A stretch of DNA of 58,746 nt from a virus (IMGVR_UViG_3300050029_000207:1-58746), one strand, 5' to 3'; positions 1 through 58,746 are shown, counted from the first letter of the stretch. Numbers and translations are program-made. Notes: generated by a model from the letters alone, not told the origin.

Positions 1-127
1 CAAAATCTGGCCGGAATAATCCGCCTATCTGCCCGCAGTGCAAATCCGAACTCCGGCAAATGAGCACGCTCTGGTCAAAATGTCCTAAATGCGGCATCAG
101 AATAATGAACAGCGTGGCCGCGATGCC
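1..127. repeat. terminal overlap identical to 58620-58746 (circular assembly)
   Basis: 127-nt exact repeat at both ends; an ORF reads across the junction. Confidence 0.95.
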
Positions 128-232
128 CAGCGAAAAAAGCTGAGCCACCGCCGACTAAAATCTATGAATATAAATAACCTTCTCGGACAACTGCCATGCG
201 TAACGGCGGTTGGCTCCGGCGACTGGTTGGGC
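125..232 (-). mobile_element. attC: attC site (integron cassette recombination site)
   Basis: plus strand GCCCAGC-GAAAAAA-GCTGAGC...GCTCCGGC-GACTG-GTTGGGC; imperfect inverted repeat with R and L boxes; left core deviates (AGC for AAC). Confidence 0.85.
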
Positions 233-235
233 GTC

Positions 236-286
236 CGACTGCAAGGAGAGCGTCCAATAGGCGTTTCTTGCAGTGATTTGTTAAGC
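236..286 (-). mobile_element. attC: truncated attC (one arm only)
   Basis: GCAGTGATTTGTTAAGCGGCG identical to the right end of the 1328-1427 site. Confidence 0.6.
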
Positions 287-307
287 GGCGAACAACGACA
301 ACCAAAA

Positions 308-751
308 ATGAAAACTAAAATAGAACTGACTGACTCAATCCAAGACGTGCTGTTCAAAATGTCCGAAGGCAATCCCGGCGCTCTGACTGTGTGCCTGGGC
401 ATCCTCGAACACGGCGAGAAAATAGACCCCGACAACGCAATGGGCGGACTCGGAATAATCCTCTCGCTCGACACGCTTGGACTCTACGGCTCAAAAATCT
501 GGATGTTGTTCAGAGACGTGTGTGAAAGCGACCTCGCTCAAATGCTCGCCATGCTGCGTGGGTGGCAACTCGGAATGCTGTCAGAAACCCAAGTGCGTCA
601 CGCGGTCGAAAATCACGGCGATGGCATCAATGTCGCCGACATCTGCCAAAAAGTCACCGAACGTCTGCCGCGCTTCCAACTGAAGCCGCCGAACATAAAA
701 GCTCACCCCACTGCCGCGAAAGCGAGCGTGGACGGCACTGAAAATCTATGA
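308..751 (+). CDS. hypothetical phage protein (cassette cargo); alternative in-frame start at 164 inside attC
   Basis: ORF 89..751; A-rich leader before ATG 308; C-terminus PNIKAHPTAAKASVDGTENL encoded by the next attC arm. Confidence 0.75.
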   Translation: MKTKIELTDSIQDVLFKMSEGNPGALTVCLGILEHGEKIDPDNAMGGLGIILSLDTLGLYGSKIWMLFRDVCESDLAQMLAMLRGWQLGMLSETQVRHAVENHGDGINVADICQKVTERLPRFQLKPPNIKAHPTAAKASVDGTENL

Positions 752-762
752 GTGAAACCAAA
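688..762 (-). mobile_element. attC: partial attC (left arm only)
   Basis: GCCGAAC-ATAAAA-GCTCACC...; 699-762 identical to 52674-52737 of an intact site. Confidence 0.7.
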
Positions 763-918
763 TACGCCACAATGCAAGACCTCGCGGTGTGCTCGTTCAT
801 AAACGCCTCACGCATGGCCGAAGCCGGGCATCTGAAACAGGCATATATGGAAGCCGAATCAGGGCAACGCCAACTGAAAGCGGCGATAGGTGCAATTTCG
901 CCGAACGACCGCGCATGA
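748..918 (+). CDS. small hypothetical protein, 56 aa (MSETKYATMQDLAV...PNDRA)
   Basis: ATGA overlaps with both neighbouring ORFs; below ORF-track cut-off. Confidence 0.6.
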   Translation: MSETKYATMQDLAVCSFINASRMAEAGHLKQAYMEAESGQRQLKAAIGAISPNDRA

Positions 919-999
919 GCCACGCCGCACCAATGACCACCGCCCGCGATAGCGGACTGACGACGCCAATAGGCGTTGGCTCCGTGCGCTTGGTTAGGC
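900..999 (-). mobile_element. attC: attC site
   Basis: GCCGAAC-GACCGC-GCATGAGC...GCTCCGTGC-GCTTG-GTTAGGC. Confidence 0.9.
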
Positions 1000-1346
1000 G
1001 GCGTGCGACAAAACTCTCTGCGTCCGATGTCCTAATAAATCTGCGCGACTGGGCCTGGCTTGAGGCTCGCGTCGAGGCCGAACCGTCAAAGCAAAATATC
1101 TGGCTGGCTGTCCGCGACTGGGCGAACGGAATTGCCGCCAAAAATAAAATTGAACTTACCGCGCCCTGCCCCGAAAACCGCGAACCGCTGACAGACCGGG
1201 ATTTGAGTCTGTCGAATAATTTTGGGAGCGGCGAAAGCCTAGAGCGTGATAAATCTGGCGCAACTATCCATCCGCAAAGTCACCGTTTGGCAAAATGCTC
1301 GCAAGTCCAGATTGCTCCCAATCAGCCGCCTAACGACCGCGCATGA
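915..1346 (+). CDS. hypothetical protein (cassette cargo) starting inside attC
   Basis: ATG at 915 or 933 within attC, reading through GTTAGGC; ends PNDRA in next attC. Confidence 0.6.
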   Translation: MSHAAPMTTARDSGLTTPIGVGSVRLVRRRATKLSASDVLINLRDWAWLEARVEAEPSKQNIWLAVRDWANGIAAKNKIELTAPCPENREPLTDRDLSLSNNFGSGESLERDKSGATIHPQSHRLAKCSQVQIAPNQPPNDRA

Positions 1347-1427
1347 GCCACGCCGCATTAACGACTCCCGCCCGCGATAGCGGAACTGAATGCGCCAACG
1401 GCGGTTCGCAGCAGTGATTTGTTAAGC
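1328..1427 (-). mobile_element. attC: attC site (hybrid arms)
   Basis: GCCTAAC-GACCGC-GCATGAGC...GCAGCAGT-GATTT-GTTAAGC. Confidence 0.8.
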
Positions 1428-1453
1428 GGCGGAATCGTAACACTAAACAAAAA

Positions 1454-1831
1454 ATGAAAACTCAAACCCTCGAAGAATATCACGCCGGGCTAAAGGCTCA
1501 AGGCGTGCCAATCGAACACTGCGCGATGCGCTGCCCGATGTGCGGCACAATCCAAAGCGCGCAAGACCTGATAGCGGCTGGCGCTGGGAAGAACCTCGAT
1601 GAAGTCGAAAAGTATCTCGGCTTCTCCTGTGTCGGAAGATGGACACACCAAAAGCCACCGCCGAAGGAAAAGGGAACACAGCACGGATGCAACTGGACTC
1701 TGGGCGGACTGTTCCAGTGCCACGACCTCACCGTGATAACACCGGACGGCGCGAAGTGTCCCCGCTTCGAGCTATGCACGCCAGAGGAAGCGCAGGCGCA
1801 CATGCACGAGCGCGATACTGTAGCCGCTTAA
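1454..1831 (+). CDS. VVA0879-like Cys-rich phage protein (cassette cargo)
   Basis: CPMCG...FSCVGRW...GCNWTLGGL motifs; stop TAA lies in attC core GCTTAAC. Confidence 0.75.
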   Translation: MKTQTLEEYHAGLKAQGVPIEHCAMRCPMCGTIQSAQDLIAAGAGKNLDEVEKYLGFSCVGRWTHQKPPPKEKGTQHGCNWTLGGLFQCHDLTVITPDGAKCPRFELCTPEEAQAHMHERDTVAA

Positions 1832-1924
1832 CGAAAAAAGCTGAGCCACCGCCGACCTGCGACGTGAACCGCGATAGCGGAACGGACAGCGCCAACGGCG
1901 GTTGGCTCCGGCGACTTGTTAGGC
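1826..1924 (-). mobile_element. attC: attC site
   Basis: GCTTAAC-GAAAAAA-GCTGAGC...GCTCCGGC-GACTT-GTTAGGC; near-identical to 58228-58326. Confidence 0.95.
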
Positions 1925-1951
1925 TGCAACTCGTGAACTGACATAAAATCT

Positions 1952-2203
1952 ATGGAAAACAAAACTGAAACAACTCGGTTCCATGTTGAAAAACGAAACG
2001 GCATCATCGCCGTGTATGACATGAAACATCCGAAATATGATCCAGACAGGCAAGGCTGCCACTCTGACCTGCCGTGGGTAGTCGCGGCGTGGCACGGATA
2101 CAACGACGCCAAAGAAGGATGGTGTCTGTACGACTGGTAAATCTTAAAAGCTGAAAATCTATGTGCCATGCTAAATGCGAAGTGGCCTAACGATCCGAAC
2201 TGA
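1952..2203 (+). pseudogene. cassette cargo gene with probable premature TAA at 2138-2140 (or an intact 62-aa gene)
   Basis: frame continues ILKAENLCAMLNAKWPNDPN* into the next attC as neighbouring cassettes do. Confidence 0.5.
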
Positions 2204-2296
2204 GACACCCGCGACCTATGACTCTCGAAAAACCAGAAACCTTTACGGACAACCCGCAAGCGCCAACGCGGGTTGTCTCGAGTGAGTCTGTTAGGC
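2185..2296 (-). mobile_element. attC: attC site
   Basis: GCCTAAC-GATCCG-AACTGAGACACCCGCG...CGCGGGTTGTCTCGAGT-GAGTCT-GTTAGGC. Confidence 0.85.
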
Positions 2297-2601
2297 CGAC
2301 GGCAACATCGGAACAACTCTACGGAATATCGGAGCAGCCGAAACCGACCTGCCCGATGATAGACTCCGTGATAGCCGACCTGCAAAAGTGCTACCGCGAA
2401 ATGAATCGGTGGGAACGGCACAAAGACGACGCCGAATATCTGGCGCAAGTGCTGGACACCGTGGCGTGGATAATCGGAAACATGGAGCCAGGCCTAGAAA
2501 AAATCCGAGACAATGCAGACAAAATACGCGGATGGGGTCAGGAATGGAAAGACCTCGCCAAAGAACACGCGCCGAAACCGGACGAAACGGAGTCGGCCTA
2601 A
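2218..2601 (+). CDS. hypothetical helical protein (cassette cargo) starting inside attC
   Basis: ATG in attC loop; PTCPMIDSVI...IRGWGQEW; stop in next core. Confidence 0.75.
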   Translation: MTLEKPETFTDNPQAPTRVVSSESVRPTATSEQLYGISEQPKPTCPMIDSVIADLQKCYREMNRWERHKDDAEYLAQVLDTVAWIIGNMEPGLEKIRDNADKIRGWGQEWKDLAKEHAPKPDETESA

Positions 2602-2703
2602 CGAAAAAAGCTGAGCCACCCGCGACTAAAATCTATGCAAATCAATAACCTTCTCGGATTACTGACAGCGCCAACGCGCATTGGCTCCGGCGACTTGTTA
2701 GGT
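2596..2703 (-). mobile_element. attC: attC site
   Basis: GCCTAAC-GAAAAAA-GCTGAGC...GCTCCGGC-GACTT-GTTAGGT. Confidence 0.9.
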
Positions 2704-2729
2704 GCGGACGTGATAACTGAATAAAAATT

Positions 2730-3026
2730 ATGAAAATAAAAATACCGGCGGTGGAAAAAGAAGTCTGCGACATATGCGGACGCGATGGAATACTTGAAAC
2801 ATGCGTGGTGTGTGGAAACCGATACTGCCTGATCTGCCACTGCTATCTTCCGGGCTGCATGGTGCGCCCCGACGTGTGCAAGAAGTGCGACAGCCGCGCC
2901 GACGTGAATCAAATCTCGAAACGCTTCGGGCTGCTCATCCACGACCTATGCAAACAGCGCGAGGCCGAACTGAAACAACTAGCACCTAACAATGTTATTA
3001 GGCCAAACCCGGAATCAGATCACTAA
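2730..3026 (+). CDS. multi-CxxC zinc-binding protein (attI-proximal cassette cargo)
   Basis: CDIC, CVVC, CLIC, CKKC; reads through ACCTAAC into attI-like site. Confidence 0.75.
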   Translation: MKIKIPAVEKEVCDICGRDGILETCVVCGNRYCLICHCYLPGCMVRPDVCKKCDSRADVNQISKRFGLLIHDLCKQREAELKQLAPNNVIRPNPESDH

Positions 3027-3027
3027 C
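2984..3027 (-). mobile_element. attI: attI-like site
   Basis: minus strand GTTAGTG...GTTTGGCCTAAT-AACATT-GTTAGGT: core plus degenerate inverse core, no attC hairpin, at the array end. Confidence 0.65.
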
Positions 3028-3309
3028 ATGAAATACTGGCGCACAAGTGGTTATCGAAAGGCAGCAAGGCGAAGAGGGATTGAGGCTTACTATCGCAAAA
3101 AGGCAGCGTCGGAAGCCATTCCTGAAAACGAAAATGTGTGCAAGCCGAAAATTCGCCACTCATTGAAGACGATTTTGAAATTCGACCATGAACCGCAGAT
3201 GACTTTGACCGTTGACATTCTGCCGTGGGGCGGCTGGTCAATTTCTCCGACGGCAATCGGGAAGAAAATTCAACAGGCCATGATCGGCTATGCTGCTACC
3301 GCCGCCTGA
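3028..3309 (+). CDS. basic hypothetical protein occupying the usual intI position
   Basis: ATG 2 nt after previous stop; 93 aa; no tyrosine-recombinase motifs. Confidence 0.6.
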   Translation: MKYWRTSGYRKAARRRGIEAYYRKKAASEAIPENENVCKPKIRHSLKTILKFDHEPQMTLTVDILPWGGWSISPTAIGKKIQQAMIGYAATAA

Positions 3310-3406
3310 AATACCACCAAGCCACCGAAAGCAGCAAGATTGCCAGACAGATTTTGTCCAAATTCCAAGTGACCATTGACCATTCGTGCGGCGTCATAAA
3401 TTGATT

Positions 3407-3438
3407 GACCGGCGGCATCTCACCGCCGGTCTTTTTTT
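3407..3438 (+). terminator. rho-independent terminator where the two genome arms converge
   Basis: GACCGGCGG-catctca-CCGCCGGTC-TTTTTTT. Confidence 0.85.
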
Positions 3439-3541
3439 GTGCGCGCTCTTTTGTCGAGCATGGATCGTGCGCGCTTCCGAAAGGATGCCGGCGGCAGGGA
3501 AACCTTGCAAACCTACCGCCGGCCAGTTGCAACTGCGTCCC

Positions 3542-3787
3542 TCAGGACGAATTGGTTAATATCTTGCGGTGCATCCGCCAGTGCGTCTGGCAGCAATCCC
3601 GTTCAGTTTCTTCACATTTCATTTTGTTTTGACTGGACAGAACCACCCCGCAGCCTGGATGGATGCAGCGGCGGACGCGCTTGATCTTTTCCCACTGCGC
3701 GCCCAACCGCCGGGCAAGTTCCCAGTTGTGCGCCCGGTGCGCGGCGATTAGGCGGTTCCGCAAGTCTTTTTTCTCAATGGCCGTCAC
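3542..3787 (-). CDS. Cys-rich hypothetical protein
   Basis: GTG start overlapping upstream stop; CIHPGC...CCQTHW. Confidence 0.55.
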   Translation of the reverse strand: MTAIEKKDLRNRLIAAHRAHNWELARRLGAQWEKIKRVRRCIHPGCGVVLSSQNKMKCEETERDCCQTHWRMHRKILTNSS

Positions 3788-4299
3788 GGGTTTGCCGCTG
3801 GCGAATTGGTGGACACCGTTACCGGAACTGCACTTAGCGGCTGTCCATTGGTTCCAACGACTGAAATCAGCAGCGGGTTTGACGTGTTGATAGTTGGTTG
3901 ATTGTAAGCAGCCGCCGGAAGCAAGCCGGTTGCCGTGGAAGTCGAATCGTCGAAGTCTTGATTGAACCAACCAATATTGTCGTTCCCGTGACTTGCAAAT
4001 GGTGCGGTGTAGATTTGCCTGGTAGCGGTTGGAATGGTTAGCGTTTCGTGCGTGCCACGACCAAGGTCAAAGGTGGCGGGCGACATCGAGGAGCTTCCCA
4101 AGATATGCAGCCTGATACCGATGAACGCCTCCTTGTCCCGAACCACTTTGGTAAGCAGCGCATCCTGCTTGGCTGAGTGGTAATAGGTGCTATTCGTTCC
4201 GGTTGGCGAGGCGGATGTGGTTGATTTTGTGAGCGTGCGCGCGCAGCCGGACGTTGCGATAATGCACGCTAGAATTGCGATGATGGATAATTTCTTCAT
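3784..4299 (-). CDS. putative lipoprotein
   Basis: MKKLSIIAILACIIATSGC lipobox. Confidence 0.7.
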   Translation of the reverse strand: MKKLSIIAILACIIATSGCARTLTKSTTSASPTGTNSTYYHSAKQDALLTKVVRDKEAFIGIRLHILGSSSMSPATFDLGRGTHETLTIPTATRQIYTAPFASHGNDNIGWFNQDFDDSTSTATGLLPAAAYNQPTINTSNPLLISVVGTNGQPLSAVPVTVSTNSPAANP

Positions 4300-4575
4300 A
4301 GTTTCTCTTTCGGTTTAGCTCCCGCCGCGCATCACTTGTCCGCGACTCGGCTGTTCGGCACACGCCGAGAGTCGAGGCATTTGGAGCGGCTTGACGGATG
4401 CGCGGCGGAAATTGATCGGCACTTTTACAAAGCATCTGGCCCGCTTCGGACATCTCGACTTGTTGAAGCGGAAAAATAATGTGACAGCATTCGCACTCCT
4501 GCTCCATTGCGGACGGCGGCAGAAGAATCAGCGGCACCCTGTAGCCTCTGTAATCAACGATGGCGTGGTCTTGAA

Positions 4576-5070
4576 TCATTTTAGTAATTCCGGCCAGCGG
4601 TCGGGAACTTGAGACATAAATTGCGCGTGGTATTCCTTGAGTGTGGCAACCTGTTTCGGGTCGTGCCGATCCCATACAAATCCACCACCAGCCCGGACGC
4701 TCGCATAAATTGAATTGCGCGTGATCCATGTCGCCCCAAGCTCCTGTAGCGCGTCCAATAGAATCCAGTCGCAATCCTTGCGCGGGAACATTTCGGACGC
4801 ATACAGCCAATCGTGGAGCACATAGGCTGGGGCGTAGCGACCGTCCTTACGGTAGATATTTTGGAAAATCTGCGGGATGCTGCCATAGTCGGTTTCCCAT
4901 ACCGGACATATCACCATTTCCGGCAAGGTGCCAAGGCTCGACGGCGGGACGATGATCCTTGAACCGTCCGGCTGAACACTGGCGAACGGCTCTTCGAGCA
5001 ACCAGGTGTCGCCGTCGCGGAGTTCGATTGTCTCCGGCATCGTTAAAAAATCTGGTGAGTAGAGGAACAT
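4576..5070 (-). CDS. DUF1353-family protein
   Basis: TDYGSIP...AYVLHDWLY...DCDWILL...YASVRAGG. Confidence 0.8.
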   Translation of the reverse strand: MFLYSPDFLTMPETIELRDGDTWLLEEPFASVQPDGSRIIVPPSSLGTLPEMVICPVWETDYGSIPQIFQNIYRKDGRYAPAYVLHDWLYASEMFPRKDCDWILLDALQELGATWITRNSIYASVRAGGGFVWDRHDPKQVATLKEYHAQFMSQVPDRWPELLK

Positions 5071-5073
5071 AAA

Positions 5074-5397
5074 TCATTTGGCCGGCGGTTCCGGCGACAC
5101 CTTCAAGCTATCCGTCACCGACTGCGTGCGCGTGATGAATTGTGTGTCATCCCCGAACTGTCGTTCAACTTTTTTCGCAGCGCGAGAGAAAAACGCGAGC
5201 ATCGTGTTGCCCCAACTTAAGAACACCGCCAGCCACATCATTAATTTACCTTGCGTATCCATCGTGGAATAGTTTGTGTTTTGCAGCGATGCGAGAACTG
5301 CGCCGGTCAACGAGGTTGCCGTGAAGAAACAAAACCACGCAATCGCCATCCGCCATTCGATTATGGCCAGCTTTGCTTTGTTGATTTGGTCGCTCAT
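5074..5397 (-). CDS. putative holin
   Basis: 107 aa, two hydrophobic segments, charged C-terminus, end of late arm. Confidence 0.5.
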   Translation of the reverse strand: MSDQINKAKLAIIEWRMAIAWFCFFTATSLTGAVLASLQNTNYSTMDTQGKLMMWLAVFLSWGNTMLAFFSRAAKKVERQFGDDTQFITRTQSVTDSLKVSPEPPAK

Positions 5398-5939
5398 GGT
5401 TTTGACATCAACTTCGCCTCAATCAGCGACAACCGCTTATCGCTGTCAACCGTTCCGTGCGCGTTGATGTGGCTGATTAAAATCTCCAACGCTTCAAGTT
5501 TTGATTCGATTAACTCCACCTTGGTTGACGTAGCTGTGAATTTGTCGTTCTGCACCAGCACAGCAGCCGCTATTTTGCCGGCGGATTCCGCCGTCCGATC
5601 CACGTCCGCTTTCAACGCCTTGAGGTCCGAAGCATTGGACGCAACCTTGTCATTTTGAATCAAAACCGCCGTGGCTAATTTATCCGCCGACATTGCCGCA
5701 CGTTCGACATCGGCGGAAATAGGATGGATCGCCGCCGCCCACAGGCACCCAATGAGCGTCAGCAAGAAACCACAAAGCGCAATCAGCGTCATCCAATCCG
5801 TCTTGCCAGAGCGGTTGAGCGAGTCCTGAATGTCGCGCAGTGCTTTCCACATGCCGGTCAATTCCACGGTGATGTTATCCACCTTGGTCTCAACCTTTGT
5901 CAGCCGTTCGTTCCCTTGATTCGTTTCCATAATTTCCAT
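5394..5939 (-). CDS. coiled-coil membrane protein (lysis region)
   Basis: ERLTKVETKV coil, one TM, internal repeat (AVLIQNDK/AVLVQNDK). Confidence 0.6.
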   Translation of the reverse strand: MEIMETNQGNERLTKVETKVDNITVELTGMWKALRDIQDSLNRSGKTDWMTLIALCGFLLTLIGCLWAAAIHPISADVERAAMSADKLATAVLIQNDKVASNASDLKALKADVDRTAESAGKIAAAVLVQNDKFTATSTKVELIESKLEALEILISHINAHGTVDSDKRLSLIEAKLMSKP

Positions 5940-6028
5940 AATTTAGTTTTCCGGTTGCGCCGCCTGGTAATCAAGCAGTGGTTTGGGTTGCTGTTGAACG
6001 TGCATCGTTTCTTTTTGGGCTTCATTGC

Positions 6029-6697
6029 TCATGGTGATGGAACGGTTACAACTTTCGTCGGGGTTAATTTCAGTCTGAAAAACTTTCCGCTGTCCACCGG
6101 CGACAGCAGTCCATTGGTCGGAAACTGAAACGGCATCCAGTCCGTCAGGTTAGTCGTGCTCTCACTGGACATGCGCAGCATCGGAGTGTTAGTCAGCACG
6201 ACCTCGCGGACAAGGCTTGTGAAACCCATGCGCCCGTCCGGCGTCACCACGACGGCAACGATGTTGAAATAACTTGTGCCTGTCGGCAGCGCGTCCTGAT
6301 TGTAACTGGCGTTGCTGGTTGCACCGACCGGCATCCATTCGCCGTAAAGCCCGGACTGCGGCCCGCGCACCAGCCAGTAGCCAACCACGGCGCCGTCAGT
6401 TGTTGACGCTTCTTTCCACGAGAATGAAAGGTTGGTTTGCGCTTCAACGCCAATGCTCAAAACCATCATTCCACAGGTCAGAATCAAGCCAAGCCGCTTC
6501 AGTTTCCTGCGCCAGATTTTTGCGAGACTGGCCGCGCCGATCCTTGCCCTGAACGCCGGCCCGTTCGCCAAACCGTCCAGCATCTTCGGCACGGCCCTCA
6601 GCAGCTTCGTTTGCGCATCGCTCTTGTCCATCCACTGCCGGGCTATCGCGCACTGGTTGTGGTAAGCTTCGCTCAGTTGTTTTTCTTTGGCGCTCAT
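6029..6697 (-). CDS. exported Fn3-like domain protein
   Basis: internal signal-like segment ending VEA-QTN; LSFSW...VVGY...GLYG; C-terminal ESTTNLTDW...FFRL. Confidence 0.6.
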   Translation of the reverse strand: MSAKEKQLSEAYHNQCAIARQWMDKSDAQTKLLRAVPKMLDGLANGPAFRARIGAASLAKIWRRKLKRLGLILTCGMMVLSIGVEAQTNLSFSWKEASTTDGAVVGYWLVRGPQSGLYGEWMPVGATSNASYNQDALPTGTSYFNIVAVVVTPDGRMGFTSLVREVVLTNTPMLRMSSESTTNLTDWMPFQFPTNGLLSPVDSGKFFRLKLTPTKVVTVPSP

Positions 6698-6951
6698 TCA
6701 CTTTTCTTTTCGAGGCTGATCCTACCCTGCGGCCACGATGCCGGGTCGCGGTTGTCGGGCCGTTCGTATTCCCAAAACACATCACCAGTCAGCGCGTTCG
6801 TGACTGGCCGTTGATACCAGACCGCTCCTGCCCCGTCTTCATAGCGCGTCCAGCCGTTGTGAGTAGTCGCGCACCCGCTCAACAGCAGGCACGCAAGCGG
6901 CAGATACCATATGCCATCGGAGAGCCAAAATATGAGGCGGATGAGTTTCAT
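6694..6951 (-). CDS. putative lipoprotein
   Basis: LACLLLSGC lipobox; ATGA coupling. Confidence 0.6.
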   Translation of the reverse strand: MKLIRLIFWLSDGIWYLPLACLLLSGCATTHNGWTRYEDGAGAVWYQRPVTNALTGDVFWEYERPDNRDPASWPQGRISLEKKSE

Positions 6952-9506
6952 CAGTAGGCGATTACGTTGGTAATTATACCACCACCGATTTGAAAACTCA
7001 CACCGTGCGGCCCGACAGCGTTGGTGATGATTCCCGCCACAGTGCCGCTCCAACCGGCTTGTGCGCCAACAGCAAACCCGCTGGCGGTGACGGTGCCAGA
7101 ACTGATAAGCGCGGCTACGGAAACAGTCCCGTTATTCGATATGGACATCGCGTTAAATGGTCCGACGTTTTCTTTCCATGTTTTGAACAACCAGCCATAC
7201 GATGGCGTTAAGGTTTCTGTGACAGCAAAAATACCCTCTGATTCGTCCCCGATTGCCGGACTGACGACTGACAGAACTTCGTCCGCTGCCCCTACGGAAA
7301 ATGTCGGTGCCAAAACTTGGAAGCGTCTGGTGGCATTAGCAAGCCCGACTCCGACATTGCCGTTTGTGGTGCTTAGAACAGTTCCCTTCAACAGGTTTCC
7401 TGGAATTGCCCCATTCGCGTCGGCAATTACAGCCAAATCCGGCCGTATTGTGCCGGCCCCATGATCAAGCAACAGGCCGTTCCCCCCAAGCAAAGTGTTC
7501 CAGCCCACACTTGTCGCTGTCGCGTTTGCACTAACAGTAATCGCCGAATCGGCGGTGCGGGAGTTGTAACCAGTGAAGGTGTTTTTCCAGATTTTAGCAC
7601 CTGTAACATATCCAAGGTAAATGCTGTTTGTGCAGTAATCCCAGTTGAGCAAATTGTTTTCAATAATTGGGTCTGTGACCAGAACGGAAGCCGTGCCATT
7701 CAGCATAAGCCAGGATTGATTGGTTGCTCCAGCATTGCACTGAATGTCGTTTGCAGCAATGACAGGCTTCAGGTTGCGCCAAACGGTCAGTGCGGGCGCG
7801 GCACCAATGTAATTGTTTTTTGAATAAACGAACCCGCCGGCACCCGGCACCATGTCAACACTTGTTCCAAGTCCGTTGGGGAAACTGTTGTCCTCGATTA
7901 TCAGGGTGTCGCTGACGTTCGTTACGGTTATTTTATTTAGAAGAAAAGTGTTGTGCTTAATGCTGAAGCAAGTGACCTGCGCGTCAGCATCGGCAGAAAT
8001 AAAAACATTGCAGTCTTGGCCGAAATAGCAGTTTTCAATCGCACTCTCAATGATGCTGCCACTCGCAGAACCGTTAATTGAAATTGCGTTTGTAACTGTT
8101 CCAAAGAAACTGAAACCAGAAATTGACTGGCGACTGAATGAGCCACAGTTCGTGATTGTAATAATGTTAGTCACGTAGTAGCCAACAAAGGTGGCGTTAT
8201 CTCCGACCAGAGTATTTGCGTTCGTCAGCACAAGTCCATTCGTGACGATTCCATAAGTCCCCTTTGGAAAAAAGAGTGTGCAGTTTTTATAGTTGTTCAA
8301 AAACCACTGAGTGGCTGGACCATCATTTGCAATGCCATCACCTTTTACCGAGCCAAAAGATTTGATATTAACCCATGTGTTGGTGATGAGGTTTGCTGCG
8401 TTTTGATTCGTAACTCCAGCCCCATTCCCACTAAACGAGGTCGCCGACACTGTGCCCAGTGTCGCGTTTCCGCCATTCGTCACCGATGCTGAAAGGATGT
8501 TTGAATCTTGCGCCGTCACACCGTTGGCCGCTTGGACGCCGGTCAAGGCCGAGCCATTGTTCGCCGCGAGCAGAGACAGCGCGGCGTTCGTCGGCTGAAA
8601 CGAGTTGGTGGCTCCAGTCCCGGAGATCATTTGGTTCACGGATACGCCGTGGTCGTTGGTTCCTGCGCCCACGTTGCCGATGTAATTTCCCGCCGCGCTG
8701 ATGGATGCTTTGCCGCTGGCGAAACTGGTGATGCCGTTGGACGCGAAACTGACCCCGTTCACGGAAGCGTCCCCATTCTCGTCAAGCAAGAAAATGCCGT
8801 TCGCGTTTTCCAACGCCACCTGGTTTGGATTGGCGGTTGTGCCGAGCCGCAGTTTCGTTCCCCATTGGTCCGGCCCGATAATGGTGGTGTAGTTGGTGCT
8901 GTGGCCGTCAATCGTCCCGGTGTTTTTCAGCGTGATGACCCCCGTGGCGTCCGTCACCACGCTCGAATCAACCGCCAGCACATTCGTCCCGCCGACGTTG
9001 GTCGAAGTCAGGCCGGTGCCGGCGGAAATGATAGAAGAAGAATATACCGCAAGCTTTGAATCAATTTGCGACATCGTATAGTAATTTGTTGCCGGATCAA
9101 TTGGCAGTTTCCCACTTCCTATCAGCGATGCAATTGGAACCGTGTTCGACAATCCCGCCGGAACGGTGACAGTCCAGGCAGTTCCACTGCCATCATTTGC
9201 ATAAAGCTTGTATCTTCCCCACAAGATGTTGGTGAATGAGAAATATCCGCTTGTTGATTCTTGAGCAAGAATAGGATCATCGCTAACAAGATTCCCATTC
9301 CATGTCCTGTTGACTGGATATATGATCTCAAGAACCATTTGAACATTTGTGTTAGGCTGAAGTCCAAAGTTGGTTGAGCGGCCAGATAGGACATTTGCCT
9401 GCGCTCGGCACACGAGGCAGGAGGCAAGCACAAGCAGGAAAACTGAAAATGCTTTCATTGGATAAATTTGCCTCAGTTTCAATGATAAGGAAAGTTTTTT
9501 GTTCAT
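6951..9506 (-). CDS. tailspike-like beta-helix (pectate lyase superfamily) protein with signal peptide; possible start 9458
   Basis: VNIKSFGSVKGDGIANDGPA...LFFPKGTY; Asn-ladder repeats; MKAFSVFLLVLASCLVCRAQA. Confidence 0.75.
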   Translation of the reverse strand: MNKKLSLSLKLRQIYPMKAFSVFLLVLASCLVCRAQANVLSGRSTNFGLQPNTNVQMVLEIIYPVNRTWNGNLVSDDPILAQESTSGYFSFTNILWGRYKLYANDGSGTAWTVTVPAGLSNTVPIASLIGSGKLPIDPATNYYTMSQIDSKLAVYSSSIISAGTGLTSTNVGGTNVLAVDSSVVTDATGVITLKNTGTIDGHSTNYTTIIGPDQWGTKLRLGTTANPNQVALENANGIFLLDENGDASVNGVSFASNGITSFASGKASISAAGNYIGNVGAGTNDHGVSVNQMISGTGATNSFQPTNAALSLLAANNGSALTGVQAANGVTAQDSNILSASVTNGGNATLGTVSATSFSGNGAGVTNQNAANLITNTWVNIKSFGSVKGDGIANDGPATQWFLNNYKNCTLFFPKGTYGIVTNGLVLTNANTLVGDNATFVGYYVTNIITITNCGSFSRQSISGFSFFGTVTNAISINGSASGSIIESAIENCYFGQDCNVFISADADAQVTCFSIKHNTFLLNKITVTNVSDTLIIEDNSFPNGLGTSVDMVPGAGGFVYSKNNYIGAAPALTVWRNLKPVIAANDIQCNAGATNQSWLMLNGTASVLVTDPIIENNLLNWDYCTNSIYLGYVTGAKIWKNTFTGYNSRTADSAITVSANATATSVGWNTLLGGNGLLLDHGAGTIRPDLAVIADANGAIPGNLLKGTVLSTTNGNVGVGLANATRRFQVLAPTFSVGAADEVLSVVSPAIGDESEGIFAVTETLTPSYGWLFKTWKENVGPFNAMSISNNGTVSVAALISSGTVTASGFAVGAQAGWSGTVAGIITNAVGPHGVSFQIGGGIITNVIAY

Positions 9507-9509
9507 GAT

Positions 9510-11738
9510 TTATTGTTCAATCTGCGAATCAACCACCGTCACGCTCGCCCCGGTGCCGGAAACGTCCGTGATGGAATTGATCGTGTTGGGATTCACCGGC
9601 AGCGACCAGAGGTTTGTCGTCGTTGCAACGGCCAAGAATCCCAGCGGAGTCAGCGTATTTGTTCCACGGCCTGGTCGCTGAATGCGAAAGGCGGGCGTGC
9701 CGGTTTCCGCCGAAACAAGCTGGAGCGAGAAAACCCAGGTGCCAACCGTTGCGCCGTTCGTGATGGTCGCCGTTGTGCTACGCTGGGAAATTGTCAGCGG
9801 CTGCGGATCGTAAATCGAAACGGAAATTGTTGGTTGGCCGGCGAAGGTGTAATCGCCGATCAAGGTTGGGGAATACGAGCCGGGATAATTCGTTGCTCCA
9901 AAGACCATTGTCGCGTCATTCGTCACCATCAGGTAGCCAAGCAGATTGCTTGAAACTGCACCAGGTCCGATATTATAGGTTCCCGGCATCAACAGCTTGT
10001 AGCCGCTGGAAACATTCACAAATTCTCCGTTGTAGTTGTTTGTCCAGATGCCGTTGTAGTTGGTTTCAAAGCCGGTGCCGTTTCTTGCGAACAGCTTGCT
10101 GAATGTGCGCTGGTAGCTTGATCCAATTCCGTTTGGAGAATTGATGGCCACGCCATTAAGCATTACCGGCCCACCATCAAAATTAAATCCGTTGGCGGCA
10201 TAAGCGTTGAATGTGTTGTTGGTCAGGCTGGCGTATGGAGCACCGCCGCTGTCCGGGATGGGGGTGCCGTCAGACCAAACAAACGTCTCGTCGTGAAGCG
10301 CGCGAGCAGTGTTGCCTAGCGCCGTGCTATGCAAGCCGGATGCGGTGTTGCCATACCCGATGGATACGCTGCCACCACCCGATGCGATAGATACCCCTAA
10401 AGCGGTCGCGTAACCCGCCGACGCCGACGACTGACCGGCGGCGAAGGCGTAAGAACCAGATGCGTGAGAGAAGCCAAAGGCCGTGTCGTCAATCGAAGGG
10501 TATGAATCCACAGTCGAATTTGCCGACCGGACGCTAATCCCAAGCACGGACTCCAATCCGCCGTAAATGTTCGTAATCAAATTTCCGGGATCAAATGGCG
10601 GATTGCCTCCAGACAAAGGAACGCCATTGACGGAAAATCCAAAAGTTGAATCCACGTTGCCAGAAACCTTCAGCGCATTGGTGCCGGGATCGTTGATGTT
10701 GATGGCTACGCCGTTGCTTGAGTGAATCAGGAAAGTGAAATCTTTCGCCGACGTGAAAGTTCCGGCGGTGCCATCGTTCCAAGCCCAGACTCCGCTGTTT
10801 CCGCTGATGTTGTTGCTCACGCCGCACGCAAATGAGTTGTTGGCGAAGGTGGTCGAACTGTCAATCAGGTTGTTTCTCCCGCCGACGATAGTTGAGTAAT
10901 CGGCATGGCCGAGATTTATGTGGCTGTTGATGTAGTTGTTGTTGCCGCCAAAGATTGCGCTGCCCTCGACGTTCTGCGAGATGTCGTTGGACGACCCGCC
11001 AAGCGTCGCGGTCCACCATTCGCCGTAAATCTGGCCATTATTAAATCCAATGTTCACGCCACCTTTGGCAGCTCCACCAGAATTTCTCTCGGATGACATT
11101 GACAACACGTCCAGTTCGTTCGATGGGTCGTAAGCGTGTGTTTTGCTGAATGAGATTGTAATCGCGTTGTGCAGACTGGTGTTTGTGCCAGTGCCGTTCA
11201 AAAGCGGAATGGCGTTGGATGCAATGCTGCCGGCAAGTGAAGCGATGACATTTGACCCGGTGGCCGACAGTCCGGCCAGATTCGTGTTGATGGCCGAGTA
11301 AAGCAGGTTGGACTGCGCGGCGGTCAGGCCGCTGCCGGTTCCGCCACTGGGCGCTGCCCAGTAGTAACCCGTCGCGTCGTTGGTCTTATAGGGAATCTGC
11401 CCGTTCGCCGTCGCACCGTTCGTTTTAACCACCGATGTCAGCAGCGCGAAGTTGCCGTTGATCTTGGCGAACGCGCCCGGCAGCGAGTCGCCCTTCTGGA
11501 TGTTGTTCGTTTTAACTGACTGTGCCGGCCCTGATACCACCGCGTTGGTGATGACGAGGACACTGTTGGAATACACGTTTGCATTCGTCATCACGAAAGC
11601 CGTGAGTGTGTTGGTCAGGCTGTTGGTCGTCAGCGTGGACGTATCCACAACCTGAAACGTGAGTCCGGCGCGCATCTTCGTTGCCAGCAAAAGAATCACC
11701 AGCGTTATCAGAATTAATAGTGTTTTTTTCATAATCAA
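9510..11738 (-). CDS. fibre/adhesin-like protein with signal peptide and YadA-head-like repeats
   Basis: MKKTLLILITLVILLLATKMRA; repeats ASGSYAFAAG/ASGGGSVSIG/ASGLHSTALG. Confidence 0.7.
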   Translation of the reverse strand: MIMKKTLLILITLVILLLATKMRAGLTFQVVDTSTLTTNSLTNTLTAFVMTNANVYSNSVLVITNAVVSGPAQSVKTNNIQKGDSLPGAFAKINGNFALLTSVVKTNGATANGQIPYKTNDATGYYWAAPSGGTGSGLTAAQSNLLYSAINTNLAGLSATGSNVIASLAGSIASNAIPLLNGTGTNTSLHNAITISFSKTHAYDPSNELDVLSMSSERNSGGAAKGGVNIGFNNGQIYGEWWTATLGGSSNDISQNVEGSAIFGGNNNYINSHINLGHADYSTIVGGRNNLIDSSTTFANNSFACGVSNNISGNSGVWAWNDGTAGTFTSAKDFTFLIHSSNGVAININDPGTNALKVSGNVDSTFGFSVNGVPLSGGNPPFDPGNLITNIYGGLESVLGISVRSANSTVDSYPSIDDTAFGFSHASGSYAFAAGQSSASAGYATALGVSIASGGGSVSIGYGNTASGLHSTALGNTARALHDETFVWSDGTPIPDSGGAPYASLTNNTFNAYAANGFNFDGGPVMLNGVAINSPNGIGSSYQRTFSKLFARNGTGFETNYNGIWTNNYNGEFVNVSSGYKLLMPGTYNIGPGAVSSNLLGYLMVTNDATMVFGATNYPGSYSPTLIGDYTFAGQPTISVSIYDPQPLTISQRSTTATITNGATVGTWVFSLQLVSAETGTPAFRIQRPGRGTNTLTPLGFLAVATTTNLWSLPVNPNTINSITDVSGTGASVTVVDSQIEQ

Positions 11739-14700
11739 ATCATCGGTCCGCCGCCATCACCGCCTGCGCCTTCATTGCCGTCGTCGCCCGCGCCACCTGT
11801 GCCGCCCGCGCCAGTCGTGACGTTGCCGCCGCCAAGCTGCCCGCCAATCAGCGTCAACACGTTCGCCAGATCGTCGTAAAGCTCCCGGAATAGCGGGAAG
11901 ACAACTGAGGACTGGATGGGATATTTCAGGACATTTGTAACAGCCTCACTCCACCAAACTGGATCGCTAAGGGCATGATTCAAATTCCCGGCTTGCTGGC
12001 TTTGGTATCCAACATCAAGTGCGTCTTTGGCAAAATCATCGAGCGCATACGTCTTGGCCGCGTCCCATAATTGCGTGCCGGTGGGATAAAGTATTTCCGG
12101 CTTTGGCCATGCCCAGCCAGCCTTGGAAACAGCCATCATGTTCCTAAAGCTCAAGGCGTATTGGAAGAATGTTGGAACAGGCTGGCTGTAAAGCAAAGTT
12201 TCAGAACCTTCGGGTTGATCTTTAAATGGAGACTGCCCAGTCCCATACATTCTGTTCCAAAATATCGGCTGAAAATTCGCCCACGCCTCAAGCATGATTT
12301 GCGCGCTGCATTGGTAAATCAATTCGTTCCCGCCCACGACCGGCAGGAACACCTTCACGTCGCCGCTGTCCCGCGCCGTGGCCGGAATGCTGATGGTGAG
12401 GTTTGTGGTTCCGTCCGCCAGTTTCAACGGCGTGAACGTCGTCGTGTTTGCGCCCGCATTGTAGATGTTCTGGCCCAGCGTGATGGTCAGGGCGGGGCCG
12501 GACAACGGCACATAGGAAATGCCGTTGGGATTCAGGATCGGCAACCGGGTCGCCCGCACGCTGAAGATGCAGTAACCCATCTTCGGAATGGGCTTGGCGC
12601 TGATCGGATCGCCATTACCCCACGTCCCGGCGAACTGAGAAAAATTACCCGGTGTGCCATTGATGTTGAAGCTGAAACATTCCGCCGCGTCCGCAAGATC
12701 GCGAGCCGTCCACCAAGTTGCATTCGGCGGCGTGTTCCCGGTGTTTCCGCCGGCCTTGCTGGTGTAAGCATTGCCATCACCTATTTGCGCGGGTTCCTTG
12801 TCGGCATAGGTCTTGGTAACGTCGAAATACGGCGTGGCGGGCGGGAAGTAATTTCTTTCCGGCACGCCTATGTCCATTTCCGTGTAGAGGTCGTATTCTA
12901 CCGCGCCCACGCCGGTATTATAGACCGCAAAAGCAAATCCGGTTCCTGAGACGGTTGCAAGGTATGACCCGCCACCGTCCGGGTCTATGGTCACTTCATT
13001 GTTGGTTGTTTGGAAATCGAAACCCACCGGCAAAGTCGGGTAGCCTGATTGCTTCACCAAGATGTTCAGCGCGACGGCAAGCGGCTCGCCCCATTGCCAC
13101 ACTCCGGTTCCCGCGTTCCATTTCCAGCCCGGAACGGTCCCCGCCTGCACCAGCCTGAGGTAAATCTTGGTGATGCTTGGCGAAACGGCGATGTTGTAAT
13201 AATTCAGTGCTCCACCGGCCACTATTCGATTCCGATACACCGTGACGGTTGGCGCGGCCATTTGGGCGCGTGAGGCGTTGAAACCAAGATTCCACGGAAC
13301 AAAATCAGTGTCCCGGCGCGTAAGCCACTTGGCCGCGCGCGTGGTGATGCCCGGCTTGACGCTGTTCACGCCATCAACCAGCGTCTCTGTGGTTGGACTA
13401 AGCTGGATTGGTGCAGCCTGCCGCATGGAACTGGCCCACGGAGCAGCGGATGGATTAGGAGATTGTCGCCCAATCATCATGCCGTTCCCAGCGACGGCAA
13501 TATTTAAGTAGATCGGCCCAAGCTCTGACGACTCGAATGCAGAAACTATTTTCCCAATGTAAGGCGGAATGTCCGCGTCAATGAAGACGTTGTTGCCGGG
13601 AGATGGGAGGGTGATGGCCGTCCAGATGCCTTTCACTGAAGGATCGGAAAGAATCCACACATGCTCCGCCACTGTTCCGTTAAGAGAAAACGCATCGCCG
13701 TCTGGAACATCCACGCACAAGATTGCTTTCACTGCCGAGGCCGGATGCAGTCCGTTGACAACAACCTGCGTTGATGCCGTTGAAAACACCATGTCGGCGG
13801 TTAATGCTACATTAGCGATTGTATATGCCAGTGTTGCATTTCTGGTAAGCGTGTCAGAGATTGCAGAACTTGGAGGACCTCCGATTGTGATGCTTGTCGC
13901 ATCGGCGGCAACTATGATATGGCCGCCGGCACCACCAGTATTAAGAGTCCAGTCGGTGCCGTAGCAGTGAAGCGGAACACCGTCCCAACCACTGAAATTG
14001 CCAGCTACCGTATAATGGCCGGAGCCATCATAAGACGATCCACGCGGAATAAGGTTTAATCCTATGTAGTAGGTAAAGCTTCCAGATGATGAAATAGAAG
14101 TGCTTGAACTACCTATTAGAATATAATGGTTAACTCCACCAAGAGGATCGTTGATAATGGACAGGCTTGGGGCCGTCACACCAGACGCAACAACAACAAA
14201 ATCAGCGGTGGTGGGCGTTCCGCTGCAAATAAAGTGCAGCCACGATGTCAGCTTCAGTGTTCCGCTTCCAGAAAGCGTATAATTGAACACACCATCACCC
14301 GCCAAAACAACCCGCAGTGCCGTATCAATCGTCAATCCCGCCGGCATGTCTGCCGCGACGAAATCTACTTCCTTGAATAATGGAAGGCCGGTTGCCCAAT
14401 ATTCAGTGACGAATCCACCGCCAGAAAATACTTCGACAGCCCTTGTCAATTCCCCGCGCAATGCTCCGCGATAGGGTATTGCAGTGTAGTGCAGCGGATA
14501 TGTGTCATCGTCGCTGACTCCCACCACCCACGGCCCGGAATTTACGCTGGCCGTATTCAAGTAAAGCGACTCGCCACCGGGAAAGGCCGCACCATTGAAA
14601 CCAAGCAGCAGCGCCATTGCATCCCCGCGAATACGGTTCAACTCGCAAAGGTGGTTGCTTGTGGACAGCGCCAGCGTGACCGTGACCGGCATTCCAGACA

Positions 14701-15160
14701 AGCCTTGGAACGTCACCGTCGTCCCCGCTGTCAGGTGGAGATTGTTGGTGGAGTAATCATAGATGAACGCCCCTTCTCCCCATAATGAAACCACGGTGGG
14801 CGGGGGAACGGTCATTGAAATGTCGTTCGCGCCCAGCACGAGGTTGTAATCACCAGCAGAAGCAACCGTCAAAGAATAATTTCCACTGCCGTCATAAACC
14901 GCCGTGGGCGACACCAGCGGAACACTGACAACCGGCGCGAACGAATAAGGCGGCTGCGGATTCACGGGAATTCCCGGATTGATGTCCTCGCTGATTATGC
15001 CGGATGCCAGAGCGCTTTGCCATTTCGAGTAGGCATTATTAAGAAAAGGAGCGCCTGGGGTCGTGTAGAACTGCGCATGAATCGCGTTCACAATCGGCAG
15101 CAAGACCGCATTGGCGTCTGCCGCCAGCGCGTCAAGTTCGGCTTGGGTGATGTAGTTCAT
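11735..15160 (-). CDS. large tail/receptor-binding protein with CBM5/12-like modules
   Basis: start MNYITQ overlaps upstream stop; FDVTKTY...PPNATWW and WDAAKTY...DPVWW motifs. Confidence 0.65.
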   Translation of the reverse strand: MNYITQAELDALAADANAVLLPIVNAIHAQFYTTPGAPFLNNAYSKWQSALASGIISEDINPGIPVNPQPPYSFAPVVSVPLVSPTAVYDGSGNYSLTVASAGDYNLVLGANDISMTVPPPTVVSLWGEGAFIYDYSTNNLHLTAGTTVTFQGLSGMPVTVTLALSTSNHLCELNRIRGDAMALLLGFNGAAFPGGESLYLNTASVNSGPWVVGVSDDDTYPLHYTAIPYRGALRGELTRAVEVFSGGGFVTEYWATGLPLFKEVDFVAADMPAGLTIDTALRVVLAGDGVFNYTLSGSGTLKLTSWLHFICSGTPTTADFVVVASGVTAPSLSIINDPLGGVNHYILIGSSSTSISSSGSFTYYIGLNLIPRGSSYDGSGHYTVAGNFSGWDGVPLHCYGTDWTLNTGGAGGHIIVAADATSITIGGPPSSAISDTLTRNATLAYTIANVALTADMVFSTASTQVVVNGLHPASAVKAILCVDVPDGDAFSLNGTVAEHVWILSDPSVKGIWTAITLPSPGNNVFIDADIPPYIGKIVSAFESSELGPIYLNIAVAGNGMMIGRQSPNPSAAPWASSMRQAAPIQLSPTTETLVDGVNSVKPGITTRAAKWLTRRDTDFVPWNLGFNASRAQMAAPTVTVYRNRIVAGGALNYYNIAVSPSITKIYLRLVQAGTVPGWKWNAGTGVWQWGEPLAVALNILVKQSGYPTLPVGFDFQTTNNEVTIDPDGGGSYLATVSGTGFAFAVYNTGVGAVEYDLYTEMDIGVPERNYFPPATPYFDVTKTYADKEPAQIGDGNAYTSKAGGNTGNTPPNATWWTARDLADAAECFSFNINGTPGNFSQFAGTWGNGDPISAKPIPKMGYCIFSVRATRLPILNPNGISYVPLSGPALTITLGQNIYNAGANTTTFTPLKLADGTTNLTISIPATARDSGDVKVFLPVVGGNELIYQCSAQIMLEAWANFQPIFWNRMYGTGQSPFKDQPEGSETLLYSQPVPTFFQYALSFRNMMAVSKAGWAWPKPEILYPTGTQLWDAAKTYALDDFAKDALDVGYQSQQAGNLNHALSDPVWWSEAVTNVLKYPIQSSVVFPLFRELYDDLANVLTLIGGQLGGGNVTTGAGGTGGAGDDGNEGAGGDGGGPMI

Positions 15161-15582
15161 GTCATCCAAGCTCCCATGACCGGCGCGTTTCCAGACAGGC
15201 TTAACCAGTAGAGATTCCCGGTGTCTGGCATGGTCGGATTCTGACCGGTGTGATCTATCAGGCAAAGGAACTCGCCCGCATTCGCTCCCGCCCGGATGAC
15301 CGTCCGCTGGTGCGCCTTGTATGATCTGGTTGGGTCCCATTCCCCGGTGTCGAGCGAGTCGCTGGAACTTCCTCCTGATCCACCAAGGATTCTTCTCCTG
15401 ATCTTTTCAACTGATCTTGCAAGATTCCTTATCGCCTCGCTATCAGAACTGTTTTGATTGTTTACCTTGTTAGATCTGATATATTGGCGAAGAACAGAAT
15501 CCGGTTCTCGCAATGAAGTGAGTCCGCTCAACTCGTGCGCAATTGGTAGAGATACGTTTCTTTGTGGGCTAACCTTTATCAT
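15157..15582 (-). CDS. tail protein with CBM5/12-like C-terminus
   Basis: GEWDPTRSY...FLCLIDHTGQNP...YW. Confidence 0.6.
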   Translation of the reverse strand: MIKVSPQRNVSLPIAHELSGLTSLREPDSVLRQYIRSNKVNNQNSSDSEAIRNLARSVEKIRRRILGGSGGSSSDSLDTGEWDPTRSYKAHQRTVIRAGANAGEFLCLIDHTGQNPTMPDTGNLYWLSLSGNAPVMGAWMT

Positions 15583-15583
15583 A

Positions 15584-16888
15584 TCATGAAAGGATCACCC
15601 TGTTGTAATCAGAAGCAAATCGCGGCCTGCCATTCTGATTGAATAAATCAGCGTCCCAGCAGCCAACTGGCGCACCAAGCCATTTGCGAGTCACCTTGAA
15701 AAATGTTCTGTTGAACTCCAGGGTATCCGCCTGACGCAGCCAGGAAATCTTTGTCCCGCCACCACGCTGCCCGGTCACGCTGTAGTATTGCGGATTGATC
15801 TGGCCAATATTGTCAAAAATGGTTGATCCGTCCGGTATACGCTGCGGACAGTAAAAGAAGTCTGGAAGACCTGGAGTTGCCTCGATTGGGTTTTCGATGT
15901 AACTGCCAAGATTCACTGTTATCGGCCGCCAGTAGTATTCAGCCCATACAAGCTCCAGGCCGTAAACCGGCGGAGAATCTTCCATCCTCCATATCTTGGT
16001 AAGCAACTCCTGAGCCGCTGCCATGGCCAGAGCAACCTTTCCGTTTGGATCAGAGCTAAGCGTCAGAGAGAAGTAGGTGTAATAAATCGGAGGATTTGGC
16101 TGTCCTTGAATTGTCGCAGCTGGCGGGTAGGGCAAGCCTGAAAAATCACTTCCAATTGCAGGCGCTGCGGTTGCATTCAGTAACGAGTTGAAGTTTGGAT
16201 TCGCCACTGCGTAAACCTGATGGCCCGTCACAAGATTATTAAGAATCAGGTCGTGGTAAAAACCGGAAGTATTGTTGAGAACGTCCTGTGGTGGAACAAG
16301 TGGATTCTCTTTGTAAGCCTGAATTGCTCGAATGATTGTTGACTTCACCGCATTTTGAACAGGGGTGTCTTCGACAATGTAAGACGGGAGCGGATGAGGA
16401 ATCTGATTGGTTGGCATCAGCGCGTAAAAGTAGCGCGGATTCTTCATGATGTCAAGGCCAAGATTAACAGTGTTAATCTGGAACTCGTCCGGAGGACTGT
16501 CGAAACTCAACGCCTCGCAAACTAAATCAAGCTGACCAACCTCGCCCTTTCCGGCGAGCCTTGTAAGCGTTGTGTTGAGAACTCGGTAGTAATTATTTCC
16601 AGAATCAACAACCAGTGTCCCGCGTGGATAAACAGCCCAGCGGTTAAGCATCTCGGGATAGCTTCCGGTAAAGCTCTTCCTGATCGTGCACTGCTCCGCA
16701 CGCTCCATCGTCGGAGAACTTGAAAGCTCCTGAATCGGTATTGAATTATACCCAACGCCAAGTCCGGACTCGTAGGTGATCGCATTTGTTGGAGTTGGCG
16801 TGCCTAGCCTTCCACTTAATCCGTCGGCACGATCACTCCCGTGCGGGAGATTATCGAACGATGGGGTCTGGCTTGGAACACTTGGCAT
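15584..16888 (-). CDS. putative tail/baseplate protein
   Basis: 434-aa ORF downstream of tape measure; position only. Confidence 0.5.
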   Translation of the reverse strand: MPSVPSQTPSFDNLPHGSDRADGLSGRLGTPTPTNAITYESGLGVGYNSIPIQELSSSPTMERAEQCTIRKSFTGSYPEMLNRWAVYPRGTLVVDSGNNYYRVLNTTLTRLAGKGEVGQLDLVCEALSFDSPPDEFQINTVNLGLDIMKNPRYFYALMPTNQIPHPLPSYIVEDTPVQNAVKSTIIRAIQAYKENPLVPPQDVLNNTSGFYHDLILNNLVTGHQVYAVANPNFNSLLNATAAPAIGSDFSGLPYPPAATIQGQPNPPIYYTYFSLTLSSDPNGKVALAMAAAQELLTKIWRMEDSPPVYGLELVWAEYYWRPITVNLGSYIENPIEATPGLPDFFYCPQRIPDGSTIFDNIGQINPQYYSVTGQRGGGTKISWLRQADTLEFNRTFFKVTRKWLGAPVGCWDADLFNQNGRPRFASDYNRVILS

Positions 16889-16891
16889 AAA

Positions 16892-18052
16892 TCAAGGAAC
16901 AGTTAAATTCACGACGTTGGTTGTTATTGATCCGTTTGTCAAGCCATAGCTTCCGGCGTTGTCGGTGATAATGCACTTGTAGTAATATCCACTCTTGGAT
17001 GTATCGGTAGGCGTTATTGTTAGGGTGCCTGGCGTAGCCACATTGTAGATTCCGGCAGTCGTCAGCGCAGACCCATACGTGATTCCGTCGGCAGATTCGT
17101 ACCAGGAATACGTCATTGTGTATTCGCTACCGCCAAGAGTGACAAACGATGCAGCCGCGACCGTTCCACTTGCAAGTGTTGCTGCTCCCCATGAAAGGTT
17201 GGCTGACGTCTCCGTGGTGGCGATTGCATTGCCGGCCAGCCCGGCGGTCAGAGCTGTTACCAGGAACGCGTGGCTTGTCACTGAGGAGGCTGCGCTGGCG
17301 AATGCGTTAGTCGCTGCGCACTTGTAGTCCGTGTCAGGGGTGCCGGTGTGATTTATAGCGCGAATCAGGTTCAGCAAAGCAGCGTTGCCGCCACCGTTCA
17401 GGAGAACCTGCCCCTCGGTTGGGGTTAACGCGGTCTTGAACGTGTAAACCTTGGTTCCAATTGTTACGGTGTCACCGTCGGATGGACCTGCCGCATTGTC
17501 CCAGGTCAGCGTTCCAACTGCGGAAGCTGTTGCAACGCAGGCGACGCTTGAAGGCTGCGTCAGCACAACTGGCGGGGTCCAGGTCAGATTCACCTCCTCA
17601 GTCAATGCGAGATTGATCACGTCGGCCAGGCTGAAGGCCACGGCGTAAGTCCCGCGCTTGACGAACACATATTCATCACTGATTTGCAGCTGGCGGCTGT
17701 AATTGGGATTCGCAGTCGGGAACTGACCAACCGTTACCAGCCGAGCAGGAAGCGAGGGAGTAACGGTAGCTGGAAATAGTGGAACGCCAAGCATCGGCGC
17801 TACAACAGTTCCAACCGCAGACGTTCCGCTTCCGGCAAGGGTTGCGCTGGTTGTTGTGGCGACAAATAGCCCTGTTGCCGAGGCACTCTTGGCAAAGGTT
17901 GCACCGCCAGCGAATGCGATTGAAGTGTCGTTCGCGCCCATTGAATAGTAATAATACTTCCCAACGACAAGCCCGGTCAGGGTGTAGCTTCCGGTGGAAT
18001 AGCTGACGGCAGGAACGACGTTTCCGGCAACGGTTGAAGATAAAGATTTCAT
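16892..18052 (-). CDS. virion structural protein with Ig-like segments
   Basis: DGDTVTIGTKVYTFK; YSWYES...YYYKCIITD. Confidence 0.65.
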   Translation of the reverse strand: MKSLSSTVAGNVVPAVSYSTGSYTLTGLVVGKYYYYSMGANDTSIAFAGGATFAKSASATGLFVATTTSATLAGSGTSAVGTVVAPMLGVPLFPATVTPSLPARLVTVGQFPTANPNYSRQLQISDEYVFVKRGTYAVAFSLADVINLALTEEVNLTWTPPVVLTQPSSVACVATASAVGTLTWDNAAGPSDGDTVTIGTKVYTFKTALTPTEGQVLLNGGGNAALLNLIRAINHTGTPDTDYKCAATNAFASAASSVTSHAFLVTALTAGLAGNAIATTETSANLSWGAATLASGTVAAASFVTLGGSEYTMTYSWYESADGITYGSALTTAGIYNVATPGTLTITPTDTSKSGYYYKCIITDNAGSYGLTNGSITTNVVNLTVP

Positions 18053-19326
18053 GGTAAAGAGGGTAATCCAAACACGGCAGAAACAGCCTTGACCTCGTTC
18101 CCGCGTGCAACGGCTAGGAATTTTTCAATCGAGGAGACGATCTTGGCAGTGTTCTTCATTGTCTCCCTGGCATAAACCGTTCCGCCGGATCCGCCAATCG
18201 TAAGTCCCATATGCTCCCATTGGGAGGCGGGAAGCTGTTTCATGTAGGCGACAGGGGGAGGGGCACCCGGTTTGAAGTTTTTCAGGAATTCTTCGAACTT
18301 GTCCTTGTATTTGTCGGTGACGTCCGCTCCGGTTTTGTCAACAAATCCCTTAGTGGCGTCAGCTTCAGGCTCAGACGAGAGGCCGAGCATCCTATTGATA
18401 AATCCAGGCTTGTCGCCCTCGATCAGAGCCGGAGTGATCCCTTCTTGTTTTCCGAACGCTCTTCTGGCTTGCTCTTCAAGGATTTGAGGTTCCGCATCCT
18501 TCGGAGGAGTGGCCCAATGTGTTAAATGTTTCGCGAGTTCGTCAACCCACTTGATGAATGATTCCATCGCCGGAGCGAGATCAACCGCAATCTTAGCCTT
18601 CAACGCCTCGAAATCAGCCTTCATCACAGACGTTTCCCATGACAACTGCGTCAAAACCGGATTCGCCTCCTCCAGCATTCTCGTCGCGTGGCTGAATTTC
18701 TCATTCAGTGCACCGACCGCCGCGCCATATTGCCAGACCTCGTTCTCACCAACGCCGATGGCATTTGCAAGAAGAGACCGCTTGATCGTGAAGTTTGTCC
18801 CGAAGCCAGACTGAAGAGTCTTGGCGTAATAGCGCTTGGCCTCTTCAGCGGCACGTGCGGTGGTTTGAATTGCTGTTCCTAAGACTCTGAGCGAGGCAGT
18901 AACCATTGCGGCAACCGGATTGATCTGCGCCAGTGCAGCGATAGAGCCGAGACCTGGAACGCCAAGTCCGACGCCAGCAAGACCGGACACCCCGGCGCGA
19001 ATTATCTGTCCACGGCTTACCTTGGAAGCCTGCTGTTGACGCAATTGAGCAGCAGCCTGAGCCGCCTGATTGGCCGCTGACTGCTTCGCAGCCCTTGCCG
19101 CATCAGCCTCGTCAAGCTTGCGGTTGCGGGCGGCCCGCTCACGCTTCTCGCGCTGCTTCTTCTCCTCACCTTGACGGTCTTCCTTTTCGTAAGTGGTTTC
19201 ACCAAGCCCCTTCACCGAAGAGGCGAGCCCATTGCTGATGATCTTGCCAGCCTTGGCTGCGTCCGCGCCCAATGAATCAAGCTGAAGCTTGAGATCAACC
19301 GCAATCTGATTGTCGGAATTGGCCAT
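18049..19326 (-). CDS. short tape-measure-like protein
   Basis: IAVDLKLQLD N-terminus; Ala/Gln-rich helical; follows chaperone pair. Confidence 0.6.
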   Translation of the reverse strand: MANSDNQIAVDLKLQLDSLGADAAKAGKIISNGLASSVKGLGETTYEKEDRQGEEKKQREKRERAARNRKLDEADAARAAKQSAANQAAQAAAQLRQQQASKVSRGQIIRAGVSGLAGVGLGVPGLGSIAALAQINPVAAMVTASLRVLGTAIQTTARAAEEAKRYYAKTLQSGFGTNFTIKRSLLANAIGVGENEVWQYGAAVGALNEKFSHATRMLEEANPVLTQLSWETSVMKADFEALKAKIAVDLAPAMESFIKWVDELAKHLTHWATPPKDAEPQILEEQARRAFGKQEGITPALIEGDKPGFINRMLGLSSEPEADATKGFVDKTGADVTDKYKDKFEEFLKNFKPGAPPPVAYMKQLPASQWEHMGLTIGGSGGTVYARETMKNTAKIVSSIEKFLAVARGNEVKAVSAVFGLPSLP

Positions 19327-19521
19327 TTACTTTTTGCTTTCGCGGTATTGCTTCATCAGTTTATTATATTCAGCCTTCACGTAACCGGGCGACTTGCGCT
19401 CTTCGCCGCCACCCCACATGCTGACCTCGTTCTCGCGTGCCCAGTTACTGTAGGCAAAACCCTGAACACCGTCCAGTTCCCAGTCAATGAACTCCGGCGA
19501 CCAACCGAACACCTTCATCAA
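19327..19521 (-). CDS. tail assembly chaperone, frameshift extension (GT-type)
   Basis: -1 frame open from slippery site; FGWSPEFI motif. Confidence 0.55.
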   Translation of the reverse strand: MMKVFGWSPEFIDWELDGVQGFAYSNWARENEVSMWGGGEERKSPGYVKAEYNKLMKQYRESKK

Positions 19522-19547
19522 CCTGCACTTTTTGTCGAACAGCCACC

Positions 19548-20081
19548 CTAAACCGTCAACGGTGCTGCCGACGAAGTAGGGTTTGCGTCGCCCGCCTCAC
19601 CTTCTTTTGGTGCTGGGCCGTATTCAATGTTGGCCGTGGCGTAAATGCGAGCCTGTTCGATGACCGCCTTGAAAATCTCAAAGCGACCCGCCATACGGAT
19701 CTCCTCGAACTTCTCTTCGGCAGCTGCGCGAACCGCCGCCTTACCGCCGGAGCGAATCATTTCCGCAACCGACTTCGGGTGTTCGGTGAACGTGTAGGCG
19801 AGGTCAAGCATCTCCGGCGATCGGTAGTCAAGCATCGCATCGTCGCGAGTTTTATCGCCGAGCAGCTTTGCCTTCAGGAAGTCGCTGAACGGATTCTCAA
19901 GCGCGGCCAACAGCTTGAAGTCGCCGTCCCGGAAGCGGCGAACCTTGTAAGGCCCAGCCGCAATGTCCGGGGCGAGCGTGAAGGCGTCAGCCAGCGGGCC
20001 AGGGAATGGCTCAGCCAAGGCTCGGACACCGGCCAAGTCCTCGACCTTTTGGTTAGCGATTGTTTCGTCGATGGGTGTCAT
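19548..20081 (-). CDS. tail assembly chaperone (G-type)
   Basis: between tube-like gene and tape measure; A AAC CCT heptamer near 3' end. Confidence 0.6.
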   Translation of the reverse strand: MTPIDETIANQKVEDLAGVRALAEPFPGPLADAFTLAPDIAAGPYKVRRFRDGDFKLLAALENPFSDFLKAKLLGDKTRDDAMLDYRSPEMLDLAYTFTEHPKSVAEMIRSGGKAAVRAAAEEKFEEIRMAGRFEIFKAVIEQARIYATANIEYGPAPKEGEAGDANPTSSAAPLTV

Positions 20082-20092
20082 AATTCAATTGG

Positions 20093-20575
20093 TTAAACCG
20101 CCGAGCCGCTCTGAAGAACGCCAGCCGTGCCTTCGATGAGAAGCAGGGCTTCGACTCGTAACACGCGCTCTCCAGCATGCTGTGGCGAAGCTTCGTAACT
20201 TGGGTCAATGACCTTGCAAGTGAAGACGTTTCCGACCGTCGGAGAGGCGCATGGAACAATTCCACCAGCGTCCGTAACGACAACTGTGTCGCCAGCTTTG
20301 GGAGGCGTCATGCGAGTGTCATCGCGCACGGTGATGTCCCACTGATGTCCGTGAGTAAGACGGATTCGAGTCGTCTGAACGCCGCTGCCGTTCTCGAGGT
20401 AGCTGACCTCTTGCTTTGGCGACTGATTGAACCGCGTCACGACATAGAAGCCGGAGGAAGGCTTCGGGGATTGCAAAAGGGCGTCGGTGCCCCAGCGGAT
20501 GGTTGTGACGCCTTCAACTAGGACGCCAATTGCCGCTGATCCACCGCTTAATGTTGGGGGCCATGAATTTGCCAT
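20093..20575 (-). CDS. putative tail tube protein
   Basis: 160 aa, beta-rich, synteny. Confidence 0.45.
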   Translation of the reverse strand: MANSWPPTLSGGSAAIGVLVEGVTTIRWGTDALLQSPKPSSGFYVVTRFNQSPKQEVSYLENGSGVQTTRIRLTHGHQWDITVRDDTRMTPPKAGDTVVVTDAGGIVPCASPTVGNVFTCKVIDPSYEASPQHAGERVLRVEALLLIEGTAGVLQSGSAV

Positions 20576-20605
20576 ATTTTATATTTGGTTGATTGTTTCT
20601 TCGGT

Positions 20606-20977
20606 TTAAGAACAGATTGCGGTCACTGCAGCCTGACATCCGGCAACCTGGGCGGCAGCGTAAATAGAAGCTACCCCAGGAATAACCGCAAATCCGAGCG
20701 GCTGAATCACCGCCAGCGTGACAGAACCGGCGATGGTGGCCTGATTGTAAAGCGTGATAGTGTTGGTGGGGTCAATGTTGATCACGGAGACATAGCTCGG
20801 TGTTCCCACCATGGTTGGCACAATCAGAACAGCGGTTGTGGCGCTGTAGGCAATGGTTAGCGTTTCCGTGATTGCGTTGTTGTTTGCCGGAACTTGCGTC
20901 GCGCTTGCGTTCGCAAGGAATGATTGGCCGTCAATGCTTGCATTGAGCGAGACTCCGACGCTTACTGAGTTTGCCAT
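20606..20977 (-). CDS. small virion structural protein
   Basis: Ala/Val/Thr-rich; (CAA)n A-rich leader. Confidence 0.55.
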   Translation of the reverse strand: MANSVSVGVSLNASIDGQSFLANASATQVPANNNAITETLTIAYSATTAVLIVPTMVGTPSYVSVINIDPTNTITLYNQATIAGSVTLAVIQPLGFAVIPGVASIYAAAQVAGCQAAVTAICS

Positions 20978-21010
20978 AATTTTGTATTTTTGTTGTTGTT
21001 GTTGTTGTTT

Positions 21011-21559
21011 TTAACTAATTGCTATTCCGGGAATGTCATTAGCGCAGGAAAACGACACGCTAAATCCGTCAATGAACGCGTTCCCCGCATTCCCAAGTGC
21101 CGGCACACCCGGCATCGGGTCAATTCCGACATAATCAATCGGAAATTCTTCGCTGATTGAAAGCATGACGCGGATCTTGTCGCGCAGGATCTCAACCGAG
21201 TCGTAAAAGTCTTCTTCCTGAATCTCGGGATTTGCGTCCGGATTCGGCAGCAGGTTCTTGAATCCGTGACCGCGAAGGATCACAACAATCCAGCGCCGGT
21301 CGACCCGGTGAAGGGTGTTAGCCTGATTGAAACCGCCGCGCGACTTCTCACCGTTCCAAACGATCAGGATGGTCGGCTCATCCTTTGTGCGGTTGTAAAT
21401 CTCCTCCCACAAGTGGCGCATGTTCGCCATGATCTTGACCTGATCCGAGCGACAGCCGCGTGGCTTAGCAAAGGAATTGAACAGCCAGGTGCCAATCATT
21501 TGCGCCTGCTTTTTGATAGAAGGCGGGCTGGCGAGGTGATTTGGGTAGGAGTTACTCAT
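21011..21559 (-). CDS. putative tail terminator/completion protein
   Basis: synteny after virion morphogenesis gene; RWIVVIL...FYDSVEILRDKI. Confidence 0.5.
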   Translation of the reverse strand: MSNSYPNHLASPPSIKKQAQMIGTWLFNSFAKPRGCRSDQVKIMANMRHLWEEIYNRTKDEPTILIVWNGEKSRGGFNQANTLHRVDRRWIVVILRGHGFKNLLPNPDANPEIQEEDFYDSVEILRDKIRVMLSISEEFPIDYVGIDPMPGVPALGNAGNAFIDGFSVSFSCANDIPGIAIS

Positions 21560-22023
21560 CGAAGCTCCTGTGCGAATTGAATCTTCGCGATGTCGAGAAC
21601 CTGCTCTCGGGTGTATTGCGTAACCTGACCGTTGGCGTCAATCGGAAAATAGGGGCGAGCTGGAAGGTTGCCTTTGGGATTCCCGAACTGATGTGCCAAG
21701 GCGTATGGGATGTCGTCACTGCTGACGGATACGGTTGAAGCGTCCTCGGCGTAAGCGACCTTAATGGCGCTGTGAAGTGCGCCGCTGACGTTCAGTGTAG
21801 CGGCCTCGCGGTGAACCTTCTTGGCATAGGCCGGGGACAAGTCGGCCCATTCAGACGGGCGATCCATCCCCTGCATACCGAAATTCGACAGCGTGATCTG
21901 GTGGAAGATGTCGGCCATTGCGTTCTGCGCGGACTGGCGAGCTGGCTCGATCTCAGACTTGAGATACGGCGCAAGGCCATTTAGCGAGGTCTGCCGGATT
22001 GAGAATTTGACGGCGACTTTCAT
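21556..22023 (-). CDS. virion morphogenesis protein (Mu gpG/P2 gpS-like)
   Basis: WADLSPAY...TLNVSGAL...YALAHQFG...LPARPYF. Confidence 0.85.
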   Translation of the reverse strand: MKVAVKFSIRQTSLNGLAPYLKSEIEPARQSAQNAMADIFHQITLSNFGMQGMDRPSEWADLSPAYAKKVHREAATLNVSGALHSAIKVAYAEDASTVSVSSDDIPYALAHQFGNPKGNLPARPYFPIDANGQVTQYTREQVLDIAKIQFAQELR

Positions 22024-22191
22024 GACTGCTTCCTCCAGATTACGGATGAGGAGGTTATGCGCGGATCCTTCTCATCAGCCCTCACAAGATACGAAGGAGC
22101 ACCATCAATCCAAGCCTTGAAAATAACTGCGTCTTTTGCGGCTACTGGAACCATTTCAGAGTTCAGCGGCAATGCCGATTCGATGTTCGGT

Positions 22192-24129
22192 TTATTTTTC
22201 ACGCAATTCCTTTGCTGCCGTTTCAATGGCTTTAGCGAACGCTTTCCAAGTCGAGGAAACGGAACTCGTGTAAGCTTCAGGGTCGCTGTATTTCAGTGCC
22301 CTGACCTCTGCGTAGGTTTCATTCATCGGAACGAACACCCCGGCAAGACCACTGTCAACTCCCCAGCCGGAAGTTTGCCCGGCGCGATATTTTTCCCACC
22401 AAGATTTACTATAGGGCGTGACTCCATCATCCTTTTCAAGCTTGTCATATCCAGTCCCGCGCCAAATCTTACTAACAAGCGCAAGAATAGGATACCGGCC
22501 AAGGAACTCTTCGCGAATCTCGCCACTTGGATACATCGGGTCTTCCGGATCCTTGATCGCAAGCTCTTCTTGCCGGCGGAACTCATTCATCACAGAATCG
22601 AATTCGTGGTGCGCATATTCGTGCCCGATGATATGCAGCATTTGCTTGCGGGACATTCCGCCAACCGGCTTAAAAAGATTTATGGTCTTGGCTGTCCGGT
22701 CGTAAGAGCCTACAGCCTCGAAGCTCCAATCCCCGATCTTCACTGGGTAGGATTCTTCTGTCAATCTGATCCGGCAGTCGGAATTGACTCGGCATTCTTT
22801 TGCGATGTCATTTATCTGATCTTGAGTCCAAGAAACCGTTCCGTGGCTTGTGATATCACCCGGCCCTTCAGACCAACGTCCGTGCTTGTCCCGCTTCTCT
22901 TCACTGACGTCATGCGCGGTTGCCTGAATGCCAGACTTCCTCCGTCCGCCAATTAAATTGCAACGACATCCGCAAACTTCGCTTGCTGGCCCTTGCGGGT
23001 CGCCGGGAAAGCGTAAACCGTTCGGGAACTCATGCCCGATAGTTATCTCACCGGCCTCCTCGCATTCGCGGTGCGATTGACGCACTTTCTCGTCCCCTTG
23101 GGTGACCCAAAGGCACGTTTCGAAGCCGGCACGCTGCAGGAGCCTCGTCTGAGCGCCTCCATAGGTCGCCTGCGCTTCCGTCAGGCTGACAACGGAGCCT
23201 TGGCCCTTTTTAATGGCCGACGCCTCTAAACCGATCCTGGAGCGTATTTCGCGGTCAGTTTGACCCCTTTCGATGCCGTCGGTGACGATTCGGGTCAACC
23301 GCTGGCTCATTTCAACCGGAAACCCGCTCAGAACCGCTCGACGTTGCTCCACAAACTCCTTCAGAACAGCGGGCGGGACAACTTCAGGCTCTTCGCCAAG
23401 GACTCCTTCTAGACCGACTGTGGACGTTTCGTAAGCCTCCTCGCCGGCATCAGCCATCAGCATCAGGAACAGGAGGATCACCTCTTCTTCAATGGCGGCT
23501 TTCTTCTTGGCTTCAGCCTTGCGGTCGGCGGCGAGTTGGGCGGCTTTGGCTGCCGCATAGTCAACGGAACGATCCACTGCTCGCTTGTAAACGGCTTCAG
23601 CGCGATTACGAACTGCGTCATGGGACTCAGGTTGGTTTGGGGCATAATAGGTTGGGCGGCTGTCGCGGGCGAGGAGGGTCTCGATGCGGGAGGCGAGGGA
23701 GGAGGTTATTTCTGCAACCTGATTGTGGAATGTCGGATTGCGATAACGAATAGGATGTCGTTTAACATCCTTCGCGTCAGACTTAAACATCGCTATTGCA
23801 TCATGACCGCGCCCTTTCTTAGGCCTCCAGGAATAGGCAATTCCTTGTTCTGATTCGTAAAATTCAGCAGTTCCTTTTGGCGTGACAAGCGAGTCTCCGG
23901 GTTTGAAGCCGTGCTCCTTAAGGTGTGATACAAGTCCGGACTTTGAGATCCCTTCCTTGTTCCACTGGCGGATATCAGAAGGGTCGCGCTGCGTGAATCC
24001 GGCATCGAAAGCTTCTTGCTTACCGGTGTATTGGTTATGCCCTTCTTGGTTTGATCCATTCACAAAGATCCGCTCCAGCAGAACCTTCCGGTCATGCCTG
24101 GCGTAGATTTGTTCGAGGGTTGCGTTCAT
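22192..24129 (-). CDS. MuF/SPP1 gp7 minor head protein with C-terminal zincin-like domain
   Basis: WVTQGDEKVRQSH...LRFPGDP...VCGCRC; HEYAH...TPYS...NETYAE. Confidence 0.85.
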   Translation of the reverse strand: MNATLEQIYARHDRKVLLERIFVNGSNQEGHNQYTGKQEAFDAGFTQRDPSDIRQWNKEGISKSGLVSHLKEHGFKPGDSLVTPKGTAEFYESEQGIAYSWRPKKGRGHDAIAMFKSDAKDVKRHPIRYRNPTFHNQVAEITSSLASRIETLLARDSRPTYYAPNQPESHDAVRNRAEAVYKRAVDRSVDYAAAKAAQLAADRKAEAKKKAAIEEEVILLFLMLMADAGEEAYETSTVGLEGVLGEEPEVVPPAVLKEFVEQRRAVLSGFPVEMSQRLTRIVTDGIERGQTDREIRSRIGLEASAIKKGQGSVVSLTEAQATYGGAQTRLLQRAGFETCLWVTQGDEKVRQSHRECEEAGEITIGHEFPNGLRFPGDPQGPASEVCGCRCNLIGGRRKSGIQATAHDVSEEKRDKHGRWSEGPGDITSHGTVSWTQDQINDIAKECRVNSDCRIRLTEESYPVKIGDWSFEAVGSYDRTAKTINLFKPVGGMSRKQMLHIIGHEYAHHEFDSVMNEFRRQEELAIKDPEDPMYPSGEIREEFLGRYPILALVSKIWRGTGYDKLEKDDGVTPYSKSWWEKYRAGQTSGWGVDSGLAGVFVPMNETYAEVRALKYSDPEAYTSSVSSTWKAFAKAIETAAKELREK

Positions 24130-24932
24130 GGCTGTCCGAGGTCGCTGGTCGGGAATCCGAACTGGTTGCCCCAGCCGTATTGCTGGAGGTTTACTTCCTG
24201 ACCGCCGTCAACGAAGCCGTAGCGCACCATGCCGGGGATCGGCGGATTGTCGAAGGTGAGGGTCGCCGTGACGGTCGCTCCGGCAGTTCCTTTGAGAAGG
24301 ACGCGGTTGCTTTGCGCCTTGAAAGTTACTGGACTGGCACTGCTGACAACTGCGCCGCTGGCGATGATGTTGGTGTCGTTCGCGCCAAGCGTGTAGGTGT
24401 AGAAGGTGTCGGGCCTGACCGCCAAGGCGTAGTAACCGTTGACGTCGTAAGCCGCCGTGGCGGGAACGGCATTCAGGGTCACGCCGACCGAGTTAGCCCA
24501 GTCAGCACCGCAGGGGTCGGTTGGCGGGGTAACGGCGGCACCCTTGCGCACCTTCTCAACCCACTCCATGGCCTCACGGTAGAAAATGGCGAACGGGGAA
24601 CTGGTGCCCTTTTCCGTGATGATGACCATCTTCAGATTGGGCGTGGAAATGATCAGCTGGTATGCTGCAATGTCAATCGCATAACGCTCTGCCTCTGGCG
24701 GAACGGATCCCGCCGTGCAGGAAAGGGGAACGGATCCCGCGTTCTGGATCGCAGCGCGTATCTGAGCAACGGCCTGCGCCATGAGGTGGTCGGCGCGGTT
24801 ATCATCGGTTGGGTCGTATGCCTGACCATCAACGACACCTTCGCCGACATTCTGGTTAGCCTGCTGGAACACAGCAAGGTTCAATACCTTGCTGATATCG
24901 GCTCCGACCGGCGCTATCCAGTTTGTTGACAT
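24126..24932 (-). CDS. head-tail adaptor (Mu gp36-like) with extra beta domain
   Basis: VPPEAERYAIDIAAYQL...YREAMEWVEKV. Confidence 0.7.
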   Translation of the reverse strand: MSTNWIAPVGADISKVLNLAVFQQANQNVGEGVVDGQAYDPTDDNRADHLMAQAVAQIRAAIQNAGSVPLSCTAGSVPPEAERYAIDIAAYQLIISTPNLKMVIITEKGTSSPFAIFYREAMEWVEKVRKGAAVTPPTDPCGADWANSVGVTLNAVPATAAYDVNGYYALAVRPDTFYTYTLGANDTNIIASGAVVSSASPVTFKAQSNRVLLKGTAGATVTATLTFDNPPIPGMVRYGFVDGGQEVNLQQYGWGNQFGFPTSDLGQP

Positions 24933-24950
24933 GTTTCATTTGCCTGAATG

Positions 24951-24995
24951 GGCTGCCGACCTGGAGAAAAGGAGGTAAAACTCCGGTCAGCAGCC
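24951..24995. terminator. intergenic stem-loop
   Basis: GGCTGCCGACCTGGAG...CTCCGGTCAGCAGCC. Confidence 0.45.
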
Positions 24996-25013
24996 CAACC
25001 GCCGGGCAAGTTG

Positions 25014-25748
25014 TTACTTCGACTGGCTGACGTAGAACTGATAGTTCGTGACTGCACAGTTCGCTGGGGCGACGCAACCGCCGATATACAGCGTTGAATA
25101 ACCAGCCAGCGTAGTGGCCGATGGCGCTCCCGCAGTGGTCGCGCCCGTAACAGGCCCAATCGTTGTCGTTGAAGTATAAACCGTACTAACTACCGCCGAC
25201 GCCGGAATGGTGTTGGTCACAGTTGCGAACCATTCAATGTTCAAGCCAGTCCCAATCGCATTCGTAGGAGCACCGCCCTGAATGTTGCGACCCAGAAACC
25301 AGATGTGATTTGTAGGACTGGCACCGATTGTGGCCATGACCTGTGAGTTCATCTGGATTCCAACCGTTTTGGTGTCAGGAGCAAGCGAGACAGCCGTGAT
25401 GTTCGTAACTGTTCCACCAGCGTAGATCCCACCCGGCCAGATGCCGTTGGTGTTGACGCCAAACAGTTGGTTCGTGTAAGAGCTATTGCCGATGCTTGTG
25501 ACCGAAGGCCCGTTCGGAAGAACACCGATGATAGTAGCCGCACTCGCAGTAAGGCCAATGAGCAGGCAAGCAATCAGCAGTGCCGTCGCCTTGGCGACCG
25601 CAGAGGCGACTTCATGCACATACTTCAGGGTCTTGTCACACTGAACGCGAATGACACTCTTGTCCTTCTGGGCAGCGGCTACAGCCTCTGCGTCGTTTGC
25701 GAACTCTTTGGCTTCGGCAGTTTTACCGTTAAGGAAATGATATTTCAT
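25014..25748 (-). CDS. capsid-adjacent protein with internal signal/TM segment
   Basis: ATALLIACLLIGLTASAA followed by Thr/Asn-rich beta region. Confidence 0.6.
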   Translation of the reverse strand: MKYHFLNGKTAEAKEFANDAEAVAAAQKDKSVIRVQCDKTLKYVHEVASAVAKATALLIACLLIGLTASAATIIGVLPNGPSVTSIGNSSYTNQLFGVNTNGIWPGGIYAGGTVTNITAVSLAPDTKTVGIQMNSQVMATIGASPTNHIWFLGRNIQGGAPTNAIGTGLNIEWFATVTNTIPASAVVSTVYTSTTTIGPVTGATTAGAPSATTLAGYSTLYIGGCVAPANCAVTNYQFYVSQSK

Positions 25749-25793
25749 AATTCGTTATTCGTTGAGATTGATTGATGTTTGTTGATTGTTGGT

Positions 25794-25828
25794 TCAGGCC
25801 TGCGGCGACCGATCCGCCGCAGACCTGA
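25794..25828. terminator. stem-loop downstream of capsid gene
   Basis: TCAGGCCTGCGGCG-accgatc-CGCCGCAGACCTGA. Confidence 0.55.
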
Positions 25829-25834
25829 GATTGA

Positions 25835-27547
25835 TTATTTCTGGCGCAGGAGCATCAACTGGCGCTCATCACCAAGTCCAGTGCCCCACTGGCAGGCGGC
25901 ACGCATATAGACCGTCTCATAGAAGTTGTCGAGGAACTTCACGATCATGAACGGAATTTTGAGTTTCGGCGTGGTGAACATTTCGATCGCGGCGAGCGTC
26001 GGAATGGACGGATCAACCTTGGTGTAGTCCAAAGGCGGACGGCTGACAAACATCAGGCCGTTGCGAGTGCCGCCGATGCCAACCACGTTTGCCGCAGCCG
26101 GATTTCCTGGCACAACCGTCAGCGCATTCGTGCCGGAGTCCGCGCCGGAGCCGCTGGTTGAATTGTTGTCAGCAATAAGCTGCGAGGCACGGAACTTGTT
26201 GTTACCAATGCGCGTGAACATGCCGGTCTGGATCAGGTTCTCGCCCTTGTTCTGGGCGATTCCTTGAATTGACTGGTTCAGCTGGAACGCATCGCTGGCG
26301 GCGATGGTCGCTTCCAGGTTCGTGTGCGCCCAGACGAACCGCTGAAGGTCGGTAGCGCCAGGAGCCTCATCGCCACCCGGGAACTTGCTCAAGTTCATCG
26401 CAGCGCGCAGGACACTGACGAAGGTTGACAACGTCGCGCCAGCCACATTGAAGTAGCCCTTTCCGAACGTCGGATCAACGAACGCCGAAGCCGCCGTGAT
26501 GGTGCTGGTCGCAACACCGTCATTCGCGAAACGGGTCGAGCCGTTGATCGCCGTATTGATCAGCGTGTAGAAGATATATTCCGCCAGGCCGTAAAGCATG
26601 GGATTCTTCTGTTCGGCCAGCAGTGCGCGAGCCGTCGTGCCAAGCACGAAGTTGTTGATGCCGATTCCGACACCGGCATAATTCGACATTTGAACCATCA
26701 CGTCAACGTCCGTTCCGGGAGACGCATTGGTGCCCCAGGAGTTGGTCAGCGTCTTGAGCATGACGCCGGGAACCTGTTGATAGCGGGAGCGTGCCCACTG
26801 CTTGAACAGAACCGGAGTCCCGGTCGTGTCGGTGGTGATATCACCAATCGCGAGCAGCTGGTTTTCCAGATGGCCAAACGACCACTGGAGGGTCAGCGCG
26901 GTGTTTAGGACACCGAGCGCACCAGCCGGGTCAGCGTAACCGTCGTAAGCCGCTTTGACGAAATCTTCCGTCAGGGCAAAGTTTCCACCCTTTTCAACGG
27001 CGGTGATGATGTCGGAAAGCATCTCGCTTTTAGCATGCGCCATCGTGGTCGCGTCCTTGATACCCTTCTCGTCGTTGTTCACAGCGCGGATCATGCCGCC
27101 AAGCTTGCGGAGCTTGAACTCCGGCTCGGTGGCCTGGAGGAAGCCACGCACGGTTTCGCGCAGGCCAACTTCACCAACCTCAAGGCGAGCGCTGATCCCC
27201 TCAACCGAGGAGGTTGTGCGCTGACCGAGGTTGCTGGCCTGAACTTTGGCCGGCAGGTTGTTGATATAGCTGATGCCGAGACCGGGCTTGCTGGCCTCGA
27301 GATCCATCGCCGTGGCTTTCACTGTGGCGGTGTCTTCCTTGGGCGCGAACGCCTTGCTGGTCTTGATGGCGTTGTCAACGGCGGCTTCGCGGCTGGCGAG
27401 AAGTTGCTGTTGAGCAGCGTGTTCGGCTGCGGTGATAAACTCGTGACCGCTTTCGGCGAGCACGTCCAATTCAGCGCCAGTGAACTCATAGGCGCTGCCT
27501 GCTTTCAACTTCGATTCAGCAGGAATCTTCTGCATTACAATTTTCAT
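25835..27547 (-). CDS. major capsid protein with probable N-terminal scaffold/propeptide
   Basis: follows protease; strongly biased codons; 570 aa; followed by stem-loop. Confidence 0.7.
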   Translation of the reverse strand: MKIVMQKIPAESKLKAGSAYEFTGAELDVLAESGHEFITAAEHAAQQQLLASREAAVDNAIKTSKAFAPKEDTATVKATAMDLEASKPGLGISYINNLPAKVQASNLGQRTTSSVEGISARLEVGEVGLRETVRGFLQATEPEFKLRKLGGMIRAVNNDEKGIKDATTMAHAKSEMLSDIITAVEKGGNFALTEDFVKAAYDGYADPAGALGVLNTALTLQWSFGHLENQLLAIGDITTDTTGTPVLFKQWARSRYQQVPGVMLKTLTNSWGTNASPGTDVDVMVQMSNYAGVGIGINNFVLGTTARALLAEQKNPMLYGLAEYIFYTLINTAINGSTRFANDGVATSTITAASAFVDPTFGKGYFNVAGATLSTFVSVLRAAMNLSKFPGGDEAPGATDLQRFVWAHTNLEATIAASDAFQLNQSIQGIAQNKGENLIQTGMFTRIGNNKFRASQLIADNNSTSGSGADSGTNALTVVPGNPAAANVVGIGGTRNGLMFVSRPPLDYTKVDPSIPTLAAIEMFTTPKLKIPFMIVKFLDNFYETVYMRAACQWGTGLGDERQLMLLRQK

Positions 27548-27582
27548 TGTGTATTTATTTGTGTTGGTTGTTGATTCCGCTT

Positions 27583-29271
27583 TCAGTTAGTTACGGCAGC
27601 GGGGACGCCGTTTGCGCCCACGCGGGCGAAAATTTGTTCAAGGGTTGGCTCCTGGGCGGCACCTTTGAGGTAGAGCGAGGAGAGGTCGGGGGAGGAGGAT
27701 TTGACGGATTTTCCCGCTTCCGCTTTGTGATATTCAGACATTTCAGAATGGTGCATTTTCTGGCGATTTTTCCTGTCGGAAGGTTCGGTTGTTTTTGACA
27801 CGAAAGTTTTCGCTTCTGAATGTAGGTCTGAGGCAAGTTCGTGGTCTTCTGATCTTCCGCTTGATTCCGCCTCTTTGCTTGCGAGCAGCGCGGCGTGCGT
27901 TACATTCTTTTCACCTTTCCAGCCTGCGTTTTCAAACAGGTGGCGAGAACGCCCTTGCCACCCCTTCTTCGCACCTTCACTGTTGCCCGCCGCCTTCACC
28001 ACCTCCCCATTATAGCACAGCGCATCCACCGCATACACCGTCTTGCGGGCGACTTCCTTGACCTCATCACCGAGGACAACGGAGCCGTCTTCGGCGTCAA
28101 TCAGGAACTCAACACGCTTCATCTTGCTGCCGGCACTGATGACCGCGAACCATTCGTTCTGATCCTCGTCACGGATGATGTCGGCGACGTAGCAGCCGCA
28201 GCAGGGGATGCAACCGGATGGATCGCTGACGCCCTTGAAGCGGCTGTCGGCGCTGGCGGTGGCTTGGACTTTGGACTGGAGGTCGGAAAGGGTTAGCTCG
28301 TCGGCTTGGTGGGCGAGGATGGGGGAGGAGGCCTTCGCCGTATAGCCGGACTGCTTCGACTCATGCTCAGCGGCCATGCTTTCATGGTATCTGGCCTGGT
28401 TGTCGTGCTGATCGAATCTGCTAGACCCCTGTTCGTGAACGGATGCAATTTCTTTGTGATGAGAAGCGGCTTCGGCGTGGGCAACTTTTGCCTTTTCGTG
28501 ATTCGCGTCATTTTGATCCATTGCCGCCGTCGTTGAAAGGGAGTCTGCTGATTGGGTTTTGTCCCAAGCCAAGCGAATCGCCTTCGCGCTATCAACGAAA
28601 TTGGAATCACCTTTTCGGCGACCACTCCCTGGCCCACCCGCCTGAATCCCGTCCTCAATCGCCGCATCCGCCTTCTTGGCCTTCACGGGAGGCATGGCGC
28701 GGAACGCTGGGCGGTTGGTCAGTGCACCCATCACAAAGCTTACACCGACGATGCGGGCGGGGTTGCTCTCGCTTCCCTTGACGCCGTCAGGGAACGTCCA
28801 GTGCTTGTTCTTCTGGCGAGCCTTTGTGTAGTCAGCGTCGGTGGCGAACTCCGGCGACCAGGAACGATAGACCTTACCGTTCACCGCCTCGCTGCCGTAA
28901 CTGGTCGGTTCGGCCGCGACAATCACGCCCTCGTTGCCCTTGATCTCGCCCCAGCTGAACTTGGTCACGCCGGTCGGGAAGCGCAGGGTCGCCTTCTTTG
29001 ACTCGTGATCCTCGTCACCGAACGGCTCCTGGTTCGGCTCGGTGGCCATCAGATGGTCGTAGCTTTCCTGGAGGTCAACCGCCGTCTGTGAATCGTTCTC
29101 AACACAGATGGTTATCGTTTCTCCCTTGCGGAAGCCAGCGGTGATCATGTGCCGACCAGCTGGTGCGTAAATGAAGCTGACGGGCTTGCCCGCCTCCCAC
29201 GGTTGAGAGGTTTGAATCGCCACGCCGTTGCCGGCACGGCATTGAATGAGATTGTCTTGATCGGTTGTCAT
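27583..29271 (-). CDS. Mu gpI-like prohead protease with His-rich extensions
   Basis: DEDHE...YRSWSPEF...GALTNRPAF. Confidence 0.8.
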   Translation of the reverse strand: MTTDQDNLIQCRAGNGVAIQTSQPWEAGKPVSFIYAPAGRHMITAGFRKGETITICVENDSQTAVDLQESYDHLMATEPNQEPFGDEDHESKKATLRFPTGVTKFSWGEIKGNEGVIVAAEPTSYGSEAVNGKVYRSWSPEFATDADYTKARQKNKHWTFPDGVKGSESNPARIVGVSFVMGALTNRPAFRAMPPVKAKKADAAIEDGIQAGGPGSGRRKGDSNFVDSAKAIRLAWDKTQSADSLSTTAAMDQNDANHEKAKVAHAEAASHHKEIASVHEQGSSRFDQHDNQARYHESMAAEHESKQSGYTAKASSPILAHQADELTLSDLQSKVQATASADSRFKGVSDPSGCIPCCGCYVADIIRDEDQNEWFAVISAGSKMKRVEFLIDAEDGSVVLGDEVKEVARKTVYAVDALCYNGEVVKAAGNSEGAKKGWQGRSRHLFENAGWKGEKNVTHAALLASKEAESSGRSEDHELASDLHSEAKTFVSKTTEPSDRKNRQKMHHSEMSEYHKAEAGKSVKSSSPDLSSLYLKGAAQEPTLEQIFARVGANGVPAAVTN

Positions 29272-29277
29272 AATCGT

Positions 29278-30129
29278 TTAATCCTTGTGCGAACCACCGC
29301 GCCAGTCACGGTTGGGGTGGCTTTCCTTCCAGAAAGGTTTCTTCGGCTCATTCTTGAGCTTCTCAGCGTTGATGTGAGCGGCGGCGGATTCGTGACCCGA
29401 CATCGCATCCTTGTGGTCAGCGGCGTGTTCGCTCTTGTTGTCAGCGTTGAAATGCTTGATATGCGCAGAGAGGTGAGCCGCCCGCGCCTTCATGTGGTCG
29501 AATGCGGAACCGCTGGCGGCAGCCTTGTCGCTCAAGGAATACGCCTTCTTAGACGCCTCGTGTGCCGAGAACTCTTCAGGTGTGCGAGCCGAATGCATGG
29601 CAGTGTCGTGCTCGGAAATCTTGGCGGCAAGGTGAGAAGGGTCAGCCATCTTGGCACGGCGAGATTCCCAAGACTTCGCAACGCCTTCACTCGTTCCAGC
29701 ACACTTGATGAATACCGGCTCGTCGCCCCGAACAGCGATCTGGCGGTAGGTGGCGAGGAGACTGTTTGAGGATTTGAGGGTGGAGAATGCCTTCACTTCC
29801 GGCTTGCCGAGCGTGTAATGGTGCGCCTCGAACACCTTTCCGCTTCGGGTGTTTTTCACGGTCGCGGTCGGGATGTGAGAAAAGGCACCTTCATACATCC
29901 TACCACGGTTGTCGGTATGCGTGACCTTGTCGGCATTGCTGTGCGGATTTACGACTTCAACCTCGAACATTCCGGAGGTTGAGCCGTCGGCGGATTTGCC
30001 TTCGAACTTAACCTTCTGGCCAGATTCGTATTTGGCGGCATTCTTGTTTCCGCGTGGCGCACCGGCCTGAATCTCCCCGCGACAACTACGCGCAACCTGT
30101 TCCGCTTTCAATTCAGCGAATGTCTTCAT
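29278..30129 (-). CDS. putative internal head protein
   Basis: QAGAPRGNKNAAK, AGTSEGVAKSWESR, periodic His helices. Confidence 0.6.
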   Translation of the reverse strand: MKTFAELKAEQVARSCRGEIQAGAPRGNKNAAKYESGQKVKFEGKSADGSTSGMFEVEVVNPHSNADKVTHTDNRGRMYEGAFSHIPTATVKNTRSGKVFEAHHYTLGKPEVKAFSTLKSSNSLLATYRQIAVRGDEPVFIKCAGTSEGVAKSWESRRAKMADPSHLAAKISEHDTAMHSARTPEEFSAHEASKKAYSLSDKAAASGSAFDHMKARAAHLSAHIKHFNADNKSEHAADHKDAMSGHESAAAHINAEKLKNEPKKPFWKESHPNRDWRGGSHKD

Positions 30130-31808
30130 CGGAGTCCCCCAATCTTATCCAGTGCGGATTTCAGCGCGGTCAGTTCGCCGTTACGGTGGGGAGCCTTCTC
30201 CGCCGCCGTTACAAGGTGATCCAGGGCGTCGAGTTCAACCGGCGAGGCTTTGCCCAGGGTTGCTCGCACGGATGACGCCTTAGCCGTCCCAGGCTCCGGC
30301 GCTCCGCCTTGCAGTTCCTGCTGAACCTTTGCGACCTCAACCTGCTGATTGACCTGCTGCTCGAAGTCTTTATCCTTCTGCTCGGTCGGCGTAATGGCCT
30401 CCTCAAGGATGACCGGCGTGCCGCGAATGAGAACCTCGTCACCCGGTTCCGGAATGGGGAATGCAAGCTTCCCGTAAACTTCCTTCTTAGGAAGCGGCAG
30501 GGTGGAATTGCTTACGGCGGCGAGGAAGGTGCACTGCTCCTGGGTTGTGAGCGGGCGGGTTGTGTCCGGCAGAACGGTTGGCCGCTCGCTGGACTCGCCG
30601 TAGTTCTCGATCAGGAGGCTCTCAGCCAACTGCTCGGTGTAAATGCGGGCGATCCACTTCTGCAGACCTTCAACCTTCTTGTCGAGGACGTTCTCGTGAA
30701 CCTCGCCCTGCGCTCGCGTGCCGCCATTGACCGGAGCCTGCGAGGTCAAGGTTTGACCGAGGTAAATCTTCTGGCAGAACTCATCAGCCATCCGGCGCAG
30801 CTGGACGTGAGCGGATTCTCCGCCCATGCCTTGGGCTGGGTGTGCGTTGATGGTGCCGGTGTCCGGGTGAACACTGTAACCGGAATTGATGGCCTGTTTG
30901 GCGGCGGCGACGAACTTGTTGACCTCGCTCTGATCAATTCCAGCCTGATAAGCGATGTCAAGAAACGGATTGCCATACTTCTGGCTGTAGGCTACCATGA
31001 AGTCCCAGCCGTAAGTGACCGCGCACCAGATGATCGCCAAGGAGCGAGCTAAACCGGCACCGAGACAGGTGCCGCTCTTGGACTTATATTTGGCAACGAT
31101 GAACTTGGAGGGATTGTTCAGGACGGGAATGTTCGCGGCCTGTTGCGGGAACGCGGGATTCTCGGCGGCGGCTTCACTGGCCGCAACGCCAACGGAGCCA
31201 TCAGCGGCGAAATTGTAATGGCGCGGATGAACCCAGCCAGTGGCGCGGATCTTCTTCTCGGGACGGCCTTCAGGGTCTTGCGCGTTCTCGTCCCACATCA
31301 ACTCACTGATGCTGACGCCGAGGCTGATGGCGTCCGTCATGTCAAACGATAGGCCGTATTGACCCTCCTCTTCGGCGAAACGGTCAGGCTTGAAGGAATC
31401 AATCGCCCGCTGAACGAGGTCAGCTTTCTCCTTGGCGGTGTCGGTCGGCTCCTGATTCGGCAGGCAGTAGGGGTGGGCGACAAGCTCAACCGAGGCGACT
31501 GAGGAGCGAAGTTCGAGTTCAACCTTGCGAAATTCCGGCCACGTATCCCGCATCTTGCAAACCAGCTGATGCAACTGCCAGAGATTGCCGCTCAACGCCA
31601 TCCGGAGCATTGATTCTACCTGACGCGGTGGGATTTTCCCGGGGAGTGTGAGATAAAAATCTCCCAATGGATCCGCATCAACAATGCGATTCGGCAATTG
31701 CTCACCGGCTGGAACCGTTCTCGCGGGGGAAGCTGCGGAAACCTCTCCGGATGCCTTCGCAAACGGAGACTGAAGGGTGATACCTGTAAAGGGAATCTTC
31801 AATTTCAA
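30126..31808 (-). CDS. portal protein (Mu gp29/DUF935-like); probable TTG start
   Basis: DAISLGVSISELMW, YSQKYGNPF, YLGQTLTS...GTRAQGEVH. Confidence 0.85.
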   Translation of the reverse strand: MKLKIPFTGITLQSPFAKASGEVSAASPARTVPAGEQLPNRIVDADPLGDFYLTLPGKIPPRQVESMLRMALSGNLWQLHQLVCKMRDTWPEFRKVELELRSSVASVELVAHPYCLPNQEPTDTAKEKADLVQRAIDSFKPDRFAEEEGQYGLSFDMTDAISLGVSISELMWDENAQDPEGRPEKKIRATGWVHPRHYNFAADGSVGVAASEAAAENPAFPQQAANIPVLNNPSKFIVAKYKSKSGTCLGAGLARSLAIIWCAVTYGWDFMVAYSQKYGNPFLDIAYQAGIDQSEVNKFVAAAKQAINSGYSVHPDTGTINAHPAQGMGGESAHVQLRRMADEFCQKIYLGQTLTSQAPVNGGTRAQGEVHENVLDKKVEGLQKWIARIYTEQLAESLLIENYGESSERPTVLPDTTRPLTTQEQCTFLAAVSNSTLPLPKKEVYGKLAFPIPEPGDEVLIRGTPVILEEAITPTEQKDKDFEQQVNQQVEVAKVQQELQGGAPEPGTAKASSVRATLGKASPVELDALDHLVTAAEKAPHRNGELTALKSALDKIGGLR

Positions 31809-31910
31809 CGGCAACCTTCGCGCGGAATTGAGATGCAGGAAAGGGATTTCAAACACTTCATTCCACTTTATTCCCTTTTCTTTTTCAAGCCAATGAGGCA
31901 AAATTAACCC

Positions 31911-32102
31911 ATGGCAAACTACGCAAAGAAAGAACTGCCGCAAGAAAGGGAGAAACTAACCGACCAGCTGTGCCTCCCTTGCCGGCCTTCGGAGATGAAG
32001 CTCTGGCGCAAGGCATTCGTTCGGGAATGCGAAGACGTTCTGTCTAGGCGCGTGCGTGGGATATTGAACTCGGAAGCGGAGCGAATAATCAGGGAGGAAT
32101 AA
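31911..32102 (+). CDS. small putative DNA-binding protein, lone plus-strand gene in the late arm
   Basis: 63 aa; ribbon-helix-helix-like pattern ending LSRRVRGILNSEA. Confidence 0.5.
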   Translation: MANYAKKELPQEREKLTDQLCLPCRPSEMKLWRKAFVRECEDVLSRRVRGILNSEAERIIREE

Positions 32103-33082
32103 TTTTGAAGATTTAGCTTGCCTTTTCTGCGTTAATGAGCGAAGGTTTAGGCACGATGCATAAAACACGAGCAAACAATCGGCTGACTTTCCTTTCAGGA
32201 AGTTGGCTAACTCGTCAAGCTGCATCGCAACACTTGATAACGCCGGTCGGGGATAAAACCTTGACCGGCGTAGTTATTTCCCCGCTTCGGTCATTCGCCT
32301 TAAAGTCGAGCCGAAGCCTTCCGTCAACAAAACTCCACACGAGCGGTGATAACAGGACGCGGCGGTGTGGTTTTACTTCTGGTAGCCGGGACTGCGAAAC
32401 CAGACACGTGGGTGCGAAAGACCAGAGCGTGAGCAGAGCGATTGCATCAAAATCGAAATAGTCTAGTCAATCTCCTGAGCCTGATGCGGCATCAGGGGAG
32501 CCTGAAGCGAAGCGACCGACGCGACGTCTGATGTCCTTTGTAAGCAGAGCGAGAAGCACGGCACCTAGGGGTGCTATGCCAATCGCTCGCTCACTCTGCT
32601 CTTTCTGATGTCTCCCTCAAAGGGGAAGGGGAAAGAAGAAAGGGCAGGGGAAGGGACTGGGTGTCACACTGACCTCGTCCTCACCTGCAACTTCCTGAAA
32701 TGCTCTGAATCGAGGCTGATAGCGTCCAGCCAGATAGCGCTTTGCCGGCGATCCTTTTGGCTGTCGTATTCGAAGAATCTGTTTTTACGCGTGGCGGATT
32801 TTGACTTGAATGATCTACTCACGGGCCAATTATGCCCGGGAACTGGCGAAAAGGAAACAGGGGTGAACACCCCTCAAGATAAAGCTTGCTTTACCGCCGC
32901 TTCTTTCCACTTTTCTGATACTTAGCGATAAGGAAGTCCGTCAGATTCTTCCCCATCACCGCGTGCCGCTCATTCCAGCTTGAACGGATGCGCAGGAAGC
33001 GGTATTCGTAGAAGCTCTTGACGTGAAACCTTGCGTCGTGCTCTGCGTTTTGCTCTGGAGATGTCAGTGTCGAGGTTTTCGC

Positions 33083-33247
33083 TCATAGCATCCTTACAAG
33101 AATCAGGATGCTAACCGCAATCACAATAAGGACAAGCAGCCAGGAGGCTGGGAACCTACCGGAACCACGCTTCACACCTGTCGGCTCCGGGTCATAATGG
33201 AATCCGGTTTCGTCTTCGTGTCCGTATGGGATGCGTGGTGTTTTCAT
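33083..33247 (-). CDS. small membrane protein (54 aa)
   Basis: MKTPRIPYG...WLLVLIVIAVSILILVRML; tightly packed with neighbours. Confidence 0.55.
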   Translation of the reverse strand: MKTPRIPYGHEDETGFHYDPEPTGVKRGSGRFPASWLLVLIVIAVSILILVRML

Positions 33248-33249
33248 AA

Positions 33250-33450
33250 TCATAGCTTTGGGCCTTGCTTACCTGGAACTTCCCGGAACATCTTTGAGAA
33301 GTCAGACTTGTGAAAGATTCCAGTCACCCACCCTTTTCCCCACTCAGTCATCAGTGGTGCCGGAACAGTAATGACATCGTCTCCGTCAACGAATACCGTG
33401 AATCTCGCTCCGGTCTTTATGTCGGCAAATTTCTGACTGAGCATTTTCAT
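33250..33450 (-). CDS. hypothetical protein
   Basis: ATGA overlap with terminase stop. Confidence 0.55.
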   Translation of the reverse strand: MKMLSQKFADIKTGARFTVFVDGDDVITVPAPLMTEWGKGWVTGIFHKSDFSKMFREVPGKQGPKL

Positions 33451-34781
33451 AATCCTAATTCCTCCGGCGATAGCCAGTCCGGCACCCAAAGGTCAGTTGG
33501 CGCAGCCTCGACTGACGACGAGCCGCTGAAGCCAGCCGCCGACGCAAACCCGGTGAAGTTCATCTTCTTGGCGACGTAGTAGCGAAGAGCGTCCATTGCG
33601 TGATCGTTTTCCTTGATCGGCTCATCCTTCTCGGGCTTCCACACGTAACTTTCCATTTCATTAATCACCTCAACGCACGAGGGATCAATCGTCAACCGAG
33701 GTTTTCCGTCTCCTTGAACCTTGAGCCGGTTCTGAATGGCCGCAACACCGTCCAGGATGATGTGCTTGCCAGTGCTCTCCGGCGTGCGCCCCTTGGCTCC
33801 CTGCGCGTTCAAGCCGCGTGCCCGCAGGTCGGCTATCAGACCCGCTGCGGCCTCGTCCACGGCCAGCAGCGGGCTGCCAATTGACCGCGCCCAGTCCTCG
33901 GCGATGTTTACGAAATCTTCTGGCCGAACACCGCGCTTGTAAAACTCCCGGAATACATGCAGCCGACCATCGCTGTCCTCGCCGATCTCCAGGATCACCG
34001 CCGGATTAGTAAAGCCTTCATCAATCGCCAGGCCAAACTCCCTGAACTCGCTACGCGGACGCTCTAGAACATGAATGGAGGGGCTAAACGTATCGTAAAC
34101 GGCACCTTCGGCGGTCGCCCATTGACCGTAAAGGAGGCGTTGGCGGCGGACGCCGGTCAGCATCTTGTCGGCCATATCCATACGGCGCACGCCTTCCGGG
34201 GTCATGCTGCCGGCGTCGTCGTAAAGTTCTGGGTTATCCTTCTGGCTGCCGGTGATGAGCTTGAGGGATTTACGGCTGCGGATCCAATGGCGTGAGGAGG
34301 AAGGATTGCAGCAAGAATATATTTGAGGGTGTTTAAAAACACTTCCGCGACCAGTGACGCGTGACGCCATCATCTCCCATTGGCTCTCTTTTAATTCCTC
34401 CGCCTGGCACGCGTGAATTACAGACCATTCGGAAGACAGTAGCTTTTCCGGCTTGTCGGCACCAATCAGAACGATCTCAGATCCGTTCCTGAAAACGTAA
34501 CGGTCAACCTTGCTTCCGCCGAGCTTCTGAATCCCAAGCCCTGCCGTAACGCGGTCGAAAGTCTTTACAACGCTGTCCTGAAGGCTTGCGTATGTAGCCC
34601 TCACCATTGCGATGTGGCAGCCCGCAACCTGGGTTGCGATGATTGCCGTCTTGTAGCAAAGAGCAACCGTCTTTCCTGTGTCGGCTGGCGAGCAAAGAAT
34701 CATCTCATGTGACTTTTCACGAATCGCAGCCAGGTTTGCCCCCCTGAAGCGCAACCTGCTGATTGGGGGGAGATTGCTCAC
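33447..34781 (-). CDS. terL: terminase large subunit (PBSX-like)
   Basis: SPADTGKT Walker A, CCNPSS..HWI, LAIDEGFTNP, NDHAMDALRY. Confidence 0.92.
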   Translation of the reverse strand: MSNLPPISRLRFRGANLAAIREKSHEMILCSPADTGKTVALCYKTAIIATQVAGCHIAMVRATYASLQDSVVKTFDRVTAGLGIQKLGGSKVDRYVFRNGSEIVLIGADKPEKLLSSEWSVIHACQAEELKESQWEMMASRVTGRGSVFKHPQIYSCCNPSSSRHWIRSRKSLKLITGSQKDNPELYDDAGSMTPEGVRRMDMADKMLTGVRRQRLLYGQWATAEGAVYDTFSPSIHVLERPRSEFREFGLAIDEGFTNPAVILEIGEDSDGRLHVFREFYKRGVRPEDFVNIAEDWARSIGSPLLAVDEAAAGLIADLRARGLNAQGAKGRTPESTGKHIILDGVAAIQNRLKVQGDGKPRLTIDPSCVEVINEMESYVWKPEKDEPIKENDHAMDALRYYVAKKMNFTGFASAAGFSGSSSVEAAPTDLWVPDWLSPEELGL

Positions 34782-35104
34782 GTCAAAAATCTCGGGTTAA
34801 GCTTGAAGCATTTTCGTATATTGGCTTTAAACACCCTGTAAATTTCAGTGTCCCAAAATCCTTCCGGTGCCGGAATGAACGATATTTCAACCTTGAACCA
34901 GGTGTTTTCAGGAACGAATCTCTTTTTAGGGAAGAACATCATTTGATTTATTTGGCTTTCATTTTTAACGGCGACTTTTCGGCTTGTCAGTAACCCAAAT
35001 CAGTAAAACAACCGTTATCACGAACGCAACGTAGATCGCGGCAATGGTTGATATTGCAATCGCCAGCGCGATCAAGACAGCGGAAGCAATCAGCACAAGC
35101 GTAA

Positions 35105-35296
35105 TCATTTCAGTCTCGCAATTATCTCCGCCTCGCGACAAGGCCAGGGAAGATGAGTTCCGTAAAGCCAGTCAGCGAAAGTCCTGACCGGGACACGCAG
35201 CCTTTCCGCTGCTTGATCGTTGGTGATATTGTTCTGGAACTTCCAGTTCCTCAGATTTTGAGGAAGGTTTGATTTGCGCGATGTTTTCTTGCTCAT
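35105..35296 (-). CDS. XRE-like HTH protein
   Basis: ITNDQAAERLRVPVRTFADWLYGTHLP. Confidence 0.75.
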   Translation of the reverse strand: MSKKTSRKSNLPQNLRNWKFQNNITNDQAAERLRVPVRTFADWLYGTHLPWPCREAEIIARLK

Positions 35297-35495
35297 TTGA
35301 TTGGCGCGGTCAGAATTAGCCGGTAGAAACCGTTCCTGGTAAGAACCTCCACCCTCGGTATGTGGAACTCGCCAGCAATTGACCGCCGGCAATACTCGAG
35401 GTATTCCCTGCCGCTCACCGTGCGCTGATTGGCCTTGTCAACACTGCGTGGCAGCCGCTTTGGAGGCTCGGCTACGGCGCATGGGTTGCTGCGGC

Positions 35496-35900
35496 TCATT
35501 TCTTCCCCGTGACATCTTCAGGGTTTACAGTCAATGGAACGAACTGAAGCGGAGATCCCTCCATGCCACCGATTTGACTCTGTCGTGGAGCACTATAGCC
35601 AGCAATCTCACGCAATGACTGCTCGGCCTTCAGGCGAATCATGGGTGAGGGGGACTTCAGGAGGTCGAGCAATACCGCTTGGCCCATTGCCTTGTAATCC
35701 TCGGGCGGCATATTCACCCGCTTCTTGTTTATGGCCCTCGCGCGAAGCGCATATGCACCGATCCTGGACCAATGCACGCTCCATTTCGGGCAAAACTCCT
35801 TGTGAAGCTCGAACTCAGAAGCCATCGGGAAGCGTAAAAGGTAGTCGGCTACCTCAAGCTCGCGCTCGTTGACCTCCTGCCTGGTGGAACGCTTACCCAC
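35496..35900 (-). CDS. putative terminase small subunit
   Basis: upstream of terL; RLKAEQSL..IAGYSAP and IGGMEGSPLQF C-terminal pattern. Confidence 0.55.
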   Translation of the reverse strand: MGKRSTRQEVNERELEVADYLLRFPMASEFELHKEFCPKWSVHWSRIGAYALRARAINKKRVNMPPEDYKAMGQAVLLDLLKSPSPMIRLKAEQSLREIAGYSAPRQSQIGGMEGSPLQFVPLTVNPEDVTGKK

Positions 35901-36243
35901 GGATTCCTTTCCGCTGCGTCAGGTTCTCTATCACCGCAGTTCCGCCGCCACACGTGTTAGAAACGTAAGCCAGGATACACCAGTCGCCAACCTTGACGTT
36001 TCCAAGATTGTCACGGACAAGGTCGCCGGTTGCATTCTGGTGCGTTTGTAGGCGAGGCGCTGCGTCAACCTCTGGCGTAACGAAAACTGCGCACCCACTT
36101 GCGGGCTTCGCGATGCAATAAGCTCGCGGACGAATATGGCTCACATCCTTCGCGCCTGGAAGCTTCAGCGCGGCCTTGCGTATTCTTGAGAACTCAGCTT
36201 TCGTGTATGCGCTCATTGCAATTGCAGGTAAATTATGCCTCAT
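35893..36243 (-). CDS. hypothetical protein
   Basis: ORF tiling with neighbours. Confidence 0.5.
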   Translation of the reverse strand: MRHNLPAIAMSAYTKAEFSRIRKAALKLPGAKDVSHIRPRAYCIAKPASGCAVFVTPEVDAAPRLQTHQNATGDLVRDNLGNVKVGDWCILAYVSNTCGGGTAVIENLTQRKGIRG

Positions 36244-36262
36244 TTTGTTGAAAAAGAAAAGT

Positions 36263-36541
36263 TTATTCTTTGATCCTCAAAATCGCCACCATATTTGCCT
36301 TCCACCTGACATTACCGACGGCGTCGCTTTTCGTCGGGCAATATCGGTCAGCCAGAAAGTAGATGAATGCGCGATCGCAATGGTCGTAATGATAATCCTT
36401 CATCGCGTGCTTGACTGTATTCAGGCAGGCTTGCCGAGGGGTTGTTTCCTGGAACTTCCTAAGGATTCCATATGGGTGGCGGGTCTTGGTGCCGCCTTCC
36501 GTTCTGAAGATCGCGTCGGCTATGTTATCAACGGTGATCAC
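36263..36541 (-). CDS. minimal lysozyme/transglycosylase-like protein
   Basis: IADAIFRTEGG...PYGI...FLADRYCP...WKANM. Confidence 0.55.
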   Translation of the reverse strand: MITVDNIADAIFRTEGGTKTRHPYGILRKFQETTPRQACLNTVKHAMKDYHYDHCDRAFIYFLADRYCPTKSDAVGNVRWKANMVAILRIKE

Positions 36542-36915
36542 GGGTTGTTCAGTGCGGCGATTGCCGCCTTAAGCCGACCTGTTTCGGCGCTGATATTCCC
36601 CTCCGTCGCGACGAACGACAGGTGAATCTCGACGCCTTTCCTGACAAGAATTGTCGCCGAGGCGATTGGTGTAATTGTGACCGGGGTCTTCCCGTGCGCG
36701 ACAAGCGCCCAGACCCGCGAACGCATAACGGTTGATTGGCTCCCCTTGATTGCTGCCGACAACTTGCGCCGGAAATGCTTCTGCATTCCGGCCATTTCGG
36801 CGTCAAGGAGTTCTTCAATTTTATCGCGGCGGCGATTGCAGGTTTCGCGATCCGCGCTGGCTGCGGAATAGTGCGCGCACAAGCGGTCAACTTCGGGCTG
36901 ATTGATCTTGCTCAT
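36538..36915 (-). CDS. hypothetical protein
   Basis: overlapping start/stop on both sides. Confidence 0.55.
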   Translation of the reverse strand: MSKINQPEVDRLCAHYSAASADRETCNRRRDKIEELLDAEMAGMQKHFRRKLSAAIKGSQSTVMRSRVWALVAHGKTPVTITPIASATILVRKGVEIHLSFVATEGNISAETGRLKAAIAALNNP

Positions 36916-37190
36916 AAATTTGCGTGGTATTTGCCATCTTTAGTCCGCAACACCGTTGTCACATTAACACCGTATTTCTTGGCCAGTGCCGTTGCGGACT
37001 TGTAGCCGTCACAGTTCTTGCGGATGTCAGCGACCGCCTTCGCGTTCAGCTTGCGCGCCTTGATGAATGACCGCATCATCGGTGCCTGAACCTCGCGCAG
37101 GTGCTTCATGCGCTTCTTGGTCATGCGGCTGCCGATTATTGACATGGCCTTGCTGAGTAGTTCTTTTTCGTTCTTGACGGTGATGCTCAT
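36912..37190 (-). CDS. HTH DNA-binding protein
   Basis: KLNAKAVADIR...SATALAKKYGVNVTTVLR. Confidence 0.7.
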   Translation of the reverse strand: MSITVKNEKELLSKAMSIIGSRMTKKRMKHLREVQAPMMRSFIKARKLNAKAVADIRKNCDGYKSATALAKKYGVNVTTVLRTKDGKYHANL

Positions 37191-37194
37191 AGTT

Positions 37195-37644
37195 TTATTT
37201 CAGAATTTCCTGCTCCTGCCAGATTCCATTTTCCTTCCAAACCAGAATGAACTTAACCTGCGGCCACTGGAAGGCGGCGGACTTCAGGTTCTCGAATCCG
37301 CCACGGAAGGCGAATGGGCCTTTGACTTCGTAGCAAATAACCTTTGCGGCAACCCACGGCTGGATTACCGAGAAGTCTGGTTTGTACCACAGTCCATTAG
37401 CCAACTTGAAGCGCAGCGCCTGCGGCTTGACGAAGGGGTCGCCGTATTTCTCGCAAAGGATTCTCCAGTATTCCGTTTCCAGCCTGTTCATCAGCGGCTT
37501 GCTGTCCTGGCGGATGCGCTTCTTGGCAGGCCTTGCGGAAGCGACCATTTTAGAAACTGGAAATCTTTCAGAATCACGCTCCGTCTTCGGCTTGGAATAA
37601 CTTCCGTCCGGCTGCACCACCCATCCTGGGGGGATTGCGCTCAT
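37195..37644 (-). CDS. PD-(D/E)XK endonuclease (DUF1064-like, possible resolvase)
   Basis: MNRLETEY...WYKPDF...YEVKG. Confidence 0.75.
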   Translation of the reverse strand: MSAIPPGWVVQPDGSYSKPKTERDSERFPVSKMVASARPAKKRIRQDSKPLMNRLETEYWRILCEKYGDPFVKPQALRFKLANGLWYKPDFSVIQPWVAAKVICYEVKGPFAFRGGFENLKSAAFQWPQVKFILVWKENGIWQEQEILK

Positions 37645-37991
37645 AAAAGATTCGGCTGACTCAACTGGAAGCTCGCCGAACGCCACACGACCGCGAACAC
37701 ACCACTCGAGTTCTTCCGACGCAGCGGCGTCTGAATCACCTTGCCAGCAATCAGCAATTCGCTCAAGCGGCTCTGAACACTGTGGCGAAACCGCTCGTGC
37801 TCGGCGGTGCCGGCAGTCCTTCCCCAAAGCTTGTCAGCAATTTCATGACAGGTCAGGCCGACATATTCGGTTGAAAGAACTCCCGCAACGCGCTCACGAA
37901 TGAAGGCTGCGGACTCCTTGGCGACCTCAGCAGCCTGAAAACTGGTCTCGGGTGCGCTTGGGCGGGAACCGGGGTGGTTTGGGTAGGTCAT
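37641..37991 (-). CDS. winged-HTH protein
   Basis: ETSFQAA...GLTCHEIAD...VQSRLSEL...RRKNSSG.FAVVW. Confidence 0.7.
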   Translation of the reverse strand: MTYPNHPGSRPSAPETSFQAAEVAKESAAFIRERVAGVLSTEYVGLTCHEIADKLWGRTAGTAEHERFRHSVQSRLSELLIAGKVIQTPLRRKNSSGVFAVVWRSASFQLSQPNLL

Positions 37992-38021
37992 AGACTCAAT
38001 AGAAAGTGTCGCCTTTTTAGT

Positions 38022-38216
38022 TCAAGAAGGCAAGTCTTTTCTTCTTAAATTCCCCTCGCTGAAAATGTGCAAAATTCCACGACCGTCCTCGACGACCCGT
38101 CTGATTTTGCCAGACTTCTTTTGGAATGTGCTGACGACTACCCCTTCAAAGGAGTAGTCTCCGCCTGTCTTTTCAACGCTGTCACCAACTGCAAACTGGC
38201 ATTCAATTCCTGGCAT
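38022..38216 (-). CDS. small SH3-like hypothetical protein
   Basis: FAVGDSVEKTGGDYSFEGVVV. Confidence 0.6.
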   Translation of the reverse strand: MPGIECQFAVGDSVEKTGGDYSFEGVVVSTFQKKSGKIRRVVEDGRGILHIFSEGNLRRKDLPS

Positions 38217-41200
38217 ATTTTTTCCTCTTTGGTGGGTTTATGAAGTCGGCCTCTTCTTTGGTCAACTTTTCTTTCTTGGCGATCTTGTCTTGCAACCGGG
38301 TCAGGTTGACGACGTTGTAGACAAACACCATCCGCATCTCTCCTAAAACGGCTCCTCGGACTCCCAGGACATCTGTCGGCCTGATGTCCCATATCATATT
38401 CTTGAATTTGGGATAGAGTTTGTAGCCTATACGAGAGATTATAGTCTCTGTCTCGTCACTTGTGTCAAAGTTTAGAAAATTGTAGTCGTTCTTTGTTAGA
38501 TGCTCCTCTCCCTGTTTGGGAGAGAATACGTCTCCTTTGCTCTGAGCCACCTCGTGCTTGTTCTTGGCGTTAAAGTCGGTGGCGGGATTTGAGCGTCCGA
38601 CGATCACAACGTCTGTCTTGGTCGTAATGTCGTAAAGCTCTGCGATCCTGAAACAGCGGTCTTTGGTTTGGCAAGCAAGCCAATCCCTGGCTACTCGACA
38701 CGATTTGTTCTCTGACATTGACGGGCAGAATTTCACAAGGTCGTCTTCCTTTGGATTTTTGTAGACGTCGCTGTCTCCAAAGATGTCCGGCTGGTCTGAA
38801 AGCGTTGTAAAGTCTCGGAATGCCCCTATCTTTAGAAGCACGTCGGCCTTTGATCTTGGAAGACCGCTGCGACGACAGAAGTCGTCAAATGTTTTGTATG
38901 GCCTGTTGGCAATCAACTTTTCAACGGCCTTGTCGCCAAGTCCGATCACAGCATTGAGACCCAGCCGCAATCCGCCTCCGCTGCTGGTGGCGCTTGCACC
39001 GCTCTTATTTACATCAACGCACAAAGGGAGTCCGAAACTTGTCTTATACTCCCGCAACAGCCGCGCTCTCACAAGCTCGTCGTCCTCGAGGCCTAGCGTT
39101 GCTGCATAAAATTCGTGCGGGTAATAGACCTTGAGCCACATCGTCTGATAGGCGACTACGCTGTAGGCCACCGAATGAGCTTTGTTAAAGGCCATCGAAC
39201 CAAAGGTGCAAATTGCTTTCCACACCCGAGAAGCGTCCTCTGAAGAAATTCCTTGACTATTCGCGCCTTCGACGAATCGCTTTTCCATTGCCCCAAATGC
39301 CTCGTCGCCCCACTTTTTAGACATCATCTTTCGAATAGTTGCAATACCAGACCAATCAAATTTACCCATTTTCCGGACAATTTGCATCACCTGCTCCTGG
39401 TAGATGGTAATGCCATAATTCTCTTTTGTGATCTCGTCAAGCGTTGGATGCAACGGGGTGGCTTCTTGTTTTCCACAGCGACGAGCCACATAATCTCCGA
39501 GGCCACCGCTGTGCAATGGCCCCGGACGCGACAGAGCGTTGACAGCAACTAGCTGCTCAAAATTGTCTGGCTTAACCTGGCGACACACCTGTCGGGTTGA
39601 TCTGCCCTCGAACTGGAAGATCCCCTCCAGCAGCTGGTTGCAAAAACTCTGGTAAACTGTCGGGTCGTCTAGACGGATGCTATTTATATCTATGGTCGTG
39701 CCGTAATTCTCCTTGATCATTTTCGCCGCCCTCTTTATAATAGTCAGCGCCTTTAGTCCGAGCAGATCAATCTTTAGCAGGCCAACTGACGTAGCGTCGT
39801 GATAATCCATCGAGATAACGCGCTCTTTGCTCGGAGTAAGATACATAGCAGCAAAATTGCCAATTGGTTCGTTGCTGATTACAATTCCGGCAGCGTGCAC
39901 TCCTGTTTGGCGAATCTGCCCCTCAAGCTGTTGGGCCATGGCTAGCTCTGGATACTTTTCAAGCCAATTAGCAGCCTGCTCGAAATTTGTAAATGTGTCC
40001 TCGATGGTTGCGCCAAATCGAGAGTCTGCGCTGCTGCGCTGTATTACCAGACGCTTACAATCTTCTACAGCCTCGTTCGGAATCGAAAAAACACGTCCGA
40101 TATCCTGCAAACACAATTTGCCCCTGAATGTTCCAAAGGTCGGCAGTGAGGCGATCCGGTCTTGGCCATATTTGTTGGCAAGATAGGTTTTGACTTCTGC
40201 CCGTCGCTCGGCGTCGAAGTCTATGTCTATGTCCGGTAGGTCTTGGCGGCTAGCATCAATGAATCTCTCAAAGATCAGACCGTGCTTCAGCGGATCAATT
40301 TCAGTAATTCTAAGAAGATAACACATCAACGAACCACACGAGCTACCGCGTGCAGGACCAACTAAAATTCCTGCTTTCTTGGCCCACACAATTAGGTCTG
40401 CTACTATTAAAAAATAGTCTTCAAATTTCTTTGAGGACACAAGGCCAAACTCATACTCAAGTCTGGTGCGATAGACCGAGTCGCTGTCCAGCTTGCGAGC
40501 GCGCAACCCTTCCTCGCACCACCGACGCAACAACCGCTCGCTTCCCTCTTCGGACGGAAACCGCAACGGAGACGTATTAGGAAATTCAAAATCAACCATG
40601 TTGGCGATTTTGCCGGTGTTTAGGATCATGTCGTCTAATCCCGGCAGACGCGCACCATGGATCTTGGCCCATTTTTCCGCCATGTCGTTGCCAGACCAGA
40701 GACAGAAGTCTTGCTGGGAAAACTTCATGCGGTCTGGGTCGTTGAACTTGGCCCGATTCTGGATGCAAAGCATCACGTCCTGTATCTTTGCATTCTCTGG
40801 TCGTGGATAATGGGCGTCCATCGTTAACACCATCGGTACCCCTTCAGACTGGGCCGCTCTATAAACCGCTGTCGCAACCTTCTTGCCGTCGTCGTAGTCC
40901 CAGGGAGACACCTCTGCGTAATAGTCCTTGAACAAACCGGCCTGTTTCTTCATCTCGGCAACAACCTGGCCATCCGACCACCCCTCTCTGGTTATTCCCT
41001 TGCCGATCTTCCCGGACGGACAAGACGACGTTGCAATCAGCCCTTCGCTGAATTGTTGCAGAATTGACCAGTCTGTGCGCGGTTTGTAATATAATCCGTG
41101 CTCCCAGGACAGCGTGACAATTTTCAGGAGATTGCGATAGCCGGTAATATTTTTGGCAAGCAGGGTAATGTGCCATTGACCGCGCTGTGACTTTGAAGTT

Positions 41201-41424
41201 GAGTCGTCAACCACGTAGGCCTCCACTCCAAGCAGCGGTTTGATTCCAGCTTCGTGGCACGAGTCATACCACCGCTTGTGAGCGGAAACATTGCCGTGGT
41301 CTGTGATCGCTAGAGCGGTTTGGCCAAGTTCCTTGGCCCGGTCAACGAATTGTTGCGGATGCCCGAATCCGTCCAGCGCACTGTATTCGCTGTGGACGTG
41401 CAGATGAACGAAAGGGTCGCTCAT
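38203..41424 (-). CDS. dnaE: DNA polymerase III alpha subunit (family C)
   Basis: HLHVHSEYS PHP, AITDHG, GPARGSSCGS, PDIDIDF, HAAGIV, FNKAHSVAY. Confidence 0.97.
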   Translation of the reverse strand: MSDPFVHLHVHSEYSALDGFGHPQQFVDRAKELGQTALAITDHGNVSAHKRWYDSCHEAGIKPLLGVEAYVVDDSTSKSQRGQWHITLLAKNITGYRNLLKIVTLSWEHGLYYKPRTDWSILQQFSEGLIATSSCPSGKIGKGITREGWSDGQVVAEMKKQAGLFKDYYAEVSPWDYDDGKKVATAVYRAAQSEGVPMVLTMDAHYPRPENAKIQDVMLCIQNRAKFNDPDRMKFSQQDFCLWSGNDMAEKWAKIHGARLPGLDDMILNTGKIANMVDFEFPNTSPLRFPSEEGSERLLRRWCEEGLRARKLDSDSVYRTRLEYEFGLVSSKKFEDYFLIVADLIVWAKKAGILVGPARGSSCGSLMCYLLRITEIDPLKHGLIFERFIDASRQDLPDIDIDFDAERRAEVKTYLANKYGQDRIASLPTFGTFRGKLCLQDIGRVFSIPNEAVEDCKRLVIQRSSADSRFGATIEDTFTNFEQAANWLEKYPELAMAQQLEGQIRQTGVHAAGIVISNEPIGNFAAMYLTPSKERVISMDYHDATSVGLLKIDLLGLKALTIIKRAAKMIKENYGTTIDINSIRLDDPTVYQSFCNQLLEGIFQFEGRSTRQVCRQVKPDNFEQLVAVNALSRPGPLHSGGLGDYVARRCGKQEATPLHPTLDEITKENYGITIYQEQVMQIVRKMGKFDWSGIATIRKMMSKKWGDEAFGAMEKRFVEGANSQGISSEDASRVWKAICTFGSMAFNKAHSVAYSVVAYQTMWLKVYYPHEFYAATLGLEDDELVRARLLREYKTSFGLPLCVDVNKSGASATSSGGGLRLGLNAVIGLGDKAVEKLIANRPYKTFDDFCRRSGLPRSKADVLLKIGAFRDFTTLSDQPDIFGDSDVYKNPKEDDLVKFCPSMSENKSCRVARDWLACQTKDRCFRIAELYDITTKTDVVIVGRSNPATDFNAKNKHEVAQSKGDVFSPKQGEEHLTKNDYNFLNFDTSDETETIISRIGYKLYPKFKNMIWDIRPTDVLGVRGAVLGEMRMVFVYNVVNLTRLQDKIAKKEKLTKEEADFINPPKRKKYARN

Positions 41425-41426
41425 GA

Positions 41427-41612
41427 TTACTGGACGATGATTTGGTTCGTGGTCTGTCCACAAGACTTGCAGGTCTCGTGACCATGAAACTGGTCACGCG
41501 GGACTGTTGTGTGAGAACCACAAACTAGACACTCAATCAGGACGTTAATCTCGGGATCCGATTGGTCAAGTTGAGTTTTGTCCTCGACGACCGGCGGACA
41601 GGCAGTGTTCAT
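41427..41612 (-). CDS. zinc-ribbon protein
   Basis: CLVCG...CKSCG. Confidence 0.55.
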   Translation of the reverse strand: MNTACPPVVEDKTQLDQSDPEINVLIECLVCGSHTTVPRDQFHGHETCKSCGQTTNQIIVQ

Positions 41613-41968
41613 ATATTCTCCTCTGTAAGTTCTTCCAGCATGGCGCAATAAACAGCGGCGTCGTGCACCGAGTCTTGGTGTCCGCCCTCTTCGAAGTTGT
41701 AAGCATAACGCATCAGCTTGCCGACCGCCATCTGCAAAAGGATTAGACGATTTGCGTCGCGCTCGTTTTTGACGACTGGCATTTTGCGACCAGGAAATAT
41801 TGACAAAAATGCATTTCCGCTGTGTTTGTAATTGTCCTTGTAAAGTGAGTTTCGCTGCTTGAAGGTCTTGGCGGCTTCATCCAGTATCTCGAATGCCGTC
41901 TTCCGCACCGAGCTATTTTCGAGGTGTTGCAAAGCCTCGAGACCTTTTGCGTTAATTTTTTTTCTCAT
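41609..41968 (-). CDS. Nmad1/DUF6378-like all-helical nucleotide pyrophosphatase-fold protein
   Basis: TFKQRNSLY.DN...KLMRY...DSVHDAAVYCAML. Confidence 0.65.
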   Translation of the reverse strand: MRKKINAKGLEALQHLENSSVRKTAFEILDEAAKTFKQRNSLYKDNYKHSGNAFLSIFPGRKMPVVKNERDANRLILLQMAVGKLMRYAYNFEEGGHQDSVHDAAVYCAMLEELTEENI

Positions 41969-42792
41969 GTTTCCATTCCTAATGAGCGGATAAGCTCGAA
42001 ATAAGTTTGCTTGGTTTTCTCGTAGTCAGGATGACGCTGTTTGGTAAAGGCCTCCGCCGCCGGTTTGTCTTTGGCGAAACGCTTGAGGTAAATAGGACAG
42101 ACCGGATTTGGGTCTTCCGAAGTAAGGCGCGTTACAACATTGCCCTCTATCGGACAGCGTCCCTTGCCGTGACATGGAAGATTCGCCAAAGACGTCATGA
42201 CCCTTTGCGAAAGATGCTTCGAAAGCTCCTGCATCATTCCGTGCACCACCGGGAGCCAGTAGCTGCCCTGAGCAATAAAACACACCCGATTTGAAATAAG
42301 CTGCTTCAGCGCCCGCAAATTGATGCAACAAGTTCCGCGCACATTTATATGCAACGGCAAAAGTCCGCGTGCGTCTTCGGACGGAACTCCCAGTTTCATA
42401 AGGTCGTTGTAACCGTCTTGAATTTGACGCATGGTGGCGTTGTATCGTGCTAGGGCCTCGGGCTGTTTCGCAACTGCGTCCGGAATCCAGTATTCCTGCT
42501 CGTCTGCAAAATCTCTTAGGTCTAGGATCCTCACGGACTGTTCCCAAAAAGCAGCATGTCGGCAGCGATCGAACTGATCCCAGAACGCTCTCGGCATTCC
42601 TTCCACGCACCAAACCGTGTTGACATACTCGCTTACAGGAAGATCAGCGGACAGAATCGCGGCTAGATCGGCTTTAGACGCGTCTATTTCTTCCAGGGGC
42701 AACTTTCCCTTGGCAACCTCCCAAACGCGTCCCATAACGCCTTGCAGGTCGTTTGTTATGCTTAATAGTGTTACTTTCGGATTGTTTTTCAT
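41965..42792 (-). CDS. thyX: divergent flavin-dependent thymidylate synthase (ThyX family)
   Basis: RCR-X7-S variant of RHRX7S; GVPSEDARGLLP; NLRAL...RVC. Confidence 0.8.
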   Translation of the reverse strand: MKNNPKVTLLSITNDLQGVMGRVWEVAKGKLPLEEIDASKADLAAILSADLPVSEYVNTVWCVEGMPRAFWDQFDRCRHAAFWEQSVRILDLRDFADEQEYWIPDAVAKQPEALARYNATMRQIQDGYNDLMKLGVPSEDARGLLPLHINVRGTCCINLRALKQLISNRVCFIAQGSYWLPVVHGMMQELSKHLSQRVMTSLANLPCHGKGRCPIEGNVVTRLTSEDPNPVCPIYLKRFAKDKPAAEAFTKQRHPDYEKTKQTYFELIRSLGMET

Positions 42793-43382
42793 AACAAAGC
42801 GGTTATTTGGGCTAAATCGCTAACCCGAACGCAGCCTTTTAGGAGGCTGATGTCCTCTCCTTTTTTGTAAATATCAACCCAGTAAGTTGCGACTCCCAAC
42901 TGGTCGTAGTCGGACACATGCTTTAGCTCGTCGTCAATTGCGAAGAGAGCCTTGTCGGCAAGACGCATTTTGAATACGATTTCGGCCTTCGACTTCGACC
43001 AGAGCAACAGGTCGTAGGACAACCGATTGTTCCGCAGCCATTCCACCGTGTCTCGGTAGATATTCGAGTATATATCAATTGGCCGTGAAGTTAACAACAC
43101 AATCTCTTTGCCGTCTGCTCGCAGCCTGTTTAATAAATCCGCTGCACCCGCACAGACCGGAATCGCCTGCTTGCCACCAGACATCCGGAACATCTCGAGG
43201 GTCTCGAGCCACTTTCGGTAGGTTATACCCATAGTGTGCTGATCGATCCAGGTGTCGGTGCGGAGCACGTGTTGGTTCGCCGCCTGCGACAATTCCGGGC
43301 ACGACTGCCGAATCCAAAACAGCAACCCTAGTCGGTAGTCCGCCAACACACCGTCTATATCAATTATTACCACATTCCTCAT
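42789..43382 (-). CDS. HAD-family 5'-nucleotidase
   Basis: IDIDGVLAD, LLTSRP, TVEWL, AIDD. Confidence 0.8.
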   Translation of the reverse strand: MRNVVIIDIDGVLADYRLGLLFWIRQSCPELSQAANQHVLRTDTWIDQHTMGITYRKWLETLEMFRMSGGKQAIPVCAGAADLLNRLRADGKEIVLLTSRPIDIYSNIYRDTVEWLRNNRLSYDLLLWSKSKAEIVFKMRLADKALFAIDDELKHVSDYDQLGVATYWVDIYKKGEDISLLKGCVRVSDLAQITALL

Positions 43383-43867
43383 ATCGGTTCTCCTTGCCAT
43401 AAATTGTGGCGCCACGTGCCGTCTCCGTAATTTGGAGAATTGCAATACGCAACAAACCCTTGCAATGCTTCTAATAGTTGCGCAGGACTCTTGCAGAATC
43501 CTCGAGATTCCTGCGACAACATGACGTTGAGGCCTAGTTCTGGAGCTGAGTTGTAACAAAGAATCGGGATTTTAAGTGCGGAGGCATAACCGCACTCGAA
43601 TATAGTCCCGACGTCATGATTCTGAGTCGAGCCGACCACGAGGTCGGAGCGTGACAATTCCCAAATGTCAAGCTCCCAGGCCCTCTTCATCTCTCGACGC
43701 CAATTTGGATCGACTTTCCCCTTCAGAACTACCCCATTATAAAATGGAGCGAACGAGGTCAGTTTCCCGTCCTCTTCAAGACGGCACAAAACGGCACGAA
43801 TCTCCTCCATCTGTTTTAGCTGCGCAGGATCGAACCAACCCGCAGCTAAATAAATTCGAGGCTTCAT
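43379..43867 (-). CDS. nucleoside 2-deoxyribosyltransferase/N-glycosidase family
   Basis: IYLAAGWF...D...DVGTIFECGYA...NVML. Confidence 0.85.
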   Translation of the reverse strand: MKPRIYLAAGWFDPAQLKQMEEIRAVLCRLEEDGKLTSFAPFYNGVVLKGKVDPNWRREMKRAWELDIWELSRSDLVVGSTQNHDVGTIFECGYASALKIPILCYNSAPELGLNVMLSQESRGFCKSPAQLLEALQGFVAYCNSPNYGDGTWRHNLWQGEPI

Positions 43868-44835
43868 TCGGTCAGCTTGGTGATGTGTTCCGGAAGAAGA
43901 ACCGCTCCGCCGCCGTGTTTCTTTCCGAAGGCCATCGTTCCTTTTATTTTTGACATCGACAATTTAATTCCGTGTCCTTCCAAGATGGCCATCAGCTTCT
44001 CTGGTGTCGTTGACAATCCTCCTGCTGCTACCAACAGGCTATTGACCGAGAATCCGAACACAGCAGGCTTGTTGGTCTTTGTCTTCGTAGTTTTCTTTTC
44101 GGGCTGTGTATCCCTCGCCTTCTTGGCCGCGTAGCGCTCGGCGTCCCTGGCGGCTTTCGCAGCCTTCTTCTGTTCCGGTGTCAGCCTGACGGAAGCTGAC
44201 TTGTCGTGCGGCTTGACGGTTTCAGCAGCCAGTCCACCGCGATTTTTGTTCTTTGGAACCTTTGCGAATTTCTGCGTTGTTTTTGTAGCCATAACTTTCA
44301 TTTTCTCCTCTTGGGTGATTGGTTTGGTTAACTCCTCGCGCTTATCACCGGAAGCGTAAAGAATTGTATCGAACGAGGTTCCGTGCAGGGAAACTTCCTC
44401 GTGCGAAAATGGGTTGGTGGTCAATTCGACTTTGCCGTCGAGCCGCAGTAGGCGGGCAAAACCGTCATTCACCGCGACCACAGCATATTGAAATTCTTCG
44501 AACCGGACGACCTCCCCGACGGATGCCGTCCGGAACATAAAATCATCAGCGGAAGCCATTTCATTTTCCGTGATCTCGCCAGAATAGGCAGGACCCTCGT
44601 CGCCGATTGCGCTCAGGAACTCGAGTAGGTCTCCCGGCCAGTTTCCGGGCTGGGTTATAGCCGCCATCGTTCCTAGCTTGTTTCCGAAGAAATCGTTCTG
44701 CTCGCGCTTGATGACGGTCTTTTTCAGAGGTTCTTTAGCAGAACGCGTTGCGATGCGTGCGTGAGTTTCGTTGACGGCGGTGACTATTTGTTGATAGCCG
44801 CCGCAACGTGTTGTTTGGCCCAATTGTAATTTCAT
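43864..44835 (-). CDS. hypothetical protein with Lys-rich C-terminal half
   Basis: 323-aa ORF tiling with neighbours. Confidence 0.6.
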   Translation of the reverse strand: MKLQLGQTTRCGGYQQIVTAVNETHARIATRSAKEPLKKTVIKREQNDFFGNKLGTMAAITQPGNWPGDLLEFLSAIGDEGPAYSGEITENEMASADDFMFRTASVGEVVRFEEFQYAVVAVNDGFARLLRLDGKVELTTNPFSHEEVSLHGTSFDTILYASGDKREELTKPITQEEKMKVMATKTTQKFAKVPKNKNRGGLAAETVKPHDKSASVRLTPEQKKAAKAARDAERYAAKKARDTQPEKKTTKTKTNKPAVFGFSVNSLLVAAGGLSTTPEKLMAILEGHGIKLSMSKIKGTMAFGKKHGGGAVLLPEHITKLTE

Positions 44836-44838
44836 AGT

Positions 44839-45483
44839 TTAGTTTGTAAATGGGTTCGGGATGATTTCACGAATTTTATCCGCCTGCCATTTCCGCTCAG
44901 ATTTTCGGGCGTAGGCGTAGGCGGCGTCGGCGTAGGCGGCGTCGGCGGCGTAGGCGGCGGCGGCGGCGTAGGCGGCGGCGGCGGCGGCGTAGGCGGCGTA
45001 GGCGGCGTCGGCGGCGTCGGCGGCGTAGGCGTCGGCGTCGGCGGCGGCGTAGGCGTCGGCGTCGGCGGCGGCGTAGGCGGCGGCGGCGGCGGCGGCGGCG
45101 TAGGCGGCGTAGGCGGCGTCGGCGGCGTAGGCGTCGGCGTCGGCGGCGGCGTAGGCGGCGGCGGCGGCGGTTCTGCAAGCTGAACGATTTTCTTCCGTCG
45201 GATCACTCGCCCATTTCCGAGCCGACCTGATTGCCTTCCGTGGTCTCTTGTTGTTTGGATTTTTCTTCTCGTAAATCGCCAGAACGTGTTCGGCGCATTC
45301 GCAGGCCAATAAGACTGTTTGTGGCTTGGTGATGGCGCTTGTTTTGCGAAGGAGCCAGATCAGCCAGTCTCCACATTCGCAGGTCGCGTAGATTTTGGCG
45401 AAGTCGAAGTCGCAGGAAGCGGCGAACGCAAGACCGTCTCGGCAGGGATAAAGGTCGAGGAGTTGCTGTTTTGTGAATTTCAT
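44839..45483 (-). CDS. Ala-rich repeat phage protein (Imm5-like domain)
   Basis: GDWLIWL...ACECAEHVL.IYE...DKRPR-like motif, A/Y/D repeat, ERKWQADKIR. Confidence 0.7.
   Translation of the reverse strand: MKFTKQQLLDLYPCRDGLAFAASCDFDFAKIYATCECGDWLIWLLRKTSAITKPQTVLLACECAEHVLAIYEKKNPNNKRPRKAIRSARKWASDPTEENRSACRTAAAAAYAAADADAYAADAAYAAYAAAAAAAAYAAADADAYAAADADAYAADAADAAYAAYAAAAAAYAAAAAYAADAAYADAAYAYARKSERKWQADKIREIIPNPFTN
44908..45170. repeat. coding low-complexity repeat (GGC/GTA/GTC triplets)
   Basis: encodes (A)nY/D tract. Confidence 0.9.
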
Positions 45484-45532
45484 AGCGGTAAATTTGTTTG
45501 GCGGTTAGTTACCTCCCGCCTGCCGTAACTGA

Positions 45533-45871
45533 TTAGGAAACCGGCAAATCCTTTCCTTCACGCACGGTGGCGAGGTTGGCGAGGGCTTCGGACAGTTTTC
45601 CGAACGTCCTGCTGCGACGATTGAGATCATCAATGTTCCAACTTCCGTGTGGACGTTTTCCGTAAAGTTGGTAAGCTTGATTTAGCCAAGCAGAATCCAC
45701 TGCCGCTTCCGCCACCGCCACCAGAGCGGCGTGTTCGGAAATCAGAGATTCAATTTCTGCGAAGTCGTCAATTACAATTGACTGCGGCTTGACCGCGCTG
45801 TTCTTGTAGAGGTTGGCTAAACTTGTCATGCGGCGCATAAGCTCGCCGCTCGGATTTAACTTTGTGCTCAT
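45533..45871 (-). CDS. hypothetical protein
   Basis: first gene after promoter 45925-45953; A-rich leader. Confidence 0.6.
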   Translation of the reverse strand: MSTKLNPSGELMRRMTSLANLYKNSAVKPQSIVIDDFAEIESLISEHAALVAVAEAAVDSAWLNQAYQLYGKRPHGSWNIDDLNRRSRTFGKLSEALANLATVREGKDLPVS

Positions 45872-45924
45872 AATCAGTTTTTCTTTCAGCGTCCGGTTTC
45901 GGCTCTTCGCCTCCGAACAACCAA

Positions 45925-45953
45925 AGCATCGCTTGAATCGGTCAAGAAGGCAA
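45925..45953 (-). promoter_or_regulatory. sigma70-like promoter TTGCCT-N17-GATGCT
   Basis: part of ~79-bp inverted copy of 52140-52218. Confidence 0.6.
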
Positions 45954-45962
45954 GAACTATTT

Positions 45963-46160
45963 TCATAAATCTTTCACCAACGGCGCAAGTGGTTGATTTG
46001 CAATTGATTTTCGCGGTCTTCCAACCGTCACATTTCGCTTCCCGCAAGCCGGGCAACGACCTGGATTCCGCTTGGCGAAACCGCAATGCCGGCAAATAAA
46101 CCGAGCGGTTGCGCGGTATTTTTCAACCGTCTTCCAGGCCATTGAAGCGGGATTCGTCAT
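45963..46160 (-). CDS. zinc-ribbon protein
   Basis: CRHCG...CPACG. Confidence 0.55.
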   Translation of the reverse strand: MTNPASMAWKTVEKYRATARFICRHCGFAKRNPGRCPACGKRNVTVGRPRKSIANQPLAPLVKDL

Positions 46161-46507
46161 GTTAAATATACACCAACCGGGGCGAGCCATATAATCTCCC
46201 GCGCTTCCTTCGGGCATTGTTTGGCGAAATCATTGCAGGCAATACAGGACGCTCGCCAAGTTTCCACCTTCAAGAAATTCGATCGTCGCCCAGCCCAGTG
46301 GTGGACGCATTCACTTGGGCGACCGCACCTTTGGCAGATTGGATTTAAGAGCAGAAACTCTAGCCGCAAGATTCTGTATTCGACACTTTCGGCTTTCCTT
46401 TTCACGCTCATGCCATGATGGCGCCTTTTCTTTGGAACTGGCGGTTGATACTGTTCCGGGAATGCGGTTCGCCATAAAGCGGGTTTGGTTTTGCGGACGT
46501 AGGCCAT
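46157..46507 (-). CDS. HNH-like protein
   Basis: PICQRCG...CVHH..GR...CIACN. Confidence 0.65.
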   Translation of the reverse strand: MAYVRKTKPALWRTAFPEQYQPPVPKKRRHHGMSVKRKAESVEYRILRLEFLLLNPICQRCGRPSECVHHWAGRRSNFLKVETWRASCIACNDFAKQCPKEAREIIWLAPVGVYLT

Positions 46508-46899
46508 TAGATTCCTTCATCAACTTTCTTTCCGCCGTTCTGCTCCCAGATGTGCAGCCGCAACAACATGTCGAGGCAGAATGTCCGAGCAACATCAATG
46601 TGACCGCATCTGATAGGCTTGATCAGCCTGCGCTCCTTGGTCATGTTATCAAGCTTCTTCTTGACTGAGAACGCCCACCATTCGCACGAGCACATCCCTG
46701 CTCCGTCATAAGATCCGATGTCAACCAGGTGCCATCTAAGCTCTATCTTCCCACGACCACAATCTGGGCATTTCATCCCCTCAGCCATAAAGGAATGTTC
46801 GATGATCAGAAACCTTGCATCACATTCACTGCAGCCGTAACGCTGAGACTGAACGTGAAAGCGAGTCGGTTCTCCGGGGATTACCTTTACGGATAGCAT
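46507..46899 (-). CDS. SWIM-type zinc-finger protein
   Basis: CSEC..CPDC; CSCEWW...CGHI. Confidence 0.65.
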   Translation of the reverse strand: MLSVKVIPGEPTRFHVQSQRYGCSECDARFLIIEHSFMAEGMKCPDCGRGKIELRWHLVDIGSYDGAGMCSCEWWAFSVKKKLDNMTKERRLIKPIRCGHIDVARTFCLDMLLRLHIWEQNGGKKVDEGI

Positions 46900-46900
46900 A

Positions 46901-47257
46901 TCAGTTTTTAAGCGCCTTAGCCACGCGCTCTGTCATCCACGGCCTGATTTCGCCACCACGCTTGGTTTTGATGGCCAGATATTCATTCATGGTTTTCGCG
47001 TCTGACTCAAACACCGCTTCCGTCAGTTCGCTCACGGCTATCATTTCGTCCGCATTCAGGTTCAGGTTTATTTCAATTATCATCGCGTGACATTCAGGAC
47101 ACACCTTGTCACTGAATCCGGAGCCATCGAATACGCCGTGATGACGCTTGTATGTCTCGCCGACTTTGATTACGCCAAGACACGCGATGCAGTGATGCTC
47201 CTTGCGCGCCCTGCAATCTTCCACTTGATAGACCTCAGCTATTTCACACATACGCAC
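46901..47257 (-). CDS. zinc-binding phage protein
   Basis: RARKEHHCIAC.GVIKVGETY...CPEC. Confidence 0.65.
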   Translation of the reverse strand: MRMCEIAEVYQVEDCRARKEHHCIACLGVIKVGETYKRHHGVFDGSGFSDKVCPECHAMIIEINLNLNADEMIAVSELTEAVFESDAKTMNEYLAIKTKRGGEIRPWMTERVAKALKN

Positions 47258-47484
47258 CCTTCAATTCAAATGACTGCGCCGATTCCTGTCAACCCATTCC
47301 ATGACCTCGGTATCCGTCATGACTTCCAAGGCGTGAATTGCTATACCGCAACGGATGCCCCTCAAGAAGCTCCCGAGGATTGCGCGTTTGCAGTTTTGCA
47401 TTACGAACGATTGTCTCGTTCTGAATGAAAGACAAGACGGCAACAATTTCTTTCTTTGAAGGGATTGTGGATTCAGCTGCCATA

Positions 47485-48534
47485 TTATTTCCTCAGAGAC
47501 ATGCTGGCAACAGTAAGACTTCCGGAACAGAAATGCAGGAAGTCAAGGTTGCCGGTGGCGATGTTGACGTTGTTGCCAGCGAAGGCGGAAATGCACTTCT
47601 TGAAAGACTGTGCATTGACCTGCGTCTGGAACTCGCCAAACTTGCCAGGAATGGTTCGCTTGAATCCCTGCGTTTCAAGGATTGCGCCCTTTGGCCCAAA
47701 CGAGACGCTCATTGAGGGCAATTCATTAGCCTCAAACATCATCAAAGCGGCTGACAGGGTTTCCGCTACAACCCTGGGGTCAACGGTTCCGAGCGGCTTC
47801 GACGGCTGGAAGTCCCCACCTTTTCGGATGTGGTCGGTGTTCGGGTATTGGGCCTCGAGCAGCCGGCATTGATAGGCTCCAAGGTTGTGCTTTACGGAAA
47901 GCGCACCGTCGCTAACAGAAAGCTGCGCACCCTCCAGCAAAAGCGCAGCAGCTAGGCGACTGGAATGATTGGTGCTGATGAGGGCATCAAGCTTAGTCGC
48001 GCAGGTAAATGAGGTGAATGCACCGTTCCCGCCGTCAACAGCCTCGGCGAAGACCTTCCCATCCTCACTGAAGATGTGAACCGATGCCAGTTCCGGTCGT
48101 GCGGGGTTGACACGAGCGCAGAACTCCACAGCCTTGATTGCGGATGCCAGGTCAGCACAAGTGATGTTGGATGGTTTGGTTGATGACTTCGGCTCTGGGA
48201 TGAACTCATCACCGTCCAGGCACTTAACGCGGAAGGTGGCTTCGGCGTCAATTGTCAGGATTCCGTTCTCTTGATTCATTTCCACGAACTCGCTAGCCAG
48301 CGCCATAGAGGCAGAAAGATAGCGTGGAAGGACGCAACAATTGATAGCCGAGTTGTCGGCGTCTTCGATCTTGATGAGTCCATAATGGGATTCTTCAAGG
48401 TTGGTCGAAGATATCTTGAGCAGGTCGTCGTCGAGTTTGAGCCGGAGGTAGGCCGACATCGGATTTGCGGTCGAGCGGGAAAGTTTGCACGCCGATTCCA
48501 GGGCGGAGCGCAGGGTCTTTGATTTGATTTTCAT
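47485..48534 (-). CDS. dnaN: DNA polymerase III beta clamp-like protein
   Basis: 349 aa; LKISSTNLE, RPELASV...AVDG, CRLLEAQYPN. Confidence 0.8.
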   Translation of the reverse strand: MKIKSKTLRSALESACKLSRSTANPMSAYLRLKLDDDLLKISSTNLEESHYGLIKIEDADNSAINCCVLPRYLSASMALASEFVEMNQENGILTIDAEATFRVKCLDGDEFIPEPKSSTKPSNITCADLASAIKAVEFCARVNPARPELASVHIFSEDGKVFAEAVDGGNGAFTSFTCATKLDALISTNHSSRLAAALLLEGAQLSVSDGALSVKHNLGAYQCRLLEAQYPNTDHIRKGGDFQPSKPLGTVDPRVVAETLSAALMMFEANELPSMSVSFGPKGAILETQGFKRTIPGKFGEFQTQVNAQSFKKCISAFAGNNVNIATGNLDFLHFCSGSLTVASMSLRK

Positions 48535-48734
48535 GACTGGAAGAATTTGGCGATTTCGGCACGCTTTTCGACGGGGATGCGGACGATGACCTTTTCCGGT
48601 TCCATCCTTCGGTGATGCGCGCCACCCGATGACTTAGCTTCCACAAATTCAACGCAGCCGCCGTGACCCTCCTGAAGGCGGAACTCGCTTCCGCCGGCAA
48701 TTGGGATTTCAGTTTTAATGATCATTGATTTCAT
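48531..48734 (-). CDS. hypothetical protein
   Basis: ATGA overlap with dnaN. Confidence 0.5.
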   Translation of the reverse strand: MKSMIIKTEIPIAGGSEFRLQEGHGGCVEFVEAKSSGGAHHRRMEPEKVIVRIPVEKRAEIAKFFQS

Positions 48735-48754
48735 TTGTTTCCTTTTGTTGTTTG

Positions 48755-49027
48755 TTATTGGTTTGTGATATTGATTGAAGTAATAGTAAAGTATCCCTCC
48801 TTAAGATTCCCCTTCTGAATCAGGCCGACGTCCGGGCATGGGAACCAGTTAATGCCATCGAATGAAGCCTGGATTCTGATTATGACACCAACCGGGTGTG
48901 CGGATCTGGCAACTGCCGGAATCGGCTTTGTGTATGAGTGGTATAAAAATGCAAACGAAACGATGAACGCCAAAATTATCATGAACAGGGCGGAATTGAC
49001 AATTTTGTCAATGGTTTTTAGATTCAT
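48755..49027 (-). CDS. membrane-anchored small protein
   Basis: one TM; IQASFDGINW...YFTI. Confidence 0.55.
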   Translation of the reverse strand: MNLKTIDKIVNSALFMIILAFIVSFAFLYHSYTKPIPAVARSAHPVGVIIRIQASFDGINWFPCPDVGLIQKGNLKEGYFTITSINITNQ

Positions 49028-49031
49028 AAGT

Positions 49032-49412
49032 TTATTGAAAGAATTGTTTTAAATCTGGCTTCGAATACAACTTGCTCTTCATGACCTTTCCATCGGGTGC
49101 GAAGATTGGTTTTCCGTTTTCATCGAGCTTGGACATATTCGAGCGGTGAACCTCATTAAACGCTGAATCCTTCAAGAAGGCAAGCCCAAATTGAAGAAAA
49201 GAACCCTCCACGACATATGTTATGTCAACTAGCGCGTCAAGAACCCCGACAACATCATCAGCTTCCAGCGCTTCACGGAGTTCGTCAATCTCTTCCTGGA
49301 TGAGCCGCACGCGCAATAACTGTGTCTTCTTGTCGCTGAGAGTTGGGTGAGGTTCATTCTTGACGCCGAAAGCGTCGTGGAACTCGCGGACTTGTTCGAT
49401 TGTTGATTTCAT
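49032..49412 (-). CDS. MazG-like NTP pyrophosphohydrolase
   Basis: VREFHDAF, IQEEIDEL, DALVDITYV, EVHRSNMSK, DGKVMK. Confidence 0.9.
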   Translation of the reverse strand: MKSTIEQVREFHDAFGVKNEPHPTLSDKKTQLLRVRLIQEEIDELREALEADDVVGVLDALVDITYVVEGSFLQFGLAFLKDSAFNEVHRSNMSKLDENGKPIFAPDGKVMKSKLYSKPDLKQFFQ

Positions 49413-49432
49413 TTTTCCTTGTTGTTTTGTTA

Positions 49433-51106
49433 TCAGCTCGGTTCTGGCTGACGAGAGCGTTCATTAATAGTCATCGTTGCGCCGTCAAAGTTGCACAACA
49501 CTTGCGTTCCTGCGCCGCCCTTGGTGCAAGCGAGCACGTCCATCAGCATGAGAGTTTGGTCGTCTTGGCCTCCGCGCGACACGCCAATCACCAATCCTGC
49601 GCTGCTCTCGAAGCTGCCAGAGTCTTTTGCCGAGTGTAGTGACGGCTTGTAAGAATGGTCTTGCCCAGACGGGCGAGCAACTTGGGAGCAGGCAACAACT
49701 ATCGTGTTCGTAACTTTCGCAATCTCCTTCATGGACTCTCCGACATGGGTCGCTTGCTCGTATTTTGTTCCGCCGCTACCCTTCATAAGCTGGACATAAT
49801 CAACAAGAACCAACCTTGGTTTTTCGCCGAGCATCAGTTCGCTTTTTAAGACTAGCTGTTCCAATCTTTCTGGTTTCAGCCGTGCCTCTGGGCATATGAT
49901 TATGTTTGGAAATGACTTTTCCAGAACGTCTCGTCCCAACTCATCACCTTCGGCATAAGTCTTCTCGACAAGCCCGCACTTCATCTTTCCGTGCATGGCA
50001 ACAAAACGCTCAAATAGAAGTTCTTTTGGAAGTTCCATTTGGAAAAACAATGTTTTCAAACGCATGGCGCGATAACAGAGATTTTGCAAAATTGCAGTCT
50101 TTCCGATCTTGGTGTCTGCCACAAACAGGGCAAATTCTCCTGGGACCAACGGTCTGATCTTGCCTCGGAAGGTCGGAAGCCACTCGCCCAAGTCCAGCTG
50201 AACATCCCTAGACGCCCTGACCATGGCTTTGTAATGAGGCTCGATGTCAGCGAGCGAATACAATGGCATCTTAATTCCGCCATAATGCGGAACGGCAGCC
50301 GACAAAAGTTCTTCAATGGCCGGTTTCGAAGAACCATTTTTATTTTTGTCAGCTATAAAATCAGAAATGTCCTTGTTGCCTGCTGGCAACTTGATCAAAC
50401 GGACAGACTTGGCTCGTTCGGACACTGACGCGAACACCTTTTCGACATGGTCTTGTCCCGGTTTGTCAGCGTCACCGCAAATTACCACTTCTTTACCACC
50501 CAACTGGTCGCTGTAGGCGTCTAGCCATTTTCCCGCACCGCCTACGTTGGTCGTGGAACAAAACCCGTGCAAGGCTAAAATGTCAGCGTCTTTTTCGCCT
50601 TCCACGATCCAGACCTGCGTTGCCCTGGCAACTTCCGGAGCACGATAAAGCACCCGTTCCACACCGGCCATATTCCAGAGCCAGCCGCCATGGCCGTCGG
50701 AACGCCGCTGACGGAATGTTTTGGAATAGCCGCACGCCTTTGTGGCGTCAGGCGATTGGTAGCGCAATGCCTGAAAAACAACCTTGCCAAACTTGTCGGT
50801 GTAATCGTAGGTTGCCGTCAGCACCGCGTTCGCCTTTGGTTCTTCCAGCGGCAATTCAGTTTTGTATTTTGGAGCGAAGTCCTTTTTTGGAGTTTCAAAA
50901 AACAAGTCCTTGACAGTTATGCCGAGAGACGCTGCGATCTCCGGAACGGAGCAGCCGGCAAAACACTTTAGCACAACGCCGTTTCGGCCTGGTGCGACAG
51001 ACAGAGACGCAGACCCGTCCTCGTGAGCCGGACAGCGCACCATGAAGTTGCCCTTGGTCGCCGGTTTGGCATTGGGGAACTTGCTTATGAAGTCTGGGAA
51101 GGTCAT
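49433..51106 (-). CDS. primase-helicase (Zn finger + TOPRIM + DnaB-like)
   Basis: CPAHED..CFAGC, IVEGEKDA, GDADKPG, DTKIGKT, LVDYVQL, CSQ. Confidence 0.92.
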   Translation of the reverse strand: MTFPDFISKFPNAKPATKGNFMVRCPAHEDGSASLSVAPGRNGVVLKCFAGCSVPEIAASLGITVKDLFFETPKKDFAPKYKTELPLEEPKANAVLTATYDYTDKFGKVVFQALRYQSPDATKACGYSKTFRQRRSDGHGGWLWNMAGVERVLYRAPEVARATQVWIVEGEKDADILALHGFCSTTNVGGAGKWLDAYSDQLGGKEVVICGDADKPGQDHVEKVFASVSERAKSVRLIKLPAGNKDISDFIADKNKNGSSKPAIEELLSAAVPHYGGIKMPLYSLADIEPHYKAMVRASRDVQLDLGEWLPTFRGKIRPLVPGEFALFVADTKIGKTAILQNLCYRAMRLKTLFFQMELPKELLFERFVAMHGKMKCGLVEKTYAEGDELGRDVLEKSFPNIIICPEARLKPERLEQLVLKSELMLGEKPRLVLVDYVQLMKGSGGTKYEQATHVGESMKEIAKVTNTIVVACSQVARPSGQDHSYKPSLHSAKDSGSFESSAGLVIGVSRGGQDDQTLMLMDVLACTKGGAGTQVLCNFDGATMTINERSRQPEPS

Positions 51107-51891
51107 ACCGCGTAAAATGGACGGTTGGCCTTGTCGAGATCACAGAGTTCGTTGCGAATTTCATTCAAGGCGTCTGCGAAACCGTGCAACGACACGGATC
51201 GTTGTCGCAGAAATGGCGATTTCAACCTTGACCATGCCGCGACCGCTGTCCTAATCAATACAGCGGTTCCCAGGCCACCTTGCAAGAGCTTCTTTACAGC
51301 CTTGCCGTCTCTGCCGCCGTTGAACGAATAGGGAACGCCGTGTGCTTTCAAGTATTCGTCCGTCCACTGTTTTATAAACACAGCGTGCTCCGACGGCGTT
51401 TTGGTTTCAGGAACGGCGTCTGCGCAAGCAGAAACTTCTTTCTTCTTCTTCTTTGGTTCTTCTTTCTTGGATAGTTCTTCTTCCGGTATAGTTCTTCTTA
51501 AGTAGGCCGCGCTCCCGTTCGACGGCTTAGGGTCGCACGGGTCAGCCGCTGACGGGGTGGGGCTTCCAGACGACTTTCCGTCCTCGGCGGCGTTCCCGGC
51601 TGAATCGAAGAACGTCCAAATGCAGTCCGTTAGCCCAGTGGCCGCGTTTCCGACTCGGTGAAAAGTCACATAGCCGAACTTCTTAAGTTCGCCGAGTGCG
51701 CCACGAATTGCGTCACGGCCTTCAGTTCCTTGCCCCTCAAGCCATCCGGCTGTGACATTCCAGTCTTCGCGGTTGGTCAGAACCATCGCAAGAACACCCC
51801 TCGCTTTGAATGAGAGCCTTTTGTCCCTGAGCATTTCGTTTGGAAGAACCGTGAAGTTGGCGGAGAGTTTCCGCCGAATTATCGTAGCCAT
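51103..51891 (-). CDS. replication initiator/replisome organiser (wHTH)
   Basis: NFTVLPNEMLRDKRLSFKARGVL...GRDAIRGALGELKKFGYV. Confidence 0.8.
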   Translation of the reverse strand: MATIIRRKLSANFTVLPNEMLRDKRLSFKARGVLAMVLTNREDWNVTAGWLEGQGTEGRDAIRGALGELKKFGYVTFHRVGNAATGLTDCIWTFFDSAGNAAEDGKSSGSPTPSAADPCDPKPSNGSAAYLRRTIPEEELSKKEEPKKKKKEVSACADAVPETKTPSEHAVFIKQWTDEYLKAHGVPYSFNGGRDGKAVKKLLQGGLGTAVLIRTAVAAWSRLKSPFLRQRSVSLHGFADALNEIRNELCDLDKANRPFYAV

Positions 51892-52048
51892 AAATTCCAA
51901 AAAGAAAACAGCAGCCGAGCGGAAGCGAGAAAAGGTCGGGCGGTGCGGTTGCCCATTGCTTCCAAACGACTGCTGCTTAAAACAAAAAGCGCACCAATTG
52001 ACCATTCGCTGTTTCTCGCAGCGGCCAACCTTTTCGGTTGACGGCTAA

Positions 52049-52077
52049 ACTTTGCCCGCGTTCGCCGCAAAAGGCAA
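52049..52077 (-). promoter_or_regulatory. putative leftward promoter TTGCCT-N17-CAAAGT
   Basis: same -35 hexamer as other candidate promoters; in the divergent intergenic region. Confidence 0.45.
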
Positions 52078-52189
52078 CAAAATTCCGCAAAAATGTTTGC
52101 AACGCCTGCTTTTCGCGCTTTTTCTTGAAAAGTATTTCCTTGCAAATCAGCCACTTGCGTCCGATTTGAAAGATTTGTGAAAATAGTTC

Positions 52190-52218
52190 TTGCCTTCTTG
52201 AAGGGTTTGAGCGATACT
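52190..52218 (+). promoter_or_regulatory. rightward promoter TTGCCT-N17-GATACT heading the cassette arm
   Basis: 17-nt spacing, AT-rich upstream, 50 nt before first plus-strand ATG. Confidence 0.65.
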
Positions 52219-52268
52219 GATCACGTTGAAGGCAATTCCGCTCTCAACGAACAAAATAAAAACTGATT

Positions 52269-52535
52269 ATGAAAACGAACACGAACGAAAAGACAAACCT
52301 GAAAGCAATCCAAACTGAAATGATGGCTCGCCGCCGCGAACTGATTGACGCGCAAAAGAAGCAGGGTGGAGGATGCGGCGCAATCCAACTCAAGTCTGAC
52401 AACCTGCTGTTCTGCTACAATCCGAACCGCACCGAAAGCAAGACCAACCCGCTCGGCGAAAAGTTCTATGTCACCGGGACAATGAACGGATGCCCGGTCA
52501 TCGTGAATGAGTTCACAATCTACGAGGCCGCATGA
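52269..52535 (+). CDS. hypothetical early protein
   Basis: A-rich leader; ATGA coupling. Confidence 0.65.
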   Translation: MKTNTNEKTNLKAIQTEMMARRRELIDAQKKQGGGCGAIQLKSDNLLFCYNPNRTESKTNPLGEKFYVTGTMNGCPVIVNEFTIYEAA

Positions 52536-52726
52536 AGAACCAAGCCGCTCAATCCCTCGGACGCCTTGGCGGTCTGGCGAAGTCGAAAGCCAAGACTGCT
52601 GCCGCGCGTCGGAACGCAAAACTTGGTGGACGCCCGAAGAAACCCAAACGCGCCGCCCGGCTGCCCAACGACCAAGCTCACCCCACTGCCGCGAAAGCGA
52701 GCGTGGACGGCACTGAAAATCTATGA
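52532..52726 (+). CDS. small basic phage protein
   Basis: AAQSLGRLGG..KS.AKTAAARRNAKLGGRPKK; C-terminal tail encoded by attC. Confidence 0.7.
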   Translation: MKNQAAQSLGRLGGLAKSKAKTAAARRNAKLGGRPKKPKRAARLPNDQAHPTAAKASVDGTENL

Positions 52727-52790
52727 GTGAAACCAAAAGCATCGAATCGGAAACGCTAGCGGCAGTTGCGGGTGCAGCGCGTGGTTCGGC
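52663..52790 (-). mobile_element. attC: attC site (distal end of array)
   Basis: GCCCAAC-GACCAA-GCTCACC...GGTGCAGC-GCGTG-GTTCGGC. Confidence 0.85.
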
Positions 52791-52995
52791 TCACCGCGAC
52801 TTCCTCGCATTCCTTCTCTACGCATCGGAAAGCGGTCGGCGTGGAGAACTCCCGTGCCGATGGGGAACGCTGCGCGACGACCTGAAAGAGAAGTGGCTGA
52901 ACACCGCAGACACGAAAATGAACGAATGGCTGGCGAGCGAAGAAGAAGCCCGCAAGAGCAGAGATGCCCATAATCCGAGGGCGTTCTTCTGTTGA
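52723..52995 (+). CDS. hypothetical protein (cassette cargo) starting inside attC
   Basis: ATG in attC loop; stop immediately before next core. Confidence 0.7.
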   Translation: MSETKSIESETLAAVAGAARGSAHRDFLAFLLYASESGRRGELPCRWGTLRDDLKEKWLNTADTKMNEWLASEEEARKSRDAHNPRAFFC

Positions 52996-53120
52996 GCCGA
53001 ACGACCAAGCTCACCCACAGCCGGGTGAGCGGGCAACCAACTGAAACCAAATCTTTATGACACCAGAAACGAATAAATCCGAAGCGCCACCGGCTGTTGC
53101 GGTGCAGCGCGTTGTTAGCC
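52996..53120 (-). mobile_element. attC: attC site
   Basis: GCCGAAC-GACCAA-GCTCACCCACAGCCGG...CCGGCTGTTGCGGTGCAGC-GCGTT-GTTAGCC. Confidence 0.9.
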
Positions 53121-53275
53121 CTCGCTGCCCCCAATGTGGCAAACCAATCGAAACACCTGTGGCGAGAGAAATCACGCAGCGTGATAATCGAAGCCCACGT
53201 GGAATACGGACAAATCGATATGACTTTTGTAGCGTCCAATGCGGGGCACACTACCAAATGGGATGCGAGGGCTAA
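53057..53275 (+). CDS. YacG-like zinc-finger protein (cassette cargo) starting inside attC
   Basis: CPQCGKPI...DFCSVQC; stop in next core. Confidence 0.7.
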
Positions 53276-53320
53276 TCGCAGAGTCCAGCCATGCCGGGCC
53301 AGTGACGCCCGGACTCGGCT
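53270..53320 (-). mobile_element. attC: degenerate attC left arm
   Basis: GGCTAAT-CGCAGA-GTCCAGC-CATGCCGGG; no partner arm nearby. Confidence 0.55.
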
Positions 53321-53410
53321 ACATGACATGCGCCTCCCCTACCACTATATTTACTGGCACCAAAACCTGCGTGCCGCCAACCAACAACAAATCCTTTTCG
53401 CAATGTTTTT

Positions 53411-54169
53411 ATGAATATCAAAATCAATTCAGTCTTCGGTTCGCTGAAATTCGAAGGTGACTTCTCGTCGCTGAAAGAATGCGTTATGGCCGCGATTAAA
53501 AGCGATGCCAACCTGCGCGATGCCAACCTGTGCGGTGCCAACCTGTGCGGTGCCAACCTGTGCGGTGCCAACCTGTGCGGTGCCAACCTGTGCGGTGCCA
53601 ACCTGTGCGGTGCTGACCTGTGTGGTGCCAACCTGTGTGGTGCTGACCTGTGCGGTGCCAACCTGTGCGGTGCCAACCTGCGCGATGCCAACCTGCGCTA
53701 TGCCAACCTGTGTGGTGCCAACCTGTGTGGTGCTGACCTGTGCGGTGCTGACCTGCGCGGTGCCAACCTGTGTGGTGCTGATCTGTGCGGTGCCAACCTG
53801 CGCGGTGCTGACCTGTGTGGTGCCAACCTGTGTGGTGCTGATCTGTGCGGTGCCAACCTGCGCGGTGCTGACCTGCGCGGTGCCAACCTGCGCGGTGCTG
53901 ACCTGCGCGGTGCTGATCTGTGCGGTGAGAAAATTAAAACCGCGCGAATCTTCGCGGGATTGTATCGCTATCAAGTATATGCTATTTTGAACACTAAAGG
54001 TCAACGGTTTGTGAAGATGGGCTGCTTATTCAAGTCGCTTGAGGAATGGGAAAAGGTTGGAATCCTTGAATCGAACCTGGCCGAGTTCCCGAACGACGGC
54101 TCGCGCAAAAGCCTTGAGCGCAAAGAAGCATTCGACTTTGCGAAGAATGCAGCCCTTAACCTTGAATGA
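53411..54169 (+). CDS. pentapeptide repeat protein
   Basis: tandem A(N/D)L(C/R)G repeats, 15-bp period at ~53505-53926. Confidence 0.95.
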
Positions 54170-54567
54170 TTATGAAACTCCGCCTCAACAAGCGCACCCT
54201 CGCCGACATGCCGACGCCGGTTCGCTCCCTCGTCACCGAATGGCGCAACCGCTGGCACAAGACCTTCATCAGCGTCTGCACCCGCACCGAGTTCTGCCCC
54301 GGTGAAGACGCCAAGGTCATCATGATCAACCTGCTGACCGGTGCCGCCGTTCAGCAGCGCGTTGCCGGCGAATGGGCGGGCGTGACCCGGCTGTCACCTA
54401 CGGACAACATCCCCCTGCCGGAAGGCTGCGTCGCTGTCGTGACGGGGATCTTTATGGGTCACCCTTGGCTCACCGTTTATCAGGGTGCGCCGGGTGCGGT
54501 GGCGAAACTGAACAATGAACCGTTAAAGATGGAAGGCGCAATGATTGCGTGCCCGGCGGAAAGTTGA
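54166..54567 (+). CDS. hypothetical protein
   Basis: ATGA overlap, coding-like codon usage. Confidence 0.6.
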   Translation: MIMKLRLNKRTLADMPTPVRSLVTEWRNRWHKTFISVCTRTEFCPGEDAKVIMINLLTGAAVQQRVAGEWAGVTRLSPTDNIPLPEGCVAVVTGIFMGHPWLTVYQGAPGAVAKLNNEPLKMEGAMIACPAES

Positions 54568-54568
54568 A

Positions 54569-54868
54569 ATGAAAGTCAAATACTTTTCCCTGACCGGAAG
54601 CTTCGAAGGCGGAATGAAGATCCGAGGCCGCTGGGTTTATGTAACCGACCTGAGCCACGTTGATAAAACCGGCTGGGAACGAATCATGACCGGCGATATG
54701 ACGCCGGCAATGGCAGGGTGCCTGAAGTGCGCCTCGATCACCGCCGGAACCGCCATCAGATTTTACGAACACGGACCAATTTCGCCGGAGTTTCCTAATC
54801 AGTTCTCCGGCACCGCCAGTGGCCCAATTCCGACCGTTTCGGCGGCGGGCGCTGGCGGGTTAATTTAG
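54569..54868 (+). CDS. hypothetical protein
   Basis: ATG 2 nt after previous stop. Confidence 0.55.
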   Translation: MKVKYFSLTGSFEGGMKIRGRWVYVTDLSHVDKTGWERIMTGDMTPAMAGCLKCASITAGTAIRFYEHGPISPEFPNQFSGTASGPIPTVSAAGAGGLI

Positions 54869-54878
54869 AAAGAAAATC

Positions 54879-55361
54879 GTGAATAAAACCTCCAAAACCG
54901 CCTCCCTCTCCGCCTTGCCGTCTAAAATGACGCAGGCGGAGCCGGAAGCGCCAACCGCCCCAACGTCACGCCTGGCCAATTTGGACGCCTTGGATAGCCT
55001 TCCAGGAGCCTCGGCGACCGCCCCGGCCTTCATGGAAGAGTTTTACGAGCTTGTCGGCACCGAATGGAAGTGCCGAGGGGTGATCCCGAGGGCTGCCGGC
55101 CAAATCACCGACTGCGAGAATTGCGGCGGAAGCGGATTTTACGCCCACGGAGAAACGGATCACCCAATTCAGCTTCAGTGCAGGTTCTGCGGCGGCTGCG
55201 GAAAGACTGAGCGGAGAATTTGCTGGGAGGGGAAGCTTGAATACGACCTGACCGAGCCGCTGACTGTTCAGCGCTGCTTCCAGGATTACGTCATCAAGGC
55301 CAGCGTGAAGAAGCCGGCAAGGGTGAGGGCGATACTTTTGCCGCTGACGATGGAGAAATGA
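54879..55361 (+). CDS. protein with DnaJ-type CxxCxGxG zinc motifs
   Basis: CENCGGSG...CRFCGGCG. Confidence 0.6.
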   Translation: MNKTSKTASLSALPSKMTQAEPEAPTAPTSRLANLDALDSLPGASATAPAFMEEFYELVGTEWKCRGVIPRAAGQITDCENCGGSGFYAHGETDHPIQLQCRFCGGCGKTERRICWEGKLEYDLTEPLTVQRCFQDYVIKASVKKPARVRAILLPLTMEK

Positions 55362-55365
55362 ATTT

Positions 55366-55545
55366 ATGAACAAATCTGAACTGATAGACCAATCCAACGC
55401 CCTCTACGGCCAGCTTGAGAAAGCTCGCCGCATGAACGACTACGATTCCGCGCAGGCTATCTGCGATAAGTTGTCACAGGTGAATAAGCGGCTTCACCTG
55501 ATTGAACTTCAGGAGGCGGCGGAACGCGATGGGAAAATAATGTAA
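55366..55545 (+). CDS. small helical protein (59 aa)
   Basis: MNKSELIDQ...; fills the gap between neighbours. Confidence 0.5.
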   Translation: MNKSELIDQSNALYGQLEKARRMNDYDSAQAICDKLSQVNKRLHLIELQEAAERDGKIM

Positions 55546-55553
55546 GAAAGACC

Positions 55554-55582
55554 TTGCCTTTTGAACTGGAAAGAGGTTTAAT
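55554..55582 (+). promoter_or_regulatory. promoter TTGCCT-N17-TTTAAT
   Basis: shares CTTGCCTTYTTGAA with the 52190 promoter. Confidence 0.6.
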
Positions 55583-55624
55583 TGAGGCTGTCATTCGAAA
55601 CCGCATCTTAAGCGGCCATTGAAA

Positions 55625-55813
55625 ATGAAAAATCAACTCGGCATCCGCCAACAAATCGAGAAGGCCTCGTCAGCCGCTGAAATTCAGCTGCTGATTACTG
55701 AGGCACACACCTACAAGAAGATCTCAACCGCAACGCTGAACGGCATCAACCGGACGGCGGACAAGCGGCTGAAGGAACTTACAACGCAGTCAACCAAGAA
55801 AGGAAAACAGTAA
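55625..55813 (+). CDS. hypothetical protein
   Basis: first ORF after promoter. Confidence 0.6.
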   Translation: MKNQLGIRQQIEKASSAAEIQLLITEAHTYKKISTATLNGINRTADKRLKELTTQSTKKGKQ

Positions 55814-55814
55814 T

Positions 55815-56603
55815 ATGTCCCGTAGCAATCCTCAGCAACAATTAACTCACCCAAGCCGCTGCTGGTTTGAGGTGAATGGTGAAACCGGCCAAATCTTCCA
55901 TTACGACCGAGAGCAGAAGAAGAAGATCAATCACGACCTGTCATTCGTGTTCATTTTGCTCGACGAATTATCCGTCATCAAGGGCTGGCACGAGGCCTCG
56001 GAGTCCGGCATCACCAGCAATGAAGTCCGCGACACCCGGCAGGAGGTCTTCGTCGTCAAGGCATTCAAGGGCGGAATCATCGCCAGCGGCCACTATAACT
56101 TCATCAAGGATAAGGTTGCGGCGCAGGGCGGCAGTTATCATTCCAACCTCTACATCGCCTTCAAGGACACGGACGGCACTCTTGCCATCGGTTCACTGAT
56201 GCTGCGCGGTGCGGCGCTGTCGGCCTGGTTTGAGTTCCGCAAGAAGAACCGCAGCAATACCGTCGAGGTCGCCGGCAAGAAGGTCTCCGTCCTTTACGCC
56301 AAGGCAATCTGCATCAAATCATTCAGCGAAGGCAAGAAGGGCAGCATCAAATTCAAGTATCCTGACTTCAGCCTGTCGGAGATCAAGCCGGAAACGAACG
56401 AGCAGGCCATCGCCCTCGACCGCGAGCTTCAAGAGTTCCTGACCGCCTACCTTCAGCGGAACAAGGCGGAAGCGGCTGCGCAGCCGACGCATGAAGGCGT
56501 TCAGGAGGATCCAGTGGTCGGCAATCAGGAGGCTCCCGAGCCGGAACCGCCGAGCAAGCCGGAACCGCAACCGGAGCCGGAAGACGGGGATGTCCCGTTC
56601 TAA
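55815..56603 (+). CDS. putative single-stranded DNA-binding/annealing protein
   Basis: acidic Pro-rich tail ending DGDVPF; upstream of exonuclease. Confidence 0.65.
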   Translation: MSRSNPQQQLTHPSRCWFEVNGETGQIFHYDREQKKKINHDLSFVFILLDELSVIKGWHEASESGITSNEVRDTRQEVFVVKAFKGGIIASGHYNFIKDKVAAQGGSYHSNLYIAFKDTDGTLAIGSLMLRGAALSAWFEFRKKNRSNTVEVAGKKVSVLYAKAICIKSFSEGKKGSIKFKYPDFSLSEIKPETNEQAIALDRELQEFLTAYLQRNKAEAAAQPTHEGVQEDPVVGNQEAPEPEPPSKPEPQPEPEDGDVPF

Positions 56604-56690
56604 GCAACTTCCCTCGCCTGACCGCATACTGCTTAACGGCTCGCCCGCGTGTGCGGAACGGGTCGGCGGCAGGCGAGGGGATCAATTTAT

Positions 56691-56782
56691 GAGCGTGTGG
56701 CGGAATGCAAATACGCAGCGGCAAGCTGAGTGTGGACCGGATGCCGGAACACCAATTGCAGGTTCAAATCCTGCCGCGCTCA
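56691..56782 (+). ncRNA. tRNA-like RNA without canonical anticodon arm
   Basis: acceptor GAGCGTG/CGCGCTC-A, D-arm GCG..CGC, T-arm GCAGG-TTCAAAT-CCTGC. Confidence 0.7.
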
Positions 56783-56801
56783 CCCTTTGAAACAAAAAAA
56801 A

Positions 56802-57686
56802 ATGAAAATAACAAACAAATTAAATCTACCTGATAACCTCGTCCGCGCCGTCACTTACAGCGACTACAACCGGGGGGATGTTGATTATAGCGTAACGGGT
56901 CTTCTTAACCCGCCACGAATCCTTGCGCTGAAGGCCAAGCATCACGACAAGATCGAAGAGGACGCCAGCGACCTCATATTCGCCGCCATCGGCTCGGCAG
57001 CCCACGAGCTTTTCCGTCGGTCGTCTGACGGCATCAACAAGATCGTTGAAAAGCGGTTCTTCGCAACCGTTGACGGCAAGAAGATCAGCGGTCAGGTGGA
57101 CTTGGCTGAAGACGGCGGCATGATAGAGGATTTCAAGATTTCATCCGTATGGGCGATGACTCACGACGCCAAAGAATCTTGGGAACAACAACTTAACATT
57201 TACCGTTGGCTGTGCAAGCAGAACGGAATCGAGATTAAGGCGTTGAGAATCATTTGCGTTGGCAGGGACTGGTCAAAACGCGAAGCGGCTCGAGATTCAA
57301 ATTACCCCCAGGCGCAGGTGGTCGTGTTCAACCTGAATGTCTGGGACTTGGCCGAAACCGAACGCTTCATCAAAGAGCGCATTGCGCTTCACGAGGCGGC
57401 CAAGGTAACGCTGCCGGAATGCTCCCCTGAAGACCGGTGGCAAAAGGATGACGCCTTTGCAGTGATGAAGGTTGGAAGGAAGTCAGCCGTCAAGATTCAC
57501 CACAAGCGCGAACTGGCGGATCAGCACCTAGAAGTCGCCGGAAAGGGGCATTACCTTCAGGAGCGCAAGGGGACCAGTATCCGCTGTGAGAGCTACTGCT
57601 CGGTGGCACCATTCTGTGAATGGTGGCAGAACAACAAGCTTAAAGAAGATCCGGCAACGGTGATTAGTCCGGAAGAAGCTATCTGA
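56802..57686 (+). CDS. PD-(D/E)XK (Cas4/RecB-like) exonuclease
   Basis: YSVTGLL, IGSAAHE, ISGQVDL, IEDFK, QQLNIY, RCESYCSVAPFC. Confidence 0.85.
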   Translation: MKITNKLNLPDNLVRAVTYSDYNRGDVDYSVTGLLNPPRILALKAKHHDKIEEDASDLIFAAIGSAAHELFRRSSDGINKIVEKRFFATVDGKKISGQVDLAEDGGMIEDFKISSVWAMTHDAKESWEQQLNIYRWLCKQNGIEIKALRIICVGRDWSKREAARDSNYPQAQVVVFNLNVWDLAETERFIKERIALHEAAKVTLPECSPEDRWQKDDAFAVMKVGRKSAVKIHHKRELADQHLEVAGKGHYLQERKGTSIRCESYCSVAPFCEWWQNNKLKEDPATVISPEEAI

Positions 57687-57742
57687 ACCGCGAAGCGGAA
57701 CTGAAGGCGCTATCGGCGGTTAGCTCCATGCGGTTGTTGGGC
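57684..57742 (-). mobile_element. attC: attC right arm only
   Basis: TGAACCGCGAAGCGGAACTGA...GGCGGTTAGCTCCATGC-GGTT-GTTGGGC, homologous to right halves of intact sites. Confidence 0.7.
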
Positions 57743-57765
57743 TGGCGCGACTGCGATACACGAAA

Positions 57766-58215
57766 ATGAAAACGAAAAAAGTCAACCGATATTACTGCGA
57801 CTTCTGCAAGAAATCGAACTGCTCTGGCGGCGCGATGGCTCTCCACGAAAGACACTGCACGCTCAATCCAAACCGGACGTGTCGTATGTGTAAAGAACCT
57901 CGCAACATACCAGAACTGGTGAAGCTGATTCCGAGTGCTGAACAGTTCCACAAAACCACAATAGACCACGGCGAAGGATACGGCTCTTGCAACTGTGACC
58001 ACTATGAAGGATGGGGCGATACCTACAAAGAACCGCTCCAAAAAGTGCGTGATGCCTGCAATGAATGTCCGGTGTGCATCTTTGCTGTGCTCAGGCAATC
58101 AAAAGTGCCAATCTACATCTTTGACTTCGACTTCAAAAAAGAGGTCGAATCATGGTGGGCTGAAAAGAATGAAGAAGCACGCGAACAGGAAGAATATGCG
58201 GCAATCCACGGATGA
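57766..58215 (+). CDS. multi-Cys zinc-binding protein (cassette cargo)
   Basis: YYCDFCKK...HERHCTLNPNRTCRMC...CPVCI. Confidence 0.75.
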   Translation: MKTKKVNRYYCDFCKKSNCSGGAMALHERHCTLNPNRTCRMCKEPRNIPELVKLIPSAEQFHKTTIDHGEGYGSCNCDHYEGWGDTYKEPLQKVRDACNECPVCIFAVLRQSKVPIYIFDFDFKKEVESWWAEKNEEAREQEEYAAIHG

Positions 58216-58227
58216 CGTGACCGCGCA

Positions 58228-58326
58228 GCCTAACGAAAAAAGCTGAGCCACCGCCGACTCGCGACGTGAACCGCGATAGCGGAACTGACAGCGCCAACGG
58301 CGGTTGGCTCCGGCGACTTGTTAGGC
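58228..58326 (-). mobile_element. attC: attC site
   Basis: GCCTAAC-GAAAAAA-GCTGAGC...GCTCCGGC-GACTT-GTTAGGC. Confidence 0.95.
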
Positions 58327-58346
58327 CATGGCTCAACGAACAAAAT

Positions 58347-58544
58347 ATGAAAACACTGACTGATACCGACCCGATGCCCTTCGGAAAATACAAGGGCGAA
58401 CCAATGCAAGACGTGCCTGCGAGCTATCTGCACTATCTCTGGCAGAATGGCCTCGCCGCCGACAAGCAATCTAACGTGGCGGACTACATCCGCCGAAACA
58501 TAAACGCTCTGAAATTGGAGCATAAAGATGGTGTCTGGGCGTAG
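58347..58544 (+). CDS. DUF3820-family protein (cassette cargo)
   Basis: MPFGKYKG..MQDVPASYLHYL. Confidence 0.85.
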   Translation: MKTLTDTDPMPFGKYKGEPMQDVPASYLHYLWQNGLAADKQSNVADYIRRNINALKLEHKDGVWA

Positions 58545-58558
58545 TGGCCTAACAAAAA

Positions 58559-58746
58559 ATGAAAACCGAAAACTCACGCCGATACAAATGCGTCCAATGT
58601 GGCGCAAAAGGTCGGCACTCAAAATCTGGCCGGAATAATCCGCCTATCTGCCCGCAGTGCAAATCCGAACTCCGGCAAATGAGCACGCTCTGGTCAAAAT
58701 GTCCTAAATGCGGCATCAGAATAATGAACAGCGTGGCCGCGATGCC
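58559..58746 (+). CDS. triple-CxxC zinc-ribbon protein spanning the circular junction (stop at 141-143)
   Basis: MKTENSRRYKCVQCG...CPQCK...CPKCG...MPSEKS*; missed by ORF track; preceded by isolated core GCCTAAC 58547-58553. Confidence 0.7.
   Translation, partial: MKTENSRRYKCVQCGAKGRHSKSGRNNPPICPQCKSELRQMSTLWSKCPKCGIRIMNSVAAM

Follow-up and report, generated by a model that had tools for sequence, protein, structure and literature searches.

Integron integrases recombine the bottom strand of attC, and promoterless cassette genes land in sense orientation to the promoter Pc. The locus analyzed here raises the question of whether a whole cassette array can be coded on the opposite strand and be read from the end distal to attI, as a sequence-only reading of this DNA had claimed. 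The window, that is, the whole stretch analyzed (IMGVR_UViG_3300050029_000207, 58,746 nt), is a complete circular phage genome, since bases 1-127 are an exact repeat of 58620-58746 (127-nt terminal repeat). Its portal, TerL, DnaE-type polymerase and primase-helicase genes are those of a tailed phage, whose hosts are apparently Verrucomicrobiae, to judge from attC sites common to both. Searches of the whole genome for tyrosine or integron integrases (PF00589 and TIGR02249) gave no match.

Nine full attC sites, all on one strand, were found: two at 52663-53120 and seven from 58228 to 2703 over the circular junction. The main array, remnants included, spans from 57.7 kb through the junction to 3.0 kb. 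The plus-strand layout of every full site is RYYYAAC, spacer, GCTGAGC(C), loop, (G)GCTCCGGC, spacer, GTTRRRY, so that inverted RYYYAAC and GTTRRRY boxes enclose an imperfect palindrome with L boxes in 9/9 sites. The sites, remnants and array ends, with scores from the covariance model (CM) described below, are:

52663-52790, minus: attC, long variant; CM R1 30.3 bits, E 2.2e-5; start codon of ORF 52723 in the loop
52996-53120, minus: attC, long variant; CM R1 33.6 bits, E 3.3e-6; start codon of ORF 53057 in the loop
53270-53276, plus: lone RYYYAA/N half box, which probably closes the first small array; contains the stop codon of ORF 53057
57694-57742, minus: truncated attC of which the L''/R'' arm is left, with right box GTTGGGC; at the main array's left edge
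58228-58326, minus: attC, 99 nt, same as the host chromosomal attC; CM 122.1 bits on minus vs 15.6 on plus
125-232, minus: attC, 108-nt variant, TAAAATCTATG in the loop, degenerate left box GCCCAGC; CM 77.7 bits
233-286, minus: truncated attC arm, right box GTTAAGC (repeats D8/D13, read from the sequence)
900-999, minus: attC; CM 46.7 bits
1328-1427, minus: attC; CM 35.9 bits
1826-1924, minus: attC, 99 nt; CM 113.4 bits on minus vs 9.8 on plus
2185-2296, minus: attC with compensated L-box changes; CM 56.2 bits
2596-2703, minus: attC, 108-nt variant; CM 79.6 bits
2984-3003, minus: attI-like simple site, ACCTAAC followed by AATGTTATTAGGC on plus; attI-proximal array end, putative function
3028-3309, plus: basic ORF, 93 aa, occupying the intI position of the hosts and of viral locus L125
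3407-3438, plus: intrinsic terminator at the operon end; 9-bp stem, 8 G-C pairs, then a T run

A degenerate attC also lies at 688. The truncated site at 57694-57742 (repeat D3) shows 76% identity to 58278-58326 and is overlapped by a weak CM match (57590-57726, 13.6 bits, E 0.34). IntegronFinder defines a CALIN as at least two same-strand attC within 4 kb, with no integrase nearby (Cury et al. 2016, PMC4889954). With its 7 + 2 same-strand sites and no integrase the locus is a CALIN; a complete integron would have intI next to attI, and the genome is without a PF00589/TIGR02249 match.

The 99-nt site 58228-58326 has eight letter-for-letter copies in the fetched Verrucomicrobiae MAG arrays (host loci L001-L120), and IntI genes over the TIGR02249 cut-off adjoin host arrays of the same attC family. 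In the inner helix of the host attC, 5 of 6 pairs showed compensatory change, with 99.1% of cells paired vs 92.8% when shuffled (0/500 shuffles reaching the observed value). The CM was built from 46 host attC sites in the canonical orientation set by the host IntI genes and rests, like the interval censuses given below, on one attC family selected with an exact 20-mer. At E <= 2.2e-5 all nine phage sites were detected on minus and none on plus (30 to 122 bits), which together with the eight exact host copies indicates homology to the host family; four of the nine also gave a plus-strand hit, each of 15.6 bits or less. The strand of the CM hits agrees with the position of the extrahelical bases, which in attC are confined to one arm; on the recombining strand they sit across from the AAC triplet, and a 6-bp stem separates the first from the last (Nivina 2016). 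The plus-strand folds of 58228-58326 and 125-232 have this arrangement, the extra bases lying in the 3' arm (1x2 internal loop, 6-bp stem, bulged T), with an inner extra base that is C/G beside a T.G wobble, not a lone G. The plus-strand fold of 2596-2703 has the 1x2 loop only, its MFE fold being without the inner stem, and the weaker sites fold less cleanly. Of the host loci in which an attC lies upstream of an IntI gene, 20/20 had the IntI coding strand as the counterpart of phage plus, the array lying 5' of intI. Since CM strand and extrahelical-base positions agree, plus is to be taken as the bottom strand, the one that recombines, and minus as the canonical top. Three independent lines support this polarity and the reversal of the cargo: the fold structure, the IntI geometry of the hosts, and the position of host cargo on the other strand. 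The earlier reading, which had put the canonical top strand on minus and would have been refuted by a covariance model placing it on plus, was thus borne out, and the L-box asymmetry on which it relied was recovered in the plus-strand box pattern and in the two folds.

The shifted complementarity that it also invoked, which speaks for cassette mobility, was seen in 6/6 informative neighbour pairs, in which the right box matched the left box of the following site instead of that of its own site: the right box GTTCGGC of 52663-52790 complements the left box GCCGAAC of the next site, and the right box GTTAGCC of 52996-53120 matches the lone box GGCTAA/T at 53270. Two junctions misfit, 233-286 to 688 failing altogether and 57736-57742 to 58228 matching at only 6/7 positions. 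Moreover, shifted R-box complementarity is strand-symmetric and so is not on its own evidence of polarity, which is given instead by the lone RYYYAA/C boxes at the right ends of the arrays. The truncated left-edge attC and the two unmatched junctions suggest that part of the array may be decaying.

The left box of the attI-like site complements exactly the right box of site 2596-2703. About 16 of its 20 bases, counted by eye, match the host attI junctions beside IntI genes (CCTAAC followed by ATTGTTAATAAAC), phage and host having in common the form RYYYAA/C then A(T/A)TGTTA. Resemblance and box pairing make this a putative attI, at the position proposed earlier. Homologues of the adjacent ORF 3028-3309 occur in viral loci L122 and L133 (45-50% identity), each after a lone RYYYAAC box; Pfam and PHROG searches with this ORF gave no match.

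The coding strand of the region was analyzed with a codon model trained on this phage, which scored 10/10 held-out genes in-frame. The plus-strand genes are:

52269-57686, plus: operon genes before the main array (52269, 52532, 52723, 53057, 53411-54169, 54166, 54569, 54879, 55366, 55625, 55815-56603, 56802-57686)
57766-58215, plus: cargo ORF, 149 aa, Cys-rich; in-frame by the codon model
58347-58544, plus: cargo ORF, DUF3820/QSregVF_b-like; PF12843 4.9e-8 on the longer frame 58266-58544; codon model
58559-58746 and over the junction, plus: cargo ORF, zinc-ribbon-like; stop near base 142, within the L box of the 125-232 site
308-751, plus: cargo ORF, 147 aa (p308); the degenerate attC next to it, at 688, supplies the codons of its final residues
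915-1346, plus: cargo ORF, 143 aa; codon model
1454-1831, plus: cargo ORF, 125 aa; phrog_32023 3.3e-45; codon model; stop TAA inside the next RYYYAAC box
1952-2140, plus: cargo ORF, 62 aa; codon model weakly positive
2218-2601, plus: cargo ORF, 127 aa; codon model; start inside attC 2185-2296, stop TAA in the next RYYYAAC box
2730-3026, plus: last cargo ORF, 98 aa, Cys-rich, from the ORF list; codon score about 0; reads through the attI-like site

In-frame coding was the best model for 19/22 plus ORFs, whereas 16/17 minus ORFs failed. Classical polarity, with cargo on the attC top strand and attC 3' of the gene, was therefore not found; the cargo is on the bottom strand. The translation of ORF 58559 has an 82% identical segment in viral locus L123, the 57766 family has 26 relatives in viral contigs, near which the same attC family was not found, and ORF 915-1346 had no family match in Pfam or PHROG. 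The genes before the main array include a pentapeptide-repeat gene (53411-54169, Pfam Pentapeptide 1.9e-45), a phrog_6706 match (9e-51) and an exonuclease (56802-57686, phrog_2139 1.4e-48), and only the first four are attC-associated. The claim that every cargo gene lies on plus agrees with the codon model and with the PHROG and Pfam matches, but genes 53411-57686 are not attC-bounded and should rather count as phage backbone.

At the head of the operon one promoter candidate was found:

52189-52202, plus: promoter-like motif CTTGCCTTCTTGAA in the divergent intergenic region, putative function

This motif has four genome copies vs 0.14 expected (0/100 shuffles reached four), the others being at 49171, 45941 and 38021 on minus, and every copy lies on the strand of the local genes. 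The candidate at 55554 is, by eye, a variant of CTTGCCTTCTTGAA shorter by one base. The candidate promoters read earlier at 52190 and 55554 were not called by a sigma-70 scan (52189/52190, 55554). The terminator read at 3407 proved strong (9 pairs including 8 G-C, with the T run after; 3407-3431). AT skew was above zero in the plus-strand accessory block only.

These results are most probably explained by an integrase-less cassette array (CALIN) in a phage operon, with host-type attC and a mirrored cargo strand. The accessory operon would run on plus from about 52.2 kb across the circular junction to the terminator at 3407, and would hold the CALIN with its nine full attC, some remnants and the attI-like end. 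The phage attC family is that of the large chromosomal integrons of the host, and with one site identical in both, host IntI acting in trans could plausibly excise, insert and shuffle the phage cassettes. Each phage cassette gene lies on the attC bottom strand, unlike host cassettes, so that each attC forms the 5' leader of a gene that ends at or in the next RYYYAA/C box. Transcription would be by read-through from phage promoters distant from the attI-like end and not from a Pc at attI. The phage operon has the attI-like site at its 3' end, and the related viral contig L125 has exactly the same layout, in agreement with the claim that the array is read from its distal end; new cassettes would then join the promoter-distal end. 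The attC/attI/intI geometry itself is probably classical, the cargo strand alone being mirrored. L125 runs from cargo ORFs through attC sites and CCTAAC followed by AGTAAAATA to intI, all coding being on the same strand; the IntI gene follows attI on the cargo strand and is opposite to the attC top strand, as in the hosts.

The polarity contrast between host (top-coded) and viral (bottom-coded) arrays was general. By longest ORF, host intervals were 247 top, 33 bottom and 47 ties (n=327), viral contigs with the same attC family 18 bottom, 4 top and 8 ties (n=30), and those of the window 4 bottom and 1 top (n=5), with a Fisher p = 2.7e-14. The host count depends on the method, since the codon model assigned 71/327 intervals to the bottom strand vs 33/327 by ORF length. 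A CM-based viral census gave 46 bottom, 4 top and 3 none (n=53 intervals). Among 238 viral array ORFs, no protein similarity to the fetched host loci was found except for IntI.

The phage array resembles sedentary chromosomal integrons, such as the Vibrio cholerae superintegron and those of MAGs G001 and G002, in having species-specific attC repeats with sites in one orientation spaced one gene apart, and it shares with the G001/G002 arrays the 99-nt consensus attC, the R and L boxes, the extrahelical bases and the covarying inner stem. On the other hand, in host integrons IntI is divergent from mostly top-coded cargo, whereas the phage is without IntI and has bottom-coded cargo read toward the attI end. 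Some promoter-bearing toxin-antitoxin cassettes are in reverse orientation. Toxin-antitoxin cassettes of chromosomal integrons have their own promoters (Richard et al. 2024, PMC13108822), and their expression is independent of Pc, as that of the phage array would be; however, they are single exceptions in top-coded arrays, whereas the whole phage array is reversed and apparently served by external phage promoters. In the inverted integron-integrase group, e.g. that of Treponema (Cury et al. 2016, PMC4889954), integrase and cassette genes are co-directional, as in L125. The present arrays differ from that group: the window has no intI, and in L125 and 20/20 hosts intI keeps its classical orientation opposite the attC top strand, the cargo being what is flipped in L125. 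Phage CALINs and integrons in phage genomes have been published (Qi et al. 2023, PMC9892861). The CALINs described there likewise have at least two attC, no IntI and small accessory cargo, with bacterial-type attC expected to be substrates of bacterial IntI; compared with that description, the present array is larger and has an attI-like end, its 9/9 sites are in mirrored orientation to the genes, and its attC matches exactly a chromosomal repeat of the host. Reversed cassette polarity in phage CALINs was not found in the literature searched.

Among the other explanations, the one that survives best is that an RNA-level role selects the orientation, the attC hairpins in mRNA acting as intercistronic leaders (starts, stops, coupling, processing) with recombination secondary. 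Start codons lie inside attC loops (52723, 53057, 2218; TAAAATCTATG in the 108-nt variants), the ends of several ORFs fall in the attC that follows, a host-encoded DUF4326 cassette in L138 also starts within an attC loop, and long attC variants are commoner in viral arrays (22/30 cassettes vs 91/327 in hosts). However, identical 99-nt sites serve top-coded host cassettes, the two strands fold about equally as DNA (-24.6 vs -24.8 kcal/mol), and among host cassettes the coding strand shows only a weak association with attC length class. We consider an RNA role of this kind rather doubtful as the main cause, while noting that it is compatible with the CALIN explanation.

Selection of the mirrored polarity for exposure of the recombining strand is less likely still. 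If the genes run in the direction of replication and transcription, bottom-coded cassettes would have their attC bottom strand in the lagging-strand template and in the non-template strand, a placement that would promote hairpin folding and rapid cassette exchange in a short infection. In chromosomal integrons it is the leading-strand template that carries the bottom strand, and a heading in the same source states that inversion of the Vibrio cholerae array markedly raises recombination (Richard et al. 2024, PMC13108822). In the phage the cumulative GC skew minimum falls at about 52-54 kb, beside the replication-initiator gene 51103-52005, but the skew is weak and confounded by gene strand.

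We regard as quite improbable that the attC are passive debris, a piece of host integron acquired by illegitimate recombination whose sites are dead and whose co-orientation is an accident of one capture. The phage has no integrase, two sites are truncated (57694-57742 and 233-286) and one is degenerate (688), and metagenome scans revealed no variant of the phage with different cassettes at the attI-like end. Against this, the cargo is phage-type and not reversed host cargo (phrog_32023; the 26 viral relatives of 57766; the 308 family, with at least 79 viral loci), neighbouring boxes pair even where the R box is a rare variant, in all six informative cases, one site is still identical to host sites, and the same mirrored polarity was found in 16 viral loci from 14 records with little else in common in the fetched stretches. 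Finally, that the true genes are canonical, on minus, and the plus ORFs chance open frames in G+C-rich DNA is almost certainly wrong: long minus ORFs do occur, but the example at 1828-2448 (206 aa) spans two attC sites and scores as antisense of coding, and minus-strand genes are contradicted by the codon test and by the PHROG, Pfam and metagenome relatives of the plus ORFs.

If the mirrored CALIN is accepted, identical recombination sites serve two gene pools, that of the host coded on the top strand and that of the phage on the bottom. Should host IntI act on both, phages would gain modular swapping of accessory genes, whose probable use is host takeover or anti-defence, phage genes might be stored in chromosomal integrons unexpressed by the host, and cassette origin could be approached through phage families with and without attC (308, 57766). 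Annotation tools that assume top-strand cargo would miscall ORFs in phage arrays. We further suggest, tentatively and as a possibility short of even chances, a mirror-image cassette pool of ordinary phage accessory genes that moves between phage and host through host attC and IntI and is silent or antisense in the host. Since IntI fixes orientation via the bottom strand, a phage cassette at a host attI would point toward intI and away from Pc. If so, silent host-caught cassettes would be a cost-free reservoir for phages to draw on, and antisense-transcribed ones would record earlier phages, with which they could interfere.

Some pieces of such a pool were observed. Bottom-coded intervals make up 33/327 in hosts, and a DUF4326 gene and a zinc-ribbon gene occupy attI-proximal positions in two G002 integrons. 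The search for inverted cargo homologues in host integrons, proposed in the sequence-only reading, was positive once: one of five cargo proteins tested had a homologue, in 1/301 host-order genomes, and the other four had none in these 301. This homologue of p308 (308-751), in MAG array L173, is bottom-coded with 80% identity (107/133, E 2e-82). In a further sign of cassette mobility, DNA similarity is confined to the stretch between the two R boxes, the homology ending at the RYYYAAC box, and the same L173 attC array also contains a top-coded SUKH-1 cassette.

The 58,746 bases of the window form a complete circular phage genome, with bases 1-127 repeated exactly at 58620-58746; the record assigns it to the viruses and gives direct terminal repeats and a completeness of 100%. 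Genes lay on the minus strand from approximately 3.5 to 52.0 kb, including those encoding the portal (phrog_113, 1.8e-39), the large terminase (phrog_2, 9e-26), a DnaE-type polymerase (phrog_405, 1018 bits), a primase-helicase, a clamp and a replication initiator, and on the plus strand from 52.27 kb through the circular junction to 3.31 kb. Positive AT skew was limited to this plus-strand block. Neither a tyrosine recombinase (PF00589) nor an integron integrase (TIGR02249) was found when the whole genome was searched.

The repeats of the plus-strand block are attC sites, reading RYYYAAC, spacer, GCTGAGC, loop, GGCTCCGGC, spacer, GTTRRRY. The 20-mer of the right arm was found exactly in at least 120 bacterial contig stretches, nearly all labelled Verrucomicrobiae, Limisphaerales or other Verrucomicrobiota, often in many copies per 8 kb, and in 29 of 29 loci with three or more copies all were on one strand. 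Two Verrucomicrobiae host MAGs (G001 and G002) carried six IntI genes above the TIGR02249 cut-off (307-413 bits); IntI genes of the two MAGs lie, for example, at G001:C3:195119-195958 and G002:C7:923545-924468. In an alignment of 46 non-redundant host attC sites the inner helix covaried, with both-side changes in five of six pairs; 99.1% of inner-helix cells were paired, compared with 92.8% in shuffles (0 of 500 reached the observed value) and at most 47% when the partners were slid. One phage site, 58228-58326, had eight letter-for-letter copies in the fetched host loci.

The canonical top strand of these sites in the window is the minus strand, since structure, host geometry and a covariance model (CM) built from the 46 host sites agree. 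According to Nivina et al. (2016), the recombining bottom strand has the R' 5'-AAC-3' on the arm opposite the extrahelical bases, one of which lies within L'' and another, a T, 6 bp further in, and this strand is favoured by G:T mispairs. The plus-strand folds of 58228-58326 and 125-232 match this bottom-strand pattern: reading inwards, both have a spacer that is unpaired, then a 1x2 internal loop whose extra base lies on the 3' arm beside a T.G wobble, then 6 bp of stem, and finally a T bulged out on the 3' arm. At 2596-2703 the spacer and the 1x2 loop were present, and the inner stem was not formed in the MFE fold. In the minus-strand fold the extra-base features were located on the arm with AAC. 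The sites depart slightly from the usual attC pattern in that their inner extra base is not a lone G. Folding energy did not separate the strands and was rejected as a discriminator, as was purine skew, which was no different between the attC plus strand (54%) and the surrounding array (56%).

In all 20 host loci with IntI and upstream attC, the attC top strand was opposite the IntI coding strand and the array was 5' of intI, which is the classical divergent layout. The 20-mer lies on the plus strand of the phage, and in hosts it lies on the strand that encodes IntI. Built with the host sites in their canonical orientation, the CM, whose source is a single attC family chosen by the exact 20-mer, gave nine window matches (E <= 2.2e-5), all on minus; plus-strand matches were obtained at four of the nine sites, with at most 15.6 bits. 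The sequence-only reading had assigned the canonical top strand to minus, and the CM, with matches always on minus, did not refute this assignment.

attC sites of the window matched by the CM
58228-58326, minus, 122.1 bits
1826-1924, minus, 113.4 bits
2596-2703, minus, 79.6 bits
125-232, minus, 77.7 bits
2185-2296, minus, 56.2 bits
900-999, minus, 46.7 bits
1328-1427, minus, 35.9 bits
52996-53120, minus, 33.6 bits
52663-52790, minus, 30.3 bits

The cargo ORFs had been read as lying on plus, which was supported by a codon model together with PHROG, Pfam and metagenomic relatives. The codon model, trained on 17 long minus-strand phage genes, favoured the in-frame reading in 19 of 22 plus ORFs; the three others were a small Cys-rich ORF at 53057, the pentapeptide-repeat gene and the ORF at 55625, which was scored one base out of frame. 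Of 17 minus ORFs scored in the same way, 16 came out as non-coding, most of them as the antisense of coding, and all ten held-out control genes scored coding.

Plus-strand genes with relatives
1454-1831, plus, ORF matching phrog_32023 (3.3e-45)
58266-58544, plus, ORF matching PF12843 (4.9e-8)
57766-58215, plus, ORF with 26 viral relatives
308-751, plus, ORF with 110 metagenomic relatives, its family in at least 79 viral loci
53411-54169, plus, pentapeptide-repeat gene (Pfam, 1.9e-45)

No attC was found between the genes from 53411 to 57686, whose contents include the pentapeptide protein, phrog_6706 and an exonuclease; these genes look like phage backbone rather than cargo. The pentapeptide-repeat gene consists of about 26-28 tandem 15-nt units (A[ND]LCG-type). 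Just upstream of the exonuclease gene, and overlapping its long frame, is a tRNA-like element at 56691-56782 (+), the sole Rfam match in the window (34.9 bits; gathering score 29), where ARAGORN found no tRNA; Rfam has no family for attC. Two start contexts recur in the window, AAAATCTATG and AAAAATGAAAAC (proteins starting MKT), at 156-166, 745-750, 1944-1954, 2151-2163 and 2627-2637; and 300-320, 1446-1466, 57763-57780 and 58556-58575. Both start contexts, and leaders of the AAAATGAAAAC type, also come after attC in the host loci L047 and L027, on the bottom strand as in the phage.

Rare R-box variants matched the neighbouring site and not their own partner in all six informative pairs.

R-box pairs
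GTTCGGC (52790) with GCCGAAC (52996)
GTTAGCC (53120) with GGCTAA/T (53270)
GTTAGGC (999) with GCCTAAC (1328); own left box GCCGAAC
GTTAAGC (1427) with GCTTAAC (1826)
GTTAGGC (1924) with GCCTAAC (2185); own left box GCTTAAC
GTTAGGT (2703) with ACCTAAC (2984)

Of two junctions that did not fit, 233-286 to 688 failed and 57742 to 58228 agreed at 6 of 7 positions. Shifted R boxes are what excision and joining of cassettes at the core would be expected to leave. The shifted complementarity used by the sequence-only reading as a sign of polarity is thus real, but it is the same on either strand and therefore gives no polarity. Polarity is indicated by the right ends of the arrays, each a lone RYYYAA/C box fused to other sequence (53270, 58547 and 2984). 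Host arrays end likewise at attI, with GCCTAAC/ATTGTTAATAAAC adjoining intI in two host loci (L139 and L141). The attI-like site of the phage, ACCTAAC/AATGTTATTAGGC (2984-3003), has about 16 of 20 bases in common with host attI, as counted by eye, and is followed, in the place of intI, by a basic 93-aa ORF (3028-3309). Homologues of this ORF, of no known family, occur in viral loci L122 (5163-5429) and L133 (10633-10854), each after a lone RYYYAAC box, so that three phages have a small basic protein at the array end where L125, a viral locus with an IntI-like gene, and hosts have intI. A metagenome scan for variants of this phage with the attI-side 23-mer returned 0 stretches, and a metagenome protein scan found no relative of the protein of ORF 3028-3306.

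The terminator proposed at 3407 proved to be a strong one (3407-3431) that ends the operon. The head of the operon carries a 14-nt motif, CTTGCCTTCTTGAA, that occurs four times in the genome where 0.14 occurrences would be expected, in every case in the orientation of the genes just downstream; it is a putative promoter or operator of the phage.

Copies of the CTTGCCTTCTTGAA motif
38021, minus
45941, minus
49171, minus
52189, plus, at the operon head

Promoters had been proposed at 52190 and 55554. The first corresponds to the motif copy at 52189, and the second is a variant of the motif that is one base shorter; neither site passed a sigma-70 scan, so that both are putative promoters.

The 20-mer was also present in 16 stretches of 14 viral records, two of them complete with terminal repeats and one 94% complete; a phrog_2 terminase match was obtained in 3 of the 14. 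The CM found 70 attC sites in the viral loci, on a single strand in each locus. The coding strand of the intervals between attC sites was then scored, "bottom" denoting cargo on the attC bottom strand. The start-adjacent census required an ATG-started ORF of at least 45 aa with its start within 70 nt of a core box.

Census of the cargo strand between attC sites
Codon model on longest ORFs, CM sites, viral: 46 bottom, 4 top, 3 none of 53
Longest ORF, CM sites, viral: 31 bottom, 7 top, 15 ties of 53
Longest ORF, nhmmer sites, host: 247 top, 33 bottom, 47 ties of 327 (108 loci, 440 sites)
Longest ORF, nhmmer sites, viral: 18 bottom, 4 top, 8 ties of 30
Longest ORF, nhmmer sites, window: 4 bottom, 1 top of 5
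Start-adjacent, host: 211 top, 17 bottom, 56 both, 46 none of 330
Start-adjacent, viral: 17 bottom, 2 top, 6 both, 5 none of 30
Start-adjacent, window: 2 bottom, 1 both, 2 none of 5

Hosts differed from the viral loci plus the window with p = 2.7e-14 (longest ORF) and 1.1e-16 (start-adjacent; Fisher). The phage-trained codon model separated the strands less clearly in hosts (201 top, 71 bottom, 55 none), and the nhmmer census contained one attC on the opposite strand in one host locus (L076). Mirrored cargo polarity is therefore general to viral loci with the same attC 20-mer. These loci have little mutual similarity except pentapeptide repeats: L126 and L129 share with the window only pentapeptide-repeat genes, and a relationship of the window with viral records G308 and G310 was rejected since the common HSPs were pentapeptide repeats only. 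Long attC variants (>102 nt) were seen in 22 of 30 viral cassettes (L121-L136) versus only 91 of 327 host cassettes. As a predictor of coding strand in hosts, attC length class was discarded, the link being weak (8%, 16% and 15% bottom).

An IntI-like gene was found in only one viral record, G307 (L125 5006-5983; 263.6 bits against a cut-off of 265); this contig also has a terminase-like match. On one strand, L125 consists of phage ORFs, three attC with bottom-coded cargo, GCCTAAC/AGTAAAATATAG and, 22 nt on, intI. The attC/attI/intI geometry is classical and the cargo is flipped, so that cargo and integrase form one co-directional unit. This is unlike the "inverted integron-integrase" group of Cury et al. 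(2016, PMC4889954), which has intI itself oriented like the attC sites.

Host integrons hold bottom-coded cassettes as a minority. Translated attC and IS transposases made up some of the automatically flagged intervals; ORFs of 451-494 aa resembling IS transposases are found between host attC at L020:5712-7196, L096:4198-5622, L047:2874-4229 and L047:4931-6286.

Bottom-coded genes in host arrays
L138:702-1136, bottom-coded, DUF4326 gene (1.2e-24) starting inside an attC loop and ending at GCTAAC/AGGTATTCGG adjoining intI
L141:1007-1201, bottom-coded, zinc-ribbon ORF flanked by an attC and by the attI junction

An automated look at 20 loci for enrichment of bottom-coding in attI-proximal host cassettes was too noisy to count. 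The search for inverted host cassettes homologous to the phage cargo, proposed with the sequence-only reading, gave one match. In 301 genomes of the order of G001, the proteins of the ORFs starting at 1454, 57766, 2218 and 915 were not found, and that of 308-751 had one match (107 of 133 residues identical, E 2e-82) on L173, a 2,363-nt MAG contig that is short and could be mis-binned. There the homologue is bottom-coded between two attC placed by the CM on the opposite strand, in an array that also has a top-coded SMI1/KNR4 (SUKH-1) cassette (2.4e-15) and a lone GGCCTAAC/AGAATATATTG box. At the DNA level the phage and L173 are similar only from the right core box up to the next RYYYAAC box; neither flanking attC body is common to the two, and the protein tails part exactly at the box. 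One cassette is thus common to the phage and a MAG array.

In 79 viral loci with 308-family genes, obtained by an alignment scan of viral contigs, and in 27 with the 57766 family, no nearby attC of the window's attC family was found. Both families are common in viral contigs, so the cargo looks like ordinary phage genes turned cassettes in this phage-host system. A single-sequence scan with the 308-751 protein found no close viral relative. Window cargo compared with the fetched host loci by tblastn gave one weak 35-aa match only, 238 viral array ORFs (attC masked) matched host loci through IntI only, and no viral relative that was convincing was obtained for the inverted ORFs of host loci L141 and L072.

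Host IntI may act in trans on the phage array, with new cassettes entering at the attI-like end, which would be the promoter-distal end, and phage promoters would drive expression of the array through read-through. As orientation is fixed by IntI via the bottom strand, capture at a host attI would leave a phage cassette facing intI and antisense to Pc; the observed inverted host examples have this predicted orientation. This arrangement may serve as a reservoir or in antisense interference, as the sequence-only reading suggested, or its main effect may be to expose the recombining strand when the array is transcribed and replicated. CALINs (attC clusters lacking an integrase) and integrons in phages have already been published (Qi et al. 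2023, PMC9892861); in that text and the other literature searched, no mention of bottom-strand cargo in phage arrays was found.

Verrucomicrobiae-type attC arrays were also seen in MAGs labelled Bifidobacteriaceae (L002, L012, L014, L037, L045, L056, L072 and others), whose labels or binning look doubtful. In G001, apparent, very large chromosomal arrays of cassettes occupy approximately 197-256 kb of contig C3 (L008, L023, L109, L098) and 688-720 kb of contig C2 (L096, L102, L001), extending over tens of kb with up to 19 attC per 8 kb and adjoining IntI genes.
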